Translations under genes and position numbers: made by a program
In this document: positions 1 to 64,000 of the stretch, in pieces
Numbering within the stretch: the stretch's first letter is position 1
How the letters are laid out: every line of letters starts with the position of its first letter
Assembly: GCA_965224025.1 (NCBI GenBank)
Contig: OZ245033.1
Span: 3,360,001 to 3,424,000 of the forward strand
Length of the DNA: 64,000 bases
Source of the DNA: Candidatus Multivorans sp.
GTDB lineage: Bacteria > Acidobacteriota > Thermoanaerobaculia > Multivoradales > Multivoraceae
Reading direction: 5' to 3'
Notes under the pieces: generated by a model
What the model was told of the DNA's origin: nothing
The model's database searches: none
Seen by the model: the letters and a program-made list of their open reading frames with translations, nothing else

Positions 1-572
1 GCGCCGCCGGCGACCATCGCGTCCTGGTAGCCGTGCCTGATCGACTCGTACGCCATGCCCAGCGAGAGGCTCCCCGAAGTGCAGGCGGAGGAGGAGGGGA
101 GGAGACGGCCGGTGAGGCCAAAGAACATGCCGATCGCAGCCGCCGTCGTATGCGGCATCAGCTTGACGTAGACGTTCGAGGTGACGCCCGCGGTCGACCC
201 GGTCGCGAGAAAGCGGCCGACTTCCCGCAGGCTGTCGGTGGATCCGATCGAGGATCCGTACGCCACGCCGACTCGACCGGATCGCAGGACGGGGTCGTCC
301 CGGAGGCCGGCTTGCTCGAGCGCCAGTTCGGTCGCCCGGACGGCCAGGGCCGACACGCGACCCATGGACCGCCGCATCTTGCGCGGCCAGCGCAGGGGCG
401 TCTCGAAGTCGGCCGGAGCGCCCAGCCAGGACCTCAACCCCTCTACACGACTCCATTCGTCCATCCGTTCGACGCCGCCCTCTCCCGCCAACAGACGGGC
501 CCGAATCGACGCCCAGTCCGCGCCGATGGGCGAGATACCGGCGACGCCGGTGACGACGACCCGCCTGTTCAT
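1..572 (-). CDS. Beta-ketoacyl-ACP synthase (FabF/ApeR-like), 3' end runs off the window
   Basis: Not in the ORF track. Manual translation from ATG 572 gives MNRRVVVTGVAGISPIG...VGVAYGSSIG...LMPHTTAAAIGMFFGLTGRLLPSSSACTSGS, with the KS catalytic Cys in SACTSG. Confidence 0.9.
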   Translation of the reverse strand, partial: MNRRVVVTGVAGISPIGADWASIRARLLAGEGGVERMDEWSRVEGLRSWLGAPADFETPLRWPRKMRRSMGRVSALAVRATELALEQAGLRDDPVLRSGRVGVAYGSSIGSTDSLREVGRFLATGSTAGVTSNVYVKLMPHTTAAAIGMFFGLTGRLLPSSSACTSGSLSLGMAYESIRHGYQDAMVAGG

Positions 573-632
573 CCCGGAAGCGTTCCGGCGCGAGAGAGAT
601 TCAAGATGAGGCCGAACGCGGAGTCGGCTCCG

Positions 633-1355
633 CTAGATCATGCCCCCGTTTACCGACAGGACCTGTCGGGTCACGTAGGCGGCAAGGTCGGTGAACAGAT
701 ACCGGACCAGGCTGGCGACCTCCTCGGGCGTTCCCCGGCGTCGCAACGGCACGAGCCGCTCGACGATCTCGTCGGAGGTGCTCTGGGTCATCTCGGTCCC
801 GACGATACCCGGAGCGACGCAATTCACGGTGATCTTCCTCTTGCCGAGTTCGACGGCCAGCGCCTTCACGGCGCCGATCAGCCCCGCCTTGGCGGCACTG
901 TAGTTGACCTGCCCGCGATTGCCAGCGATGCCGGAGATGGACGACATGGCCACGATGCGGCCGCCGTCGCGCAGGCGGATCATCGGCATCACACACGGCT
1001 GTACGACGTTGAAGAAGGAGTCCAGGTTGGTGCGCAGGACATCGTCCCAATCCGCCTCCGTCAAGGCGGGGAACGCGGCGTCGGCGTGGGCGCCGGCGTT
1101 GCAGACGACGCCGTAGAACGCGCCCCGGTCCGCCATGTCCCGGTCGAGGGCGGCGCGAATCGCGACGCGATCCGAGACGTCGCCGAGGAGCGCGCTGGCG
1201 GTGCCGCCGCGCGAGCGGATCTCGCCCACGACGTCCTCCACGTCGCCTCGGGCATTGCAGGCCACGTCGAACCCGTCCTCGGCCAGGGCCAGGGCGACCG
1301 CGCGGCCTATGCCACGTGACGCCCCGGTTATGAGCGCTCGACGCGGTCCGGTCAT
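633..1355 (-). CDS. fabG: 3-oxoacyl-ACP reductase (FabG/ApeQ-like)
   Basis: TGASRGIG, GNRGQVNYSAAK, and C-terminal YVTRQVLSVNGG typical of FabG2 in aryl-polyene clusters. Confidence 0.9.
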   Translation of the reverse strand: MTGPRRALITGASRGIGRAVALALAEDGFDVACNARGDVEDVVGEIRSRGGTASALLGDVSDRVAIRAALDRDMADRGAFYGVVCNAGAHADAAFPALTEADWDDVLRTNLDSFFNVVQPCVMPMIRLRDGGRIVAMSSISGIAGNRGQVNYSAAKAGLIGAVKALAVELGKRKITVNCVAPGIVGTEMTQSTSDEIVERLVPLRRRGTPEEVASLVRYLFTDLAAYVTRQVLSVNGGMI

Positions 1356-1816
1356 CAGGGTGTCCGCTCGCTTCTGGATCGCAGGTAGACGGTTACGGCG
1401 CAGTCTGCCAGTTTACCCCTGAACTGGTCTGCGATAACGCCTCGGAACTTGGAGACGTCGGGAGTTTCGAGGACGGGAGACACGTCGATGGTCAGGCGGG
1501 CGCCGAGGCGGAACCAGGTCTCGGTGCACGTGTACTCCCGCGTGCCGAGAAGGTAGCCGACCCGTACGGGCTCCCCTTTCCGCAGGGCGACGAGTCCGGC
1601 GTGAGCCGCAACAGTCTGGGCGATGTACTCGATGCCGAAGTAGGAGGGAACCCCGTGCGGCGCCTCGTAGAACATCGAGTCTTCGCCGATGCGGACCACG
1701 CTTCGGGTCGACGAGGATCCCTGCGCCGTGGCGCTGTCGATCAGGATCATCGGCGCGGCATGTGGCAGTAGGGCTTCGATGTTAGGCACCGGGACGGTTG
1801 CGGCTCGATCTGGCAC
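1355..1816 (-). CDS. Hotdog-fold 3-hydroxyacyl-ACP dehydratase (ApeP-like)
   Basis: LLPHAAPMILID...GIEYIAQTVAAHAG...VGYLLGTR. Confidence 0.85.
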   Translation of the reverse strand: MPDRAATVPVPNIEALLPHAAPMILIDSATAQGSSSTRSVVRIGEDSMFYEAPHGVPSYFGIEYIAQTVAAHAGLVALRKGEPVRVGYLLGTREYTCTETWFRLGARLTIDVSPVLETPDVSKFRGVIADQFRGKLADCAVTVYLRSRSERTP

Positions 1817-1831
1817 GGACCGCGCGCGGCG

Positions 1832-2416
1832 CTACGCGCCGATTAGCACGCCGCTGCTGTGCGTGCCTGCGTCCGAAGTGAACCTGAATGCGACCCGCGA
1901 CCGCGTCTGGATCTCGTGGATCACTGCGACCCGAAGCCTGACGCCTGGCACGATCAGCCGCGCGAACTTCAGGTTGCGGATCTCGGCGGTCGCGGTGTGA
2001 TCGGCAAAGACCCGACGCGAGAGCTTGTCCGCCCACAGCAACTGGGCGAGGCCGGGAACGATCGGCTCGTCCGGGAAATGGCCCTCCAGGACCGCCAGGT
2101 CGGCCGTCACCGCAGCCTCGCCGAGCCACGTCGCGGTAGTGCACTCGAGTTCCTTCCAACGTGGGTGGAGGGGACGGTCGCGATTGGCCTTCCCGGCGGC
2201 GGGAAGACGCCGCACGAAGCGCCATCGCTCGTGCACCCGCTCGATATCCGCTGCGGACGAAAGAAGGCTGCTCAGTTCCCGGACTAGCGCCTGCTTGCCC
2301 TTGTACGCCAGGGTTTCCCAACCAGCCTCCGTCGGCACGACGAAGAGTTCTCCGGCGTGGAACCGGGCGGTCTCGACGGACTCCAGACGTTTGACCGCCC
2401 TGACCAGAGCGTTCAT
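1832..2416 (-). CDS. ApeI-like dehydratase with an N-terminal extension
   Basis: LEGHFPDEPIVPGLAQL and NLKFARLIVPG (FabA/Z-like hotdog motifs). Confidence 0.8.
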   Translation of the reverse strand: MNALVRAVKRLESVETARFHAGELFVVPTEAGWETLAYKGKQALVRELSSLLSSAADIERVHERWRFVRRLPAAGKANRDRPLHPRWKELECTTATWLGEAAVTADLAVLEGHFPDEPIVPGLAQLLWADKLSRRVFADHTATAEIRNLKFARLIVPGVRLRVAVIHEIQTRSRVAFRFTSDAGTHSSGVLIGA

Positions 2417-2417
2417 T

Positions 2418-2687
2418 TCAGCGGACCTGCAACAACTCGGCGACGAGGTCGACCAGGTCCTCGACCGTGCGAATCTCCTTGACCCGTTCCGGTGCGATTT
2501 CGGCCTGTGTGAACTCCTTGAGTCGGACGATCAGATCCACCGCGTCGATGCTGTCGAGGGCCAGATCTTCGTAGAGGCGGGCGTCGAGGGCGATCCGGGC
2601 TGGCTGAAGCTCGTACATCTCGACCAGGATGTCCGTGAGCTTGGCCTCGATTTCGTCGCGCGTCATCCTTTTCTGCGGCTCCTTCAA
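2418..2687 (-). CDS. Acyl carrier protein
   Basis: DLALDSIDAVDL phosphopantetheine Ser motif; acidic, 89 aa or less (start may be MTRDEIE). Confidence 0.92.
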   Translation of the reverse strand: MKEPQKRMTRDEIEAKLTDILVEMYELQPARIALDARLYEDLALDSIDAVDLIVRLKEFTQAEIAPERVKEIRTVEDLVDLVAELLQVR

Positions 2688-2700
2688 GCAACGCCGAACC

Positions 2701-3516
2701 CTACCAGCGGGCCATCTTCGGATCCAGGCAATCCGCGGGTGGCAGTCCCAACGCCCGCTCCAGAATCCTGCAGCCCGATCGGGACTTCTCGCGCTCGCTG
2801 CCGCGGCTTCCGAACGCGGACGGATGGATCTCTTCGCCGACGCTCATCGTGAAGCGCACAGCGTCTGGCGGAAGGCGCGCGAGAGAGTCCGTCTTGCCGA
2901 GCGCGGGCGGGCGAACCCGTAGGCGGACGGGAACCGCCGAATGGTCGGACCGCAAGAGAATCAGCGCCGCACCGCGCCGCACGGCAACTGGCCGGTCCTT
3001 CCTCGTGCGCGTCCCTTCCGGAAAGAGGAGGACCGTCTCGCCGGCTCGCAGGAGACGCACCGTCCGGTCGACGACGTCAAGCGGGTCGACGCTTGGCACA
3101 TAGCCTGCGAGGCGGACGACCGCACCCAGAAACGGGCTGCGCCACACGGCCCGTTTGACGACGCAGCGTGCGTCGGGAAGGCGGGAGACCAGGACCACGA
3201 CATCGATCAGCGATGGATGGTTGGCGACCACGAGCCGACCGCGAAGATGAAGCAGGCGCTCTTCTCCGCGAAACTCGAACCGCATGAGGCGCAGAACGGA
3301 CAAAAAGGCCAGGAACAGGCGAAAGGACAGTTGAATGGCTCTACGGCACCGCCGTCCGATCGCTTCTCGCGGGCTCAACAGACGGATGGTGGGGAAGATG
3401 ACGGCGCCCAGAACGAGGCCGCCGAGGCCGAAGAGAAGAAACGACATGGCCGTCAGCGGAATCCTCCAGCAGCGCTGAAGGAAAGTTCTTGCGTCGGCCA
3501 TCCGGTTACTTGCCAT
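2701..3516 (-). CDS. Lysophospholipid acyltransferase family protein (ApeD/PlsC-like)
   Basis: ANHPSLID (HX4D) and FPEGTRT motifs, N-terminal TM segment; start ATG 3516 or 3501. Confidence 0.88.
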   Translation of the reverse strand: MASNRMADARTFLQRCWRIPLTAMSFLLFGLGGLVLGAVIFPTIRLLSPREAIGRRCRRAIQLSFRLFLAFLSVLRLMRFEFRGEERLLHLRGRLVVANHPSLIDVVVLVSRLPDARCVVKRAVWRSPFLGAVVRLAGYVPSVDPLDVVDRTVRLLRAGETVLLFPEGTRTRKDRPVAVRRGAALILLRSDHSAVPVRLRVRPPALGKTDSLARLPPDAVRFTMSVGEEIHPSAFGSRGSEREKSRSGCRILERALGLPPADCLDPKMARW

Positions 3517-4258
3517 CCTGCCTTGGCGCTTCCGCTCCGTTCGCTGCTCGCCGTCCGCCGCTTCCGGATGAAGGAGCCGGGCCTTCGGTCGCGGCGACAT
3601 GGCGAAGCGCCCTCGCCGCCGCGCGGCGCTCGGCCGCCTTCTTCGATCGGCCCGTCGCGCTGGCCGCAATCTCGCCGTCGATCCAGCACTCGACGTGAAA
3701 GACCGGATCATGATCCGGACCCTCCCGACTCATGTGCTGGTACTCGGGGGGATCGAGGCCTTTCCCCTGCAGCAGCTCCTGCAGCCTGGATTTCGCATCT
3801 GAGGCGTCCATTGCTTCGGCGGCCTCTGCCTCGATCCACGGCTCGACCAGGCCGCAGGCCGCCTCCAGGCCACCGTCGACGAACACGGCACCGATCACGG
3901 CTTCGAGCGCACAGGCGAGGAGCGACTGCTTGTCGCGCCCCCCGGAGCGCTCCTCGCCACGGCCCAGCCGGAGGGCCGAACCGAGCTCCAGACGCCGTGC
4001 GCAGCGCGCCAGCGCCTCCGCACTCACGACCCGGGACTTGACCTTTGACAGGTCGCCTTCCGCCGCCAGCGGTCGGCCGCGGAACAGCCAGTTGGCGGCG
4101 ATCAGACCAAGCACCGAGTCGCCAAGGAACTCGAGGCGCTCGTTGTGCTGCTTCAAGCCCTGTTCGTTGGCGAAGGAGGTATGTGTCAGGGCCTGTTCGA
4201 GAAGAGCGCGGTTCTGAAACGAATAGCCGAGGCGGTCTTCGATCGGGTGGGGTTCCAC
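3506..4258 (-). CDS. rnc: Ribonuclease III
   Basis: ALTHTS...HNERLEFLGDSVLG and dsRBD DAKSRLQE...GPDHDP...GRSKKAAE; true start is GTG 4258 inside the track ORF 3506..5074. Confidence 0.96.
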   Translation of the reverse strand: MEPHPIEDRLGYSFQNRALLEQALTHTSFANEQGLKQHNERLEFLGDSVLGLIAANWLFRGRPLAAEGDLSKVKSRVVSAEALARCARRLELGSALRLGRGEERSGGRDKQSLLACALEAVIGAVFVDGGLEAACGLVEPWIEAEAAEAMDASDAKSRLQELLQGKGLDPPEYQHMSREGPDHDPVFHVECWIDGEIAASATGRSKKAAERRAAARALRHVAATEGPAPSSGSGGRRAANGAEAPRQDGK

Positions 4259-4263
4259 GGACC

Positions 4264-5562
4264 TCAGGGGTAGATCCGATCCATCGTTCGAGGGTAGGGG
4301 ATTGTCTCTCGCAGGTGATGGACGCCGGCCATCCAGGCGACGAAGCGCTCGACGCCCATGCCGAAGCCGCTGTGCTCGAACGTGCCGTAGCGGCGGATGT
4401 CCAGGTACCACTGGAAGGACTCGAGCGGCAGATCGTGCTCCTTGAGCCGCGACAGCAGCAGATCGTGGTCGTGGATGCGCTGGCTGCCGCCGATGATCTC
4501 GCCGTAGCCTTCCGGAGCGATCACGTCGAGCGCCAGGGCCAGGGTCGGGTCTTCCGGGTCGGGTTCCATGTAGAACGCCTTCAGTGAAGTCGGGTAGTGG
4601 GTGACCATCACCGGGCGGTCGAACTGCTGGGCGATCGCGGTCTCTTCCGGAGCGCCGAAGTCGTTGCCGAACTCGATCTCCGACCCCTGGCGGCGCAGCA
4701 GGTCGATCGCTTCCGTGTAGCGGAGCCGCGGGAAGGGCTTGCGGATCGCTTCCAGTTTGGACGTGTCCCGCTCGAGGACCCTGAGCGGGTCGCCGCAGTT
4801 CTCCAGCACCCGCTCCGCCAGGTAGGCGACGAAGTCCTCGGCCAATTCGCACAGGCCCTCGAAGTCGAGGAAGGCCGCTTCCGGCTCGACCATCCAGAAC
4901 TCCATCAGGTGGCGCCGGGTCTTCGACTTCTCGGCCCGGAAGGTGGGGCCGAAGCAGTAGACCTTGCCGAGAGCGGCGGCCGCGGGCTCGAGGTAGAGCT
5001 GGCCGGACTGGCTCAGGTAGACGTTGCCGTGGTCGAAGTACGGCGTCTCGAACAGGGTCGAGGCCCCTTCGCACGCCGCCGGCGTCAGGATCGGCGAGTC
5101 GACCAGGTAGTAGCCGCGCTCGCGGTGGAAGTCGTGGATCGCCTGGCAGACTTCGCTGCGGATCCGCAGCACCGCGCGCTGCCGGCTCGAGCGCAGCCAG
5201 AGGTGGCGATGGTCCATCAGGAAGGCGGTGCCGTGCTCCTTCGGCGTGATCGGATACCCGTCCGCGCCGCGGACCAGTGCCAGGGACGAGACGTGGACCT
5301 CGACCCCGCCGGGCGAGCGCGGGTCGGCGGCGGCGGTGCCGCTCACCGCGACTGTCGATTCCTGCGTGGCGTGTTGGAGCGCCTCCCAGGAGGCCTCGTC
5401 CACCTCCTTGCGGCTGATGACGAGCTGCACCGTGGCACCCGAATCCCGGAGCTGGATGAAGCCGATCCGGCCGCTGGAACGGCGGCCGTCGACCCAGCCG
5501 CGCAGGCGGACTTGCTCGCCGACGAGCGCGCCCAGCTCGGGGATCGAATTCCAGCCGCTCAC
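4264..5562 (-). CDS. asnS: Asparagine--tRNA ligase
   Basis: OB-fold N-terminus, YLSQSGQLY, GPTFRAEKSKTRRHLMEFWM, EIIGGSQR, HSGFGMGVER. Confidence 0.96.
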   Translation of the reverse strand: MSGWNSIPELGALVGEQVRLRGWVDGRRSSGRIGFIQLRDSGATVQLVISRKEVDEASWEALQHATQESTVAVSGTAAADPRSPGGVEVHVSSLALVRGADGYPITPKEHGTAFLMDHRHLWLRSSRQRAVLRIRSEVCQAIHDFHRERGYYLVDSPILTPAACEGASTLFETPYFDHGNVYLSQSGQLYLEPAAAALGKVYCFGPTFRAEKSKTRRHLMEFWMVEPEAAFLDFEGLCELAEDFVAYLAERVLENCGDPLRVLERDTSKLEAIRKPFPRLRYTEAIDLLRRQGSEIEFGNDFGAPEETAIAQQFDRPVMVTHYPTSLKAFYMEPDPEDPTLALALDVIAPEGYGEIIGGSQRIHDHDLLLSRLKEHDLPLESFQWYLDIRRYGTFEHSGFGMGVERFVAWMAGVHHLRETIPYPRTMDRIYP

Positions 5563-5777
5563 GGGTCGCTCCTCACGGCGCGATCATACCGGCGGGGAGT
5601 GTCGGACTCCGGGAGTGGCGGACATTGGCGGACCGGCCGGAAACGGGCAGGCGGTGGCCGCAAGGCAACGGCGGCTGCCAGCCGCTACACTAGCGCTCGA
5701 TGCGTCGCCAGCGGTCTGGGGCTCCGGCCCCTCCGGTAGCAGCCGGGCCTGCCGGGGGCCTCGGGGCCCGGGCTGCG

Positions 5778-6275
5778 ATGACGGAACCGGCCGTACCGTT
5801 CACAGCCGGTCCAGCGACATCAGTGGCTATCGCGACGCTCGCGATCCTCTGCTGTCTGGCGCTCGGCCTGGTCGTTGCCGCGCCGCTCCTGGCCGCTTCC
5901 GGCGGTCTTTCGGCATCGGTGCTTTACGAGTCCTTCGCTCGGGTCTGCCATCAGATCGCCGAACGCAGCTTCCATGTGGCGGGTCACCCCCTGGCCGTCT
6001 GCCACCGCTGCTTCGGTTTCTACGTCGGCTTCACCCTGGGGATGATCGTGCTGCCGCTTCTCCGTCCGGCGCGCGACTGGCTGCTCGAGAAACCCAGGCG
6101 CATTCTGCTGTTCCTGACGCCCGCCGCGATCGACTGGCTGCTGCCGATGAACACGCCGGCGAGCCGTTTCCTGACCGGCGTGCTGGCGGCGGCGCCCATC
6201 GCCGTCCTGGTCTGGGGCGCAGTCGGCCAGATCGTCCAACAGATGCCCCGAAACTTGCCACTTGAGGACCCGTAG
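5778..6275 (+). CDS. DUF2085-like membrane protein
   Basis: VCHQIAERSF...AVCHRCFGFYVG signature and several TM helices. Confidence 0.8.
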   Translation: MTEPAVPFTAGPATSVAIATLAILCCLALGLVVAAPLLAASGGLSASVLYESFARVCHQIAERSFHVAGHPLAVCHRCFGFYVGFTLGMIVLPLLRPARDWLLEKPRRILLFLTPAAIDWLLPMNTPASRFLTGVLAAAPIAVLVWGAVGQIVQQMPRNLPLEDP

Positions 6276-6324
6276 AGCGTCTTGACCGGCGTGTGCTCGG
6301 GTTCGACCCGTCTGAGGAGATTCC

Positions 6325-6780
6325 ATGATACCGAAGAAACTCAAAGCAGCGGCCATCGGCGGTGGGGCGGCGGGAATCGCCTCGCAGATTCCATACTTGG
6401 AGTGGGTCAACGCTGCCTGCTGTGCGTTGGTCGTCGGCGGTGGTCTCCTAGCCGCTTACCTCGCGCGCCGGGACGACGGGAACGCGGAAGGCTTGCTCTA
6501 CAAGGACGGAGCGTTGATCGGCTTCATGTCTGGAGTCGTAGCGACGATCGTCTCCTTGGCCCTTGAACGGGTGTTGCAGGTAGGTCGTAACGATGAAACG
6601 GACGAGCAGGTCCAGGAGGCGCTAGCACAGGCTGAGGGCGCGCCGGAATGGGTCCTCGGACTGATCGAGAGCATGTCTACTGGCTGGTTTCAGGCGGGAA
6701 TCACGCTCGTCCTCTTCGGCGCCTTCGGTGTTCTAGGAGGCGTGTTGGGTGTGGCGGTGACTGGCCGCCGAAGAGGTTAG
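6325..6780 (+). CDS. Hypothetical multi-TM membrane protein
   Basis: GAGGAG RBS before ATG; hydrophobic segments, NAACC motif, C-terminal RRRG. Confidence 0.75.
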   Translation: MIPKKLKAAAIGGGAAGIASQIPYLEWVNAACCALVVGGGLLAAYLARRDDGNAEGLLYKDGALIGFMSGVVATIVSLALERVLQVGRNDETDEQVQEALAQAEGAPEWVLGLIESMSTGWFQAGITLVLFGAFGVLGGVLGVAVTGRRRG

Positions 6781-6809
6781 CCACGAGTGTTGGGCGAGCG
6801 AGTGACATC

Positions 6810-6890
6810 TGAGCGTGACCCGGTTTCGTGGGCACCAGATCCGTGGAAGAAGCGGTACCCCAAGATGTCGAGAAGAAGGGGCCGTACCAT
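6810..6890 (+). mobile_element. Degenerate IS3-family left-end remnant
   Basis: TGAGCGTGACCCGGTTTCGTGGGCACCAGATCC matches the ends at 7742 (+) and 8965 (-), followed by a decayed orfA start. Confidence 0.7.
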
Positions 6891-7051
6891 GTTGCCCACG
6901 GGGAACACGCCCGATACGATGCGCCGAATGGGCTTCAAGAATGCCCGAGGGACTTGCAGGGCTCGTACGAGCGATCCGCACCACGGAGTGCGGACACCCG
7001 TTTAGCGGTGTGTTCCTCAACTAGCAGTAGACCACCAGAGAGGATACAACC

Positions 7052-7357
7052 GTGACGACACCAGCTGTTCCGCCGCCTACCGCCTCCACCTACGCCGAGG
7101 GTAGTCAGGCCACGGCGGCCCTAGTCTTGGGGATCCTCGGCTTCGTCTGCTGCTTCCTCTGCGCTCCGTTCGCCTGGTGGATCGGTGCGGCGGAAGTCTC
7201 GGCAATTGACGCGGGACGGAGGCCACCTCAGAATCGAGGCGTTGGGAACGCTGGCAAGATCCTAGGCATCATAGGCACCTGCCTCATGACTCCCTTCGTC
7301 TTGATCATCTTGTTCCTGAACTTCGCCACCATCATGGCGGCCCTGGCGGGCGGCTAG
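7052..7357 (+). CDS. DUF4190-like small membrane protein
   Basis: ATAALVLGILGFVCC...G...GKILGIIG two-TM pattern; GAGG RBS. Confidence 0.78.
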   Translation: MTTPAVPPPTASTYAEGSQATAALVLGILGFVCCFLCAPFAWWIGAAEVSAIDAGRRPPQNRGVGNAGKILGIIGTCLMTPFVLIILFLNFATIMAALAGG

Positions 7358-7409
7358 GCGAGAGTGCAACTGCCAAGGTCGCGATGTAGCCAACCGAGGT
7401 GGATTCGTA

Positions 7410-7739
7410 GTGGTTTTTTGGGCCGAGCTTTCGTGGCCAAGCCTTCGTGTTTGCCTCTTTGCGTCTCTTACTGGCGTTGCCTGTCCGGGATGTGGCCTTA
7501 CCCGGGCCGTCGTAGCTCTTGCGTTGGGCGATTTTGCCGCGTCTTGGCGGTATCATCCACTGGCCATGCCCGTCGTGGTCCAGGGTACCGTTTTCGCTTG
7601 GAGCTGCATGCGAGCGCGACTGCGGCCCGAGTCGGCGGGACCTGGCCGGCTCCAACTCGCCGCGCTTGCGACGCTGGGTGTTGTTCTCGTCGTCACTTGG
7701 TTCTGGCGTTGGTCGTCTGGCAACTTGCCGCCGGTATGA
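7410..7739 (+). CDS. DUF2752-like membrane protein (5' end uncertain or possibly truncated)
   Basis: CLFASLTGVACPGCGLTRA...GDFAASWRYHPL signature. Confidence 0.8.
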   Translation: MVFWAELSWPSLRVCLFASLTGVACPGCGLTRAVVALALGDFAASWRYHPLAMPVVVQGTVFAWSCMRARLRPESAGPGRLQLAALATLGVVLVVTWFWRWSSGNLPPV

Positions 7740-7741
7740 GC

Positions 7742-8455
7742 TGAGCTTGACCCGGTTCGTGGACACCGGATCCTTGTAGGAGGAGGTATCCGCGATGCCG
7801 AGATCAAGAGCCCCGTACCCAGCAGAGTTCCGGCGCCAGATGGTGGATCTGGTGCGGTCCGGGCGCAGCCCGGACCATCTAGCCCGCGAGTTCGAACCGT
7901 CAGCGCAATCGATCCGTAACTGGGTAGTCCAGGCGGACCGGGACGATGGCCGCCGAGATGACGGGATGACCACCGCCGAGCGCGAGGAGCTCCGGAGGCT
8001 GCGCCGTGAGAATCGGCGTCTGCGCGAAGGGCGGGAGATCCTGGCAAAAGCAACGGCCTGGTTCGCCCGGGAGACGAGGCCCAAGAGGTCTACGGGTTCA
8101 TGAGGGCGCACCAGGCCGTGTTCCACGTCACCACGATGGCCCGGGTGCTCGGCGTCTCCTCGAGCGGGTTCTACGCGTGGCTCAGGCGGCGGTGCTCGGC
8201 GCGGTCGCAGTCGGATGACAGTCTGTTGCGGCAGGTGCGGGAGATTCACCGAAGCAGTCGGGGCACCTACGGTGCACCACGCATCCACGCGGAGCTGGTG
8301 GAGTCGGGGGTCTGCGTAGGCCGGAAGCGGATCGCCCGTCTGACGCGAGAGGCCGGCTTGGCCGGCATCAGCCGACGCAAGGGGCCCCGCACCACGCGCC
8401 GCGACCCGCAGGCCCTCCCGGCGCCGGATCTGGTCAACCGCCGGTTTCACCGCCG
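7742..8455 (+). mobile_element. IS3-family element, truncated (orfA 7795..8103; orfB from about 8100, cut before the DDE core)
   Basis: TG-initiated left end; orfA YPAEFRRQMV...EREELRRLRREN; orfB GTYGAPRIHAEL...PAPDLVNRRF, after which the similarity ends. Confidence 0.9.
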
Positions 8456-8863
8456 TTGCTCCGGACCGCCTATGGCCATCCGTTGCCGGCCCGGTCCAAG
8501 GAAGCCAACCGGAAGAAGTCAAAGGTGCGCGCGCGAGTTGAACACGTCTTCGGCCACCAGGAGGCGATGGGCGGGAAGCTGGTCAGGACAGTGTGCCTGG
8601 ACAGGGCGAGTTGCAAGATCGGAATGATGAATCTTGTCTACAACCTGCGCCGCTCGCTTGGCTTGGCGCCCGCAAACCGTTGAGCCCCGCTCAAGCTGCC
8701 GCCTGAGCCCCCGGGTAGGCGGCCGCCACCGGCAAGCCCGCCCTCCGAGTCGGCCCGAAACCGCGGCCGCCTCTCCTTCGAGCCGGCCAGTCGCCCTACA
8801 ACTCCCATCCTCTCCGGCGATACGTCACCAAACGATGCCGTCAAACCGATTCTGAGAGCCTCC
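8456..8863 (+). mobile_element. IS5-family transposase C-terminal fragment and probable right end
   Basis: NRKKSKVRARVEHVFGHQ...KIGMMNLVYNLRR. Confidence 0.8.
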
Positions 8864-8965
8864 CATCTGGCGCCGGTACTCTGCTGAGTACGGCGGGCTT
8901 GATCTCGGCGTCGCGCGTACCTCCTTCTACAAGGATCTGGTGTCCACGAAACCGGGTCAAGCTCA
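8864..8965 (-). mobile_element. IS3-family left-end remnant, inverted
   Basis: Minus strand reads TGAGCTTGACCCGGTTTCGTGGACACCAGATCCTTGTAGAAGGAGGTA, nearly identical to the sequence from 7742. Confidence 0.85.
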
Positions 8966-9460
8966 GGCGGTAGTACCGCTGGTGCCAGATGCCCGCCTGG
9001 TCTTCGTCGTCCATGGGGCATGCGCCAGGTGCGGACGGTCGCCCGGGCCAAGTCCAGGGAGTAGCGGCCGTCTGGCTGGTCGATTCTGGTCTGGAATGCG
9101 GTCCTCGGCAAGCGTCCTGCGGGACGTACCGGCAGGCGATCCGGCGATAGCGGTCGCGCCAGCGGTCCTCGACGCTGATGTCGTGGGCGAGTTCCGCGTC
9201 GCCTTCGACGAGGACCTTGCAGTAAGGGAAGATCCTGCTCGTCGAACGTCAGGTAGGGTCGGGGATCGCCGTCGCAGGTTCGCGAACCAGGCGGAGTTCT
9301 CGGGACGGCGTGAACCCGGGTGGCGCGACCTGCGCCACCCGGGAACCACTCTGTGCTCCCGTCATCGGACACACGGATAGCACCAATTTGCCTCCTCCCA
9401 GAAGTTTGGGGATCACTAGGGGGCCACCCGTCATCGCAGACTGTGCCGATCCGCGTCAGA
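8966..9460 (-). pseudogene. PPOX/pyridoxamine 5'-phosphate oxidase-family gene, second decayed copy (5'-truncated, frameshifted)
   Basis: Nucleotide similarity to 10760..11178 (WFANLRR, KVLVEGDAEL, WRDRYRRIACRYVP). It extends further 3' (TVRTWRMP...GIWHQRYYR) until cut by the IS3 end. Confidence 0.8.
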
Positions 9461-9474
9461 TTGTCGTCTTTCGT

Positions 9475-9777
9475 CTATAGCGGCTCACAGACCTCGTATG
9501 CGACTGTAAGGGCCACCAAAGCAATGCCACGCTTGATGAACCGGGGGAGGCCACGAGCCTGTTTCCCTGCTTCTGTCATGACAAAACGGTAACAGACATC
9601 TCGAACTAATCCTCTACCGGTGATGTCTGCCAGTTCGGCATCTGTGAGTTGTCGGAAGTCGTATGGATTCGGGCCAGAAACGTCGGTAGGTGAGACAGGC
9701 ACTTGTAGTACTGAATGGGGAATACAGACAGCGAATACAAAGCCGGACAGTACGACAGGTAGGACTGCTCGCTTCAT
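9475..9777 (-). CDS. Putative secreted bacteriocin/RiPP precursor (signal peptide, GG-type leader motif, 2-Cys core)
   Basis: AAAAGGAG RBS; MKR plus hydrophobic N-terminus; LTDAELADITGR fits LSxxELxxIxG(G); lies directly downstream of a C39 peptidase. Confidence 0.7.
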   Translation of the reverse strand: MKRAVLPVVLSGFVFAVCIPHSVLQVPVSPTDVSGPNPYDFRQLTDAELADITGRGLVRDVCYRFVMTEAGKQARGLPRFIKRGIALVALTVAYEVCEPL

Positions 9778-9858
9778 CGTTCGATGACTCCTTTTATTGT
9801 TCGTGAACGAGTTCGACGGGCCGTGGGGCCGGCCGCATGATGTCGAGGCGAAGGTCCA

Positions 9859-10503
9859 TCAGCGGATCATATGGTCTCCTTTCGTTTTGTTCGAGACGCG
9901 TGTGGTGGTGGGAAAGGTCAGGTCCCAAAGGACTGACTCGCTCAGGCTATGCGCTTCCGCGCTGAAGGTGAGGACGATTCCGTCCCAAGCCCGGAGGAAG
10001 GTGGCCCGACTCATTCTTAGTCGACCGAGCGAGGGGTCGTCGACGATCACGTCGTTTGCGATGCTCCGTATGACGACGAAGTGGTCGCCGTGAACGTGAG
10101 CGATTGCAGGCGTCGGCACGTTGCTGAGTCCCTCGGTCGGCACGCGAAAAGCTAGGCTTGAGAGGCCTCGTGATTCGGCGGCGCGCTTCAGGGCCAGGAA
10201 AGTGCTGCCCTTTGGCCCGCTACTTGTGGCGGCGTCGAGTTCTTCGAGTGTGCTGTCAGTGATTCCGTGGTGGTGGAGGATCATCTGGAGGGCTGCCGCC
10301 CCGCAGTCGGATAGATCTCGCTGCAGGACGAGCGAGCCGTCGGCCGGTGTCTTGGGATCCAGAGAAGCTACCCAAGAGAGTCGATCGCGCGTGGCCGGGA
10401 CCGTGCACGAGGTTGCGGTGACGAGCCCGGCCGCGAGCAGCCAGACGAAAAAGGCGGGTCGCTGGCACCGCAAGCGACTGGGCCCGTGAGCGGTAATGCT
10501 CAT
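9859..10503 (-). CDS. Stand-alone C39-family peptidase with lipoprotein-like signal
   Basis: LQRDLSDCGAAAL (Gln/Cys), GDHFVV (His), DDPSLG (Asp); N-terminal AFFVWLLAAGLVTATSC; no ABC domain. Confidence 0.88.
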   Translation of the reverse strand: MSITAHGPSRLRCQRPAFFVWLLAAGLVTATSCTVPATRDRLSWVASLDPKTPADGSLVLQRDLSDCGAAALQMILHHHGITDSTLEELDAATSSGPKGSTFLALKRAAESRGLSSLAFRVPTEGLSNVPTPAIAHVHGDHFVVIRSIANDVIVDDPSLGRLRMSRATFLRAWDGIVLTFSAEAHSLSESVLWDLTFPTTTRVSNKTKGDHMIR

Positions 10504-10748
10504 CGTATGTAGAGCAGTTTGAGCACCGAGCGGCCTCGGTTGCGCGTCGGCGACGTGGGCGACGTTGTGGTAGGCGGGAGGGTCAGAAGCCGCTCCCGAA
10601 AGATCGGCGGCGGCAAAGGTCCCGGTCGCAGGCGCGAGGATCCCTAGGGTGGACGCGAGAAGCGGTCGTTGACAGGTCGAGCGGAATGCCGACGCTGAAG
10701 AGGCGAATCAGAGCGTTCTTCCCTCCCTGCACCGACACAGTGTGGCGA

Positions 10749-11228
10749 CTAAAGTGCCTCCAGGTCCAGACGGTAAAGGCCACGTGGCTTGTCGATCGTC
10801 GCCGGTATGTAGTCCTCGGCGGCGTCCTCCGGCACGTACCGGCAGGCGATGCGGCGGTAACGGTCGCGCCACGCGTCGTCGACGCCGATGTCGTGGACGA
10901 GTTCCGCTTCGCCCTCGACGAGGACCTTGCGGTAGGGGAGGTTCTGCTCGTCGATCGCGAGGCAGGTGCGAGGGTCGCGCCTCAGGTTGGCGAACCAGAC
11001 CGAGTTCTCGCGCGGCGTGGACCCGGGTGGCGCGACCTCGCGCCACCCGTGAACCAGTCCGTGCGCCCGTCATCGGGCGCACGGATGGCACCAGATCGCG
11101 TCCTCCTTGAAGATGAACCAGATCGGAGTCACTAGGGGCCGGCCGTCGTCGCAGACCGTGCCGACCCGCATCAGGATGCCGGGCTCGGCGAGGAAGGCGT
11201 CGCGCTCGCCGTCGGTCATCGTCGGCAT
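10749..11228 (-). pseudogene. PPOX-family gene, first copy, interrupted by a 69-nt twin-hairpin insertion containing an in-frame TGA; probably 3'-truncated
   Basis: MPTMTDGERDAFLAEPGILMRVGTVCDDGRPLVTPIWF...[insert]...TPRENSVWFANLRRDPRTCLAIDE...KVLVEGEAE. Confidence 0.8.
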
Positions 11229-11229
11229 G

Positions 11230-12015
11230 TCAGTCCTCCTCCGGAGCGCCGAGGGTCCGCGCCGCCGCGATGTCGGCGGAGTAGTCGCGGAGCTTCGTCG
11301 GCATCAGGGTCATCTCCTCGATCATGGTGCGTTCGGGGAGTGCCGCCGCGGTCAGGATCGCCTCAGCGATGTCCTCGGCCGCCATCATGTTGGCTCGCTC
11401 CTCGGCCGATGGCGGCCGCGGCCGGTTGTCGAGGATCGGCGTGTCGACCTCGCCGGGCAGGACGCTGGTGGCGCGGATGCCGAGCTGCCGGAGTTCCGCG
11501 CCGAGGCCGAAGATGTAGTTGCGCGAGGCGGCTTTCGCGGCGCCGTAGGCGGTGCCGGCCATGACTCCCGGGCGGATTGCCGCCATCGAGGAGACCATGA
11601 TCACGGTGGCGCCGCCGTGGGCGAGCATCGCCGGCAGCAGGGCCTTGGTCAGCATCGCCGGACCGGTCGCGTTGACGGCGATGACGCTGTCCCACTCTTC
11701 CTGGGAGATGTAGCGGGTGCTGCGGACCTTGGAGCTGTGGCCCGCGTTGTGGACCAGGACGTCGACCGTGGGATGGCGCTCCAGGACCGCTGCCGTGAGT
11801 CCCCGAACCGCGTCGGCCTCCTCCATGTCGGCCGAGTGGGCCCAGGCGCTATCTCCGGTGGCTACGATCTCGGCAACGACTGCTTCCAGCGGTTCAAGTC
11901 GTCGGCCTGAGACGACGACCGTCGCCCCCTCGCGGGCGAAGAGCAGGGCGGTGGCCCGGCCGATGCCGGTGCCGCCGCCAGTGACGAGGGTTGTCTTTCC
12001 TTCGAGCTTTCCCAT
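11230..12015 (-). CDS. SDR family oxidoreductase
   Basis: TGGGTGIG, HNAG, YGAAK, PGEVDT; start MGKLEGK at 12015 with GGAG RBS. Confidence 0.92.
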   Translation of the reverse strand: MGKLEGKTTLVTGGGTGIGRATALLFAREGATVVVSGRRLEPLEAVVAEIVATGDSAWAHSADMEEADAVRGLTAAVLERHPTVDVLVHNAGHSSKVRSTRYISQEEWDSVIAVNATGPAMLTKALLPAMLAHGGATVIMVSSMAAIRPGVMAGTAYGAAKAASRNYIFGLGAELRQLGIRATSVLPGEVDTPILDNRPRPPSAEERANMMAAEDIAEAILTAAALPERTMIEEMTLMPTKLRDYSADIAAARTLGAPEED

Positions 12016-12045
12016 TGCGTTCCGATCTCCCTGTTGCTGTCCTGG

Positions 12046-12117
12046 CGCGGCAGAACCCCCGGAGACCGACGCTTCGCGCCGAATGCCGGCCAGACGGCGC
12101 ACCCGGTGTCTGCCGCG
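12046..12117. repeat. REP/MITE-like structured repeat, copy 1
   Basis: Terminal inverted repeats CGCGGCAGA...TCTGCCGCG; internal CGCTTCGCGCC and GCCGGCCAGA shared with the copies at 23294, 45070 and 52119. Confidence 0.75.
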
Positions 12118-12124
12118 TAACTCC

Positions 12125-13097
12125 CTAGGTCGGTTTGCGGCCCGCAGTGTAGCCCTTGCCACTGTCGGAGGTGCCGGGTTGCTCGACCCGCAGGTAGCGG
12201 CGGGCCGCGAAGCCCAATGTGGCTGCTCGGCCGGCCATCATGCCGACCATGCTGAGCCAGAGCAGGTTGCTGTCGCGGAAGTGGAGAGCGGCCCAGGCGA
12301 AAGGAGCGAAACCGAGACCCAGGCTGATCGGCATCGCCCGGCTGAGCAGGCTCCCGCGGGTCAGAGAAGCCGTCGAACGCGTAGGCCAGGGCCGCGAACA
12401 GGAGGACCGGCAGCAGCCAGAGGTTGCTGCCGGCCGCAAGTACTATGACGTCGTCGTAGCCGACGAGCAGGCCGTACGTGCCGCGGGGGAAGACCAGCAC
12501 CGGCAGCAGGAAGGCGACGGCGCAGATCTCGGCTGCCGTCAGGGTCAGGGTCAGGATCAGGACGCGCCGCAGCTCCTTGTGGTCGCCGGCGCCGTAAGCC
12601 ATGCCGGCGAGCGTCTCGCCGGCGAAGGCGGCGCCGTCGACCAGGTAGGAGGCAAGACTGAGCATTCGGAGAATCAGGCCGTTCGCCGCCAACCGGGCTG
12701 TGCCGAGCAGTGCGCTGCCGTTCGTGAACACCGCGAAGGCCGTGATCAGGAGCAGGGTTCGGATCACCAGATGGCCGCTCAGGGCGACGATCCGGCGAAG
12801 CGCGGCACGGTCGAGCACTGTTCGCCAGGAGGGTGGCGTGGTTTCCACGCCCAGGGTCAGAACCAGGCCAATGCCGGCTGCCAGCCACTGTGCCGTGGCG
12901 GTGGCCACTCCGGCGCCGAACGCCGCCCAACCCAGTTGAAGGATGAACCACCAGTTCAGGACGACATTGCCGACATTCGCCGCCGCGACGACGAACAGCG
13001 CCCGTGCCGCCTCGCCCCTGCCCAGGAACCAGCCGACGAACGCCAGGTTCGCAAAGGTCGCGGGCGCGCCCCAGATGCGGGCGTCGTAGTAGCGGCG
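12125..13097 (-). pseudogene. MATE (DinF-like) efflux transporter pseudogene, N-terminal half missing, frameshift near 12360
   Basis: RIWGAPATFANLAFVGWFLG, IRTLLL, SYLVDGAAFAGETLAG, AYAFDG; the C-terminus is in a different frame (12125..12439). Confidence 0.8.
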
Positions 13098-13186
13098 TCA
13101 GCCGCGCGAATCGCCGGGTCAGGCCGGGCGTCGCGGTGGCCGCCAGGGGTCAACCGCGCGCGCAGGCTGCTAGCCTGCGCGCGCTC

Positions 13187-13771
13187 ATGGCGTCAGAACG
13201 TGCTTCGGGCGTCTTCCTAGGCCGCTTCGTCGGCTGGGTCGATCGCTTCAACTCGCGGTTGGGGATCGCGGTCTCCTGGCTGACGCTGGCCATGGTCGCG
13301 GTTGGAGCGTACAACGCGGTGGTGCGCTACCTGGGCCGGTTCACCGGCTGGCACCTGAGTTCGAACGCCTACCTCGAACTGCAGTGGTACATGTTCAGCC
13401 TGGTGTTCCTGCTGGGCGCGTCGTACGCGTTGCAGACCAACGCCCACGTCCGGGTCGACGTGGTCTACAGCCGGCTGCCGGAGCGCTGGCGGCGGCGCAT
13501 CGATCTCTGGGGTTCGGTCTTGTTTCTGATCCCGTTCGCGGTCTTCGGACTCGTCATGTCCTGGCCGGCGGTGCGGAACTCCTGGGCGGTGCTCGAGGTG
13601 TCCTCCGATCCGGGCGGTCTGCCGAGGTACCCGATCAAGAGCGTGCTGCTGGTGGCATTCACGCTTCTGGCCCTGCAGGGGCTTGCCGAGACGGCGCGCC
13701 ACTGGCTGCGCCTGCGCGCGCTCAAGGCCGGGGCCGAAGAGGAGGATCTGCAGCAGGAGGGGCTGCTGTGA
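13187..13771 (+). CDS. TRAP transporter small permease (DctQ)
   Basis: ELQWYMFS...HVRVDVVY...SSDPGGLPRYPIK. Confidence 0.92.
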   Translation: MASERASGVFLGRFVGWVDRFNSRLGIAVSWLTLAMVAVGAYNAVVRYLGRFTGWHLSSNAYLELQWYMFSLVFLLGASYALQTNAHVRVDVVYSRLPERWRRRIDLWGSVLFLIPFAVFGLVMSWPAVRNSWAVLEVSSDPGGLPRYPIKSVLLVAFTLLALQGLAETARHWLRLRALKAGAEEEDLQQEGLL

Positions 13772-15087
13772 GCGTCGATTTCATGGGCCCGCTGATGTTC
13801 GTGGTCGTCTTCCTGTTCATCTTCGCGGGCTATCCGGTCGCGTTCTCGCTCGGCGGCACGGCCCTGATCTTCGCCGTCATCGGCATCGAACTCGGGCTCT
13901 TCTCCTGGAATCTCCTCTATGCGTTCCCCGAACGGGTCTTCGGCGTCATGTCGAACGGCGTTCTGCTCGCTGTGCCGTTCTTCATCTTCATGGGCACGAT
14001 GCTGGAGAAGTCGCGGCTCGCGGAGGATCTGCTGCGCACGATCGGGATGCTGTTCGGCCGCCTGCGCGGCGGTCTGGCCCTGGCCGTGGTCATCGTCGGC
14101 GCCATGCTTGCCGCCGCCACCGGGGTGGTCGGCGCCTCGGTGGTCGCCATGGGCCTGATCTCGCTGCCGGTGATGCTGCGCTACGACTACTCGCCGATGC
14201 TCGCCACCGGAGTGATCAGTGCTGCCGGCACCCTGGGCCAGATCATCCCGCCCAGCGTGGTGCTGGTGGTGCTCGCCGACCAACTCGGCATCTCGGTCGG
14301 CGATCTGTTCATCGGCGCCCTGGTGCCGGGGCTGATGCTTGCGGGCTTCTACGCGGTGTATGTCGTGGGGGTTGCGATCGCCAAGCCGGCTGCGGCGCCG
14401 GCCCTTCCCGCCGAGGAGCGGAGCGTCCATGGAGGCGCGCTGGCCCGCCAGGTGGCCGTGGTCATGGCGCCGCCGCTGGTCCTGATCCTGGTCGTTCTGG
14501 GCAGCATCTTCGCCGGCATCGCCACCCCGACCGAGGCCGGGGCATTGGGCGCCGTGGGCGCCATCGTCCTCGCCCTGTCCCGCGGCCGCCTGACCATGAA
14601 GGCGGTCAAGGAGACGATGGACGCGACCGCGAAGCTGACCACGATGGTCATCTTCCTGCTCATCGGCTCGACCGCGTTCGCGCTCGTGTTCCGGGGTCTC
14701 TACGGCGACATCTGGATCGAGGATCTGCTGACCGGCCTGCCGGGCGGGAAGATCGGCCTGCTGATCGTCGCCAACCTGGCGATCTTCATCCTCGGCTTCT
14801 TCATCGACTTCTTCGAGATCGCCTTCATCGTGATTCCGCTGATTGCCCCGGCGGCGCGGATTCTCGACATCGACATGGTGTGGTTCGGGGTCATGATCGG
14901 CATGAACCTGCAAACGTCGTTCCTGACCCCGCCGTTCGGCTTCGCGATCTTCTACCTGCGCGGCGTGGCGCCGCGGCGGATCACGACCGTCCAGATGTAC
15001 CGCGGGGTGATCCCCTTCATCGTCATTCAGCTCATCGGGCTGGCGTTGATCTGCCTCTACCCCGAGCTGGTGACGGCGCTGCTGTAG
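13768..15087 (+). CDS. TRAP transporter large permease (DctM)
   Basis: GYPVAFSLGG, LLAVPFFIFMG, GTLGQIIPPS, ATPTEAG, LQTSFLTPPFG; GTG start overlaps the dctQ stop. Confidence 0.95.
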   Translation: MSVDFMGPLMFVVVFLFIFAGYPVAFSLGGTALIFAVIGIELGLFSWNLLYAFPERVFGVMSNGVLLAVPFFIFMGTMLEKSRLAEDLLRTIGMLFGRLRGGLALAVVIVGAMLAAATGVVGASVVAMGLISLPVMLRYDYSPMLATGVISAAGTLGQIIPPSVVLVVLADQLGISVGDLFIGALVPGLMLAGFYAVYVVGVAIAKPAAAPALPAEERSVHGGALARQVAVVMAPPLVLILVVLGSIFAGIATPTEAGALGAVGAIVLALSRGRLTMKAVKETMDATAKLTTMVIFLLIGSTAFALVFRGLYGDIWIEDLLTGLPGGKIGLLIVANLAIFILGFFIDFFEIAFIVIPLIAPAARILDIDMVWFGVMIGMNLQTSFLTPPFGFAIFYLRGVAPRRITTVQMYRGVIPFIVIQLIGLALICLYPELVTALL

Positions 15088-15096
15088 GGCTCCGGC

Positions 15097-16218
<1,122 letters not shown>

Positions 16219-16318
16219 GCGCGCACCTACTTTGTCTCGCGTTGTGTGGCCGGTCAGTCTACTTCGCCTACTTGTAGCCGTGGCTCCCCGGCGGACACCG
16301 TAAGGGCGACCTTGTCCA

Positions 16319-17260
16319 TCATTCGCTTAACCAGCGCTCGGCGTCGATCGCGGCCTGGCAGCCGGTTCCCGCCGCCGTGACCGCCTGCCGGTAGTACGGG
16401 TCCATCACGTCGCCGCAGGCGAACACGCCCTCGATGTTCGTCGCGGTTCCCGGATGGCGGACCTTGAGATAGCCGACATCGTCCATGGTGAGTTTGCCGC
16501 GGAACAGCTCGGTGTTCGGGTTGTGGCCGATGGCGGTGAACACGCCTTGGCAGGGGAAGTCCGATTCGTCGCCTGAGCGCGGGTCGCGTAGCCGCACGCC
16601 GCTGACCCCCTCCGACTGGGAACCGTGGATTTCCTCCACGGTGGCGAAGAACCGCCACGCGATCTTCGGGTCCGCCGCGGCCCGGTCACGCATGATCACG
16701 GACGCCCGGAGTTCGCCGCGCCGATGCACGATGGTCACCTTGCTGGCGAACTTGGTCAGGAACGTGGCTTCTTCCATCGCGGTGTCGCCGCCTCCCACCA
16801 CGACGAGTTCCTTGTCGCGGAAGAAGAAGCCGTCGCAGGTGGCGCAGGCCGAGACGCCGTAGCCCATCAGCTCCGCCTCCGAGGGGAGGCCCAGTTGGCG
16901 GGCCGAGGCGCCGGTGGCGAGGATCAGGGCGTCGGTGGAGTACTCGCCGCCGTCCGTCTCGATCCGGAACGGCCGCTCGTCCAGGTCGACACAGGTGCCG
17001 GTCTCGAATCGGGTATCGGCGCCGAAGCGCTGGGCCTGCGCCCGCATCTGCTCGATCAGTTCGGGTCCCATGATTCCCTTGGGGAACCCGGGGTAGTTTT
17101 CGACATCGGTCGTGATCGTCAGTTGACCGCCGGGCTGGCTGCCCTCGAGGACCAGGGGCGCAAGGTCGGCGCGGGCGGCGTAGAGAGCCGCGGTGAGACC
17201 GGCGGGTCCAGAGCCGAGGATGGTGAGGCGATGGTGGTGGCGTGGCGAGGCAGTCGTCAT
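16319..17260 (-). CDS. trxB: Thioredoxin-disulfide reductase
   Basis: [37 protein letters not shown]. Confidence 0.97.
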
Positions 17261-17300
17261 GGGCCGCGGAGAGTAGCAGCGCGGCGCCGGTCGCCAGAGG

Positions 17301-18137
17301 CTAGGGGCCGGCCGCTGGCTTCGCCCGGGTGCGGGCGGCGCGGCGGCGAAGGCGCAACCTCTTTCCGAGCCAGGCCGTCGGCCCCGAGAGTGCGTAGCTC
17401 GCGGCGCCGACCAGGAAGAAGAGGCCGATGTGGATCAGGGCAAGCACCACGATGGCGGCGATCACCACCACCACGCGGAAGCCCCTGCGTCGCCGGAAGT
17501 CGAGCTCCTTGAAGCTGAGGTAGCGGAACGTGGAAACCGAAAGCAAACCCACCACGACCAGGGCGCCAAGGACCGCGAGCTGCAGAACGAAGGAGTCGCC
17601 CCTGGCGTCGACGAAGAAGAGGATCGAACCGATGGCGCCGGCTGCCGCGGGCGCCGGCAGACCGATGAAGTACGCGGGATCGCTGGTGCGCGGGCTGACG
17701 TTGAAGCGGGCGAGCCGGGCGGCGCTGCAGAGCAGGTACACGGCCGGCGCCGCGAAGCCGACCCGGCCGAGTTCGTCCAGGCCCCAGAGATAGCAGAGCA
17801 GGGCGGGCGCGAGGCCGAAGGAAACCAGGTCGGCCAGCGAGTCGTACTCACGGCCGAAGGGGCTTGCGGTACCGGTCAGGCGGGCGAGCCGCCCGTCCAG
17901 GGTATCGAGCACGGCGGCCGCGAAGATCATCAGGACCGCGGCCCGGAACTGTCCTTCCAACCCGGCCAGCAGGGCGTAGAAGCCGAGCAGCATGTTCGCC
18001 GTCGTGAACAGGCTGGGGATGAGGTAGGCTCCCGCTCGCAAAGGTCTGCGCGGTGAGTTCGACGACTCCGTTGCGGGCTTGGAGTGGGCCCCCGCACGCA
18101 GGTGTCTGGCTCTCTTTCTGGGCCGTTTCCAGGTCAT
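17301..18137 (-). CDS. pssA: CDP-diacylglycerol--serine O-phosphatidyltransferase
   Basis: DTLDGRLAR...[21 protein letters not shown]. Confidence 0.93.
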
Positions 18138-18832
18138 GGGGCGCCGGAGGAGCGGGCCGACGGTCTTCTGACGGGGAAGTCGCCGGGCGGCGGTGTAGAC
18201 GGGTCGGTCGGCATGGCGATCGGCGTCTCACCAGAGATCACGCGCTGTCCCCTTTCGACCAGCGGGTCGTAGGACATCGGCACGAAGACATCGACTCTGG
18301 AGCCGAACTTGATCAGGCCCAGGGGTTCGCCCTGGCTCACTCGTTGACCGGCCTGCAGGCGCGAGACGATGCGTCGAGCGACCAGACCGGCAATCTGGCG
18401 CACCGCGATCAGATCGCCCCGGGTGCGGCGGAGCAGGGTCAGGTGGTTCTCGTTCACGTCGCCCGCTTCCTTGCGGTACGCCGGCAGCTTCTTGCCCGGT
18501 GTCGCGATGCTGCCGATCACGACGCCCTCCACGGGGGTCTTCTGGGTATGCACGTTGAACACCGACAGGAAGATCGAGATGCGGCGCCACGTTTCGTCTC
18601 CGAGAGCGCTGTCGGTGATGACCTCGACCGCGGTGACCGTGCCCTCGGCGGGCGCGAGAACGACATCGGGAGGGCCGTCGTAGCTCCGCGTCGGATCGCG
18701 GAAGAAGAGAAGCACCAGCAGGCCGAGCACCGTCATCGAGACGGCAGCCGGAAGAATCCCGGCCAGCCAGAACACGCCGGCAGCGGCCAGGAACGGCAGC
18801 ACGAAGGGCCAGGCTTCCCGTGCGAACTTCAT
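18134..18832 (-). CDS. psd: Phosphatidylserine decarboxylase proenzyme
   Basis: FFRDP, SIFLSVFNVH, QIAGLVARRI, IKFGSRVD (GS autocleavage site). Confidence 0.94.
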   Translation of the reverse strand: MKFAREAWPFVLPFLAAAGVFWLAGILPAAVSMTVLGLLVLLFFRDPTRSYDGPPDVVLAPAEGTVTAVEVITDSALGDETWRRISIFLSVFNVHTQKTPVEGVVIGSIATPGKKLPAYRKEAGDVNENHLTLLRRTRGDLIAVRQIAGLVARRIVSRLQAGQRVSQGEPLGLIKFGSRVDVFVPMSYDPLVERGQRVISGETPIAMPTDPSTPPPGDFPVRRPSARSSGAP

Positions 18833-18886
18833 CCGTTCCTCCGTTGCCGGGTGCGGAACGGTGGGAGGGGACGCAGCCCTACCGCG

Positions 18887-19114
18887 TCACTTGGCGGCTT
18901 GAAGAGCGTGGGACCGGATGATCGACTCCATGCGGTCCTTGAGGGCGAGTTTGTGGAGCTTGATGCGCTTGGCTTCGGAGTGGTCGATCGGTGAGAGGAC
19001 GGGTCGCCCGACCAGTTCTTCGAGTTGGCTCTCACATGCCTGGTGCTCGTCGTAGAGCTTGCGGAACTCACCCTCCTGAGCCAGAAGTTCTTCCTTGACT
19101 GCGTCATCGCTCAT
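18887..19114 (-). CDS. DUF465/YdcH-like small coiled-coil protein
   Basis: EFRKLYDEHQ...KRIKLHKLALKDRM; GGAGG RBS. Confidence 0.78.
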   Translation of the reverse strand: MSDDAVKEELLAQEGEFRKLYDEHQACESQLEELVGRPVLSPIDHSEAKRIKLHKLALKDRMESIIRSHALQAAK

Positions 19115-19817
19115 TCGGTACGCGCCTCCCTTCGTTGTTGTCCCTGGGTTCGGCAACTCTCGCTGAGAGCCTAGCAGCCCGTGGCGGGCTGGTGGCCGGC
19201 GAGCGAAGGTAGAGTGGCTCGGTCAACGTTCCGCCATCCCAACCGAGGGCGCCGTCCGCCATGAGACGCAGCAGGGTCGGCGCGAGCTCGGACGGCTCGA
19301 TCGCTCCTGCCGGGGCGGGAAGCCCGGAGACACCGTGCCCGACGAGCGGCAGCGGGGCCCGGACGAGGTCGGCGCGATCCCTGATCCCCGGCGGACCGGC
19401 GGCTTCGACCCTGCGATTCTCCTCCAGCCGCATGGGCTGGGTGTACCAGCGTCCACGGAGGGCGTCGACGACGGCCACCACCTCCGTCGCGCCGTTGTCC
19501 GTGCGCTCGAAGTAGTGGGCGGCCAGGATCTCGAACGTGGATGCGCCGCCCGCCCTGACGCCGGAGGCCTGGTGGAGCCCCAGCGCGGTCGCCAGTCCCA
19601 CGCGCAGGCCGGTGAAGCTCCCCGGTCCTCGAGCCACGCCGATGCCCGACAGATCCCGCGGCTTGATGCCGGCGCGGGTCAGGAGCTCGTCGATCATCGC
19701 GATCAGCTCGCGCGACGAACGGCCCTGTGGCGCGGACAGGCCGTCGAACCGGTCCCGCTCGCCGACCGCCACGCTGACGATGGCCGAGCCGGTGTCGAGC
19801 GCGAGCAACGGCGCCAT
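19104..19817 (-). CDS. tsaB: tRNA threonylcarbamoyladenosine biosynthesis protein TsaB
   Basis: LLALDT, VARGPGSFTGLRVG, DA.RG, EPLYLR. Confidence 0.92.
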   Translation of the reverse strand: MAPLLALDTGSAIVSVAVGERDRFDGLSAPQGRSSRELIAMIDELLTRAGIKPRDLSGIGVARGPGSFTGLRVGLATALGLHQASGVRAGGASTFEILAAHYFERTDNGATEVVAVVDALRGRWYTQPMRLEENRRVEAAGPPGIRDRADLVRAPLPLVGHGVSGLPAPAGAIEPSELAPTLLRLMADGALGWDGGTLTEPLYLRSPATSPPRAARLSARVAEPRDNNEGRRVPNER

Positions 19818-19843
19818 GCCGCTCAATATACTGGCGGCCGCCC

Positions 19844-22594
19844 GTGGCTAGATCGAGCACCGCCGAAGACGCGGAGGATTCGCGGGCGTCTGCCGCCGGA
19901 TCGCGGGGGTCGGCGCGGAGGTTCTCGGCGATGACGCCGATGCTCCGGCACTACCTGACGGTAAAGGCTGAGCATCCCGACGCCATCCTCCTGTACCGGA
20001 TGGGCGACTTCTTCGAGATGTTCTTCGAGGACGCGGTGACCGCGGCGCCGGTGCTCGATGTCGCCCTGACCGCGCGCCAGAAGGGTACGGCCAGCGAGGC
20101 GCCCATGTGCGGCGTACCTCACCACGCGGTCGACGCCTACATGGGCAGGTTGCTGGACGCCGGCTACAAGGTCGCGGTGTGCGACCAGGTGGAGGATCCG
20201 GCGCAGGCTCGTGGTCTGGTCCGCCGCGAGGTCACACGGATCGTGACGCCGGGCACGATCAGCGACATCGAAATGCTGGACCAGGCCCGCCCGAACTACC
20301 TGGCCGGAATCCGTTTCGATGGGGCGTCCGGCGCGGGCGCGTTTCTCGATCTCTCGACCGGCGAGTTCTTCGTGCGGCGCTGGTCGGACGCGGGCGAAGC
20401 GGTCGAGGATCTGGAACGGCTGGCGCCACGGGAAGTCCTCACCTGCGCCGCCGATTTCGAAGCCGGCGGGAGCGATCCCGAAGGCCATCTACCGGCCTGG
20501 ATCGGCCGTGCCGGCCCTTCCCACACCGAGGTCGACGAGGCCCAGGCGCCGCGGCCGGTCTCGGCCGAACGCGCCCTGCGACGGCAGTTCGGGGTCCAGA
20601 ACCTGCGCGGGTTCGGTCTGGTGGAGGGGGAGGCCGCGGTGACCTCGGCGGCCCTGGTCCTGGGCTACGCGCGCGGCGCGGCCCGGTCCGATATCGAGCA
20701 CATCGCCGCGCTGGAGGTCCAGCACGACGATCGATGCGTGGTGCTGGACGAGACGACGCTGCGCAACCTGGAGGTCTTCCGGCACCTCCAACATCAGGCG
20801 GGACGGACCCTGGTCGAGGTGCTCGACCTGACGATCACCGGGCCGGGAGCGCGCATGCTGCGACGCTGGTTGAGCCGGCCGCTGCGCGACCTGGCCGCGC
20901 TCGGCGACCGCCACGACGGGGTGGCGGCGTTGCTGTCGCAGATTGCCCAGCGGGAGGCGCTCCGGTCGCGGTTGAAGCGGATAGCCGATCTGGAGCGGCT
21001 GACCTCGCGCACGGTGCTGGGACGGATCACGCCTCGGGAGGTGGGGGCCTTGCGGGATACCCTGCGCGAGGCGCCGTCCGTGCTGGGCGCCCTCGACGGT
21101 CTTCAGGCGGAACTCCTGGAGCGTCTCGCCGTCGTGGATCCGCTGGCCGAACTCCGGTCGAGGCTGGACTCGGTGCTGGCGGAAACGCCCGGATCCCTGA
21201 CCGAGGGCGGCGTGATCGCCGCCGGCGTCGACGCGGAACTCGACCGGCTCCGTTCGCTGGCGCGGGACGGCAAGGGGCACATCGCCGGTCTCGAAGCGCA
21301 GGAACGCGAGGCGACCGGCATTGCGACGCTCAAGGTCGGCTACAACCGGGTCTTCGGCTACTACTTCGAAGTGCGGAAGACCCAGCAGGATCGGGTTCCC
21401 GACCACTACGTGCGCCGTCAGACGCTGACCAACGCCGAGCGCTACGTCACCGACGAACTGAAGACGCTGGAGCAGCAGATCCTCGGCGCCGAGAGCGGCC
21501 AGCTCGCGCTGGAGCAGCAGTTGTTCGAGGGGCTGCGAGAGGAGGCCGCGGAGCAGGCCTCGCGGCTGCTGGAACTGGCCGGCGCGCTGGCGGAGATCGA
21601 TTGTCTGATCGCCCTGGCCGAGGCAGCCGGCCGCTATGACTACGTGCGGCCGCGCATGCTGCCGTCCGGCGGCCGGATAGAGATCCGCGACGGTCGGCAT
21701 CCGGTGGTCGAACGGTCGGCGGCGGCGGTGCGGGGCGCGTCGGGTTTCGTTCCGAACGACGTCGCACTGGACCGGGAGAGGGAGCAGATCGTCCTGCTCA
21801 CGGGGCCCAACATGGGCGGCAAGTCGACCTACCTGCGGCAGGCGGCGCTCATCGTGCTCATGGCGCACGCCGGCAGCTTCGTGCCCGCTCAGAGTGCCGA
21901 GATCGGTCTGGTCGACCGCATCTTCACCCGCGTCGGCGCCAGCGACGACCTGGCCCGGGGCGAGTCCACCTTCATGGTGGAAATGGTCGAGACCGCGAAC
22001 ATCCTGCGCCACGCGACGCGCGACAGCCTCGTGGTACTCGACGAGGTCGGCCGCGGCACGTCGACCTACGACGGGCTCTCACTGGCCTGGGCGATCATCG
22101 AACGCCTGCACGAGCACAACGGGTGCCTGGCGCTCTTTGCCACCCACTACCACGAGCTGACCGGTCTGCCGGCAACCCTCGCGCGGGTTGCGAATCGGCG
22201 CATGGCGGTCAAGGAATGGCAGGACCAGATCCTGTTCCTTCACCGGGTCGCCGCTGGCCGGGCGGACAAATCCTACGGGCTGCACGTCGCCCGTCTGGCG
22301 GGAGTGCCGGCGGAGGTGGTCGAGCGCGCGGCAGCCGTACTGGCCAACGTCGAGTCGCAGCAGTACGGCTTCTCCGGCAAGCCGCGCGTGGTCGAAGGCG
22401 CGGCCGGCGCGCCGCCGGACAGGGGTCCCGACCAGCTCGCCCTGTGGGCCGGCGAGGACGAGGCGGTGGTCGAGGCGCTCAGAGTCGTCGACGTGAACCA
22501 GTTGACGCCCGTGGCCGCGCTGAACCTGGTGCAGACCCTGAAGGACCGGCTCAAGTCCAGATCGCCGGAGACCTCACGGTCCGGTCGACGGTAG
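19844..22594 (+). CDS. mutS: DNA mismatch repair protein MutS
   Basis: TPMLRHY...RMGDFFEMF, TGPNMGGKST, STFMVEM, DEVGRGTST, ATHYHEL. Confidence 0.97.
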   Translation: MARSSTAEDAEDSRASAAGSRGSARRFSAMTPMLRHYLTVKAEHPDAILLYRMGDFFEMFFEDAVTAAPVLDVALTARQKGTASEAPMCGVPHHAVDAYMGRLLDAGYKVAVCDQVEDPAQARGLVRREVTRIVTPGTISDIEMLDQARPNYLAGIRFDGASGAGAFLDLSTGEFFVRRWSDAGEAVEDLERLAPREVLTCAADFEAGGSDPEGHLPAWIGRAGPSHTEVDEAQAPRPVSAERALRRQFGVQNLRGFGLVEGEAAVTSAALVLGYARGAARSDIEHIAALEVQHDDRCVVLDETTLRNLEVFRHLQHQAGRTLVEVLDLTITGPGARMLRRWLSRPLRDLAALGDRHDGVAALLSQIAQREALRSRLKRIADLERLTSRTVLGRITPREVGALRDTLREAPSVLGALDGLQAELLERLAVVDPLAELRSRLDSVLAETPGSLTEGGVIAAGVDAELDRLRSLARDGKGHIAGLEAQEREATGIATLKVGYNRVFGYYFEVRKTQQDRVPDHYVRRQTLTNAERYVTDELKTLEQQILGAESGQLALEQQLFEGLREEAAEQASRLLELAGALAEIDCLIALAEAAGRYDYVRPRMLPSGGRIEIRDGRHPVVERSAAAVRGASGFVPNDVALDREREQIVLLTGPNMGGKSTYLRQAALIVLMAHAGSFVPAQSAEIGLVDRIFTRVGASDDLARGESTFMVEMVETANILRHATRDSLVVLDEVGRGTSTYDGLSLAWAIIERLHEHNGCLALFATHYHELTGLPATLARVANRRMAVKEWQDQILFLHRVAAGRADKSYGLHVARLAGVPAEVVERAAAVLANVESQQYGFSGKPRVVEGAAGAPPDRGPDQLALWAGEDEAVVEALRVVDVNQLTPVAALNLVQTLKDRLKSRSPETSRSGRR

Positions 22595-22676
22595 AAGGCG
22601 CCGGCCGTTGGCCGGCAGGTGATCCCGGGCGCCCTTGGCGGCAGCCGGCCGGAAGGCCGGAGCACCGGGTGTTTGC

Positions 22677-23117
22677 CTAGAAGGGGATGTCGTCGTCGCC
22701 GCCGGCCGGGTCGAAGCCGGCGTCTTGGGGGGCGGGCTGGGCCGGCGCCGCCTGGCTTCGCCCGTGGCCGGACTGTCCGCCGCTGTCGCCGCGGCCGCCG
22801 AGCATCTGGAAGTTGCGGCAGATGACCTCGGTGCGATAGCGCTTCTGGCCGGACTGCTGATCGTCCCAGGAGCGGGTCTGGAGTCGGCCCTCGACCGAGA
22901 CCAGTTTGCCTCTGGTCAGGTACTGGCCGGCGACCTCGGCCTGGCGGCCCCAGCAGACGATGTAGTGCCACTCCGTCTCCTCCTGGCGGTTGCCGTCCCG
23001 GTCCGTCCAGCGCCGGTTCGTGGCGACACTGAAGTTGGCGACCGTCTGGCCGGATTGAGTCGTGCGGAGTTCCGGGTCGCGGCCGAGATGGCCGATCAGG
23101 ATCACGTGGTTCAGCAT
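22677..23117 (-). CDS. ssb: Single-stranded DNA-binding protein
   Basis: [16 protein letters not shown]...TEWH...[10 protein letters not shown]; C-terminal DDDIPF. Confidence 0.96.
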
Positions 23118-23293
23118 GGCGGGAGAGTCGTCCTTTCTGGTGGTTCGGGAGGGAGCGGCGGTTTGTCTTCGGCAGGCGAGTCTTGGAAACGGCACGACCG
23201 GCATCGTGTCTCTCGCCTGGTTGTACGGAACTCGGGTCCGGAGCGTCGCCCGGCCGTCGCGATGGTCGATCGTAACCGCTGGACCAGGAGACT

Positions 23294-23371
23294 GCGCGGC
23301 AGAAACTGGATGCGCGGGCCTTCTGGCCCGCATCCGGCGCGAAGCGCCGGTCTCTGGGAGTTCTGCCGCGC
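23294..23371. repeat. REP/MITE-like structured repeat, copy 2
   Basis: GCGCGGCAGAA...GCGGGCCTTCTGGCCCGC ATCCGGCGCGAAGCGCCGG...TTCTGCCGCGC. Confidence 0.8.
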
Positions 23372-23409
23372 TAGCGCCGCGGGTACCGTCCCGGCGTTAT
23401 GGTTCGGCC

Positions 23410-23847
23410 GTGCGTCTGGTCGTGCAGCGGGTCAGTTCGGCGTCGGTGACGGTCGATGGCCGGACCGTCGGTCGGATCGACGGCGGCTTGCTCGTGCTGG
23501 CGGGAGTGGAAGTCGGCGACGGCGAGGACCAGGCGGCGGCCGCGGCGTCGAAGTTGACCCGTCTGCGCCTCTTCGATGACGAGCGGGGAAGGATGAACCT
23601 GGATGTGCGGCAAGCCGGCGGCGCGGTCCTGCTGGTGTCGCAGTTCACGCTCGCGGCCTCGACGCGGAAGGGAAGGCGGCCCTCCTTCGACCGGGCGGCC
23701 CGTCCGGAAGTGGCCGAGCCGTTGCTGGCCGGCCTGTGCAGGCGCCTGGAAGAGGCGGGGCTGGTCGTCGAGGGCGGCCGCTTCGGCGCCCGGATGCGGG
23801 TGGATCTTGCGAACGACGGACCGGTGACGTTCGTGCTGGAGTTCTAG
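23410..23847 (+). CDS. dtd: D-aminoacyl-tRNA deacylase
   Basis: MRLVVQRV, VSQFTL, KGRRPSF, FGARM, NDGPVT. Confidence 0.96.
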
Positions 23848-23920
23848 CGGCGCAGGGAACTGGCCGCGTCGAAGAGGACGCCGGCGCGCCCAGTGGGCGG
23901 CCAGTTTTCAGCGCCGGTTG

Positions 23921-24187
23921 CTACAGGTTCTTCAGTTCCTTGCCAGGCTTGAAGCGGACCGTCTTGCCGGGGGCGATCGTCACCTCGACACCGGTCTTCG
24001 GATTGCGCCCCACGCCGCGCTTGCGGTTGCGGATCTGGAAGACGCCAAAGCCGCGGAGCTCGATCCGCTTGCCGTCGCCAAGGGCGGCCTTCATGGCGCC
24101 GAGGATCGTGTCGACCGCACGCGCGGCCTTGACGCGGGGAAGATCCGAGTTTTCAACGACCCGGTTCACGATGTCCGCCTTGATCAT
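23921..24187 (-). CDS. HU/IHF family DNA-binding protein
   Basis: MIKADIV...IELRGFGVF...GRNPKTG...FKPGKEL. Confidence 0.95.
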   Translation of the reverse strand: MIKADIVNRVVENSDLPRVKAARAVDTILGAMKAALGDGKRIELRGFGVFQIRNRKRGVGRNPKTGVEVTIAPGKTVRFKPGKELKNL

Positions 24188-24353
24188 ATGGAGCGCCTCC
24201 TCAGAGCCGGCGGCCGGGTTGCGGGCGCGGGTTGCGGGCAGAAGGCCGAACACCGCCGCGGATCGGCCGTGGGTCGGTCATTCTAGCGCGCGAGGGCCCC
24301 TCCCGTAAAGGCATCACGCGGCCGCGTACCCGGCTGCTAGCCTTGGCGCTCGC

Positions 24354-26297
24354 ATGGACTCCCCAGGACTCAACCCGGCGTCGTCGAGACCACGGATGTG
24401 GCGTCACCGAGTCGCCGTGGCGACGCTTGTAGTGCTCTGCCTGGGAACATCCGGCTCGACAGGACAGGAGGCCGCCGAACCGGTCGCCGACAGCGGCCCG
24501 TTCCTGTTCGCGGCCGCCCGCATGCTGGCCGGTGAACCGGACCGGACCGACGAGGCGTTGGACCTCTACGAGCGGGCGGTGACCACGGATCCCGAGGCGC
24601 CCTTTCTGAGGGTCGGGCTTGCCGACTTCCTGAGTCAGCTCCGGCGTTTCGACGAGGCGGCGGAACACCTGGCGGTCGCCTACCGGAATGCGCCGGACGA
24701 TGTCGACGTGTTGCGCAGATACGGGCAGATCCAGATGCAGCTTTCCGACCGCCTCAGGGACAGGGCGGCGGTGGACCGCGCCCTGGAAGCGCTCAAGGCC
24801 CTGCGGGAACTGGCGCCGAGCGACATCGACGGCATGCTGTTCCTGTCCCGGATTCACGGGGCGCTGGGGCGGCACAAGGAGGCGGCGGCGGTTCTCGAAG
24901 AGTTGATCAGCTACCACAACGGCAACCGTCAACTGCAGCACATGCTGGTCAATGCCTTGAGGGAGGCCGGCGAGGATGATCGGGCGCGAGAGGTCCAGGC
25001 CGACATGCTGCGCTTCGATGATCTCTCGGTCGAAGACCGGCTGGAGCTGGCGGGGAGGGAAAGCCGGCAGGGAAACCACACCAGGGCGATCGAGATGCTG
25101 GAGGGTCTGTCCGAGGAGTCCGACAGCGTTCCAGTCCGGGGGGCCCTGGCGGAGGAGTACTACCGGCGCGCCATGTCCCGCGGGCGAACGCCCGGTCAGC
25201 GAACCGAAGATCTCGCCGAGGCCCTGCGGCGTCTGCGCGAGCTGCCGCGCGCCACCCGCCGCAACCCGGGCGCCCGCTTTCTCGAGGCCCGCGTCCTGGG
25301 CGCCTCGGGCCAGGGGCGGGAGGCGATCGACCTGCTGGAAGGTCTGCGCGGGGAACAGCCCGACGAGCCGCGGGTTCTGAGGGAACTCGTGCGTCAGTTG
25401 ATGGCGGCGGACGAGTGGGAGCGGGCCCTCGCCGAGTTGGAGGCCGAAGTGGAGCGGCGCGGCGAGTCGGCCGCACTTCTGTTGAGTCAGGCGGAGTTGC
25501 TGGCGGAGTCGGGCAGGAAGCGGCGTGCGATGGCCATCCTCCGGCGTGACCCGGTTGCCACCGACCGTCTGGTCCGCGGCGGGGAGGACGGCGCACCGGA
25601 CGTGCAGGCGATCCACCGGAAGGCCGGGCTCTACGTCGACCTCGACGAGGAACGCCTCGCCATGCGCATCCTCGATCGGTTCGCGGCGGCTGGAAACGTC
25701 GCGCAACTGATCGGGATCGCCGACTTCTGGCGCTTGCGGGGTCGATTCGCGGAGTCCGCGCCCCTGATCGAGCGGGCCCTCGTTCGGGTCGATAGCGACT
25801 CCGAAACCGGCCTGGATCTTGAACCTGAGACTCTTCGCGCGGGTCTGTTCTTTCAACTCGGGGAGGCGTACGAGAGGACCCGTCGCTACGACGAGGCGGC
25901 CGAGCAGTTCCAGGCGGTGCTCGAGATCCAGCCCGAGAACAGCACCGCGATGAACTACCTGGGCTACATGTGGGCGGACAACGGCGAGAACCTGGAGCAG
26001 GCGCTTGAGCTGGTGCGCCGCGCCGTGGCTCTCGAACCGGACAACGGCGCTTACGTCGATTCCCTGGGTTGGGCGCTGTTCCGGCTGGGGGAGTTCGAAG
26101 AGGCCCGCCGCCACCTGGAGCGGGCGATCCAGTTGGCGCCGGAGGACCCCACCGTCCTGGAACATCTCGGCGATGTCTATGTCGCGCTCGGCGATACGGG
26201 CCGGGCCCGGGAGGCCTACGAGCATGCACTGGCGATCAACGACGAGGAAAACGTCGAAGCCGTGCGCCGCAAGCTGGGCGAACTGTCTCCGCGGTAA
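24354..26297 (+). CDS. Exported tetratricopeptide-repeat protein
   Basis: Signal peptide; C-terminal AMNYLGYMWAD...AYVDSLGW...EHLGDVY TPRs of the family usually found upstream of lolB/ispE; start may be ATG 24396. Confidence 0.88.
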   Translation: MDSPGLNPASSRPRMWRHRVAVATLVVLCLGTSGSTGQEAAEPVADSGPFLFAAARMLAGEPDRTDEALDLYERAVTTDPEAPFLRVGLADFLSQLRRFDEAAEHLAVAYRNAPDDVDVLRRYGQIQMQLSDRLRDRAAVDRALEALKALRELAPSDIDGMLFLSRIHGALGRHKEAAAVLEELISYHNGNRQLQHMLVNALREAGEDDRAREVQADMLRFDDLSVEDRLELAGRESRQGNHTRAIEMLEGLSEESDSVPVRGALAEEYYRRAMSRGRTPGQRTEDLAEALRRLRELPRATRRNPGARFLEARVLGASGQGREAIDLLEGLRGEQPDEPRVLRELVRQLMAADEWERALAELEAEVERRGESAALLLSQAELLAESGRKRRAMAILRRDPVATDRLVRGGEDGAPDVQAIHRKAGLYVDLDEERLAMRILDRFAAAGNVAQLIGIADFWRLRGRFAESAPLIERALVRVDSDSETGLDLEPETLRAGLFFQLGEAYERTRRYDEAAEQFQAVLEIQPENSTAMNYLGYMWADNGENLEQALELVRRAVALEPDNGAYVDSLGWALFRLGEFEEARRHLERAIQLAPEDPTVLEHLGDVYVALGDTGRAREAYEHALAINDEENVEAVRRKLGELSPR

Positions 26298-26301
26298 CTC
26301 G

Positions 26302-27078
26302 CTGGCGCCTGCGAACCAGTCCGGGGCGCTGCTGCTGGTGCTGCTGAGCCTGCTCTGGCTCATGGGCTGCGGCAGTGCCGGCCCGACGCTTGATCTTCCG
26401 CCTGGCGGAGATCCCGCCGCCGCGGCTGCGTTGCCGTGGGAGATTCCCGAGCCGGAGTGGCGTACCCAGCGCATCGTCCAGATGCAGTACGACGGCTCGG
26501 AGGGACACGGAACGCTGCACCTCGTGTTGCGTTTCGAGTCGCCGGACCGCTTTCACGTGGTGGCCTCGGATCGGTTGGGGCGCCGATGGTGGGACCTCAA
26601 CGTTCAGGAGGGCAGCGCCCTGGTCCTGTGGGTGCGCGAGCGGACCTTCTGCCGGTACCGCGGCGACCTGGAGATTCCCGCCCTGTCCCTGGGCCCGGTC
26701 CCTGCCGGTGCGGTCGCCGCGCTGCTGCTGCGGCGACTGCCGGCGCCGCCGATCGACGCTGGAACCGTGGCGGCGGCGGCAGCGGCCGCAGGCTCCGGCG
26801 TCGTGGAGCTCGACTTCGATGACCGCTGGGGCCGGCGCTGGACGGCGGTGACGACCAGGGGCGGCCCGCGCCGCTGGACACTGCACCGGGGCGCCGAGAC
26901 GAGGGCCTCGTGGAGGCTCCACGATGGCGGCATGTCGCGGCTGGTCGAGCCCGAAACAGGGCTTGAGCTGCTTTGGCGCCAGAACAAGCCGGCACGGGAA
27001 CTGAGAGGTGCGCTGCGGGCCCCGGAAGTACCGGACGGTTTCCTGCCCGGCGCCTGCGATTCCGGCAGTGTCCGATGA
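26302..27078 (+). CDS. Putative lipoprotein in the lolB position (start uncertain; ATG 26224 is possible)
   Basis: LLLVLLSLLWLMGC lipobox, beta-rich Trp-containing body, stop overlaps the ispE start. Confidence 0.65.
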   Translation: MAPANQSGALLLVLLSLLWLMGCGSAGPTLDLPPGGDPAAAAALPWEIPEPEWRTQRIVQMQYDGSEGHGTLHLVLRFESPDRFHVVASDRLGRRWWDLNVQEGSALVLWVRERTFCRYRGDLEIPALSLGPVPAGAVAALLLRRLPAPPIDAGTVAAAAAAAGSGVVELDFDDRWGRRWTAVTTRGGPRRWTLHRGAETRASWRLHDGGMSRLVEPETGLELLWRQNKPARELRGALRAPEVPDGFLPGACDSGSVR

Positions 27079-27968
27079 AGACGGAGGTCAGCCTGGCGTG
27101 CCCCGCCAAGGTCAACCTGAGTCTGCGGGTGCACGGCCGGCGCCGCGACGGCTACCACGCGATATCGACCGTGATGCAGACGGTCGGTCTTTGCGACCGG
27201 CTGACGGTGAGCCGGATCGACCCGACTGATCCCATGCGCCTCGATGTGCCCGTAGGCGGGGCGCCGAACGATGACTCGAACCTCGTTCTGGCGGCGGCGC
27301 GGGCGTTCTTCAAGGCCGTCGGCGAGCCGGCGCGGGGTGTCCGGTTCGAACTGAGGAAGAGCATTCCGGCCGGCAGCGGACTAGGCGGCGGCAGCAGCGA
27401 CGCGGCGGGGACTCTGGCCGCCCTGCAGGAACTCTGGGGCGAACCGCTCAGTGCCGAGGGTCTCCACGCCGCGGCCGCCGCGGTCGGTTCGGACGTGCCC
27501 TTCTTCCTGGTCGGCGGGACGGTGCTGGCGACCGGCCGGGGCGAGAAGCTGCAGGCACTGCGGGATGTCGAGGCGGCGCCGGTGGTCGTCGCGGCGCCGG
27601 CGGTGGAGGTGTCGACAGCGGAGGTGTACGGGCGCTGGCGCCGAAGCAGATCGTCAGCGGCGGGGCCTCGGGAAGAAGAACTGCTGCCGCCGCCGACGGG
27701 GCGAAGCGAGGCCGCCCCGTGGCTCCGGGGCAACGACCTGGAACCGGTTGTCCGGCGCCTCCATCCGGAGGTGGACCGCCTGGTCCTCGCCCTGCGGGCA
27801 GCCTCGCTCGACGAGTCGGACCGGGGTCCTCAGGTTTCCGGCAGCGGCGGCGCGGTGTTCGGGATCGGTAGCTGGAGGGATGCCGAGCGCGCGGTCGCAG
27901 GCCTTGACGTGCGACTGTTCCGAACCTCGACCCTGCCCAGACGCCGCAGCGCGGAGTTGCACCTCTGA
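27075..27968 (+). CDS. ispE: 4-diphosphocytidyl-2-C-methyl-D-erythritol kinase
   Basis: PAKVNL, DGYH, IPAGSGLGGGSSDAA, GSDVPFF, NDLE, SGSG. Confidence 0.96.
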   Translation: MKTEVSLACPAKVNLSLRVHGRRRDGYHAISTVMQTVGLCDRLTVSRIDPTDPMRLDVPVGGAPNDDSNLVLAAARAFFKAVGEPARGVRFELRKSIPAGSGLGGGSSDAAGTLAALQELWGEPLSAEGLHAAAAAVGSDVPFFLVGGTVLATGRGEKLQALRDVEAAPVVVAAPAVEVSTAEVYGRWRRSRSSAAGPREEELLPPPTGRSEAAPWLRGNDLEPVVRRLHPEVDRLVLALRAASLDESDRGPQVSGSGGAVFGIGSWRDAERAVAGLDVRLFRTSTLPRRRSAELHL

Positions 27969-28092
27969 CGAACGTCGCCGGGGTTTTCTTCGAGCGTCCC
28001 TTTGCCGCCGCTAGCGGAGCGCTCCCTAGGCGAGATTCCCGGATGGACGCAGAGGTGGCTCGCGCGCTTCATGTACAATCCGCCGGCCCGTC

Positions 28093-28167
28093 TGGGGCGT
28101 CGCCAAGTGGTAAGGCACGAGACTTTGGATCTCGCTATCGGGGGTTCGAATCCTCCCGCCCCAACCA
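28093..28167 (+). tRNA. tRNA-Gln(TTG)
   Basis: TGGGGCG/CGCCCCA acceptor stem, CGAGA-CT-TTG-GA-TCTCG anticodon arm, GGTTCGAATCC T-loop, encoded CCA. Confidence 0.97.
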
Positions 28168-28227
28168 CGGAGATGCGCCGGCCTTCTCTCCCTGATGACC
28201 GTCCACGCCAACAACGTCGAGCGGGCC

Positions 28228-29169
28228 ATGTACACGGAGTTGAAGATCTTCGGCGGCCGGGCGCACCCGGCGCTGACGAACGAGATCTGCGGCTACCTGG
28301 GCATGGCGCCGGGCCAGGTCACGGCCTACAACTTCGCCGACGGCGAGCTTTTCTGCCAGATCCAGGAGAACGTGCGCGGCACCGACGTGTTCATCGTGCA
28401 GCCCACGTGCCCTCCGGTCAACGACAACCTCGTCGAGTTGCTCATCATGCTGGACGCGGTCAAGAGGGCCTCGGCGGCGCGTGTAACAGCCGTCATTCCG
28501 TACTACGGGTACGCCCGCCAGGACAAGAAGGACAAGCCGCGGGTTCCGATCACCGCCAAGCTGGTGGCGGATCTCATCACGGCTGCCGGCGCCGACCGTT
28601 TGCTGACCATGGATGTCCACGCGGCGCAGATTTCGGGCTTCTTCGACATTCCCGTTGATCATCTGTTCGCGGCGCCGGTTCTTCTGGACGCGATCAGGGC
28701 GCTGGCCATCGACGACCTGATGATCGTGGCGCCTGACGCGGGTGGCGTGGCACGGGCTCGGGCGATCGCCAAGCGGCTGCACACGGATCTCGCCATCATC
28801 GACAAGCGCCGCGTGGCCGCGAACGAGGCCCAGGTGATGCACGTCATCGGCGACGTGAAGGGACGCGACCTCCTGATCCTCGACGACATCATCGACACCG
28901 GCGGCACGCTGCTGAATTCGGTCGAGTCGCTGGCTGCCCAGGGTGCGCGGAGGATCTTCGCCGCCGGGATACACGGCGTTCTTTCGGCCTCCGCGATCGA
29001 ACGAATCGAAAACTCGAAACTCGAGGGCGTTCTGGTGACGAACACCACGCCGCTCGAGGACAAGCTCGCCAGGAGCACACGGCTGCGTCCCCACAGCGTC
29101 GCGGCCCTGCTCGGCGAGGCCATTCGCAGAATCCACGACAACAGCTCCGTGACATCCCTCTTCGTCTGA
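28228..29169 (+). CDS. prs: Ribose-phosphate pyrophosphokinase
   Basis: FADGE, PYYGYARQD, APDAGGVARA, DDIIDTGGT. Confidence 0.97.
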   Translation: MYTELKIFGGRAHPALTNEICGYLGMAPGQVTAYNFADGELFCQIQENVRGTDVFIVQPTCPPVNDNLVELLIMLDAVKRASAARVTAVIPYYGYARQDKKDKPRVPITAKLVADLITAAGADRLLTMDVHAAQISGFFDIPVDHLFAAPVLLDAIRALAIDDLMIVAPDAGGVARARAIAKRLHTDLAIIDKRRVAANEAQVMHVIGDVKGRDLLILDDIIDTGGTLLNSVESLAAQGARRIFAAGIHGVLSASAIERIENSKLEGVLVTNTTPLEDKLARSTRLRPHSVAALLGEAIRRIHDNSSVTSLFV

Positions 29170-29196
29170 GCTGTTCGACACTCCAAGGAGCTCGAA

Positions 29197-29865
29197 GTGA
29201 GCGAACCCACGGTCAGTGTCCGGCTGCGTGAGCAGACCGGAAAGAATGCAAACCGCCGTCTGCGGGCCGCGGGTGAGATTCCGGCCGTGGTCTACGGCGG
29301 CGATGCCGATTCGGCGGCCATCCGGGTCGACGGCATGAGCGTGCAGAGTCTGATCCGGGAGGGCGGAGAAAATGCCGTCTTCCAGCTCCAACTGGAGGGT
29401 ACGGATCGCACGCGGCACACGATGATCCGCGACCTGCAGTGGAACCCATTGACCGGTGCGCTGGTCCACATCGACTTTCTGCGGGTGAAGATGGACCAGG
29501 AAGTTCAGGTCTCGGTGCCGGTCGCGCTGACCGGAACTCCCGAAGGAGTCAAGAACGAGGGCGGCTTGGTGGAGTTCATCACCCGAGAGGTCGCGGTCAC
29601 CTGCCTGCCCGGCGACATTCCGTCCTCGATCGAACTCGATGTCACTCCGCTGCACATCGGCCAGCATCTGGAGGCCGGCGAACTCGTACTCCCCGACGCA
29701 GTGCGGCTCGACGAGGACGACAACCGCGTCATCGTGTCGGTTGCCGCCCCGAGAATCGCCGAGGAGGAGGAAGAGGTCACCGACGAGGACGAACTGCTCG
29801 AAGCCTTTACCGACGAACCCGAAATGGTGGGCGGGAAGGCCGAGTCGGAGGATGGGGACGAATAG
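29197..29865 (+). CDS. rplY: 50S ribosomal protein L25/Ctc
   Basis: GKNANRRLR.G.IPAVVYG, HIDF, acidic tail. Confidence 0.95.
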   Translation: MSEPTVSVRLREQTGKNANRRLRAAGEIPAVVYGGDADSAAIRVDGMSVQSLIREGGENAVFQLQLEGTDRTRHTMIRDLQWNPLTGALVHIDFLRVKMDQEVQVSVPVALTGTPEGVKNEGGLVEFITREVAVTCLPGDIPSSIELDVTPLHIGQHLEAGELVLPDAVRLDEDDNRVIVSVAAPRIAEEEEEVTDEDELLEAFTDEPEMVGGKAESEDGDE

Positions 29866-30451
29866 CGACGCACGGCGACTGGTCCTCGGTCTCGGCAATC
29901 CGGGAGAGCGATACGCCGGCACCCGTCACAATCTCGGCTTTCGCGTCGTCGAGGAACTGGCACGGCGACTGGACGTCCGTCTCGGCCTGGAGGTCTGCGG
30001 CGCGCTCTGGACCGCCGCCGGCCCCGTCGACCTGGCGACTCCGCAGACCTACATGAACCGCAGCGGCTACAGCGCGCGCTGCCTCAGTGAACGGAATGGC
30101 TATGCTCCCGAGAACATCCTGGTCGTCTATGACGAAGTCCATCTGCCCCTGGGAAGGCTGCGCCTTCGCGGCAGGGGCAGTCCGGGCGGCCACCGAGGTA
30201 TGGAGTCGATCATCGAGAACCTGCGCACCGCGGCGGTGCCCCGGCTGAGGTTGGGAATCGCGGAGTACGAAGCGGAACAAGCGGATGGGAGTGCCACCGG
30301 GATGGAAGCGGGGCTCACGGATTTCGTGCTCGCTCCTTTCGCCGGAGAGGAAGTCGAAACGGCAAAGCGCATGGTGCGCCGCGCCGCCGACTGCGTGCTG
30401 AGTTGGGTCGACCGCGGTGTCGACATCACCATGAACGAGTACAACGGATGA
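29852..30451 (+). CDS. pth: Peptidyl-tRNA hydrolase
   Basis: GLGNPG..Y..TRHN.GF, PQTYMN.SG, GGHRG, RLRLGI. Confidence 0.95.
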   Translation: MGTNSDARRLVLGLGNPGERYAGTRHNLGFRVVEELARRLDVRLGLEVCGALWTAAGPVDLATPQTYMNRSGYSARCLSERNGYAPENILVVYDEVHLPLGRLRLRGRGSPGGHRGMESIIENLRTAAVPRLRLGIAEYEAEQADGSATGMEAGLTDFVLAPFAGEEVETAKRMVRRAADCVLSWVDRGVDITMNEYNG

Positions 30452-30498
30452 ACGAGTACAAGGGATGAAGGTGTACGACCGATGAGGGGAAACGGATA
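30431..30498 (+). repeat. Degenerate 17-bp tandem repeat (four units) spanning the pth stop and the pth-hppA spacer
   Basis: ATGAACGAGTACAACGG / ATGAACGAGTACAAGGG / ATGAAGGTGTACGACCG / ATGAGGGGAAACGGATA. Confidence 0.7.
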
Positions 30499-32571
30499 GT
30501 GGACAACATGTACTACCTGCTGCCTGTGTTCGGCGCGGCAGCTCTGATCCATGCCTTGCTGCGAAGCCGGTGGATCAACCGGCAGGATGCCGGCGACGGC
30601 GAGATGGCTGAGATCGCCGGCCACATTCGCGATGGCGCGATGGCGTTCCTGGGCCGCGAATACCGCATCCTCGGGATCTTCGTCCTCCTGGCCGCGGCTC
30701 TGCTGGCGCTTGCAAATTCCGACCGCGCGGGCAGCTCCGCGTGGATCGGGGTCTCCGTGCTCGGCGGCGCCCTCTGTTCGGGTCTGGCCGGGTTTTTTGG
30801 CATGCGGGTCGCGACTTCCGCCAACGTGCGGACCGCCGCGGCCGCCCGCACCAGCCTGAACCGGGCCCTGGCCGTCGCCTTCTCCGGCGGCGCGGTGATG
30901 GGCTTCGCGGTGGTGGGGCTCGGCATCCTGGGCTTGTCGCTGCTCTATCTGCTCTACGCCTCGATGTTCGGCAGTGCCGACAACGAGTCGCTGGGGCAGG
31001 TGGTGACGGTGCTGACGGGCTTCTCATTCGGCGCTTCCTCGATCGCGCTGTTTGCGCGCGTCGGCGGCGGCATCTACACCAAGGCCGCCGATGTCGGCGC
31101 CGACCTGGTAGGCAAGGTCGAAGAGGGCATTCCCGAGGACGACCCGCGCAACCCGGCCGTGATCGCGGACAACGTCGGCGACAACGTCGGCGACGTGGCC
31201 GGCATGGGCGCCGACCTGTTCGAGTCTTACGTCGGCGCCATCGTCGGCACGCTCGTCCTCGGCGTCAGCACGACGACCCTGGCGGGCGAGGAGTTCACGC
31301 CGAGCCTGATCTTGCTGCCGATGCTCCTCGCCGGCCTCGGCATCCTCGTGTCGCTGGCCTCGACCTTCCTGGTGCGCACCCGGGAGGGCGGCAACCCGCA
31401 GCACGCCCTGGACCTTGGCACCTTTGCGGCTGCCGGAATCATGCTGATCGTGACCTGGTTCACGGCCCGCTGGCTGCTGGGCGAAACCCGGTACGTCGTC
31501 GAGGGCCAGGAGTTCGGGTACATGGGAGTTTTCCTGGCCACGGTCGCCGGCCTCGTGGCCGGCCTCCTGATCGGTCTGATCACGCAGTACTACACGGCCG
31601 AGTCGAAGGCGCCGGCCCAGGGCATCGCCAGGGACAGCCTGACCGGCAGCGCCACGAACATCATCGGCGGTCTGGCCGTCGGCATGCAGTCGACGGCGCT
31701 TCCGATCGTCGTTCTGACCGCCGCGGTTCTCGTGGCCCACTCTCAGGCGGGCCTCTACGGCATCGCGATCGCGGCTCTGGGCATGCTGTCGACGACGGGA
31801 ATTCAGCTTGCCGTCGACGCCTACGGACCGGTTGCCGACAACGCCGGCGGCATCGCCGAGATGAGCCGTCTGGGCGCCGACGTGCGTGCGCGGACCGACA
31901 AGCTGGACGCGGTCGGCAACACGACGGCGGCGATCGGCAAGGGCTTCGCGATCGGCTCGGCGGCGCTCACCGCTTTGGTGCTGTTCGCGGCCTTCCGCAC
32001 CACGGTCGGCCTGGAGAGCATGGACCTGGTGAACCCGCGCGTGATGTGCGGCCTGTTCATCGGCGCCATGCTGCCGTTCCTGTTCTCGTCGATGGCGATG
32101 AAGGCCGTGGGCAAGGCCGCCTTCGAGATGATCGAGGAAGTGCGGAGGCAGTTCCGCGCGATTCCCGGCCTGATCGAGGGGAAGGCGAAGGCGGACTACG
32201 CCCGCTGCGTGGACATTTCAACCGCGGCGGCGCTCCGGCAGATGGTCGCGCCGGGTCTGCTTGCCATTCTGGTTCCGGTCGCGGTTGGCTTCTACGATGT
32301 CGAGGCGCTGGCGGGCGTGCTTGCCGGCGTCACGGCGGGCGGCGTCCTGCTCGCGATCTTCATGTCCAACGCCGGCGGCGCCTGGGACAACGCGAAGAAG
32401 TACATCGAAGCCGGCGCCCATGGCGGCAAGGGCTCGGACGCGCACAAAGCCGCGGTGGTTGGGGACACGGTGGGCGACCCGTTCAAGGACACCGCCGGCC
32501 CGAGCCTGAACATTCTGATCAAGCTGATGTCCGTCGTGTCCCTGGTCATCGCGCCCCTGCTCGTACTATGA
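30499..32571 (+). CDS. hppA: Membrane-bound ion-translocating pyrophosphatase (K+-dependent type, possibly Na+-pumping)
   Basis: [32 protein letters not shown] (Ala at the K+-dependence position), [14 protein letters not shown]. Confidence 0.96.
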
Positions 32572-32701
32572 CCGACAGCCGTGATAGATTCCGCCGCCGA
32601 TTCGTTGCGGCTTGGGCGCCAACGAACATCACCATGCGCTCGCGGACAAACCTCGCCCTCCGTCTTCGATCCACCGCGACCGCCGCACCGAGGATGAACG
32701 A

Positions 32702-33070
32702 TTGACACGGACATACGAACTGGTCTTCATCGCGGACCCACGCCTCTCGGACGAAGAGGCCGTGCAGTTGAGCGACGGTTTCGCCGAGATGCTGGTCGCG
32801 GATGGCAGGACCCGGATCACTCAGGAAGAATCCTGGGGCAAACGCCGGCTCGCCTATCCGATCCGGAAGTTCACCGAGGGGCGGTACCACATCTACTACC
32901 TGGAGTCCGACGGAGGCGACCACGGCCTTGCCGAGGTCGGGCAGAGGATGCTCCAGAACGAGCGCATCCTGCGTCACCTTGTGGTGCGGACGGACCGTGA
33001 TCTGAAACGCGCGGCAAGCAAGGGCAAGGCGCCGGTCCAGTCGACGGTCCTCGCCGAGGCTGCCAGCTAA
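32702..33070 (+). CDS. rpsF: 30S ribosomal protein S6
   Basis: TTG start with GAGG RBS; [23 protein letters not shown]. Confidence 0.93.
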
Positions 33071-33086
33071 GGGGATATCGAGAGAC

Positions 33087-33317
33087 ATGCCGAAACGCAA
33101 GACCTTCTTCCGCCGCCGCAAGGTGTGCAAGTTCACCGCAGACGGGATCGAGTACATCGACTACAAGGACGTCGCGACCCTGCGGCCCTTCGTGCCGGAG
33201 AGGGCGAAGGTTCTCCCGCGCAGGATCTCGGGCAACTCGGCCCGCCACCAGAGAATGCTGGCCCGCGCCATCCGGCGGGCGCGCTTTCTGGCCCTGATTC
33301 CGTACACCACGGACTGA
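33087..33317 (+). CDS. rpsR: 30S ribosomal protein S18
   Basis: IDYKD..L..F...RAK.LPRRISG...HQR..A..RAR.LAL.PY. Confidence 0.96.
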
Positions 33318-33350
33318 ACTGTCAGGGAGGGAAGGGGCGAGGAACGAAAG

Positions 33351-33797
33351 ATGGAAGTCATCCTGCTTCAGGACATGAGGGCGCTCGGTGCGCGCGGCGA
33401 GGTCGTCGATGTCAAGCCCGGCTACGCACGGAACTACCTGTATCCGAGGGAGCTCGCCGCGCCGTCCACGGTGGCGAACCGGCACTGGTTCGAGTCGCAG
33501 CGGTCGAAGTTCGACGCCCGGCACGCGGCGGAGCGCTCGGCTGCCGCCGAGATCGCGGCCGAACTTGCGGCCTTGAAGCTCAAGATCGCCAAGCGGGCCA
33601 GCGAGGCGGGAACTCTCTACGGCGCCGTGACGCCGACGGAAGTGGTCGAGGCGCTCGCATCCAAGGGCGTTCAGGTCCATCGCCGGATGGTCGACCTGTC
33701 GGGCGGCATCAAGACGTTGGGCGATCATGTCGTGCGGGTCGACCTGCACACGGAAGTGATTGCCGAAGTTGCGGTCGAGGTCGTGCCTGAGACCTAG
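33351..33797 (+). CDS. rplI: 50S ribosomal protein L9
   Basis: MEVILLQD...VKPGYARNYL, LYGAVT, IKTLG. Confidence 0.96.
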   Translation: MEVILLQDMRALGARGEVVDVKPGYARNYLYPRELAAPSTVANRHWFESQRSKFDARHAAERSAAAEIAAELAALKLKIAKRASEAGTLYGAVTPTEVVEALASKGVQVHRRMVDLSGGIKTLGDHVVRVDLHTEVIAEVAVEVVPET

Positions 33798-33816
33798 GGT
33801 CCCCAGCGAGGCGGAC

Positions 33817-35100
33817 GTGCTCGACGGGGCGTCCGAGCAGACCGTCGGCGCGGACGGTGAAACAGTGGGCGGCGACAGCGGATCCACGGAAGTCGAAGAC
33901 TTCCTTGGGGATCGTCCGACCCATCGTCTCGAGGATTGGCGCCGCCTCTGGGATCGGGATATCCCGTTCCCCATTCGCAGTCACCGCGGCTTCGCCGGCA
34001 GTCTGCTCGTGGCCCTCAAGCGGTTGCTGCGGCCGTTCGTCTTGCTGCCGCAGAAGGATCTCTGGGAGCGCCAGCGGGTCTTCAACCTCATCCTGCTGGG
34101 CCAGGTCCAGGATCAGGAGCAGCGTTTCCGGGAATGGCGCAAGCGCCAGGAGCAGGTCGATCAGGCACTCGAGCAGCGCATCGGCGATCTGGACCGGCGG
34201 ACCAGGCACCTCGAGAGCTTCCTGCGCCAGGGCCTGGACGAGGTCATGCGTCATGACGACGCGCTGTTCGGTCGCGTCGACCGAAAGCTGGACCGGTACC
34301 GCCGCGAAGCGGACGAACTCGCCGGTCTCCTGAGATCGGCTCTGGCCAGGGGCGGCGAGGAGGCGGCGGGGGCGTTTCGGTCCAGCGTCGACGACGCTTC
34401 CTACCTAGCGTTCGAGCACCGGTTTCGGGGCGGGGAGGAAGAGATCCGGCGGCGCCTTCAGGTCTACCTGTCTCGGCTCCGCGAGGCGGCGCCGATCCTG
34501 GACCTCGGCTGCGGCCGCGGCGAGGCGCTGGCGCTCCTCCAGGAGGAGGGAGTCGAGTGTCGCGGCATCGATTCCTCCGCTGCCATGGTGCGCCGCTCTT
34601 CCCAGAGGGGCCTTCGGGTCGAGCAGGGCGATCTGCTGGAGGGCCTGGCCGGCGTCGAGCCCGGATCCGTAGGCGGAATCGTCTCCTTTCACGTGATCGA
34701 ACACCTGCCTCCGGAGGCAGTCGACCGGCTCGTGCGGCTCGCCTTCGCGGCCCTTCGCCCCGGGGGGCTTCTCCTGCTCGAAACGCCGAATCCGCTCTCG
34801 GTTTCCGTGACCGCGCGGAGCTTCTGGCTCGACCCGACGCACGTGCGGCCGGTTCACCCGGAGACGCTGCGCGCCAGCTACGAGAGCGCCGGATTCGGCG
34901 GCATCGAACGGCTCGACCTGCGGCCCTACCCCGAAGAGGAGCGTCTGCCCGAGATCCCGCTCGAGGGTCTGGACGGTCAGAGCCGCGAACTGGCGGACCG
35001 CCTGAACCGCCTTCGCGACGAACTCGACGATCTCCTCTACGGCTACCGGGACTACGCGTTGGTCGGCGTGCGGCCCGTGTCGGAGTCGGCGCGGCCCTGA
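33817..35100 (+). CDS. Class I SAM methyltransferase with N-terminal coiled coil (surface-glycan capping type)
   Basis: YLAFEHRFRG.EEEI, LDLGCGRGE, FHVIEHL, ETPNP, FWLDPTHVRP; start uncertain. Confidence 0.85.
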   Translation: MLDGASEQTVGADGETVGGDSGSTEVEDFLGDRPTHRLEDWRRLWDRDIPFPIRSHRGFAGSLLVALKRLLRPFVLLPQKDLWERQRVFNLILLGQVQDQEQRFREWRKRQEQVDQALEQRIGDLDRRTRHLESFLRQGLDEVMRHDDALFGRVDRKLDRYRREADELAGLLRSALARGGEEAAGAFRSSVDDASYLAFEHRFRGGEEEIRRRLQVYLSRLREAAPILDLGCGRGEALALLQEEGVECRGIDSSAAMVRRSSQRGLRVEQGDLLEGLAGVEPGSVGGIVSFHVIEHLPPEAVDRLVRLAFAALRPGGLLLLETPNPLSVSVTARSFWLDPTHVRPVHPETLRASYESAGFGGIERLDLRPYPEEERLPEIPLEGLDGQSRELADRLNRLRDELDDLLYGYRDYALVGVRPVSESARP

Positions 35101-35122
35101 CGCAAGGCCGCCCGGAGCGCGT

Positions 35123-38092
35123 TCAACGAGCGTCGCCGGAAGCCGGTAGGACCGGCAGTTCCACGGCCCGGCCCCGCAGCATGACGCCAAACACCCGGTG
35201 GCGCTCGGTGAAGACCGACGGCAGCGGCGCGCCCGGGACGTTGCCGCGAAAGCCGGTCCTCAGCAGCCGCGGATCGTCGAACTGCTCGACCACGTCCGGG
35301 CGCCCCGGCCCCGAGCGCCCGACGTTGGCTAGGAACTCACCGTCGCGGTAGATGACGACTTGGCGCGCCGTCTCGGCCCGTTCGAGGTCGGCCGCCCAGC
35401 CCGCGATGCTGGTGCCGCGCCGCAGCGCCGCCACCCGGTCGACCGCGCCGTCGAAGCCGTCGCCGGGCGCATGCACGGGGAGCCGGCGACCGTCCGAGAC
35501 GGGGACGATCTCCCTGCCGCCGCGCCCGCGCTCGAGTGGCCGGTAGGAGAATCGGAGCCGAGTGGCGACGCCGCCGTGACCGACCGCGAAGGCGACGATG
35601 CCCTCGCGCTCGACCTGTTCCCGGTCGGCCGCGAGCCGCAGCGTGAAGCCGTTGTCCCTGAGCGCCGGGCCGCTGAAGGCGGTCGCCTCCGAGCCGACGA
35701 CGGTGACCACCGTGTTGGACCGTCCGGTGTTGACCGCGTCGGACGCCCGGCCGTTGAGCCGGAAGAGCGAGCGGCCGCCTGCCGCGGGCCCCTCGGGCAC
35801 GGTCGCGTCCAGGTATCCCAACAGGTCGCGGGACGGCGGCGCCACCGGCAGCGTCTCCGACGCCCGGGCCTGGTCCCGGACGGAGCTCCGGCGCAGGCCC
35901 TCGATCAAGCCTTCACCGCCTCGCACCGCCTCGTACCGGTACTCGGAATCCACTCGGTAGGCGAAGGCCTCCGGAGAGTCGAGGCGTTCGAGCTCCAGTT
36001 CGCCGTCGCGATCCGTGGCCAGAAACAGGTCGATCCGGTTGTGGCCGGGGTGCAGCAGCGGCTCTGGCAGGATTGCCGAGACCCGAGTCCGGCCGCGCTC
36101 GAAGTGGGCGTGGACGGTGTCCGCCACGATTCCGTTCACGGCGACGACGACGGGTCGGTCCGGGGGCGTTTTCCGATCGACGAGGAACGCTTCGACGACA
36201 GCGGGCAGCAGCGTCGCCTCCAGGTCGATGTCGTCCCAGACGTGGGGGAGCTCGAGTCGAGCGCGGGTTGCGCCGGCGCGCACCGCCAGTTCGGAGACCG
36301 GCCGGCCGTGCAGCTCGGGCAACGAGCCGATCCCCGCCGGGTCGTTCGACTCGCCGAGCAGCGCGGTCTGCTCCGCGAGGCGGGAGCGGCGCCAGGAATC
36401 CCGCTCCGCCGGAACCTCAATTTCGGCGCCGTGCTCACTGAACCACAGTGGAGAGGCGCCGCCCCGCGCGCGTCCCATGCCGGTGTTGCCGGCGTCCCCG
36501 GCGAGTTCCAGCATGAGCGGCGTCAGGTCGACCAGAGAGATGGGACCGCGGTCGATCTCCGGCCGGTCCTGGAACGGCGCCTTGACGATCAGGGGCACGG
36601 CGACAAGGTCCAGGATCTGGCCGCCCGAGGGGTCGGGCGCCGGCAGCCGCAACGACCGGCCCGGCTGGAACGAAAGGCCGTGATCCGCCGCGATCACGAC
36701 CAGGCTGCGGTCGAACAGGTCGAGCGCATCCAGCTTCTCCAGCAGCTCGCCGATCAGCCGGTCCACGAACTGGAGCTGGAGCAGGTAGCGCTTCTGGTGG
36801 TGCTTGACCGTCCAGGCGTCGCTGGTCCAGGTTCCGTCCCTGAGACCGTAGGCCCTGCTGCGGGAGTACCTCCGGCCGGACGGCAGGTACTCCCAGGGAG
36901 CGTGGGGCAGCAGGACGTGCGTGAAGTACAGGCCCGGCCGCGCTCCCGGCGGTCTGATCGAGTCCATGAAGCGGCGGAAGTCGTTGACCCGTTCGTCGTT
37001 CCGGCGATGGGGGTGGGCCCGCGCCAGTTGCCGATCGCCGGGTGTCGAAGGCGCGGCCTCAGCGGTCGCCCGGTCGAAGCCGCTCCAGGTCCGGTCGAGC
37101 GGCGGAATTCGCTCCGCCCACGGTTCCGGCAGCGTCAGGCTGAGCCAGACGAAACGGAGGTCGGAGAGCAGCAGGCCGAAGCGCTGGCCGAAGGGAGGCC
37201 GTTCGTCCTCCAGCAGGTTCCGATCGGGCGGGCACAGCGAGGTGACCGGTTCCATGGCGAAGATGTCGTGGCTCGGCGCGAGCAGCGTGAACAGATTGAC
37301 CGCGTGGTCGGCGGCGGTCGGGAGCCGGCCCCGCTCGGGCGGCGAGCCGGTCAGCATCGCCGGCACCGCGTGGTTCGTCATGTTGGAGGCGGCCGTGGCG
37401 TTGGGATACCACGTGGCGCGGTCGGCGAAGCGCGCCAGATTGGGAAAGCGCCGGCGGTCGATCGCGCCCTCGGCGTCGAGGATCGAGATCATCGACCACT
37501 CGTCGAAGACGGCCAGGACGATCGGCGCCCGGGCGCCGCCGCTGCCCGGAAGCGCCGCGCCGCCGGCCCCGGCGAGGGCGCGCCGCACGTCGCCGTCGAG
37601 CACCAGGACCGCCGGCGCCACGACCGTGGCCCCCGCCACCAGCAGGGCGAGGGAACGAAAGGCGGGGAGGCGGAGGTAGGCCCACGCGACGGCGGCGCAG
37701 GTGGCCAGGGCGACGGTCCCGGCGGCGGCCGCGGGAAGGCCGCGAACGGCCTGCAGCGCGATCGTTCCGACGAGCAGTCCGGCGGCCGCCGCGACCGCCG
37801 GTCGCACCCAAGCCGGGCGGAAGAGCCGGACCGCGGCGGCCGGAACGGAGAGGACGAGGGCGGGGCCGATCGCGGCGAGCGCGACCAGGACCGCGATGTC
37901 AACAAACGCGAGCTGTCGGATGGCGAAGAACTCGGGCGTTCGCCGCAGCAGGTCGTAGACCGGCTGGGCGATCGCGAGTGTGCTCAGTCCGGCGATCGCG
38001 AGAACGCCGCGGCCGAGGCCCGTGCGTCCTCCGGTGCTCCGGGAATCCGGAGAATCGCCGGATGCTGGGAGGACTTGCCGGTTCGCGCCCAA
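35123..38092 (-). CDS. Membrane-anchored alkaline phosphatase/sulfatase-superfamily protein with C-terminal beta domains
   Basis: N-terminal TMs; PIVLAVFDE, ASNMTNHAVPAMLTG, HVLLPHAPW, AADHG, VPLIVK. Confidence 0.82.
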   Translation of the reverse strand: MGANRQVLPASGDSPDSRSTGGRTGLGRGVLAIAGLSTLAIAQPVYDLLRRTPEFFAIRQLAFVDIAVLVALAAIGPALVLSVPAAAVRLFRPAWVRPAVAAAAGLLVGTIALQAVRGLPAAAAGTVALATCAAVAWAYLRLPAFRSLALLVAGATVVAPAVLVLDGDVRRALAGAGGAALPGSGGARAPIVLAVFDEWSMISILDAEGAIDRRRFPNLARFADRATWYPNATAASNMTNHAVPAMLTGSPPERGRLPTAADHAVNLFTLLAPSHDIFAMEPVTSLCPPDRNLLEDERPPFGQRFGLLLSDLRFVWLSLTLPEPWAERIPPLDRTWSGFDRATAEAAPSTPGDRQLARAHPHRRNDERVNDFRRFMDSIRPPGARPGLYFTHVLLPHAPWEYLPSGRRYSRSRAYGLRDGTWTSDAWTVKHHQKRYLLQLQFVDRLIGELLEKLDALDLFDRSLVVIAADHGLSFQPGRSLRLPAPDPSGGQILDLVAVPLIVKAPFQDRPEIDRGPISLVDLTPLMLELAGDAGNTGMGRARGGASPLWFSEHGAEIEVPAERDSWRRSRLAEQTALLGESNDPAGIGSLPELHGRPVSELAVRAGATRARLELPHVWDDIDLEATLLPAVVEAFLVDRKTPPDRPVVVAVNGIVADTVHAHFERGRTRVSAILPEPLLHPGHNRIDLFLATDRDGELELERLDSPEAFAYRVDSEYRYEAVRGGEGLIEGLRRSSVRDQARASETLPVAPPSRDLLGYLDATVPEGPAAGGRSLFRLNGRASDAVNTGRSNTVVTVVGSEATAFSGPALRDNGFTLRLAADREQVEREGIVAFAVGHGGVATRLRFSYRPLERGRGGREIVPVSDGRRLPVHAPGDGFDGAVDRVAALRRGTSIAGWAADLERAETARQVVIYRDGEFLANVGRSGPGRPDVVEQFDDPRLLRTGFRGNVPGAPLPSVFTERHRVFGVMLRGRAVELPVLPASGDAR

Positions 38093-38093
38093 G

Positions 38094-40571
38094 TCAGGGG
38101 CCTTCCTCGTCCTCTCTCCAACGCTCGCGGACCAGGGACCAGTCGGTGACGTCCTCCGGCATGTTCTCGTCGGCCTTTGGCTCGCCGTACAGGGCCCGCT
38201 GCTGGTACCAGGGCAGGTCGTAGACGGGTCGCGTGTCGGGGTCGAAGGAGAGCACCGGCTCGGTGCCGGCGATGAACGCTTCGTCGATCAGGTGCTGTCC
38301 CACGGGGCGACGCGCCGGGAGCAGGCCGGAGTTGTACTCGATCCGCGCCAGGCGGACCTGGTTGGGCCGGGTGAACGTCTCCCGCGGATCGATCCAGCCG
38401 TCCTCGATCCCCTGGCGCAGGATCTCGTTCCAGATCGGCAGGGCCGCCGCGGCGCCGGTCATGTTGCGGCCGATGCGCTGCCGCTGGTCGTAGCCGACCC
38501 AGACCACGAGCGTGTACGTGGGGGTGTAGCCGGCGAACCACGCGTCGGTAAATCCGTCCGTGGTGCCGGTCTTGCCGGCCACGGCCGCAAGTCCGAGGCT
38601 TTTCGCTGACTGGGCGGTTCCGCGCTGAACCACTCCGGAAAGCACATGGGTCAGCAGGTACGCGACCTCCGGAGTCAGCACGGTCGACACCTGGGGCACG
38701 TGAGCCTCGAGCTCGCGGCCGTCCCGGGTCGCGACGCTCTCGATCATGTACGGCTCGACGTGGATCCCCAGGTTGGCCATCGTGGCGTACGCCGTGGCCA
38801 CCTCGAGCAGGCTCAGGTCGGCGGCGCCCAGGGCCAGACTCGGATACGGCGGCAGCGACGAACGGATGCCGGCCCGGTAGGCGAAGTCGACCACCCGGTC
38901 GGGGCCGACGATGTCCTGGAGCTTGACCGACGTGACGTTGATCGACTTCTCGAGCGCCTTGCGCAGGGTCAGGATGCCGAGGTACTTGCGGTAGTAGTTG
39001 CGGGGACTGTAACTCGGCAGGTTGTCGACGCCCACGAACACCGCCGGCCCATCGAAGAGCGTGTCGGCGGGGGTGAAGCCGTGTTCGAACGCGGCGCCGA
39101 AGACGAGTGGCTTGAAGAGCGAACCGACTTGGCGACGGGCCTGCACAGCGCGGTTGAATTCGCTTCGCTCGTAGTCCCAACCGCCGACCATCGCGCGCAC
39201 CGCGCCGGTCGACGACTCGAGCAGCAGCACGGCGCCCTCGACGATCGGCGCCTGGACAAGTTCGAGCGTAAAAGGCTGCCCCGGATCGGTTCCGCCGTCC
39301 AGCTCGGCCTCTCCGGCGGGCCGGAGTTCGAACCAGGCGATGTCGCCCCGCTCAAGGGGCGCCGCGTCGCGCCGGGTCCACGCGTACCCTTCGGGATGGA
39401 GCACAAAGCGGTCGTCGCCGATGCGGATCTCCGCCTCTCGCCGGCCGCGCCGGAGCACGACGCCCGGAGCCCAGGCACCGGCCTCCGGTTCGAAGCCGAC
39501 CCAGGCGGCGAGAAGACCCCCGACCGACTCGGCGAGGTCCTGCGCCTCGAGATCGTCCTGGTCGACACGGGACGCCGGCCCACGGTAGCCGCGCAGCCGG
39601 TCGATCCGAACCAGTCCCCGCCGCAGCGCCTGCTCGGCGGCGTTCTGCATCCGGGGATCCAGCGTCGTTCTGACCCGGAGACCTCGCTCGTAGAGGCCCT
39701 TCTGGCCGTGGGTGCGGTAGAGGTCGACCCGAACTCGTTCGGCGAAGTACGGCGCCACCGGCTTCGTCTCGCGCTGCTTGACCACGTTGAGCGGCTGCGT
39801 GGCCGCCTCCTCGGCCTGCTGTCTGCTGATCACGCCTCGCTCGGCCACGACGCGCAGGATCGTGTTGCGGCGATTGCGCACGACCTCGGGACGCAGGTAC
39901 GGCGTCCACACGCTCGGACCCGGCAGGATGGCCACCAGGGTGGCGGATTCCATGTGGTCCAGCTCGGCTGACGGCTTGCCGAAGTAGTAGCGGGAGGCAG
40001 CCTCGAGGCCGTAGTTGCGGTGGCCGAAGTAGGTCAGGTTGCAGTAGAGAGTCAGGATCTGCTGCTTGCTCAGCCGCTTCTCGAGTTCGATGGCGAGGAG
40101 CGTCTCCCGGATCTTCCGGCTCCAGACCTTCTCGCGGCCGAGATAGAGCGTTCGCGCCACCTGCATCGTGATCGTCGAGGCACCCGAGAATCTCTCGCCC
40201 CGCCGCCAGTTCTGCACGGTTGCTCGCGCCACGCCGATGATGTCGAAGCCGCCGTGAGAGTAGAAGTTCCGGTCCTCCGCGGTGAGCAGCACGCGCTCGA
40301 AGATTTCCGGCACCTCGCCTTCGGCGAGCATGATCCGCTTCTCGACGGAGTAACTCCGGAAGACCTCGCCGCGGTTGTCGAGGAGACGCGTGATCTGACT
40401 CGGATTCAACTCGGCGACGGTTTCCACCTGTGGCAGGTCGATCACCGCCGCGACGCCGATCCCCAGCAGGACGCCCGCGAGCGGCGTGGCCACAATCGGC
40501 GTAAGCCACCGCCAGTGCCGCAAGCCCCAGGCGAGCACGGGTTGCAGGGCGTTCCGCGGCGCCTCCATCAC
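38094..40571 (-). CDS. Penicillin-binding protein 1A family
   Basis: GT51 motifs EDRNFYSH, GASTITMQ, RKIRE; transpeptidase SLFK, SIN, KTG. Confidence 0.95.
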   Translation of the reverse strand: MMEAPRNALQPVLAWGLRHWRWLTPIVATPLAGVLLGIGVAAVIDLPQVETVAELNPSQITRLLDNRGEVFRSYSVEKRIMLAEGEVPEIFERVLLTAEDRNFYSHGGFDIIGVARATVQNWRRGERFSGASTITMQVARTLYLGREKVWSRKIRETLLAIELEKRLSKQQILTLYCNLTYFGHRNYGLEAASRYYFGKPSAELDHMESATLVAILPGPSVWTPYLRPEVVRNRRNTILRVVAERGVISRQQAEEAATQPLNVVKQRETKPVAPYFAERVRVDLYRTHGQKGLYERGLRVRTTLDPRMQNAAEQALRRGLVRIDRLRGYRGPASRVDQDDLEAQDLAESVGGLLAAWVGFEPEAGAWAPGVVLRRGRREAEIRIGDDRFVLHPEGYAWTRRDAAPLERGDIAWFELRPAGEAELDGGTDPGQPFTLELVQAPIVEGAVLLLESSTGAVRAMVGGWDYERSEFNRAVQARRQVGSLFKPLVFGAAFEHGFTPADTLFDGPAVFVGVDNLPSYSPRNYYRKYLGILTLRKALEKSINVTSVKLQDIVGPDRVVDFAYRAGIRSSLPPYPSLALGAADLSLLEVATAYATMANLGIHVEPYMIESVATRDGRELEAHVPQVSTVLTPEVAYLLTHVLSGVVQRGTAQSAKSLGLAAVAGKTGTTDGFTDAWFAGYTPTYTLVVWVGYDQRQRIGRNMTGAAAALPIWNEILRQGIEDGWIDPRETFTRPNQVRLARIEYNSGLLPARRPVGQHLIDEAFIAGTEPVLSFDPDTRPVYDLPWYQQRALYGEPKADENMPEDVTDWSLVRERWREDEEGP

Positions 40572-40594
40572 GCGCGTATCATACGGCCCGACTC

Positions 40595-41068
40595 ATGAGT
40601 CCCGAAGCCGAGGCGCCGCGCGGCCTGCCGCCGCTGCCGGAACCCTTCCCCGAGCCGTCGTCTGCGCGGCCGCGGGATCCGGGCCGGACGCGGCGTGGCT
40701 GTCTAGTCGCGGGCGTGGCCGGATGCGGACTGCTCGCGGTCGTCCTGGCGGTGGGGCTGGCGGTGGCCCTGACCCAGGCGGACGAACTGCTTGAGTTCGT
40801 ACTGGACTTCGGTCGCAACCGGATCATGGAGGAACTGCCTGAGGACATCACGTCGGAAGAGCGCAACCGTCTCGACCGGGCCTTTGATTCCGTACTCGAC
40901 CGCTACAAGACCCGTCCGGCGACGCCTGCCGATAACCGGCGGCTGCAGATGGCTCTCACCGACGCGCTGCGGCGGGCGGAGCGGGGACTCCTCGACCGCG
41001 ACGATCTGCGCCGGCTGACCGAGCGTCTCGAGCGGGTAGCGGCTTCCAACACTAGCCCGGAGATCTGA
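40595..41068 (+). CDS. Hypothetical single-TM protein
   Basis: Pro-rich N-terminus, RRGCLVAG...GC TM segment, helical C-domain; directly upstream of uvrB. Confidence 0.65.
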
Positions 41069-41069
41069 C

Positions 41070-50759: not shown

Positions 50760-51177
50760 GCCGGAGGACCGGATGCGGTCGCTCCCGGCGGCGCCGCCGC
50801 CGGGGGAGGAAAGTCCGGACTCCAACGGACGGCATGCTTGCTAACGGCAAGGCGTGGTGACGCGACGGAAAGTGCAACAGAGAGCAGACCGCCGGCCCGA
50901 GGGTTCCGGAGTCCGATCCGGGCTTCGGCTGCTGGAGGGCCGGCAAGGGTGAAACGGTGCGGTAAGAGCGCACCGCTCGGCCGGTGACGGTGCGAGGCGA
51001 TGGCAAACCCCATGTGGAGCAAGACCAAATAGGGAGCGCGGATCGGGCTGTCCGTCCCGATTCCGGGCTGTTTGCAGCCCGGGACGCCCTCCGGGTAGGT
51101 CGCAGAGATGAATGGCCGCCTCCCCTTAGCCTCCAGGTGAGGGGACGAACAGAATCCGGCTTACGAGGTCCTCCGGC
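50760..51177 (+). ncRNA. rnpB: RNase P RNA (type A)
   Basis: GAGGAAAGTCCGGACTCC, GAAAGTGCAACAGA, GGTGAAACGGTGCGGTAAGAGCGCACC, GGCAAACCCC...GAGCAAG, ACAGAATCCGGCTTA; P1 GCCGGAGGACC/GGTCCTCCGGC. Confidence 0.96.
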
Positions 51178-51179
51178 AC

Positions 51180-52115
51180 TTGACCTTTCGTAGCAGCGGA
51201 GCCCGGCCCGGCGCGAAACGTCCGGCCGCCGCTCGGCCCGGGGACCGGATCGGGATCGCCGCGCTCTCGGGACCGATCGACGAGGAACGCCTAGCCACGG
51301 GCGTAGCGGCACTCGAGGACCTCGGTTTCGAAGTGGTGCTGGCGTCCAACCTGCGTCCCGGAGCGACCCACGAAGGGAGGGCCCTCTTCGCGGGTTCGGA
51401 CCGTCAGCGTCTGGCGGCGTTCCACGAATTGGCCGCGGACGACAGCGTGGCCGGAATCGTCTTCGCCCGCGGCGGATACGGCGTCACCAGGCTGCTGGAG
51501 AGGATCGACTGGCCGCTGCTGGCGTCCCGACCGCGGCCTTACGTGGGCTACTCCGACCTGACTCCCATGCTCCTGGGCCTCGTGGCGCGCACCGGCACAG
51601 TTGCCTACCACGGTCCGATGGTGGTCGACTTCGCGCGTGGACTGCGGCCGGACGAAAGGACGTCCTTCCTCGACGCGCTGGCCGGGGAGCCGGGTGCGAC
51701 GTGGCAGTTGGAGCCGGTTGTCCGCGGGCTGTCGGCCGGCCGACCGGAGGCAACCCGCGGGCGGCTGCTCGGCGGCTGCCTGAGCATGCTGGCGGCCACG
51801 ATCGGGACGGGTTTTCCGCTCGACTTTCGGAACTCCATCCTCGTGCTCGAGGACATCGACGAGCCGGAGTACAGGATCGACCGGCTACTGGTCCAACTCC
51901 GGACATCGCGCGTTCTGGCCGGTGTGCGGGCGGTAGTTGGCGGCCACTTCACGAACTGCGACGCGCGCGACAGCCTGATCGACTTCGCGGAGGCGCTCGG
52001 TGTGCCGCTCCTGGTCGGGTTGCCGGCAGGCCACGAGGCGCCCAATCACACGTTGCCCCTGGGAACCGCGGTCCGGCTCGATCCGGCGGCGGGCACGCTC
52101 AAGGTGATGGCCTGA
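51180..52115 (+). CDS. LD-carboxypeptidase (peptidase S66)
   Basis: ARGGYG, GYSD (nucleophile), HGPM, LEDIDE, PAGH. Confidence 0.92.
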   Translation: MTFRSSGARPGAKRPAAARPGDRIGIAALSGPIDEERLATGVAALEDLGFEVVLASNLRPGATHEGRALFAGSDRQRLAAFHELAADDSVAGIVFARGGYGVTRLLERIDWPLLASRPRPYVGYSDLTPMLLGLVARTGTVAYHGPMVVDFARGLRPDERTSFLDALAGEPGATWQLEPVVRGLSAGRPEATRGRLLGGCLSMLAATIGTGFPLDFRNSILVLEDIDEPEYRIDRLLVQLRTSRVLAGVRAVVGGHFTNCDARDSLIDFAEALGVPLLVGLPAGHEAPNHTLPLGTAVRLDPAAGTLKVMA

Positions 52116-52118
52116 GGA

Positions 52119-52189
52119 CGGCGGAATTGCCGGAAGCCGGCGCTTCGCGCCGGATGCCGGCCAGAGGCCGGCGCACCCGGTTTCCGCCG
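52119..52189. repeat. REP/MITE-like structured repeat, copy 4
   Basis: CGGCGGAA...CCGGCGCTTCGCGCCGG ATGCCGGCCAGAGGCCGGCGCACCCGG...TTCCGCCG. Confidence 0.78.
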
Positions 52190-52212
52190 CGCGCATAGCA
52201 TCCCGCGCAACG

Positions 52213-54351
52213 ATGGAAGCGCGCGACCCGATCACCAGTGCGCGCGGTGTGGGCCCCGTGTTGGGCCGCCGGTTGGCGGCCGCCGGTTGTCGGCGGATAG
52301 CGGACATGCTGGCTCACCTGCCCATCCGGTACGAGGACCGGCGCACGCTCGGACGCCTGCCCGGGCCGGGGAACGCCGGGCCGTCCGAGAACGCGCCGTG
52401 TCCGTTGACCGTAGTGGTGCGGCTGGAGAAGCTGAGGCGGGTGTTCGGCCGCGGCCGATTCTCGCGCGTGGAGGCGTTCGCGCACGACGGCGAGAACGGG
52501 GCCGGCGTGGTCTGGTTCAACCGGCCCTATCTGCTGAATCAACTGGAGGAGGGGGCGTCCTACCTGCTCCACGGCGTGCCCAGGCGTCGGGACGGGGACG
52601 GCGCCTGGGAACTGGCGAACCCGACCGTCGAGCGGGTGGGTGAGGAGCCGGTGGATGGAGGCGGCGTACGGCCGGTGTACGGCCGCATCGGAGACGTGCC
52701 GCCATCGCGGGTGGAGCGCCTGGTGGGCGGGGTCGTGTGCGACCTGGCGGAGTCCCGGGGCCCCAACTGGATCGACGAGTGGTTGCCCGGCGAGGAGTTG
52801 GCGCGGCACGGGCTGCCCAGCCTGGCCGAAGCCCTCGCCGAGGTTCATCGGCCAACGCCTCTGGCTTCGGTCGAAGAACTGAACGAGCGGCGCAGTCCGG
52901 CCCATGCCCGCCTCGCCTACGGCGAGTTCCTGCTCCAGCAGTTGCAGCTCGCCGCTGTTCGCAGGCAGCGCAGCCGGCAGGGGAAGCCGCACCGGTACCG
53001 GACCTGTGACGCGGTCTGGAGCGCGGCGCGGGATTTGCTGCCCTTCCAGTTGACCGGGGCCCAGGAACGGGTGCTGCGGGAGATCCTCGCCGATCTCTCG
53101 GGGCCGCGGCCGATGCTCCGCCTGGTGCAGGGCGATGTCGGCAGCGGCAAGACGGTCATCGCCGCCCTGGCCTTCGTGGCCGCGGCGCGGAGCGGTCTCC
53201 AGTCGGCCCTGATGGCGCCGACGGAGTTGCTCGCCGAGCAGCACTTCGCTTCCCTGGAGCGGTTGCTGGGATCACGCCTCACGCTGGCCCTCGTGACCTC
53301 CAGCCAGCGCGTCGCCAGCGACGGCGGCGGCGCGGTGCAGGAGCGGGTCGCCGCCGGCCGGATCGACCTCACCGTCGGCACTCACGCGTTGATCCAGGAG
53401 CGGACGCGCTTCGCGCGCCTGGGATTCGCCGTGATCGACGAGCAGCATCGTTTCGGCGTCGCACAGCGCCAGTCCCTGGCGGAGAAGGGGCTGCGGCCCG
53501 ACCTCCTGGTCATGACCGCGACGCCGATACCGAGGTCGCTGGCGTTGACCGTGTACGGTGACCTGGACGTGTCGATGCTCGACGAGATGCCGCCCGGCCG
53601 CGGTCCGATCGAGACCCGGGTGATGACCGGGGACCAGCGGGATCAGGCCGTGGCGCTGGTCCGCGAGCGGCTCCGGCGCGGCGGCCGGGCATACGTCGTC
53701 TTTCCCCTGATCGACGCCGGCGAGGGGGGCTTCGCGGCGTTGCCGTCTCTCGAGGAGTCGGGGGCCTGGTGGGCCGAGGCGCTCGGCGAGCCTCACGGTG
53801 TCGTCCACGGTCGCCTGGGGCGCGACGAGCGCGACGCGACGATGAGTCGCTTCTCGGAGGGCTCGATCCGGGTGCTGCTGGCGACGACGGTGATCGAGGT
53901 CGGCGTCGACGTACCGGAGGCGACCGCGATGGTGGTCCTCGGTGCGGAGCGGTTCGGACTGGCCCAACTGCACCAGCTTCGGGGCCGCATCGGCCGCGGA
54001 ACGGACCAGGCGCTCGGGGAGTCGATCTGCATCGCCGTCTGCGGCGGGTCGTCGGCCGAGGCACAGCGGCGGTTGGCTGTCTTCGAGGCATCGAACGACG
54101 GCTTCCTGATCGCGGAGGAAGATCTTCGTCAGCGCGGCCCCGGTGAGGTGCTCGGAACCCGTCAGGCCGGTCTGCCGCAGTTCCGCTTCGGAAATCCGGC
54201 CCGGGACTGGAAGTGGCTGGTGGCGGCGCGTGCGGACGCCGCGAGGCTTCTCGACCGGCTCGCGGAACCCGGGAACGAGCCGCTTCGACGGCAATTGGAG
54301 CGCCGGATTCCCGCGCTCGTAGCCCCGGCGCGAGGGACCGCCGAGCCGTGA
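52213..54351 (+). CDS. recG: ATP-dependent DNA helicase RecG
   Basis: QGDVGSGKT, DEQHRFGV, MTATPIPRSL, AERFGLAQLHQLRGRIGRG, DGF.IAE.DL..RGPG. Confidence 0.97.
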   Translation: MEARDPITSARGVGPVLGRRLAAAGCRRIADMLAHLPIRYEDRRTLGRLPGPGNAGPSENAPCPLTVVVRLEKLRRVFGRGRFSRVEAFAHDGENGAGVVWFNRPYLLNQLEEGASYLLHGVPRRRDGDGAWELANPTVERVGEEPVDGGGVRPVYGRIGDVPPSRVERLVGGVVCDLAESRGPNWIDEWLPGEELARHGLPSLAEALAEVHRPTPLASVEELNERRSPAHARLAYGEFLLQQLQLAAVRRQRSRQGKPHRYRTCDAVWSAARDLLPFQLTGAQERVLREILADLSGPRPMLRLVQGDVGSGKTVIAALAFVAAARSGLQSALMAPTELLAEQHFASLERLLGSRLTLALVTSSQRVASDGGGAVQERVAAGRIDLTVGTHALIQERTRFARLGFAVIDEQHRFGVAQRQSLAEKGLRPDLLVMTATPIPRSLALTVYGDLDVSMLDEMPPGRGPIETRVMTGDQRDQAVALVRERLRRGGRAYVVFPLIDAGEGGFAALPSLEESGAWWAEALGEPHGVVHGRLGRDERDATMSRFSEGSIRVLLATTVIEVGVDVPEATAMVVLGAERFGLAQLHQLRGRIGRGTDQALGESICIAVCGGSSAEAQRRLAVFEASNDGFLIAEEDLRQRGPGEVLGTRQAGLPQFRFGNPARDWKWLVAARADAARLLDRLAEPGNEPLRRQLERRIPALVAPARGTAEP

Positions 54352-55547
54352 AGGTCCTCCTGGTCGCCAATGTCCTGCCGCCGCGGGATCTCTCCGGCGC
54401 CGGCGAACAGGTGCTGCAGCTCGCCTGGGGCCTGCGTGAGGCGGGCTGCGAAGTCGAGGTTCTCGGCCGCGACGGGTGCGGTCCGAAGGTCTCGAGAACC
54501 CTGTTCCCCTGGTACGCCCGGCGTGCCGTTGCGCGACGGGTCGGCGAGTGGCGGCCGGACGTGGTCCAGATGCACGAGAGCGACGGCGGTCTGGTGATCC
54601 GGGATCTTGCCCGGCAGGGCGGCGCCCACCGGCCCGTGCTTGCAGCCCTCCAGCAGGTGAGCTATGTCCGGGAGCGCCGGGCGGTCCGTCCGCTCGTCGA
54701 TGGCGACCGTGGCGCCGCGGTGGTTGCCCGCCCCGCGATGAGCGAGCGTGTCTTCCGCTCGCTGCGCACGCCTCTGCACATCGCGCTGGGCCGGATCACG
54801 GCCCGGTGCGCCGACGTACGCCTCGCCCCGAGCCGGGTCACCGCGAGGGAGATCGAACTCGACTACGGCGTCAACGGCGTTCAGGTGGTCCCCAACGTGA
54901 CGGGAGCGCCCCTGGACCACCAGGACGACCGCGACGCACCGGGTAGCCGGGGTGACGACGTCTCCGGGCAGGCGCCGTTCGTGCTCGCGGTCGGCCGGAT
55001 GCGGATCCGCAAGGGGTTCGAGATCCTCCTCCATGCTCTGGCGGCGGCCCGTGAACGGGGGCATCGGCCGCGGCTGATCGTCGCGGGCGACGGGGAGCGG
55101 CGTGAATCGCTCTCCGCGCTGGCGCGCAGCCTGCGGCTGGGAACGAGCGTACGGTTCGCGGGCCGCTGTTCGCGGTCGGAAGTCGCCCGGTTGCGGCAGC
55201 GGGCGACGGCCCTCGTCGTTCCCTCCACCTACGAAGGCATGCCGCTGGTGGTCCTCGAGGCGATGGGCGACGGGATCCCCGTCATCGCCTCTGCCGTCAG
55301 CGGCATTCCGGAGGTCGTCGTCGATGGGGAAACCGGCTGGCTGGTGCCGCCGGAACGTTCGAGCGCTCTCGCCGACGCGTTGATCGCGGCAGCGTCCGAC
55401 CCCGCTGAATCCCGTCGGCGCGGCGAGGCGGGACGGCGCCGGCTGGACCGGGGCTACCGGCCGCGGCACGCCGCGCAACACTGGTTGGAGGCACTGGAGC
55501 GAGTAGGTGGATCGCCGCCGCCGGTGTGGAAGAATCCAGACGGATGA
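54348..55547 (+). CDS. Glycosyltransferase family 4
   Basis: VGRM...KG, AGDG, EGMPLVVLEAM (EX7E), SGIPEVV.DG.TG. Confidence 0.9.
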   Translation: MKVLLVANVLPPRDLSGAGEQVLQLAWGLREAGCEVEVLGRDGCGPKVSRTLFPWYARRAVARRVGEWRPDVVQMHESDGGLVIRDLARQGGAHRPVLAALQQVSYVRERRAVRPLVDGDRGAAVVARPAMSERVFRSLRTPLHIALGRITARCADVRLAPSRVTAREIELDYGVNGVQVVPNVTGAPLDHQDDRDAPGSRGDDVSGQAPFVLAVGRMRIRKGFEILLHALAAARERGHRPRLIVAGDGERRESLSALARSLRLGTSVRFAGRCSRSEVARLRQRATALVVPSTYEGMPLVVLEAMGDGIPVIASAVSGIPEVVVDGETGWLVPPERSSALADALIAAASDPAESRRRGEAGRRRLDRGYRPRHAAQHWLEALERVGGSPPPVWKNPDG

Positions 55548-56347
55548 GTACAGGACCCGCCAGCTCCCGGGCGGCAACGAGTTTGCTGCCGGCCTCCTGG
55601 CGAGTCGAGTTACCGGAGTTCGAGGGTCCCCTCGATCTGTTGCTTCACCTGGTGCGAATCAACGAGATCGAGATCACGGACATTCCGGTTGCCCTGATCT
55701 GCGACCAGTTCCATGAGTATCTTGGCCTGATGGACGAACTGGATCTCGACATCGCCGCCGAGTACATCTACGAAGCGGCGCTCCTGATTCAGATCAAGGC
55801 CAGAGTCTTGCTGCCGCAACACGAACCCGCGCCGGGAGAAGAGCCGGAAGATCCGCGCCGGGAACTGATCGAGCGGTTGCTGGAGTACCAGCGGCTCAAG
55901 GAGGCGGCACAGACCCTGGCCGAAGTCGACGACCTGCGCCATGGGCTCTGGACCCGCGGCGCCAAGGAAACCGTAGGGCCGGGTGAGGACGACGACTTCG
56001 ACATGGGCGATCTGTCGCTGTTCGACCTGCTGCAGGTGCTGCGCGGTGTGCTGAAGCGCTATGACGAGGAGCACCCCGGTCCGCTGATCTACCAGGGCGA
56101 GACCTTCAGCGTCCGGGGCCAGATCGAGCGGCTCCTGGGACGCTTCGAGGGTGGGCGGTCGCTCGACCTGAAGGACGACCTGTTCGCTCTGTCGAGCCGG
56201 GCGGAAGCGATCGCGTGTTTCCTCGCCGTACTGGAGATGGCCCGGTTGAATCTGGTTCGGCTCCACGCGTCCGACGCCGGCGCCGTCTTCCTGTTCCGCA
56301 CCACGCGAGCGCTGGATCCGGTTCTGCTGGAGGATCTCACCGGATGA
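55544..56347 (+). CDS. scpA: Segregation/condensation protein A
   Basis: FEGPLDLLLHL, DPRRELIERLLEY, FLAVLEM. Confidence 0.94.
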   Translation: MSTGPASSRAATSLLPASWRVELPEFEGPLDLLLHLVRINEIEITDIPVALICDQFHEYLGLMDELDLDIAAEYIYEAALLIQIKARVLLPQHEPAPGEEPEDPRRELIERLLEYQRLKEAAQTLAEVDDLRHGLWTRGAKETVGPGEDDDFDMGDLSLFDLLQVLRGVLKRYDEEHPGPLIYQGETFSVRGQIERLLGRFEGGRSLDLKDDLFALSSRAEAIACFLAVLEMARLNLVRLHASDAGAVFLFRTTRALDPVLLEDLTG

Positions 56348-56961
56348 CCGACACGGCCGAGATGGAGGCGGTGTTCGAGGCGCTGCTCTTCGCCAGCCCC
56401 GATCCTCAACCCGAGGAGAAGCTACTCGAAGTGTTCCCCGAACAGGATCGGGAACGCGCCGCTGGGGCGCTGGAGGCGGTTCTCGACCGCTACCGGGTTG
56501 ACGATGCGGACGGGCCGCCGAACCGCGGCGTCGTCCTGGACCGGGCCGGCGGCGGGTACCGTCTGGTCACGCGCTCCGACCTGCATCCGTACCTCCGCAG
56601 GTTCTTCGAGGTGGCGGGCCGCAGCAGGCTGTCCATGGCCGCGGTGGAAACGCTTGCGATCGTCGCCTACCGCCAGCCGGTCACGAGCCCGGAGATCCAG
56701 GAACTGCGGAGCAGGAACTCCTCGGGGGTGTTGAAGACGCTCCTCGAGCGCCGGTTGATCCGGATCTCCGGTCGCAAGGAAGTCGTCGGGAGTCCCTTCC
56801 TCTACGCCACGACGCGCGACTTTCTGCTGCACTTCGGTCTGCGCTCGCTCAGTGGGCTACCGCCGCTGGAGGAATTCGAAGAGACCTTCCTGGCCGCGGC
56901 CGAGGAAGAACCGTCCCAGAGCGCGATTGCCCTTGCGCCGGCGGAACCGATCGATGGCTGA
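56344..56961 (+). CDS. scpB: Segregation/condensation protein B
   Basis: EALLFAS, LSMAAVETLAIVAYRQPVT, GSPFLYATT..FL..FGL. Confidence 0.95.
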   Translation: MTDTAEMEAVFEALLFASPDPQPEEKLLEVFPEQDRERAAGALEAVLDRYRVDDADGPPNRGVVLDRAGGGYRLVTRSDLHPYLRRFFEVAGRSRLSMAAVETLAIVAYRQPVTSPEIQELRSRNSSGVLKTLLERRLIRISGRKEVVGSPFLYATTRDFLLHFGLRSLSGLPPLEEFEETFLAAAEEEPSQSAIALAPAEPIDG

Positions 56962-57769
56962 GGAGCTCAGGGGGGAGCGGCTACAGAAGATCCTCTCCCG
57001 TGCCGGAATTTCCTCACGGCGGGCCGCGGAGGATCTGATCCGCGCAGGCCGGGTCACGATCGGCGACCGGGTCGCGGTGCTCGGCGATCGAGTGGAGCAG
57101 CGGGGAAGGGGAACTGAGACGGTGCGAGTCGACGGCGAGCCCATCGCGCAGACCGCCTCCGCGCTCTACGTCCTGCTGAACAAGCCGGCCGGCCACGTCA
57201 CGACCCGCAGCGACCCGGAAGGGCGCCCCACGGTCATGGACCTCCTCCCCGAGAGGTGGCGCGGACGGCTCAAGCCCGTCGGACGGCTCGACTACCGGAC
57301 CGAAGGTCTGCTCCTCTTCACCGACGACGGCGATCTCGCCAACCGCCTGACCCATCCCCGCTTCGGATGCTCCAAGCGGTATCTTCTGAAGGTCCGGGGT
57401 TTTCCCGGCAAGGCGGCGGTCGAGCGACTCGGGCGGGGCATGTTCATCGCGGGCCGGCGAACGGCGCCGGTGACGCCGCGCCAGGTGCGAACACGACGGG
57501 GAGGCAGGACCGCACGGTCGTCGAGTTGGTGGGAGATGGAACTGCGTGAGGGGAGGACCCGGCAGATCCGGGAGATGTTCTTCCGCGTCGGACACCCGGT
57601 GCAGCGACTGCGCCGGGTGGCGATCGGCCGTCTCGAGGATGCCGGGCTCCGGTCGGGGAGCTGGCGCGAACTCTCGCCCGGAGAAGTGGCGACCCTGCGG
57701 GCCGGTTCGGGGCCGGTCTCGGGAAAGCGCTCCAGCGGCGGCCGTCGGCGGGGACCGCGGCGCCGGTGA
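56954..57769 (+). CDS. rluB: Pseudouridine synthase (RluB/RsuA family)
   Basis: ERLQKILSRAGISSRR (S4 domain), NKPAG, VGRLD, EGR.RQIR.M; follows scpAB. Confidence 0.88.
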   Translation: MAEELRGERLQKILSRAGISSRRAAEDLIRAGRVTIGDRVAVLGDRVEQRGRGTETVRVDGEPIAQTASALYVLLNKPAGHVTTRSDPEGRPTVMDLLPERWRGRLKPVGRLDYRTEGLLLFTDDGDLANRLTHPRFGCSKRYLLKVRGFPGKAAVERLGRGMFIAGRRTAPVTPRQVRTRRGGRTARSSSWWEMELREGRTRQIREMFFRVGHPVQRLRRVAIGRLEDAGLRSGSWRELSPGEVATLRAGSGPVSGKRSSGGRRRGPRRR

Positions 57770-58428
57770 CGATCGTCGCCATCGACGGCCCGGCCGGCGT
57801 CGGCAAGAGCACCGTGGCCCGGAGGGTCGCGGCGAAACTCGGCGTTCCCTATCTCGATACGGGCGCCATGTACCGAGCGGTCGCGTGGAAGGCGCTGGAG
57901 GTCGGTCTTGACCCGGCCGAGGAGTCGGCAATGGAGAAGCTGATCGGAAGCATCGGGTTCGAGTTGCGCATCCGGGTAGCCGAGGCGGAGGTGGTCGTCG
58001 ACGGCTTCGTTCCCGGGCCGCGGCTTCGGACCCCCCGGGTCGATGCGGCGACCTCACGGGTCGCTGTTCATCCCCAGGTGCGTTCCTGGCTGGTCGCCAA
58101 GCAGCGGGAGTTCGCGGCCAGGGAGGGCGCGGTGGTCGAGGGCCGCGACATCGGCACGGTCGTGTTTCCCCGGACCAGGCACAAGTTCTTTCTCCACGCG
58201 CCGCTCGAAGTCCGGACGGAGCGACGCCTGCGCCAGCTTGGCGGCGAGGATGCCGGCGACCGCGAGCGACTCAGGCAGGAGATTGAGGCCCGGGACGAGC
58301 GCGACACCCGGCGCAGCGCCTCGCCGCTGCGGCGCGATGAAAGCTACGAAATGATCGACGCTTCGACCGGTGCGGCCGATCGGATCGTGGCCCGGATTCT
58401 CCGGTCGGTGCGGGCGACGGAGGCGTAG
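57766..58428 (+). CDS. cmk: Cytidylate kinase
   Basis: AIDGPAGVGKST, LDTGAMYR, EGRDIGTVVFP, RD.RD..R..SPL. Confidence 0.96.
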   Translation: MTIVAIDGPAGVGKSTVARRVAAKLGVPYLDTGAMYRAVAWKALEVGLDPAEESAMEKLIGSIGFELRIRVAEAEVVVDGFVPGPRLRTPRVDAATSRVAVHPQVRSWLVAKQREFAAREGAVVEGRDIGTVVFPRTRHKFFLHAPLEVRTERRLRQLGGEDAGDRERLRQEIEARDERDTRRSASPLRRDESYEMIDASTGAADRIVARILRSVRATEA

Positions 58429-58478
58429 AATCCCCTTTGATGAGTGGGGTTCACAGCGGGTTCGGCAGCGACTGACGG

Positions 58479-61400
58479 ATGGCGGCCTCCGCGGACGAGC
58501 GCGGCGGGGGGACTGCCGAGCTTCGCATCATCTTCGGCCTGTTCGCGCTGGCCGCGATCCTGTTGGCCGTCGAACGATGGCCGCGGAGCGACGAGCCGCC
58601 GCTTCCGACTCGGGGGCAGACCGCCGCGATGGAAACGGCCTACCAGGAACTGCTGCTGGATCTGCTGGCGGATGCCGAACGCGCGGCGGAGGGTGTCCGC
58701 CGGACCGGGACGCTCCCGCTCGACTCGGCGGAGGCCAGACAGAGCGTCTTCGAGGAGTTGGATCGGGCCAGCCGCGAAGGCGGCCGCACCCTGGTCCTGG
58801 TCGATCCCGACGGACTGGCGCGGGCCTGGGGCGGCTCAGGGCTGAGGCACGATCTTCCCCTCGATCGCCTCCTGCCGGGAGGGATCAACCAGACGGCCGG
58901 CTTCACGGCAGTTTCGTTGTACGCGGCTGTCGACATGAGCACGGGTGAGGGCGGCTGGCGGCTGGTTGTCGGCAGCAGCTTTCCGACCGACACGTTGCCG
59001 GTCCGAACACCGTTCGGACTGCGGCGTCACGGCGTCAGGTGGTCCGTGCGGGACCACTCCGCGGAACCTCTGGCGCCGGCCCTGGAGGCGAACGGTATTC
59101 GCGAACTCGCGCCGCCGGACGGCGTTCCGGGGCCCTGGTTGCGTCTGCGATTCGAGCCTGCCTCCGAGCGAAAGCCAAGAGCCGCCGGCTCGCTCGCCCT
59201 GGCGGCGCTTGCCCTCGGTGTCGGCTTGTCGCTGGTCTGGGCCTTCCGCCGCTGGACCAGTGGGGCGCCGAAGAGGCCGCGGGCCGCGGCGGCGGCGCTT
59301 GGCCTGATCGGGATCTGCTCGGCAGTGGGCTACGGCCTCTATCGGTGGCGGATCTGGGCGGTCGACGCGGCGGGAGCGCCGGCGGATCTGGGTGTTTCGT
59401 TCGGAGGTCCGGTCGGACATTGGGTGGTTCTGCTGACCAGTTGGGTTCTGCTCGCCGGGACCGCGCTCTGGGCCGCGGGTTGGCCGGACGGTCGGGACTG
59501 GATGCACGTTCTGCTGACCGCTGCCGCGGCGGCTGTCGGAGTCGGCCTGCTTGCCGAAGCTACGCACACGCCCGCACTGCGTGCGTTGCTGGCCGAAGGA
59601 GTTCGCGGCGGTCTCGATGCTCCGAGTCCCGGGGAAGTCGCCGCACTGGCGGCGAGAACGAGTTCCTTCGTGGCGGCGAGCGATCTGAGGGACCTGGCGC
59701 TGGGCGATCCGAACGAGCTCGACGATCACCAGGATCTGGCCCTGGAGCTCTGGCGCCGATCGCCCCTGGCCGCTTCCGAGACGTTCTCGGCCCTCGCCGT
59801 GATCCGGGAGGACGAGATTTCGATTTTCTCCTACGGCTTGCCGGTGGACGCGGCGACCGGCGACCTCGCGGTTGAAAGCGCGCGCTGGCCACGCGGCGAC
59901 CTGCCGGTCTGGCAGCAGCAGCGCAGCGCGTCGGGTGAGGTCACGGCGGTCTCCGCCGGACAGGACTGGGGTGCGGTCCGCTACTGGACAGTGGCGTTTC
60001 CGCGACTCGATGTCTGGAGCAGCGTCACTTCGGGAACTGGCGCAGAACTCGAACTGCGCCTGCTTAGGGGTGGCCCGGGCCGAAGTCGGAGCGGCTCGAA
60101 TCCGCCGGGGAAGGCGCTCATTGCCTATGTCGACGGCGCGGGACGACCGCTCGTCTCGCGGTGGCAGGAGGACTGGCTGCTGCCGGCGCCTTCGGAGGCC
60201 GTGGATCCGCGGCGGGCGATGCGCGTCGAGACACCGGCGGGACCCGCCTTGGCCTGGTTCAACCCCAGCACCCTCGAAGGCCTCTGGGTTGTCGCGCTGC
60301 TGCCCGAGCAGGCCGTGGCGGAGCGCCTGTGGCGCATAGCGACGGTCGCCGCGCGGCTGGTGCTGGCCGTGTCTGCCGTGGCGTTCGCCGTGCTCCTGAT
60401 CGGCCTGCCGACGGCGAAACTGCGTGGGAGCCTCCTGCCCGATGTCCGGCGCTACTCGGTCCGGCTTACGGCGGTGCTGGCTCTGATCGCGATCGTGCCG
60501 CTGACGCTGCTCAACGGGTTGCTCTTTCGCAATCTGGGCGCCCGGATGCAGGCCGAGCAGGAAGTAGCCGGCCGTACCGCCCTCGTGTCGCTCGAGTACG
60601 TTCTGACGGACTTTCTTCTTGGATTGGAGGCGGGATTCTCGATGGACGCCCAGTTGGACCATGAACTCCTGGCCTGGCTGGCGGAAGTCGTGGGACACGA
60701 AGTGAACCTGTATTGGCGAGGCGGCGTCTATGCGTCGAGCAAGCCGGACCTCTTCACCGCCGGATTGATGCCCAAGCGCATTCCGGGAAACGTGTACGGC
60801 AGGTTGGCCCTGCTCGGCCACCCGACCGCCGCCCGCGTTCAGACGGCGGGCCGGGGCGCGTCCTACCTCGAGCTGTACACGCCGGTGTCCCTGGGAGAGG
60901 AGCGTCCGGGGCAATCGGGTCTGTTCGTGTCGGTGCCGCTGCTGGCGCAACAGGAGGCGGCCACCCGCGAACTCGCCGCCCTGAGGCGGCAGGCCCTGGT
61001 CATCACCACGGCGCTGGTGCTGTTGCTGGTCACCGTCGGTGCTCGGCTCGCGCGGGGATTCACCCGTCCGCTTATGCGCATGATCGACGGCGCCGGCCGG
61101 ATCGCCGGCGGCGCGGCCTCACTCGGCTTTGAGCCGCAGGAGACGGAGCTGAAGACGCTTGCCGGCGCCATCGACGGCATGGCGGCGCGGATCGCCGCGA
61201 ACCGCGCCCGGGAGGAGGCGGCACAGCGGCTGGAGGCCTGGGCTGAGATGGCGCGGCTGATCGCGCACGAAGTGAAGAACCCGCTGACCCCGATCCGCCT
61301 CTCGACCGAGCACCTGCGGCAGGTGTGGCGGGATGCCCCGGAGCGGCTGGAAGAGATCTTCGAGCGCTGCACCGACAACATCCTGGTTCAGGTTGACGAA

Positions 61401-64000: not shown

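Follow-up and report, generated by a model that had tools for sequence, protein, structure and literature searches.

The usual view of a double-glycine leader is that of a signal read in the cytoplasm by the peptidase domain of its own ABC exporter, and genome miners for class II bacteriocins and microcins search for the pairing of such a leader with a peptidase-ABC protein. In such exporters, the PCATs (PCAT1, ComA and LahT; substrates are class II bacteriocins, microcins and pheromones), the peptidase fold carries Gln, Cys, His and Asp, and the substrates combine a conserved leader, with a register at positions -12, -8, -7, -4 and -2, with a variable core. The SDP peptide of Bacillus subtilis and the heat-stable enterotoxins of Escherichia coli leave the cytoplasm by Sec as pre-pro-peptides and only then undergo oxidation and trimming. 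We know of no C39 peptidase or double-glycine leader in these systems. B. subtilis is protected against SDP by YknWXYZ, and a Yip1-type protein together with an ABC system is tied to self-protection.

Three further systems have features in common with the locus described here. Bacteroidetocins are Cys peptides of diderm bacteria with a double-glycine leader and a cluster-encoded thiol oxidoreductase (Coyne et al. 2019, PMC6671954); the authors argue that this enzyme is needed since the general disulfide machinery is absent. The bacteroidetocin leader, 15-16 residues long and N-terminal with no signal peptide, is removed by an exporting ABC transporter that has a double-glycine peptidase fused to it. 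In the functional-amyloid system of Pseudomonas, FapD is a stand-alone C39 that Sec exports and that works in the periplasm (Rouse et al. 2017, PMC5557850); the same paper describes the Fap proteins as being without canonical C39 leader sequences. Bufferins have small, Cys-containing RiPP precursors that reach the periplasm by means of a Sec signal, a route that the authors call rare among ribosomal peptide natural products; they are modified by MNIO enzymes in the cytoplasm and released by signal peptidase alone, with neither a second leader nor a C39 (PMC11626156).

Within the window, by which we mean the whole 64,000-nucleotide stretch analysed, a stand-alone C39 peptidase gene is followed by the gene of a small precursor (Table 1). 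Both open reading frames, and the sequences that an earlier note on this DNA had quoted from them, agree exactly with the ORF listing. The gap between the genes is 81 nt, so a single operon is plausible from the sequence. The ribosome-binding motif AAGGAG (9788-9793, minus strand) is located 10 nt 5' of the precursor ATG, and a scan of 9300-10900 found no sigma-70-type promoter or terminator consensus. The likely explanation, in our view, is a conserved module for extracytoplasmic peptide maturation, of which this cassette is an orphan copy.

Table 1. Positions of the cassette features and flanking repeats in the window.
Feature	Position	Strand	Basis
Precursor gene, 100 aa; stop codon 9475-9477	9475..9777	-	ORF listing
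Signal-like N-terminus of precursor, residues 1-22: MKR and hydrophobic stretch	9712..9777	-	Sequence reading
Pro/Ser-rich spacer, residues 23-43	9649..9711	-	Sequence and low model confidence
Double-glycine-type leader motif LTDAELADITGR, residues 44-55, followed by Gly	9613..9648	-	Family register
Putative core peptide with Cys62 and Cys97, residues 56-100	9478..9612	-	Model and conservation
Gap between C39 and precursor genes, 81 nt, with Shine-Dalgarno-like AAGGAG	9778..9858	-	Sequence
Stand-alone C39 peptidase gene, 214 aa	9859..10503	-	ORF listing, Pfam
N-terminal hydrophobic anchor or signal of C39 protein, residues ~18-35	10399..10452	-	Hydropathy, conservation
C39 domain, residues 58-183, with Q61, C67, H141, D155/D156	9955..10332	-	Pfam, invariant columns, PCAT1 alignment
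Upstream non-coding part of cassette	10504..10821	.	Indels in contig of a relative
Left flanking direct repeat: frameshifted PNPOx-like copy, holds ~70-nt dispersed repeat	9112..9404	.	
Right flanking direct repeat: PNPOx-like gene broken by the same ~70-nt repeat	10822..11112	.	

The larger protein matches Peptidase_C39 (PF03412) over residues 58-183 with a score of 99.7 bits (cut-off 22, E=1.6e-28). Its four catalytic positions are invariant across an alignment of 15 relatives and align with the peptidase domain of PCAT1 (E=5.3e-11), and 214 residues leave too little room for ABC domains; thus the earlier description of a C39 with Gln/Cys/His/Asp motifs and no ABC domains holds. A profile search returned 12,107 relatives, with 4,190 at E<=1e-10; short stand-alone proteins make up 125 of the top 150. 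The NCBIfam PCAT models match over their first ~130 positions only (76 bits, cut-off 853), and with no fused ABC transmembrane or ATPase domains membership of the PCATs was rejected. Membership of FapD (NF058616; 50.1 bits, cut-off 330) and of the FilB pilus-system C39 (NF050078; 23 bits, cut-off 475) was rejected as well.

The N-terminus of the C39 protein contains a hydrophobic stretch (hydropathy window of 1.85 from residue 18), with three positive charges on its N-side and two on its C-side, and this feature is conserved in the alignment of 15 relatives. The earlier note had pointed to a lipobox-like ATSC. The motif is indeed present, but its Cys is missing from the other 14 of the 15 aligned rows, so a lipoprotein character is not a conserved trait. 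Judged from the sequences, what is conserved is a positive charge followed by one hydrophobic helix, that is a signal anchor or signal peptide, and not a lipobox. By simple rules, all 55 anchored C39s examined have a hydrophobic helix at the N-terminus; the positive charge is greater on its N-side in 44, equal in seven and less in four.

The precursor also starts with a clear n-region and h-region (MKR and then ~14 hydrophobic residues, judged by simple rules). No clean AxA-type signal-peptidase site was found in it, while in two relatives, from loci L007 and L014, an SVA before a T forms a signal-peptidase-type site. Signal-type N-termini had been proposed for both proteins, and in both they are conserved in relatives. 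The leader does not begin at the N-terminus but at residue 44, behind the signal-like segment and a spacer whose sequence differs among relatives. It has Leu at -12, Glu at -8, Leu at -7, Ile at -4, Gly at -2 and Arg at -1, all as reported before, and the description of a two-Cys core was also accurate: one Cys is at +7 and the second four residues before the C-terminus. In the alignment of precursors L44, D46 and G54 of the leader and C97 of the core are invariant.

A structure model of the precursor, built from six sequences and of low-to-moderate confidence (mean pLDDT 61), was used for the helix pattern alone. It predicts helices at residues 46-74 and 79-97 and, with low confidence, at residues 5-18, while pLDDT falls below 50 at residues 20-37 and 39-41. 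The best of its look-alikes in the ESM Atlas scores 0.81, and the clusters are unnamed. A Pfam search of the precursor returned no families; neither in Pfam nor in NCBIfam does it, or do the precursors from other loci, match a curated bacteriocin or precursor family above the cut-off.

The order of these parts has a consequence. A cut in the cytoplasm would sever the signal peptide, which is N-terminal to the double-glycine leader, from the core, and since the leader is internal behind a Sec-type signal, cleavage would follow export rather than accompany it. For the same reason, and in view of the charge bias in the 55 anchored C39s, we rejected the reversed topology with a cytoplasmic C39 domain. 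Instead, an outward-facing, membrane-anchored C39 probably trims the secreted precursor outside the cytoplasm. In this respect the earlier proposal of export followed by extracytoplasmic activation is supported by the signal-type N-termini and by the co-occurrence described below. The complex predicted for C39 residues 40-190 with precursor residues 34-78 has a score of 0.44, the same as that of one unrelated control.

Compared with the PCATs, the window locus thus has the same peptidase fold and catalytic residues, the same register and the same division into conserved leader and variable core. However, the peptidase is free-standing, ~200 residues long, with one N-terminal membrane helix and no fused ABC domains, and the leader is placed behind a Sec-type signal and a spacer, with a looser -1 position that includes G-x-G. 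FapD provides a precedent for a C39 fold at work outside the cytoplasm; in contrast to the Fap system, the window C39 has a canonical-register leader in the adjoining gene and no fap-type neighbours were seen (PMC5557850). The bufferin precursors resemble the window precursor in being small and Cys-containing with a Sec signal, and differ in maturation (PMC11626156). The SDP peptide and the enterotoxins belong to unrelated families, but share the path from signal peptide through pro-region to a mature peptide that acquires its final, disulfide-bonded form outside the cytoplasm.

The Gly-Arg-Gly at the predicted cleavage site deserves a closer description. Arg at -1 is found in only two precursors, that of the window and its homologue P0002 (98 aa, 74% identical, from a different sample), and neither has the Gly, Ala or Ser expected at -1 of a double-glycine leader. 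To our knowledge, Arg at this position is not accepted by characterised C39 domains. The next-closest relatives, L007 and L014, have Gly-Gly at the site. The Arg belongs to a G-x-G variant of the site: across the precursors the -1 residue can be G, A, S, T, R, E or M, and in all 11 with a non-small residue there the next one is Gly. A cut after Gly-Arg and one after Gly-Arg-Gly are both candidates. P0002 has an open frame and retains the Gly-Arg-Gly site, the leader and both Cys. Between it and the window precursor the leader is better kept than the core: counted by eye on the alignment, there are 10 differences in the 55 positions of the leader part and 16 in the 43 of the core.

Gene content, motif conservation and co-occurrence were observed over a wide set of loci. 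A precursor was recognised by a signal-like start, a double-glycine register score of at least 7, a Cys no more than 12 residues past the site and a Cys no more than 8 from the end, a rule made post hoc when the sequences had already been seen. The pairing claimed in the earlier note recurs in the homologues: one to three precursors with signal, register and two Cys are located just downstream of the C39 at 40 of the 45 related loci from the same Thermoanaerobaculia genus, where 72 of 121 signal-bearing small ORFs downstream of the C39 pass the rule. For distant anchored C39s, from Ignavibacteria, Bacteroidota and other Acidobacteriota, this is the case at 26 of 31 loci; here the precursor is the immediate downstream gene, on the same strand, and starts 93-762 nt beyond the C39 match. 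The full register is present in 73 precursors of the genus and in 26 from other phyla. Over the 5.14-Mb window genome, only 8 of 584 signal-like small ORFs pass; three of these adjoin the two C39 genes and two are in a third precursor cluster. A stricter regular expression leaves one of 628 ORFs, which adjoins the other C39.

The window cassette itself contains no thioredoxin, ABC or Yip1 gene. The earlier statement that no transporter or modifying enzyme is nearby is correct for ~3 kb on either side, but not for the genome: its second C39 locus is a full operon that includes thioredoxin and ABC genes, the thioredoxin-like gene being at ~1.803 Mb of contig 1, and the third precursor cluster is found alongside ABC-2-like permeases and an RND-ABC pump. 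A thioredoxin-like gene is located directly upstream of the C39 at 40 of 44 loci of the genus and at 24 of 31 distant ones, with ResA, TlpA and MauD as best NCBIfam matches, all below the cut-off. Downstream, an ABC ATPase is present at 37 of the 44 loci and a Yip1 gene at 33, and among the Ignavibacteria one neighbouring gene matches the YknW family weakly.

From this arrangement a pathway can be proposed, for which we infer the topology, the cleavage, the disulfide and the activity. Sec would export the precursor by means of its N-terminal signal; the anchored C39, at the outer face of the inner membrane, would then recognise the helical leader (residues ~44-55) and cut at Gly-Arg-Gly, past Gly-Arg or past the second Gly. 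The released peptide of ~45 residues would fold as a helical hairpin with a disulfide between Cys62 and Cys97. In full operons this bond would be formed by the TlpA/ResA/MauD-like thioredoxin encoded just upstream, and for the window copy a thioredoxin would need to act in trans. A dedicated oxidoreductase would be needed because the window genome gives no match to DsbB or VKOR, a situation like that argued for the bacteroidetocins (PMC6671954). The product would most likely be a membrane-active, bacteriocin-like peptide, which in full operons the ABC transporter and the Yip1/YknW-like membrane protein would handle or confer immunity to. No evident way of crossing the outer membrane is seen for the window cassette, a point against the pathway.

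The same maturation could also serve housekeeping peptides of the envelope or membrane, such as small hydrophobic subunits or stress peptides, with the ABC and Yip1 proteins handling them instead of conferring immunity. We find this doubtful, although it is the alternative to be taken most seriously. The C39 subfamily occurs in all 31 sampled genomes of the genus, with the main operon at a conserved position, beside an SNF2-type helicase gene at 38 of 44 loci; the cores are rich in Gly and Ala and hydrophobic; and the other exported C39s named in NCBIfam, FapD and FilB, serve fibre systems. However, each locus has 2-5 precursors, from about ten divergent core families, and conserved leaders with variable cores are typical of diversifying toxins. 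Further, a Yip1/YknW-like gene together with an ABC transporter recalls protection from a self-made toxic peptide, and the related precursor cluster is placed beside ABC-2-like permeases and an RND-ABC pump. Accessory bacteriocin clusters are usually patchier than an operon found in 31 of 31 genomes, an observation that counts against the module.

The setting of the window copy raises the question of decay. The orphan copy is set in an island of low GC that is littered with IS elements: GC is 52-55% compared with ~68-70% in the surroundings, and the neighbours are broken PNPOx-like copies, IS3 and IS5 fragments and a MatE fragment. If it is a decaying, non-functional orphan, the system may still be real at the level of the family. 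The missing thioredoxin, ABC and Yip1 genes and the Arg at -1 fit such a reading, as do the two closest C39 relatives, P0004 and P0005 (88-89% identical), which are called from an internal Met past the catalytic Cys and whose N-termini could be damaged. Against it, both window ORFs are open, with all catalytic residues intact and a ribosome-binding site present; the open frame, leader and both Cys survive in P0002; and the two-gene pair is intact in L007 and L014. On this evidence we think decay of the window copy unlikely. The missing thioredoxin, ABC and Yip1 genes, the place amid pseudogenes and IS fragments, the internal-Met starts of P0004 and P0005, the Arg at -1 and the missing clean signal-peptidase site are nevertheless features that count against the module.

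The two flanking direct repeats are 82-86% identical, and the right one matches PNPOx_N below the cut-off (E=1.8e-4). Window positions 8900-10655 are collinear with a 5232-nt contig obtained in another study. Some contig joints skip the ~1.7 kb between the repeats; their sides are short, mostly 22-32 letters with 53 in one, and lie in repeated sequence, and we do not read them as evidence that the cassette is excised.

A different possibility is that the C39 acts on another substrate, a Pro-rich Cys peptide or an envelope protein, and that the double-glycine-like motif is not its cleavage site. In most full operons the first gene 3' of the C39 does encode a Pro-rich Cys peptide with no GG motif, the -1 residue varies, and the paper on FapD gives its substrate as still unknown (PMC5557850). 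This reading seems improbable, as the locus in the window and those of L007 and L014 consist of the C39 and one GG-type precursor only, the GG precursor follows immediately at 26 of the 31 loci from other phyla, and the motif retains the register of known C39 substrates. A role as a secreted signalling pheromone, like ComC or BlpC, and not as a toxin is very improbable for the product: the BlpC leader profile matches residues 41-72 (NCBIfam, E=0.0022), but weakly and below threshold, with 17.7 bits against a cut-off of 70, and within the leader common to all GG peptides; no histidine kinase or response regulator is present in the cassette or the full operon; and the cores are long, hydrophobic and in multiple copies per locus.

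Returning to the extracytoplasmic maturation of a bacteriocin-like peptide, a more general proposal can be made. On balance, we favour the idea that outward-facing, anchored stand-alone C39s, TlpA/ResA/MauD-like oxidoreductases and precursors with a Sec signal and then a GG leader together make up a widespread maturation pathway of diderm bacteria. Periplasmic cutting and disulfide stapling would here give helical-hairpin or Cys-rich peptides with no peptidase-ABC exporter, and Gly-Arg-Gly would reflect a relaxed G-x-G specificity of the exported clade. In the literature covered, which included few subscription journals, no description in print of a Sec signal combined with a GG leader, or of an anchored C39 with such substrates, was found, and an earlier description is possible. 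If the proposal is true, a large number of peptide natural products escape present miners, exported C39s, which are poorly understood, gain clear candidate substrates, and a simple module of two or three genes would be available for periplasmic disulfide-bonded peptides in Gram-negative hosts. For the organism the system is a genus-wide trait, which may matter for competition or for the biology of the envelope in a sponge or marine habitat. The related genomes of this Acidobacteriota group are mostly labelled as sponge or marine metagenome-assembled genomes.

The two genes described in the earlier note, a C39 peptidase and a short precursor, were both recovered exactly as given there. The peptidase matches Pfam Peptidase_C39 over residues 58-183 (E=1.6e-28), with nothing else of note in the Pfam scan of the protein, and among solved structures it is closest to the PCAT1, LahT and ComA peptidase domains. 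The proposed catalytic Gln, Cys, His and Asp are in place: Q61, C67, H141 and D155/D156 are invariant across the 15 rows of A1, our alignment of C39 relatives. At the N-terminus a charged stretch precedes a single hydrophobic helix. The lipobox-like Cys pointed out earlier is present in the window protein, but it is absent from the other 14 rows. NCBIfam rejects an assignment to FilB or to the peptidase-containing ABC transporters (PCATs), as well as to FapD (50 bits, cut-off 330). The closest relatives, P0004 and P0005 (88-89% identical), are recorded with an internal Met start that lies past the catalytic Cys; their N-termini may be damaged or merely miscalled.

The two genes are separated by 81 nt, and an AAGGAG stands 10 nt ahead of the precursor ATG. 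A Pfam search of the precursor gave zero families, and its sole NCBIfam match is sub-threshold, between residues 41-72 and the leader portion of the model for the BlpC pheromone. This type of precursor is rare: the top non-self match in 300 genomes has 43% identity over residues 8-64, and the protein collection holds one homologue, the 98-aa P0002, which is 74% identical and retains both Cys and the Gly-Arg-Gly site. A count by eye in the alignment of the two proteins gives 10 differences in the 55 positions ahead of the site and 16 in the 43 behind it; judged from sequence, the leader is conserved and the core variable, as in leader-dependent peptides. In the precursor model (mean pLDDT 61) a signal helix and a disordered spacer precede two helices, 46-74 and 79-97, and a Cys62-Cys97 disulfide could staple the predicted hairpin near its open end.

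The cassette stands out by its GC, which is 52-55% over window 9350-9950 vs about 68-70% in the surroundings. It is enclosed by direct repeats of about 300 nt with 82-86% identity, and the PNPOx-like copy in each is broken at the same insertion place by a hairpin repeat of about 70 nt. The latter is dispersed, giving 136 blastn hits in the genome including the query, i.e. about 135 further ones, and in three runs its contig depth is very high. It resembles a REP or MITE element. Transposase fragments lie on one flank, a short-chain dehydrogenase gene and a MatE fragment on the other. A 5232-nt contig from a sponge-metagenome run of another study is collinear with window 8900-10655. The observation that no transporter or modifying gene is nearby holds in so far as none belongs to the cassette; however, the same genome has a full operon with an ABC ATPase elsewhere. 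Because the partner genes are absent and the surroundings degraded, the window copy may be silent or decaying.

Coordinates of the features in the window and at related loci
Feature	Sequence	Position	Strand	Description
C39 peptidase gene	window	9859..10503	(-)	214 aa; ORF listing
Precursor gene	window	9475..9777	(-)	100 aa; ORF listing
Cassette	window	~9405-10821		between the direct repeats
Left direct repeat	window	9112-9404		damaged PNPOx-like gene copy
Right direct repeat	window	10822-11112		damaged PNPOx-like gene copy
~70-nt dispersed repeat	window	9312-9385 and 11021-11092		two GC-rich hairpins
Transposase fragments	window	7795-8683		IS3-type HTH_Tnp_1 and HTH_21 parts without catalytic core; C-terminal DDE_Tnp_1 piece
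93-nt inverted repeats	window	7751-7843 and 8863-8955		bound the transposase fragments
Third cluster	own genome, contig 1 (L049)	2696431-2698211 and upstream		~2.697 Mb
Pro-rich Cys peptide	L050	8320-8643
MauE-like gene	L073	6271-6705
Split precursor	L088 (Acidobacteriota)	4674-5007		signal-like start and GG-bearing core in different frames

The related-locus search gave 44 loci, all from Thermoanaerobaculia, 'Candidatus Multivorans', Holophagales or Acidobacteria metagenome-assembled genomes. To these and the second C39 locus of the own genome, 45 in all, we applied a precursor rule: a signal-like start, a double-glycine (GG) register score of at least 7, a Cys at most 12 residues past the site and a Cys at most 8 residues from the end. 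At least one passing ORF lies downstream of the C39 in 40 of the 45 loci, which bears out the expected co-occurrence of homologues with precursors, and 72 of the 121 signal-bearing small ORFs pass. Among the five loci without a precursor, L038 and L040 end at the contig edge right behind the C39. There are about ten core families, and nearly all cores have their first Cys 4-9 residues past the site and their last Cys 1-5 residues short of the end. In a control over the whole genome (5.14 Mb), which describes enrichment and is not an unbiased test since the rule was written after the sequences were seen, 8 of 584 signal-like small ORFs passed the rule and 1 of 628 ORFs a stricter pattern. Three of the eight adjoin the two C39 genes, two belong to a third cluster and three are apparently unrelated; the single strict one adjoins the second C39.

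Flanking genes recur over the 44 loci: a thioredoxin-like gene in 40, an ABC ATPase in 37, a Yip1 gene in 33 and, upstream, an SNF2-type helicase gene in 38. The C39 copies of the window, L007, L014, L047 and L048 are orphans that lack these partners; L007 and L014 share with the window only the C39-precursor pair. The A1 profile detects the subfamily in every one of the 31 genomes sampled from the genus and in neither of 2 other genera of the family; the rest of the class gives weak matches only (three genomes, E 1e-27 to 1e-30, mostly long PCAT-like frames).

Tallied in the canonical register over 99 called precursors, the -1 residue is Gly in 52, Ala in 32, Thr in 8, Ser in 4, and Arg, Glu or Met in one each. 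A Gly follows in 17 of the 88 precursors with a small residue and in all 11 whose residue is other than G, A or S, and because of the latter the window site belongs to a G-x-G variant. Either the exported clade tolerates a larger residue at -1, or the cut moves one residue, to after the second Gly. The L007 and L014 leaders end in Gly-Gly where the window precursor has Gly-Arg.

The second C39 gene lies at about 1.804 Mb of contig 1. Its operon opens with a thioredoxin-like protein that is signal-anchored and has a CGNC motif; the C39 comes next, then three small ORFs with signals, a pair of large membrane proteins without family, an ABC ATPase and, last, a Yip1-domain protein. The leader of one small ORF is of textbook form and ends ELAQLTGG. 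In the third cluster two more precursors with signal and GG site have ABC-2-like permeases on both sides; upstream of them, a 1605-aa protein fuses an AcrB-type RND pump to an ABC ATPase. Linked to precursors, such a fusion could give an export route across the outer membrane. One of these precursors has Gly-Glu-Gly at its site. At L007 and L014 the C39-precursor pair comes directly after a homologue of the ABC part of the fusion.

Searching 1.84 billion representative proteins with a profile (E<=0.001) gave 12,107 C39 relatives. Among the best 150 of these, 125 are shorter than 260 aa, and many of these matches begin in the anchor region of the profile. All 55 N-termini compared (40 from this search and the 15 rows of A1) have a hydrophobic helix, with more Lys/Arg before than after it in 44, equal numbers in 7 and fewer in 4. 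Given this excess ahead of the helix, the peptidase domain is predicted to face out.

A4, a narrower alignment of eight distant anchored C39s, led to 44 loci in Ignavibacteria, Bacteroidota, Terriglobia, Aminicenantia and other groups; 31 were counted (L062-L092, E<=3e-32) and 13 weak or partial ones had been excluded beforehand (L093-L105, E 3e-21 or worse). Co-occurrence is also seen here: at 26 of the 31 loci a small ORF begins on the same strand 93-762 nt past the C39 match and combines a signal-like start with a canonical GG site and two or more Cys, the leaders ending for example EMMQITGG or EMQCVIGG before Cys-rich cores. A thioredoxin-like gene, whose best match at one locus is ResA (E=3.5e-18, below cut-off), ends right ahead of the C39 in 24 loci, and an ABC ATPase is present in 10. 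As precursor and thioredoxin recur across phyla, the three-part module occurs in more than one lineage. The cassette is a lead to a widespread system. Ten loci, in Bacteroidota and Ignavibacteria, further encode a MauE/DoxX-like multi-pass membrane protein with a CGCFG motif, which suggests that it forms a dedicated disulfide-forming pair with the MauD/ResA-like thioredoxin. The MauE-like gene is about 2 kb downstream of the C39, as at L073. The split precursor of L088, also downstream of its C39, could be due to a frameshift or an assembly error.

Peptidase, oxidoreductase and precursors all carry export or anchor signals, and a Sec signal ahead of a GG leader is useful only if the GG cut is made after export, where we therefore place it. 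The precursor would be exported by Sec, and its leader then cut by the C39. Comparative genomics supports this route, which the earlier note had proposed. Read from the genes, it would work in the same manner as PCAT-dependent maturation and differ in the export by Sec and in the peptidase, which is detached, anchored and outward-facing. A known principle, C39 cutting of GG leaders, would then appear in a new arrangement with a stand-alone anchored peptidase. The literature searched, most subscription journals and supplements lying outside it, held no description of this arrangement. Sec signals on ribosomal peptide precursors are rare according to the bufferin authors (PMC11626156). FapD shares the periplasmic location predicted here; however, the Fap partners have no canonical leaders and its substrate is unknown (PMC5557850). 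Bacteroidetocin clusters have a dedicated thiol oxidoreductase in common with ours, the need for which their authors argued, but a fused peptidase-ABC exporter and precursors without signal peptide (PMC6671954). Such a need fits the own genome (100% complete by marker genes), where DsbB and VKOR gave no match; the DsbA family gave three.

For the product we favour a membrane-active, bacteriocin-like peptide, because several divergent cores occur at one locus, the neighbours include Yip1/YknW-like and ABC genes, and the third cluster is linked to a pump. A housekeeping role in the envelope stays a serious rival, as accessory bacteriocins are not usually conserved throughout a genus at one fixed position. 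Most genus loci, L050 among them, also encode a signal-bearing, Pro-rich peptide with 4-6 Cys and no GG motif; it is the conserved first gene downstream of the C39 and ends, for example, in repeated Pro-Phe-Pro and Cys-Pro motifs.
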